From assembly GCA_028700905.1 (NCBI GenBank), contig JAQVRT010000024.1:1-11094 (forward strand): a DNA stretch of 11,094 nucleotides. The letters run 5' to 3'. The position numbers and the translations under genes are program-made. The DNA comes from Candidatus Iainarchaeum sp. GTDB lineage: Archaea > Iainarchaeota > Iainarchaeia > Iainarchaeales > CSSED10-239. Shown piece by piece: positions 1 through 11,094 of the stretch; the first letter of the stretch is position 1, and every line of letters starts with the position of its first letter. Below the pieces are notes generated by a model. That model was not told the origin of the DNA. It did not search any database and saw only the letters and a program-made list of their open reading frames with translations.

Positions 1-2
1 AT

Positions 3-1355
3 ACATTTAATGCAAATCCTTTAAAGACCTTACATATAGGACATGTAAGAAACATTGTAACTGGTGATTTTGTTTCAAGAATTTTAACCTTTGTTGGTGC
101 TGATCCTAAACCTGTTTCCTATGGTGGAGATATAGGAACTCATGTTGCTAAATGGTATTGGTATTATTCTAAATTAACAGATTCAGAAAAACAAATTCCT
201 GATAAAGATGTTTCTAAATGGTTTGGGAGTATCTATATTAAAGCAGGTTTACTTTTAGAAGAAAATAAAGAAGTTTATTCAAAAGAAATTGATTCTCTTC
301 AAGTAGAAATTATGCAGTCAACTTCTCTTCAAGAAGAAATAAAAAAATTAGCAAATAAAAGTCATCAAGCTTACATGGATGTTGGAAAAGAACTTGGTGT
401 TTATTTAGATAGTAGTTTTTTTGAATCTGATACTGAAAAAAGATTTTTTGAAGTTAAAGATAAATTATTTTCAGAAAATAAAGAATTATTTTTAGAAGAT
501 GATGGCGCTATTGTAGCTGATTTAAAAGATGAATCTTTAGGAAATTTTATTTTAATTAAACAAAATGGTGCTGCTCTTTATGGAGCAAAAGATATTGGTT
601 TAGTTTCTTTAAAAAAAGAAAGATACCCTTCTTGTAATGATTTTTTATATGTTGTTGCAAGCGAACAAGATTTTTATTTTAAACAATTATTTAAATTATT
701 TTCTTTTATTTATCCTTTAACAACTCACTTCCATATTAATCATGGACTTATAAATACTTCTGAAGGAAAAATGAAATCAAGAGAAGGTGAAAGTTTTCTT
801 TATGAAGATTTCAGAGATTCTTTATTTTCTGGGGTTAAAAATAAATTAATTGAAAATGGTTTAGATTTTGATGATTCTATTGTAAGAGATATCTCTTTTG
901 GAGTTATAAAATTTGAATTGCTTAAAACAAATCTAAATAAAACAATTGTATTTGATATTAATTCTGCTCTTGATTTTCAAGGAGACTCTTCTCCATATGT
1001 TCAATATAGTGGGGTTAGAGCTAAAAGTATTTTAGAAAAGTCAAATTCTAGTGATTTATCCTTAAATTCTTTAATTATTGATTATTCTTTAGAAGAAGAT
1101 GAAATTTTATTAGCTTTAAAAATAAATGATTTTAAAGAAAAAGTATTTTCCTCATATAAAGGTTATAAATCACATGTAATGGTTAATTATGTTTTAGAAC
1201 TCTCTCATATCTTTAATAAATTCTATACAAATTGTCCTGTATTAGTTGTTAATGAAAATATGAAAAATACAAGATTATTATTAATTAAAGCTTTTTTAAT
1301 TACTTTAAATAATGCTTTAAATCTTTTAGGTATAAAAATTCCTAGTAAAATGTGA
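3..1355 (+). CDS. argS: Arginyl-tRNA synthetase (class I aaRS), 5' end cut by the window edge
   Basis: Frame 3 is open from base 3 and continues into the listed 312..1355 ORF. Bases 3..311 translate to TFNANPLKTLHIGHVRNIVTGDFVSRIL..., a class I HIGH motif in the ArgRS-type context (NP-x-x-x-LH[IV]GH-x-RN). MKSREGE sits where ArgRS carries its MSTR-type variant of KMSKS. The C-terminal YVQYSGVRAKSIL resembles the DALR anticodon-binding-domain motif (Y-x-QY-x-x-x-R). Stop is TGA at 1353-1355. Confidence 0.88.
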   Translation, partial: TFNANPLKTLHIGHVRNIVTGDFVSRILTFVGADPKPVSYGGDIGTHVAKWYWYYSKLTDSEKQIPDKDVSKWFGSIYIKAGLLLEENKEVYSKEIDSLQVEIMQSTSLQEEIKKLANKSHQAYMDVGKELGVYLDSSFFESDTEKRFFEVKDKLFSENKELFLEDDGAIVADLKDESLGNFILIKQNGAALYGAKDIGLVSLKKERYPSCNDFLYVVASEQDFYFKQLFKLFSFIYPLTTHFHINHGLINTSEGKMKSREGESFLYEDFRDSLFSGVKNKLIENGLDFDDSIVRDISFGVIKFELLKTNLNKTIVFDINSALDFQGDSSPYVQYSGVRAKSILEKSNSSDLSLNSLIIDYSLEEDEILLALKINDFKEKVFSSYKGYKSHVMVNYVLELSHIFNKFYTNCPVLVVNENMKNTRLLLIKAFLITLNNALNLLGIKIPSKM

Positions 1356-1359
1356 TTTT

Positions 1360-1980
1360 ATGAAAAATACATTTGATTTTGTAATGGATGATTTAATAGA
1401 AAAATATTCTATTGAAGATTTAGAAGAGACTTTTACAAAATTAAATATAAAAAATATCTATGTTTTTAGAGAAATTTCAAAAAAAGAAGATTTAGAAAAA
1501 GATTTTATTTTACCTAAATCAAAAATATTAAAACTTAAGAAAGCTTATCTTTTAAAAGAACCTTCTCTTGCACATTTTTATAAAAAAAAAGAATTATTTT
1601 TAGTAATTTCTCAATCTTTAAAAAATAATACAGTAATTTCAACAAGTAAAAATATTCCTTTTTTATATAATCCTCTTTCTGATAAATTGATTTTTGATGA
1701 ACAAAATGCAAGATCTTGTTTTCAACATAAAGTAAAAGTTATTTTTAATTATAACCTATTAAGAGATAAACCATTACAAAATAAATATTTAAAACAAAAT
1801 TTATTTATTGTAAACCTTTTAAAAATACATTTAGTTGATTTTATATTTGCGTCTTTTGCAAAAACAAAAGAAGATTTAGTTTCAAGAGATGTTTTATTTA
1901 GTTTATTAAAAAATTTTGATTTAGAAGAATCATTTATTTTGAAAATCTTATCAAAAGGGATGGTTGATAATAAATGGTAA
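1360..1980 (+). CDS. rnp3: Probable RNase P protein component 3 (Rpp30 family), highly divergent
   Basis: 206 aa, the right size for archaeal Rpp30. It lies immediately upstream of, and overlaps, the Pop5 gene, as in the conserved archaeal superoperon. The C-terminal segment FASFAKTKEDLVSRDVLFSLLKNFDL resembles, from memory, the Rpp30 C-terminal pattern (x-SSA-x-x-x-x-x-x-R-x-P-x-DL-x-SL). The family call rests mostly on position and size. Confidence 0.55.
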   Translation: MKNTFDFVMDDLIEKYSIEDLEETFTKLNIKNIYVFREISKKEDLEKDFILPKSKILKLKKAYLLKEPSLAHFYKKKELFLVISQSLKNNTVISTSKNIPFLYNPLSDKLIFDEQNARSCFQHKVKVIFNYNLLRDKPLQNKYLKQNLFIVNLLKIHLVDFIFASFAKTKEDLVSRDVLFSLLKNFDLEESFILKILSKGMVDNKW

Positions 1981-2291
1981 AACTTAAAAAAAAATTAAAT
2001 GTTATAAGACCAACTTTAAGACATAAAAAGATATATTTTATGTTAGAGTTTACAAAGGAATATTCTAATAATCTTTCTAATTTATTTCTAAAAAATTATC
2101 AAAATATTTTTGGTTTGTTTAGTTTAGTTAATGCAAATATTACTTTAATGAAGTCAACAAAAAACACAGCAATTGTTAGGATTAATAAAGATTATAAAGA
2201 TTCTTTTTTAACATCTATTTTCTATTTAAAGCAAGATTTAGGTTTAGTTTATGTAACTAAGCAAGTTTCAACTCTTAAATCTTTAGAGTAA
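1974..2291 (+). CDS. rnp2: RNase P protein component 2 (Pop5/Rpp14 family)
   Basis: 105 aa. The N-terminal IRPTLRHKKIYFMLEF matches the characteristic Pop5 start (LPPTLR-x-K-x-RY-x-x-FE). It overlaps the upstream ORF by 7 nt (ATGGTAA, 1974-1980). Its position before psmA is the canonical superoperon arrangement. Confidence 0.75.
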   Translation: MVKLKKKLNVIRPTLRHKKIYFMLEFTKEYSNNLSNLFLKNYQNIFGLFSLVNANITLMKSTKNTAIVRINKDYKDSFLTSIFYLKQDLGLVYVTKQVSTLKSLE

Positions 2292-2386
2292 TTTGTGTGT
2301 TTTTATTAATCATAATGTTTTTATATCTGTTGCTATAATAATATATAGTAGAGAATAGTAGAGGTAACTAAAGTTTAAGTATTTTT

Positions 2387-2408
2387 AGCTATTATTTAAT
2401 AGCTTTTT
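2387..2408 (+). promoter_or_regulatory. Hairpin of two 8-nt perfect inverted-repeat arms (AGCTATTA-tt-TAATAGCT) followed by a T5 run; terminator-like or operator-like element in the pop5-psmA gap
   Basis: Read directly: 2387-2394 agctatta, 2397-2404 taatagct, T run 2404-2408. A third copy of AGCTATT at 2432-2438 can pair with the 3' arm instead (see findings). Confidence 0.4.
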
Positions 2409-2442
2409 AATTAATATTTTATCTTAAAAAAAGCTATTTTTG

Positions 2443-2450
2443 TTTATAAT
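2443..2450 (+). promoter_or_regulatory. Candidate TATA box (TTTATAAT) upstream of psmA
   Basis: TATA-like octamer about 32 nt upstream of the psmA ATG. Other TATA-like strings (2319-2326, 2333-2346) also exist in this AT-rich gap, so the assignment is ambiguous. Confidence 0.25.
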
Positions 2451-2469
2451 TATAATTAAAGGAAAAAAA

Positions 2470-2474
2470 GGTGA
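2470..2474 (+). promoter_or_regulatory. Shine-Dalgarno-like GGTGA for psmA
   Basis: GGTGA lies 7 nt upstream of ATG 2482. It is complementary to the conserved GAUCACC part of the 16S rRNA 3' end. The same GTGA core recurs 4-9 nt upstream of most starts in the window. Confidence 0.6.
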
Positions 2475-2481
2475 ATAAAAT

Positions 2482-3204
2482 ATGTTTCCAATTTCTAATA
2501 ATAATGCAATGGCACAAGCATATGATAGATCAATAACAGTTTTTAGTCCTGAAGGACATTTATACCAAGTTGATTATGCATCTAAAATAATTGAAAAAGG
2601 AAGTCCAGCTGTAGCTGTAACTTACAAAGAAGGAATTGTTTTAGTTGCTGATAAAAAAATATTTTCATCACTTGTAATTCCATCTTCTGTTGAAAAAGTT
2701 TTTAAAGTCGATAAACACGTATGGGTTGCTTGTTCTGGACTTATTGGAGATGGTAGACGTTTAGTTGATTATTCAAGACAAATGGCTCAAGAGAATAAAG
2801 TTTACTATGATGACCCTATAGAGATAGATACTTTAGTTAAAAAAGTAGGGAATGTAGTTCAATATTTTACACAATATGGAGGAGCAAGACCTTTTGGTGT
2901 TTCTTTAATTGTTGCAGGTATTGATTCTTTAGGAAAACATATTTATGAAATTGAACCAAGTGGAGCAACAACAGCTTATAAAGCTATTGCTATTGGTCAA
3001 AATAAACCTAAATTAATGGCACATTTAGAAAAAAACTATAAAGATAATTTAAATTTTGAAGATGCTTTAAAGCTTGCAATTAAAACTTTGTCTTTAAATC
3101 TTGAAGCAAAACAAAAACTAGATTCAAAGAATATAGAAGTAATACATATTAATGAAAATAACGATTCAATTGTTCCTTTTGAAAAATATTCAAAATTAAT
3201 TTAA
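2482..3204 (+). CDS. psmA: Proteasome subunit alpha
   Basis: YDRSITVFSPEGHLYQVDYA is the hallmark N-terminal alpha-subunit motif (YDR-x-ITVFSP-x-G-x-L-x-QVEYA). Length of 240 aa and operon position fit. Confidence 0.95.
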   Translation: MFPISNNNAMAQAYDRSITVFSPEGHLYQVDYASKIIEKGSPAVAVTYKEGIVLVADKKIFSSLVIPSSVEKVFKVDKHVWVACSGLIGDGRRLVDYSRQMAQENKVYYDDPIEIDTLVKKVGNVVQYFTQYGGARPFGVSLIVAGIDSLGKHIYEIEPSGATTAYKAIAIGQNKPKLMAHLEKNYKDNLNFEDALKLAIKTLSLNLEAKQKLDSKNIEVIHINENNDSIVPFEKYSKLI

Positions 3205-3220
3205 AAGTGTAAAATAAAAT

Positions 3221-3616
3221 ATGCCTAAAACAAATCTTCCTGCATTACAAAAAAATAAATTGTTACAAGATTTAAAAAAATCTCATACAGTTAGTCATTA
3301 TAAGGGATTTGCAACAAAATTTAAAGGAACCACAGATAAAGTTTTAAAGAAGCATATGTTAATTGAAAGAAATTTAGTAAACTATAAAATATTAAGTGTT
3401 AGAGTTTCAAATAAACTAAAAAATTTACCTATTGAAGACAAGAAAAAAGCACTCTCTCTCTTAAACAAGATTTATAATAAATTAAATCTTTTAGAAGAAA
3501 AAAATTGTTGTTTAAAATATTTAGAATTTTCAAAATCTTTTGCAGAAAAGATTAATAGAAAAGAAGGTAGAGAAGTTTTAGAAATATTAACTGAGATTTC
3601 AAAAAAATATATTTAA
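3221..3616 (+). CDS. Hypothetical small basic protein, paralog 1 (131 aa); family not recognised
   Basis: Complete ORF in operon orientation, tightly spaced (16 nt after the psmA stop). It has a paralog immediately downstream. It is Lys-rich with helix-favouring composition, and I recognise no known motif. It ends ...SKKYI. Confidence 0.7.
   Translation: MPKTNLPALQKNKLLQDLKKSHTVSHYKGFATKFKGTTDKVLKKHMLIERNLVNYKILSVRVSNKLKNLPIEDKKKALSLLNKIYNKLNLLEEKNCCLKYLEFSKSFAEKINRKEGREVLEILTEISKKYI
3551..3585 (+). repeat. 35-nt block identical to 3960-3994 (copy 1)
   Basis: attaatagaaaagaaggtagagaagttttagaaat was read at both positions. It encodes INRKEGREVLEI in both paralogs. Confidence 0.9.
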
Positions 3617-3629
3617 AGTGAATTAAAAT

Positions 3630-4043
3630 ATGAAAACAAATAATCCTGCATTGAAAAAAAATCCTTATCTTAAAAATTTAAAAAAAGATCCTTCTATTCA
3701 AGGATATAAAACTTTAGCTGAAATTTTTGTAAAAAATAAATCAAATGCATCTAAATTAAGTAAAAATGTTGTTTTAGATCAAAAATTTCTTGCAAATCAT
3801 AGAATTTTATCTGCAAGAGTAAAACATAAAATTAATGGCCTTTCTAAAGTTGAACAAGAAAAAGCAAAAACTTTGTTTGAAAATATTTTTAGTAAATTTT
3901 TATGGAGTTTTTCAAAAACAGAAAAACATCATGAGTTTATAAAAGAATTTGCAAAATCAATTAATAGAAAAGAAGGTAGAGAAGTTTTAGAAATTTTAGA
4001 AAATGTTAATAAAAAATTAAAAGGTCAAGGAGGATATGATTAA
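3630..4043 (+). CDS. Hypothetical small basic protein, paralog 2 (137 aa); family not recognised
   Basis: Complete ORF with GTGA (3618-3621) 8 nt upstream of the ATG. It aligns with paralog 1 along its full length (roughly one third to 40% identity by eye). It ends ...KGQGGYD. Its last codons contain the GGAGG Shine-Dalgarno of the next gene. Confidence 0.7.
   Translation: MKTNNPALKKNPYLKNLKKDPSIQGYKTLAEIFVKNKSNASKLSKNVVLDQKFLANHRILSARVKHKINGLSKVEQEKAKTLFENIFSKFLWSFSKTEKHHEFIKEFAKSINRKEGREVLEILENVNKKLKGQGGYD
3960..3994 (+). repeat. 35-nt block identical to 3551-3585 (copy 2)
   Basis: Direct reading; see copy 1. Confidence 0.9.
4029..4033 (+). promoter_or_regulatory. Shine-Dalgarno GGAGG for the SBDS gene, embedded in the 3' end of the upstream ORF
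   Basis: aaGGAGGa at 4027-4034, with 12 nt between it and ATG 4046. It encodes the Gly-Gly of the GQGGYD tail. Confidence 0.55.
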
Positions 4044-4045
4044 TT

Positions 4046-4771
4046 ATGTTTTATAAGGGTGAAAAAAATAAAGGTAATCTTGAAAACACTGTAGTTGCAA
4101 GAATTAAAAGAGCAGAACATAATTTTGAAATTTTAGTATATCCTTTCCAAGCATGGGATTTTAGACTTGGAAAATCTGATTTAAAGATTGAAGATGTTTT
4201 AGCTTATGAAGAAGTTTATTCTGATCTTCAAAAATCAAATGTCGCTTCAAGAGAATTACTTTTAGAACATTTTGAAACTGAAGATGTTTTTAAAATAGCC
4301 GAAAAAATTGTTAAAGATGGAGATGTTCAGTTAACAACTGCCCAAAAACAATTAATGATGGAAAAAAGAGAAAAAGAAATAATTAATTATATTTCAAAAT
4401 ATGCTCATGATCCTAAAAATAAAACTCCTATCCCTGAACAAAGAATAGTTAATGCTTTTGAAGAACTTAAAATTAAAATAAATTTAAGTAAACACAAAGA
4501 AAAAGAAATTGAAGAAATTGTAGATAAATTAAAAAGAATTATGCCAATTTCTTTTGAAAAAATAATTTTAATGGTTGAAGTTCCTGCAAATTATGCAGGA
4601 AAAATTTCATCTGTAATCTACAAACAAGAAATTGTAGATCAAAAATGGCTTTCAAGCGGTGCATTAGTTGCAAAAATAAAAATACCTGCAGGTCAAAAAC
4701 AAAATTTAGTTTCTGATCTTAATAACTTAACTCATGGTAATTTAGTTGCAACTGTTGTTGATGAAAATTAA
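4046..4771 (+). CDS. sdo1: SBDS family ribosome maturation protein (Sdo1 homolog)
   Basis: VVARIKRAEHNFEILVYP..., EDVFKIAEKIVKDGDVQLTTAQKQLMMEKREKEIINYISKYAHDPKNKTPIP and LKRIMPISFE follow the archaeal SBDS pattern (N-terminal FYSH domain; central GE-x-QLT-x-x-QR-x-x-x-x-E-x-K-x-x-x-II-x-x-IS-x-x-x-x-DP). 241 aa, at the canonical position before rrp4. Confidence 0.9.
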   Translation: MFYKGEKNKGNLENTVVARIKRAEHNFEILVYPFQAWDFRLGKSDLKIEDVLAYEEVYSDLQKSNVASRELLLEHFETEDVFKIAEKIVKDGDVQLTTAQKQLMMEKREKEIINYISKYAHDPKNKTPIPEQRIVNAFEELKIKINLSKHKEKEIEEIVDKLKRIMPISFEKIILMVEVPANYAGKISSVIYKQEIVDQKWLSSGALVAKIKIPAGQKQNLVSDLNNLTHGNLVATVVDEN

Positions 4772-4783
4772 ATGTGATAAAAT

Positions 4784-5407
4784 ATGAATACAGAAAAAAA
4801 AATAGTTGTTCCTGGCGACTTAATAACAGATCAGGTAAAAAAATTAGGTCAAAATGTTTATTTTGAAAACAACAAAATATATAGTTCAATTATTGGTATT
4901 TTATCTGAATCAAATGATTTTGTTTCAGTAATACCTTTAAACGGCCCTTATTCTCCTGTTGTTGGAGATGGTATTGTTGCTGTTGTAAAAGATGAAGTGC
5001 TTAACGGTTATATTTTAGAGTATAACTCTTTTGATGATTCTTTTCTTTTAAAATCAAATATTAGAAAAGAGCTTTCAATTGGTACTGTTGTTTTTTTAAG
5101 AATTAAAAATATAGCAGACAATGGTTCTTTAGAGTTTGATAATATAAATATTTTACCAAAGGCAAGAGTTTTTCAAACCTCTCCAGTTAAGATACCAAGA
5201 CTTATTGGTAAAAATGAATCTATGCTAAATTTATTTAAAGAATATTTAGGTGGAAATATAGTTATTGGTAAAAATGGATGGATTTGGTATAACTCAGAAG
5301 ATGTATCTCTTGCAAAAAGAGCATTTTCATTAGTTGTAAAAAATTCTCAAAAATCAAATCTTACAAACAGTGTAAAAGATTTTTTTGAAAAAAATAAATT
5401 AAAGTGA
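4784..5407 (+). CDS. rrp4: Exosome complex RNA-binding subunit Rrp4 (S1 + KH)
   Basis: IVVPGDLI near the N-terminus and GKNGWIW (the KH-domain G-x-NG-x-IW motif typical of Rrp4). At 207 aa it is slightly short. It lies directly upstream of rrp41/rrp42. Confidence 0.85.
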   Translation: MNTEKKIVVPGDLITDQVKKLGQNVYFENNKIYSSIIGILSESNDFVSVIPLNGPYSPVVGDGIVAVVKDEVLNGYILEYNSFDDSFLLKSNIRKELSIGTVVFLRIKNIADNGSLEFDNINILPKARVFQTSPVKIPRLIGKNESMLNLFKEYLGGNIVIGKNGWIWYNSEDVSLAKRAFSLVVKNSQKSNLTNSVKDFFEKNKLK

Positions 5408-5413
5408 TAAATT

Positions 5414-6118
5414 ATGAGTACAAGATTAGATGGTAGAAAAAAAGATGATTTAAGACCAATTAAGATAGAACTTGGAGTTGTAAAAAGTGCTGCAGGTTCA
5501 TGTTATCTTGAATGGGGTAAAAATACAGTTGTTGCAACTGTTCACGGACCAAGACCAATGTTTCCAAAACATTTGTCAAATTCTCAAAGAGCAGTTGTAG
5601 ATTATAGATACAGAATGGCTCCTTTTTCAGTTTCTGATAGAAAATCTCCAGTTCCTGGAAAAAGAGATAAAGAAATTTCTTTAGTTTCAGGTTTTGCTTT
5701 AGAATCTGTTATTATGACTGAAAAATTTCCAAACACAGTTATTGATGTTAATGCATTAATTCTTTCAGCTGATGCAGGTACAAGAGTTGCAGCTTTAACA
5801 GCAGCTTCACTTGCATGTGCAGATGCAGGACTTCCAATGAAAGGGTTAGTTTCAGCTGTTGCAGTTGGAAGAGCAAATGGAGATTTAATTTATGATTTAA
5901 CAAAAGAAGAAGAAGATGCTCCTGATGCAGTTGATACTGCAATTGCAATAACTATGCCTCAAAAAGAAATTGCTCTTTTACAAATGGATGGTTTTGTAAA
6001 TAAAGATGATTGGAAAAAAATGGTTTCTATGGGTTTTTCAGCTGCTGAAAAAGTTTATGAACTTCAAAAGAAAGCTTTACTTGAAAAATACCCTGTAAAT
6101 GGTGATATTAATGAGTGA
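5414..6118 (+). CDS. rrp41: Exosome complex exonuclease Rrp41 (RNase PH-like, catalytic subunit)
   Basis: RLDGRKKDDLRPIKIELGVVKSAAGSCYLEWGKNTVVATVHGPR is the RNase PH domain start. SADAGTRVAALTAASLACADAGLPM corresponds to the ADAG(S/T)R phosphate-binding segment. An acidic EEEDAPDAVD segment lies where the catalytic Asp residues sit. Confidence 0.93.
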   Translation: MSTRLDGRKKDDLRPIKIELGVVKSAAGSCYLEWGKNTVVATVHGPRPMFPKHLSNSQRAVVDYRYRMAPFSVSDRKSPVPGKRDKEISLVSGFALESVIMTEKFPNTVIDVNALILSADAGTRVAALTAASLACADAGLPMKGLVSAVAVGRANGDLIYDLTKEEEDAPDAVDTAIAITMPQKEIALLQMDGFVNKDDWKKMVSMGFSAAEKVYELQKKALLEKYPVNGDINE

Positions 6119-6905
6119 TATATTAAATTTAATTAATGCAGGAAGCATTAAAGAAAAAATTAAAAATGGAAAAAGAGAAGATAATAGAGGTTTTGAAGAC
6201 TTTAGAGATCTTGAAATAAAAACTTCAGTTTTATCTTCAGCTGACGGTTCTGCATGGGTTAAACTTGGAAATACAGAAGTTGTTGCTGGAATTAAATTTG
6301 CAGTTGGAACTCCATATCCAGATTCACCAGATGAAGGAAGTATGTCTTTAAATTTAGAACTTACAGGTATTTCTTCTCCTGATTTTTCAACAGGTCCTCC
6401 ACAAATAGATTCTCTAGAGTATGGAAGAGTTGCTGATAGAGCAATTAGATCTGCTGAAGCAATTGATTTTAAAAAACTTTCAATTGTTGCAGGAGAAAAA
6501 GTATTTACTATTTTCATTGATTGTATTGCAATTAATGCTGATGGTAACTTAATTGATGCAACTGAAATTGCAGCTCTTGCAGCTTTAAAAAATGCAAAGA
6601 TACCAAAACTTGATGAAAATAACAATATTATTTCAAAAGAATATACTGATCAAAAATTAGAACTTTTAAATATTCCTTTAAGTTTTACTTTTGAAAAAAT
6701 TGAAGGAAAAATAATTGTTGATCCAACAGAAGCAGAAGAATTTGCTTCAGATGCAAGATTTAGTTTAGGTCTTGTAAAAGATACTGTTGTATCTTGTCAA
6801 AAAAGTAAAAATGGTGTTTTTACAGAAGAAGAAATCTTTAAAATGATTGATCTTTCTGTAAATAAATATACTGAAATTGTAAAAAAAATAGAGGCTTTAG
6901 AGTAA
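6111..6905 (+). CDS. rrp42: Exosome complex subunit Rrp42 (RNase PH-like, non-catalytic)
   Basis: REDNRGFEDFRDLEIKTSVLSSADGSAWVKLGNTEVVAGIK matches the Rrp42 RNase PH fold start. I prefer ATG 6111 (MSDILNL...) because GGTGA at 6101-6105 sits 5 nt upstream. This gives an ATGAGTGA overlap with the rrp41 stop. The track's ATG 6099 is an in-frame alternative. Confidence 0.88.
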   Translation: MSDILNLINAGSIKEKIKNGKREDNRGFEDFRDLEIKTSVLSSADGSAWVKLGNTEVVAGIKFAVGTPYPDSPDEGSMSLNLELTGISSPDFSTGPPQIDSLEYGRVADRAIRSAEAIDFKKLSIVAGEKVFTIFIDCIAINADGNLIDATEIAALAALKNAKIPKLDENNNIISKEYTDQKLELLNIPLSFTFEKIEGKIIVDPTEAEEFASDARFSLGLVKDTVVSCQKSKNGVFTEEEIFKMIDLSVNKYTEIVKKIEALE

Positions 6906-6917
6906 ATGTGATTTGAA

Positions 6918-7142
6918 ATGGCTACAAAAAAAGTAAAAGAAACAGGTAAGTATGGTGTTAGAGGTGGAAGAGGAATTAGACAAAAATATCTTCTTGCAAC
7001 TAAAACAGATAAATCTTCTTATGTATGCCCTAATTGTGGATATAAAGGAAGAATTTCAAAAACTAAATCTGCTATATTTAAATGTTCAAAATGTAAAACA
7101 GAAATAGCAGGTGCTGCATATAAACTTTCTTCAAAGAATTAA
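6918..7142 (+). CDS. rpl37ae: Large-subunit ribosomal protein L37Ae (eL43)
   Basis: KKVKETGKYGVRGGRGIR... followed by the zinc ribbon CPNCG-x(13)-CSKC and AGAAY, the eL43 signature. 74 aa. GTGA at 6908-6911 lies 6 nt upstream of the ATG. Confidence 0.9.
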   Translation: MATKKVKETGKYGVRGGRGIRQKYLLATKTDKSSYVCPNCGYKGRISKTKSAIFKCSKCKTEIAGAAYKLSSKN

Positions 7143-7154
7143 AGGTGAAAAATA

Positions 7155-7283
7155 ATGTATTATTGTGCAAGATGTAAAACTGAATATGATGCAATTCCTG
7201 AAAATGATAAATGCGGAGTTTGCGGTTCAAGAATTTTTTATAAGAAAAGAGAACCTGTTTTAAAAAAGATTAAGGCAAATTAA
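7155..7283 (+). CDS. rpoP: DNA-directed RNA polymerase subunit P (Rpo12/Rpb12 homolog), 42 aa; not in the supplied ORF track
   Basis: My translation of 7155..7283 is MYYCARCKTEYDAIPENDKCGVCGSRIFYKKREPVLKKIKAN*. It has a CxxC-x(12)-CxxC zinc ribbon followed by G-x-RI-x-YK-x-R-x-P and a V/I-K-A tail, as in archaeal RpoP. GGTGA at 7144-7148 lies 6 nt upstream. Position between rpl37ae and the Brix gene is canonical. Confidence 0.85.
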   Translation: MYYCARCKTEYDAIPENDKCGVCGSRIFYKKREPVLKKIKAN

Positions 7284-7285
7284 GT

Positions 7286-7759
7286 ATGTTTGTAACAGTT
7301 TCTAGGAAATCAAATCTTTTAGAAAAAAGATTTTCTAAATATCTTACAAGATATCTTCCTGGAATAAATTACTTGCCAAGAGGAAAAACTCCTCTTTTAA
7401 AATTTTTTAAAAAAGCATTATATTTAGGCCATAGATATTTTTTAATAGTTTCTTCTATTAAAGGAAATATCTTACTTTCAGTTTATGCTTTAAGAGAAGA
7501 TAGTTATTTTCTTGAAAGAGAATATTTAATTGAAGTTATTGATTTAAGGCATTTAAAGTCTTTTTCATATATTTCTTCAGTAAACTCTTCTTTTAATGAT
7601 TTAAAAAAAGTATTTTATTTTCTTGAAAAAAAATATCTTTCTTTAAAAAGTAATTTTGGTGTTTTTCAAACATCAGATGAAAATATCTTTAATTTTCTTG
7701 AAAACGAAGAATATTTAGGATTTAAATTTAAAATAGTAAATGTGAGTAATTTTGATTGA
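7286..7759 (+). CDS. Brix-domain (Imp4-like) ribosome biogenesis protein
   Basis: The N-terminal MFVTVSRKSNLLEKRFSKYLTRYLPGINYLPRGK matches the archaeal Brix start (ITTSR-x-P-x-x-R-x-R-x-F-x-x-x-L-x-x-x-P-x-x-x-Y-x-x-RGK). 157 aa, at the canonical position after rpoP. Confidence 0.75.
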   Translation: MFVTVSRKSNLLEKRFSKYLTRYLPGINYLPRGKTPLLKFFKKALYLGHRYFLIVSSIKGNILLSVYALREDSYFLEREYLIEVIDLRHLKSFSYISSVNSSFNDLKKVFYFLEKKYLSLKSNFGVFQTSDENIFNFLENEEYLGFKFKIVNVSNFD

Positions 7760-8000
7760 TCAAGTGCTTTCAATTGTTTTTGAAATAAAAACAAAAAGTC
7801 CAAAGGATTTAAAAGAAATTTTAGATCTTGAAATTGATAGAAAGAAATATGATCGTTCAACTTCTCAAATTATTATTGAAAATAAGAAATTAATTATTAA
7901 GATTTATGCAAAAGACATTATTGCTTTTAAAGCAACAATTAATAATTACATAAATCTTTTAGAGTTAATTTCTAAAGTTTATGAGGTGGATTTAAAATGA
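7752..8000 (+). CDS. pcc1: KEOPS complex subunit Pcc1 family protein
   Basis: About 80 aa. The C-terminal half, LIIKIYAKDIIAFKATINNYINLLELISKV, fits the Pcc1/CTAG pattern (L-x-I-x-x-x-A-x-D-x-x-A-L/F-R/K-A-x-x-N-S/N-Y-L-R/N-L/W-L). It appears to start at TTG 7752, with GTGA (7742-7745) 6 nt upstream. An in-frame GTG at 7764 is an alternative. It overlaps the Brix stop by 8 nt. Confidence 0.7.
   Translation: MIDQVLSIVFEIKTKSPKDLKEILDLEIDRKKYDRSTSQIIIENKKLIIKIYAKDIIAFKATINNYINLLELISKVYEVDLK
7983..7988 (+). promoter_or_regulatory. Shine-Dalgarno GAGGTG for pfdB, inside the pcc1 3' end
   Basis: GAGGTG lies 8 nt upstream of ATG 7997. pcc1 and pfdB overlap as ATGA. Confidence 0.6.
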
Positions 8001-8344
8001 GTAAAGATAATAATATGATAAATACTTATAGACAACAATTAATGTATTTATCTCAACAAAAACAACAATTACAAGTTCAAGTAAATGTGTTAGATAGCAC
8101 AGTTAAAGAACTTGAAAACACAAAAGAAACAAAAGTTTACAAAGGTGTTGGTAACATTTTCATTCTAAAAGATAAAGCTGATGTTATTAAAGAAACAAAA
8201 GAAACAAAAGAAACAGTTGAACTTAGATTAAAAACTGTTGAAAAACAAGAAAACGATACTTTAAAGAGATTAAATGATTTATCTAAAGAAAACAAAAAAG
8301 AAGATAAATCAAAAGATGAAACAAATACTGAAGGAATTGCTTAA
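7997..8344 (+). CDS. pfdB: Prefoldin subunit beta
   Basis: It shows coiled-coil / beta-hairpin / coiled-coil organisation. QQLMYLSQQKQQLQVQVNVLDSTVKELEN is followed by VYKGVGNIFILKDKADV (the prefoldin beta VYK-x-VG-x-x-x-V/I-K hairpin) and then VELRLKTVEKQENDTLKRLNDL. Canonical end of the superoperon. Confidence 0.85.
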   Translation: MSKDNNMINTYRQQLMYLSQQKQQLQVQVNVLDSTVKELENTKETKVYKGVGNIFILKDKADVIKETKETKETVELRLKTVEKQENDTLKRLNDLSKENKKEDKSKDETNTEGIA

Positions 8345-8375
8345 ATTAAATTTTAAGCAATTTAACTTTTTTTTT
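8335..8375 (+). terminator. Hairpin (11-bp stem, 6-nt loop) plus T9 run ending the superoperon
   Basis: aattgcttaaa (8335-8345) pairs perfectly with tttaagcaatt (8352-8362). The stem includes the pfdB stop codon. A T run at 8367-8375 follows, and archaeal termination uses oligo-T tracts. Confidence 0.6.
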
Positions 8376-8389
8376 AATAAAAATAGTTT

Positions 8390-8421
8390 AAAAGGTTTTT
8401 TTTTAAAAAAACCTTTTTTTT
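8390..8421. terminator. Palindromic AAAAGG-T9/A7-CCTTTT element between convergent transcription units (possible bidirectional terminator)
   Basis: The sequence reads AAAAGG T9 A7 CC T8. GG 8394-8395 pairs with CC 8412-8413, with A/T pairs on both sides. T runs follow the hairpin on both strands. A further T10 run lies at 8428-8437. Confidence 0.45.
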
Positions 8422-8439
8422 AATCAATTTTTTTTTTAA

Positions 8440-8853
8440 TTATTTTAAATAAATAATTTTCTTTCCATCTTTTAATTTCTTTTTCTTAGATTTTCTAATT
8501 AAATAATGAATTGTGCTTTTTGGAACCTTTAATTTTTCTTCAAGTTCTCTGTATGAAAAATCTTTGTGCATCTCAATAATTTTTTTAAGTTTTGATGCCG
8601 GTATATCAATAGGTCTTCCTTGTTCATTTTTAATCTGGAGGGCTATTTTTTTAGATCTAAGTAATTTTTTAGTATTTTCCCCCATTCTGTCTTTTGTTGT
8701 TTTTGAAAGTGTTATAAGTTTTAATCTTTTACATTTTGTAATAATCTTTGTAATTATTTTTATTGAAAAAGACTTTGTAATATGTAGTTCTTGACAAGAT
8801 GAATCTAGACTACTAATTTTTTTAAAATCATTTAATGAATCTTTAACAACCAT
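8440..8853 (-). CDS. Small lysine-rich DNA-binding protein with a C-terminal resolvase/Hin-like helix-turn-helix
   Basis: 137 aa. GRPIDIPASKLKKIIEMHKDFSYRELEEKLKVPKSTIHYLIRK has the pattern GRP-x(n)-S-x-REI/L-x-x-x-L-x-V/I-x-x-STI/V-x-x-x-L/I-x-K typical of HTH_7-type domains. I do not recognise the N-terminal 70 aa. A GGGGA Shine-Dalgarno (8860-8864 on +) has 6 nt between it and the ATG. Confidence 0.6.
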   Translation of the reverse strand: MVVKDSLNDFKKISSLDSSCQELHITKSFSIKIITKIITKCKRLKLITLSKTTKDRMGENTKKLLRSKKIALQIKNEQGRPIDIPASKLKKIIEMHKDFSYRELEEKLKVPKSTIHYLIRKSKKKKLKDGKKIIYLK

Positions 8854-8908
8854 TTATTTTCCCCACTTTTTAATGTTTTTTTGTCCAATATTATTAGTTA
8901 CTATATGG

Positions 8909-8920
8909 TTTTATAAATAT
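8909..8920 (+). promoter_or_regulatory. Candidate TATA box (TTTTATAAATAT) for cmk
   Basis: TATA-like element about 46 nt upstream of ATG 8966. This would give a short leader containing GTGA (8956-8959, 6 nt before the ATG). AT-rich background makes it uncertain. Confidence 0.3.
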
Positions 8921-8965
8921 ATTTGTTTTAAAAATCTTTTCAATATAATATATATGTGATTATTT

Positions 8966-9535
8966 ATGATTATCTTAGTTTGTGGATATGCAGCTTCTGG
9001 TAAAAGCATGGTTTCAAGGTATTTAGGTAAACAATTAAAATATAAAGTTGTTCATACTTCTGATGTTTTAAAACAATTTACTGATAATCAAAAAACCATT
9101 TCAGAGAAAACAAAAATGAATAAAGGTTGGTATGAAAAATCAAATCTTATGGTTGTTAGAAAAAATGATTTTTCTTTTGATAAAAACCTAGATAAATATT
9201 TGCTTTCTTTAGTAAAAGAAAACGAAAATATTGTTTTAGATTCTTCAACACTTCCTTATCTTTTAAAAAAGAAAAAAGGTGTTTTAAAAATTTGGCTTAA
9301 AGCAACTCACAAAACTAGGGCTGAAAGAATGGCTTTAAGAAATAAAATTTCTTTAGAATCTGCAGATAAAGTTCTAAGAAAAAAAGATAAGTTTAATAGA
9401 GCTCATTATAAAAAAATTTATGGTTTTGATTTTGGAAAAGATTTATCTGTTTTCAACTATGTTTTAGATACTACAAACATAAATATAGATCAAGTTTTTA
9501 AAAAAACTTTAGATTTTGTAAAATCTAAACTTTAG
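8966..9535 (+). CDS. cmk: Cytidylate (CMP) kinase, archaeal type
   Basis: P-loop at MIILVCGYAASGKS (Walker A GxxxxGKS). LKIWLKATHKTRAERMALRNKIS...KKIYGFDFGKDLSVFNYVLDTTNINIDQV closely follows the archaeal Cmk C-terminal pattern (IWL-x-A-x-x-x-x-RA-x-R-x-x-x-R... YGID-x-x-D-x-S-x-YD-L-V-I/L-DT). Confidence 0.82.
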   Translation: MIILVCGYAASGKSMVSRYLGKQLKYKVVHTSDVLKQFTDNQKTISEKTKMNKGWYEKSNLMVVRKNDFSFDKNLDKYLLSLVKENENIVLDSSTLPYLLKKKKGVLKIWLKATHKTRAERMALRNKISLESADKVLRKKDKFNRAHYKKIYGFDFGKDLSVFNYVLDTTNINIDQVFKKTLDFVKSKL

Positions 9536-10367
9536 TGCTTAATTTTAAGATTGTTTTTTCAGAAACAGTGTATCTTCCTAAAACATTATTTTCATGCACT
9601 AAATCTCCATGGAAATCAGAGCCTGCAGTTTCAATAAGCTCATATTTTTTTGCAAGTTCTTTTATTTTATCCATAAATACAGTATTTTTATATTTTATTA
9701 AATCTTCTGGAATATATCCATTAGTTTCTATTCCTAACAGTCCTTCTGAAACTAATTTTAATATAAAAGATTCAATTTCTGCTTTTTGAAAATCTTTTAA
9801 ATACCATGGATGAGGAAGTACAGGGGTTCCTTGAGCATCTTTAATAATCTGTATTATTTTTTTTGTTCTTGTAGGAGGAGTTTCAAGTCTTACTTTAACT
9901 TCTCTTAAATATTCACTAAATGCTTCATCAAGGCTTTTTACATATCCTTTTTCAACCATTACTTGTGCAATATTTGCAGAATTAGGGTTTTGTCCTTTTC
10001 CTGAGTTTTCTAAGACTTCATTATAGTCAATTTCTATTCCATACTCTAAAAGACCTTCTATTTTCTTTTTAATGTATTTTTTTCTCTGTGCTCTTTGTTT
10101 TTCAAGAAACATTAAAAGATAATTATCTTTAGGGTCAAAACCATATCCTAAAATCTCTGTACCCATACCTTGAATCTCAACACCAGAGATAAGTGTTAAG
10201 TTGTTTTTCTCTGCTGCTTTTTCAGCTTCAAAATACCCTTCTATACTATCATGATCTGTGATTGAAATTCCTTTTAGTCCAATTTCTTTAGCCTTTATCA
10301 CTAATTCTGTAGGACTTAACTTTCCATCTGAAAAATAGGTATGGGTGTGTAGATCAAATCTATTCAT
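9525..10367 (-). CDS. PHP-domain metal-dependent phosphoesterase (TrpH/YciV-like)
   Basis: MNRFDLHTHTYFSDGKLSP, ISITDHDSIEGY, GVEI, LPHP, GIET and GSDFHG are the successive PHP metal-ligand motifs. I prefer ATG at 10367 (MNRFDLH...). The track's start at 10403 would overlap the histone gene by 23 nt and adds 12 unconserved residues. AGGT has 9 nt between it and ATG 10367. Confidence 0.85.
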   Translation of the reverse strand: MNRFDLHTHTYFSDGKLSPTELVIKAKEIGLKGISITDHDSIEGYFEAEKAAEKNNLTLISGVEIQGMGTEILGYGFDPKDNYLLMFLEKQRAQRKKYIKKKIEGLLEYGIEIDYNEVLENSGKGQNPNSANIAQVMVEKGYVKSLDEAFSEYLREVKVRLETPPTRTKKIIQIIKDAQGTPVLPHPWYLKDFQKAEIESFILKLVSEGLLGIETNGYIPEDLIKYKNTVFMDKIKELAKKYELIETAGSDFHGDLVHENNVLGRYTVSEKTILKLSTKV

Positions 10368-10380
10368 TTTATTAAAACCT

Positions 10381-10590
10381 TTATTGCATTGTCTTTGTTG
10401 CAAGTTTAATATCTTCTGAAGTTACTGTTTTTCTTTTTGCATGTCTTGCAAGTTCTATTGCTTGTTTTGATATATCTATTGCAACTTCTGATAATATTTT
10501 TCCAAGTTCTTCAGCTGCATCTTCAGAGACTCTTTCAGCTCCTGCTTTCCTTATAAGTCTATCTATTGCTGCTATTGGTAATTCTGACAT
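10381..10590 (-). CDS. Archaeal histone (HMf family, single histone fold)
   Basis: MSELPIAAIDRLIRKAGAERVSEDAAEELGKILSEVAIDISKQAIELARHAKRKTVTSEDIKLA aligns along its whole length with HMfA/B-type histones (ELPIAP-x-x-R-x-I-K-x-AGAERVS-x-DA... A-x-x-LA-x-HAGRKT-x-x-x-EDI-x-LA). 69 aa. Confidence 0.93.
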   Translation of the reverse strand: MSELPIAAIDRLIRKAGAERVSEDAAEELGKILSEVAIDISKQAIELARHAKRKTVTSEDIKLATKTMQ

Positions 10591-10597
10591 GTATTTT

Positions 10598-10602
10598 CCC
10601 CC
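10598..10602 (-). promoter_or_regulatory. Shine-Dalgarno-like GGGGG for the histone gene
   Basis: The minus strand reads aaaaGGGGGaaaatacATG, with a 7-nt spacer. The same GGGG(A) type of site precedes the HTH gene at 8860-8864. Confidence 0.5.
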
Positions 10603-10709
10603 TTTTCTAAAAATAATTCCTTATATATATTTATTTTACAAAACTATTTATAAAATATTCTTTTTTTACTTAACATTTATTTGTTAATATTTAAATATGT
10701 TAACATGTA

Positions 10710-10717
10710 TTTATATA
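10710..10717 (+). promoter_or_regulatory. Consensus-like TATA box TTTATATA for the downstream wHTH gene
   Basis: An exact TTTATATA octamer lies 62 nt upstream of ATG 10779. The predicted leader would contain GTGA (10766-10769). Confidence 0.35.
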
Positions 10718-10778
10718 TTTTTCCTTCTAATAATTATTTAGTAATCAGTAAAATATTTTTAAGATGTGAAATATATAT

Positions 10779-11094
10779 ATGGCTCTTTCAGATTCAATTC
10801 TTTTACAGATAAGTCAAAAGAAAACAAACTACAATGATCTTTTAACAAAAATGGTTTCAAACTATTCATCAGTCAATTCAGCAAAAGCTGCTCTTTCAAG
10901 AGCTTTAAAAAACTTAGTTGCTTTTGGAGAAATTGAAAAAAATAATGATGATTATTTTTTAACAGAAAAAGGAAGACAGACAATTGAGTCTAAACTTAAA
11001 AATAAAATTTTAATTAACATAAATGATCTTTTAGAAAAATCAAGAAAAAAAAGTTCTTTAGAAGATGTTGATGAAATTGTAAAAAATTTACAGA
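10779..11094 (+). CDS. Hypothetical protein with a winged-helix-like N-terminal domain, 3' end beyond the window
   Basis: Not in the track because no stop lies in the window. My translation is MALSDSILLQISQKKTNYNDLLTKMVSNYSSVNSAKAALSRALKNLVAFGEIEKNNDDYFLTEKGRQTIESKLKNKILININDLLEKSRKKSSLEDVDEIVKNLQ, open through base 11094. The helix-helix-helix then G-E-I-x-x-x-x-x-x-Y-x-LT-x-KG wing pattern resembles MarR/PadR-like wHTH proteins. Confidence 0.55.
   Translation, partial: MALSDSILLQISQKKTNYNDLLTKMVSNYSSVNSAKAALSRALKNLVAFGEIEKNNDDYFLTEKGRQTIESKLKNKILININDLLEKSRKKSSLEDVDEIVKNLQ

Follow-up and report, generated by a model that had tools for sequence, protein, structure and literature searches.

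The exosome/proteasome superoperon, reportedly described by Koonin, Wolf and Aravind in 2001, ranks with the best-conserved gene arrays of archaea; in M. thermautotrophicus it is the mth68x array. The archaeal exosome itself was predicted from this superoperon, through guilt by association. In archaea other than those considered below, psmA, the gene for the proteasome alpha subunit, is followed directly by the gene for SBDS. The latter, mth685, has been placed in the superoperon (PMC2695463).

The stretch of DNA analysed here (the window; 11,094 nt, GC-content ~25%) carries an array of genes on the + strand in the order ArgRS, an Rpp30-like ORF, Pop5, PsmA, ORF A, ORF B, SBDS, Rrp4, Rrp41, Rrp42, L37Ae, RpoP, Brix, Pcc1 and PfdB. 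From the Rpp30-like ORF to PfdB the order is that of the canonical superoperon, with all genes co-oriented and tightly packed or overlapping. The difference lies at a single junction: psmA and SBDS are direct neighbors in the canonical array, whereas one to three orphan genes stand between them in the window and in related Iainarchaeota. In the window the two genes are separated by 841 nt holding two ORFs. The features to which the text refers are as follows.

Window start, + strand: ArgRS, incomplete at the edge of the window, with residues 119-568 intact
Rpp30 position, + strand: ORF of 206 aa, labelled from its position alone
2292-2481, + strand: AT-rich spacer of 190 nt before psmA, the single long gap in the array
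2482-3204, + strand: psmA, proteasome alpha subunit (Pfam PF00227, Proteasome, E 4.6e-53; PF10584, Proteasome_A_N, E 6.3e-12)
3206-3210, + strand: SD-like AGTGT of ORF A, 10 nt before the ATG, read from the sequence
3221-3616, + strand: ORF A, 131 aa, derived tandem paralogue (A type)
3617-3621, + strand: SD-like AGTGA of ORF B, 8 nt before the ATG, read from the sequence
3630-4043, + strand: ORF B, 137 aa, paralogue falling with the single-copy members of the family
4046-4771, + strand: SBDS/Sdo1 homologue (Pfam SBDS_N 5.5e-18, SBDS_domain_II 1e-13, SBDS_C 9.7e-7)
7155-7283, + strand: RpoP, ORF read directly in the sequence

Support for the gene labels is uneven. Pfam and NCBIfam confirm PsmA, SBDS (with all three SBDS domains in Pfam), Rrp4, L37Ae, Pcc1 and PfdB, and Rrp41, Rrp42 and RpoP were identified by way of precomputed Pfam matches of their orthologues; PsmA is 99% identical to its Ca. 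Forterrea orthologue. Profile support for Brix is weak and sub-threshold, as is the match to Pop5 (E 3.9e-4). The ORF in the Rpp30 position has no match to any Pfam or NCBIfam profile, and its label is accordingly one of position only. The conserved order proposed in the initial annotation stands for the genes matched by profiles, is weakly supported for Brix and Pop5, and for Rpp30 lacks a profile match. The incomplete ArgRS is an effect of the window edge and nothing else: residues 119-568 run uninterrupted in frame 3. No Rfam or tRNA match was found anywhere in the window, and a hidden RNA element is thus unsupported. The 190-nt spacer upstream of psmA is the putative start, with an inferred promoter, of a transcription unit that runs from psmA through A, B and SBDS into the genes beyond.

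The two ORFs between psmA and SBDS had been described as same-strand, full-length paralogues, each with a Shine-Dalgarno-like site of its own, and these descriptions proved correct. The coordinates agree, no rival ORF of at least 50 aa overlaps either A or B on either strand, and the two proteins share 43% identity over 130 residues (BLASTP E 6e-26). The SD-like sites (AGTGT for A, AGTGA for B) lie 8-11 nt before the ATG and are of a local type: a GTGA-type motif at equal spacing also precedes psmA, Rrp4, Rrp41, L37Ae, RpoP and Pcc1. The spacing of 13-16 nt to the neighboring genes holds between psmA and A (16 nt) and between A and B (13 nt), but not between B and SBDS, which are separated by 2 nt. 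Both products are rich in lysine (19-20% K), with a pI of 9.9-10.0 and net charges of +16 and +17, and the GC and GC3 of their genes are the same as those of neighboring genes. From a putative polycistronic mRNA, A and B are very probably co-translated with the exosome subunits, PsmA and SBDS.

The source organism is closely related to Ca. Forterrea multitransposorum (Iainarchaeota, DPANN), the complete genome of which (CP045477.1; loci L003/L012/L014) has 95.7% nucleotide identity to the window. This genome, together with loci L001 and L004, supplied the orthologues for evaluating whether A and B are genes. Orthologues of A are 92% (L003), 70% (L001) and about 42% (L004) identical to A, and even orthologues with as little as about 35% identity keep the reading frame. 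By the Nei-Gojobori method A has a dN/dS of about 0.30 and B one of 0.47-0.56; in the same comparisons the values for PsmA, SBDS, Rrp4 and Rrp41 are 0.02-0.12. A and B are therefore under purifying selection, 5-10 times looser than that on their neighbors. Together, the preserved frame, the dN/dS values, the shared SD motif, the native GC3 and a confident AlphaFold model (below) establish both A and B as genuine protein-coding genes. The earlier view of both as real, selected genes is upheld by the frame, the SD sites and dN/dS of 0.30-0.56, with the correction that selection is much weaker than on the genes to either side.

An exhaustive HMMER search of 1.84 billion representative proteins with the family profile returned 11 clusters at E up to 1e-3; a word-indexed search returned close relatives only. 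At NCBI an identical protein is labelled hypothetical protein, 'Candidatus ainarchaeum sp.', and the same label, hypothetical protein, is attached throughout the family, for which there is no Pfam model. The one exception is an IMG label, 'phage terminase small subunit', on a truncated member (fragment P0021). The A/B family is confined to Forterrea-like Iainarchaeota (DPANN). Genomic context was examined for all 11 clusters except the 65-aa fragment P0014, and in every cluster so examined the gene sits between psmA (upstream) and SBDS (downstream), both of which are neighbors in every family locus. The survey of related AT-rich DPANN genomes proposed in the initial annotation thus finds the homologues always adjoining psmA wherever their flanks are visible. 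Duplication of a neighboring gene was rejected as the source of the family: when the family HMM was run against all ORFs of the first 30 loci fetched, it matched junction genes only.

The two-copy state seen in the window is real but is not general. A tandem pair is present in the lineage of the window and in L001, L003 and L004; most lineages (L006/7, L008, L009, L010/11, L013/L028 and L034/35) have a single copy. In a neighbor-joining tree the A-type copies form a clade of their own and the B-type copies fall with the single-copy genes, which identifies the A type as the derived duplicate. The lineage of the window accordingly holds two genes because an ancestral, single, B-like gene was duplicated to give the A type.

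More distant loci were fetched with the SBDS of the window as query; their SBDS proteins are 56-72% identical to it. The junctions of these loci contain other small basic ORFs, which HMMER does not link to A/B and which we refer to as G1 to G4. The contents of the psmA-SBDS junction in these relatives are as follows.

G1 (124 aa) or G2 (134-146 aa), alone
G3 (160-163 aa), alone
G4 plus G3 (L026)
G2 plus G4 plus G3 (L031-L033)
None, with 20 nt between the psmA and SBDS ORFs (L027/L029)

L027/L029 is the most distant lineage sampled, and its direct psmA-SBDS junction, the layout described in the initial annotation, is the only one seen among these loci. A tblastn map of the gap between psmA and SBDS gives roughly 31 nt for no gene, 400-610 nt for one, 840-970 nt for two and about 1,400 nt for three. 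The slot is therefore hypervariable, holding 0, 1, 2 or 3 genes according to lineage. Since other archaea have the direct junction, gain within a subclade of Iainarchaeota is the parsimonious account.

To relate the distant ORFs to A and B, profiles were aligned and compared to a null model. Alignment of the A/B family to G1 plus G2 (hhalign) scored 33.5 across 100 colinear columns, whereas 100 shuffles of the columns scored 11.2 +/- 2.1 (maximum 19.6). This score, far above the shuffles, marks G1/G2 as homologous to A/B. For G3 and G4 the hhalign scores are only marginally above the shuffles, and on that account we class them as analogues by position that may be distant paralogues of A/B; a C-terminal 'D.K(I/V/L).(E/D)YL' element and the overall architecture are shared.

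The initial annotation had described A and B as Lys-rich and apparently all-helical and proposed that their monomer structures be predicted; composition and AlphaFold models agree with that description. The AF2 model of A, from an alignment of 18 sequences, has a pLDDT of 87 and a pTM of 0.80 and consists of six helices (residues 13-19, 22-33, 40-65, 71-89, 96-111 and 117-130) behind an unstructured first dozen residues. The model of B (6 sequences, pLDDT 74) is likewise all-helical. Across the family, length (120-145 aa) and helix pattern persist despite extreme sequence turnover, with less than 20% identity between groups. In 24 of 24 members the net charge is +13 to +23 and the pI 9.8-10.3; among the products of the operon only L37Ae and Pop5, which bind RNA, have a comparable charge density. 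Two motifs run through the family, G1/G2 included: N..IL..R(V/I)..K...L, a stripe along helix 3, and I(N/D)(R/K)(K/R)EG.(E/V)V, the INRKEG.EV turn, which is near-invariant (91% column identity). The A/B family plus G1/G2 thus shares both motifs, a length of about 120-145 aa and a location between psmA and SBDS. The N-terminal tail (consensus P-A-L-K-K-N-P..K..KK) is predicted to be disordered, and its conservation equals that of the helices. The conserved polar residues are, in B numbering, N56, R63, K67, R113, E115 and E118; there is no conserved Cys in the family alignment.

Profile searches, also proposed at the outset, recovered no known family. Searches of Pfam (14 members, E up to 5), NCBIfam, PHROGs and PADLOC, made with A, B and their distant relatives, gave scattered sub-threshold noise and no recurring family, and phmmer and hmmsearch against PDB sequences, with single sequences and with the profile, gave noise only. 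Foldseek with the A model (pLDDT 87) gave a best E of 1.6 in the PDB and 1.4 in BFVD; TM-scores did not exceed 0.48 and the top matches were designed proteins and helical bundles of a generic kind. With the earlier model (6 sequences, pLDDT 74) nothing in the PDB fell below E = 1. The family is an orphan, with no recognizable sequence or fold neighbor of known function in the databases searched.

What, then, might the products do? A functional link to the proteasome, the exosome or ribosome maturation is suggested by position only, and position speaks equally for psmA and for SBDS, because both flank every member. The gene is dispensable for the core machines, given its absence from L027/L029. 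Tentatively, and with less than even confidence, we regard A and B as candidate RNA- or RNP-binding accessories of the ribosome-maturation and RNA-processing module. RNA binding is suggested by the retention of a charge of +13 to +23, by the conserved disordered tail and by the partners in the operon (SBDS, Brix, L37Ae and the subunits of Rrp and RNase P), each of which acts on RNA. On this reading A and B would each be translated from their own GTGA SD on an mRNA common to PsmA, SBDS and the exosome subunits, and the products would serve as polyanion-binding (RNA or RNP) accessories of ribosome maturation and RNA processing. They would probably form an A-B heterodimer in two-copy lineages and a homodimer in single-copy ones; docking on a partner would fall to the helical domain, and RNA contact to the basic N-terminal tail, after the manner of a ribosomal-protein extension.

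Three further observations run against this reading. The richness in lysine is in part the default of an A-rich coding strand of 21% GC; dN/dS is 5-10 times above that of the neighbors; and N56, R63, K67, R113, E115 and E118 could form internal salt bridges instead of a surface for binding.

The C-termini bear on a possible connection to the proteasome. All A-type copies end in KKY[IM], with a penultimate tyrosine, and B of the window, which ends in GQGGYD, likewise has tyrosine as its last residue but one. The C-terminus of B is variable between strains (KKLKG*, KKLRQGGYD and KKLKGQGGYD), and in the window it includes the following feature.

4026-4040, + strand: non-conserved 5-codon tail of ORF B (QGGYD), from comparison of the window and L003 sequences

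The GGAGG Shine-Dalgarno of the SBDS gene lies at 4029-4033, inside this tail. Where the window reads GGT CAA GGA GGA TAT GAT TAA, L003 reads GGT TAA GGA GGA TAT GAG TAA: the TAA of Forterrea is CAA in the window, and as a consequence the tail of B translates the Shine-Dalgarno of SBDS. By this comparison the QGGYD tail is a recent, strain-level stop-codon read-through. A docking tail of the HbYX kind, or one like the bacterial GQYL, was considered and rejected. The family resembles HbYX proteins (PAN, Cdc48, PbaA/PbaB, Blm10) in the penultimate tyrosine of A-type copies and in the location of the gene next to psmA. However, the motif is not conserved family-wide; A-type copies have lysine at the hydrophobic position before the tyrosine, and the tyrosine itself falls within the predicted helix 117-130. 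Nor does the family have the AAA+ or PAC2 domain of HbYX proteasome activators and chaperones. A PAC2/PbaA/PbaB proteasome chaperone was rejected separately: there is no Pfam match (14 members) or Foldseek match, and A/B are all-alpha, whereas the PAC2 fold is alpha/beta.

It is nonetheless conceivable, if distinctly unlikely, that the products are proteasome accessories which dock on the PsmA alpha ring as assembly chaperones or gate regulators, being encoded by the next cistron and so made in step with it. In every locus the gene lies directly 3' of psmA, with which it probably heads a single transcription unit, and the KKY[IM] ending of A-type copies recalls the penultimate tyrosine of HbYX motifs. 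Yet the preceding lysine and the placing of the tyrosine in a predicted terminal helix, rather than in a flexible tail, both argue against such docking, as does the lack of the motif in B-type, single-copy and G-type members; the 'GYD' of the window's B (within GQGGYD) is the recent read-through, no match to PAC2/Pba or any other proteasome-regulator family was found, and the gene adjoins SBDS equally. A somewhat better case, which we still judge unlikely, can be made for a near-neutral hitchhiker. On this view an orphan ORF, which may have arisen de novo in AT-rich spacer DNA, undergoes duplication and decay at a permissive site within a highly expressed operon and has no specific role in the neighboring complexes. 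The copy number of 0 to 3, dN/dS of 0.3-0.56 compared to 0.02-0.12 in the neighbors, the strain-to-strain differences at the C-terminus, the lack of any homologue outside the clade among 1.84 billion representative proteins and a composition near that which A-rich DNA encodes are all as expected of such an element. Against it stand a dN/dS clearly below 1, a confidently predicted fold and a lysine content of 20% where, by our own estimate, base composition predicts about 13%; furthermore, ORF length, helix pattern, the INRKEG.EV turn and the N..IL..RV..K...L helix are kept in loci where SBDS is only about 70% identical.

A different class of explanation holds that the family is known but disguised. 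We consider it improbable that A and B are an unrecognizably diverged archaeal protein moved into the operon, for instance a ribosomal protein, a ribosome-biogenesis factor or an RNase P subunit like Rpp21 that lacks the zinc ribbon. Evolution in the lineage is fast (no Pfam profile matches the positional 'Rpp30', and Pop5 and Brix are sub-threshold) and the genes lie two genes downstream of Rpp30 and Pop5. Like Rpp21/Rpr2, the products are small and basic, with long N-terminal helices, and are encoded near genes for other RNase P proteins; and like small basic ribosomal proteins they have ~130 aa, a pI of about 10 and a conserved, disordered, basic N-terminal tail, and share an operon with L37Ae and ribosome-maturation factors. 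However, at E up to 5 none of 14 members matched Rpr2, Rpp29 or a ribosomal protein, and the family has no conserved Cys; among PDB chains of archaeal RNase P, ribosomes and biogenesis factors the confident model has no match, and the profile search of PDB sequences returned noise only. Each specific candidate was rejected in turn: Rpp21/Rpr2 for want of a PF04032 match, of the four-Cys zinc ribbon and of a structural match to PDB Rpp21 chains; Rpp29 in disguise for want of a Pfam (14 members, E up to 5) or fold match; and a ribosomal protein or known ribosome-biogenesis factor for want of a Pfam, NCBIfam, PDB-sequence or Foldseek match. Compared to core ribosomal proteins, A/B also evolve much faster, and the gene is missing in one relative. 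The notion of a mobile, viral or toxin-antitoxin remnant inserted in the operon draws on the presence of two small adjacent genes and on the one automated IMG name; it is close to refuted. A terminase small subunit is contradicted by the lack of a PHROGs terminase match at E up to 1, by the lack of a fold neighbor in BFVD and by the setting in a cellular operon. A toxin-antitoxin or defence cassette is contradicted by the fact that A and B are paralogues of each other, by the single copy in most relatives and by PADLOC searches that gave noise only. The flanks have neither repeats nor an integrase, GC3 is native and the position is fixed across diverged lineages.

Taken as a whole, slot-locked orphan paralogues with an RNA- or RNP-binding accessory role offer the best explanation of the data, one we favor while placing it somewhat short of an even chance. 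The superoperon is already known; what is new is a clade-specific, hypervariable accessory slot that holds an orphan family. It is possible, though on balance rather doubtful, that a core archaeal machine (the pre-50S/SBDS pathway, the exosome, RNase P or the 20S proteasome) has taken on this family, perhaps born within the clade, as a new and rapidly co-evolving subunit or cofactor. The junction would then be a 'nursery' slot in which accessory genes of this kind duplicate and diversify, to 0 to 3 copies.

The clade is narrow and selection on the family relaxed; strict slot-locking combined with copy-number dynamics of 0 to 3 in so conserved an array is nevertheless unusual, and testable. A clade-specific, slot-locked and expanding gene family in the superoperon is a rare natural change to this module. 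If the genes are hitchhikers, then even the superoperon tolerates gene birth at one specific junction. If the product does bind one of the machines encoded alongside it, the family would constitute a new accessory factor in minimal-genome organisms and a tractable case of orphan genes joining ancient complexes.

The sequences that bear on the end of ORF B, the second of the tandem orphan paralogues in the psmA-SBDS slot, and on a difference in gene content downstream are as follows.

Window 4026-4043 (L003, the Candidatus Forterrea multitransposorum locus, 8795-8815): ORF B C-terminal tail QGGYD, last five codons
Window 8370-8437 (L003 13149-13596): interval from PfdB to the DUF1699-like gene, which in L003 holds a gene for a GNAT acetyltransferase of 147 aa

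The QGGYD tail is present in the window because the TAA stop of Ca. Forterrea is replaced there by CAA. Translation of ORF B therefore continues through the GGAGG Shine-Dalgarno (SD) site of the SBDS gene, and as a result of this read-through only 2 nt separate the two genes. Three versions of the C-terminus occur among close strains: KKLKG*, KKLRQGGYD and KKLKGQGGYD. In IMG, the name 'phage terminase small subunit' is given to P0021, a member of the ORF B cluster that is a copy of ORF B cut down to 103 aa; the label has no support from PHROG, Pfam or BFVD, looks to be a spurious product of automatic naming, and could propagate. The GNAT gene is present in Ca. Forterrea and absent from both the window and the related locus L004; it is the sole interruption in DNA that is otherwise 94-96% identical between the window and L003.

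More distant Iainarchaeota loci carry another group of small basic proteins (G3) in the same slot.

L031 3543-4580 and L032 3698-4580: regions compared between these loci
L026 2055-2978 and L032 4581-5928: G3 junction proteins, 160-163 aa

The psmA gene of L031 was not reported by the gene caller, yet is intact by tblastn (3679-4401). The distance from psmA to SBDS is 155 nt greater in L031 than in L032, the loci being otherwise near-identical. G3 proteins, which matched no known family, are strongly conserved at the N-terminus (MPGPKP..RPK.RL) and the C-terminus (YLRERRIILEH.N), and contain a Gly-rich insert.

Identification of the RNase P proteins at the head of the array, and the signals that follow, concern these features of the window:

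1360-1980, + strand: ORF in the Rpp30 position
1974-2291, + strand: Pop5
2292-2481: AT-rich spacer, 190 nt, upstream of psmA
2470-2474, 3206-3210, 3617-3621, 7144-7148, + strand: examples of the (A/G)GTGA-type motif
1974-1980, 6099-6118, 7752-7759, 7997-8000: stop/start overlaps

At E up to 1, neither Pfam nor NCBIfam gives a match for the Rpp30-position ORF, and Pop5 of the window falls under the Pfam threshold (E 3.9e-4), although its L031 orthologue does match PF01900. In this lineage the RNase P proteins are assigned largely by position.

The spacer, the sole long intergenic gap within the array, gave no match in Rfam and tRNA searches. It is a putative internal promoter, with psmA, ORF A and ORF B probably the first cistrons of the unit. 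The motif (A/G)GTGA recurs 8-12 nt upstream of the start codons of most + strand genes and is the local SD-like signal; longer forms (GGAGG or GAGGTGG) are found only at SBDS and PfdB. The start codon of Pcc1 is apparently TTG. Overlaps of the stop and start regions at four junctions (Rpp30-like/Pop5, Rrp41/Rrp42, Brix/Pcc1 and Pcc1/PfdB) point to coupled translation through much of the array.
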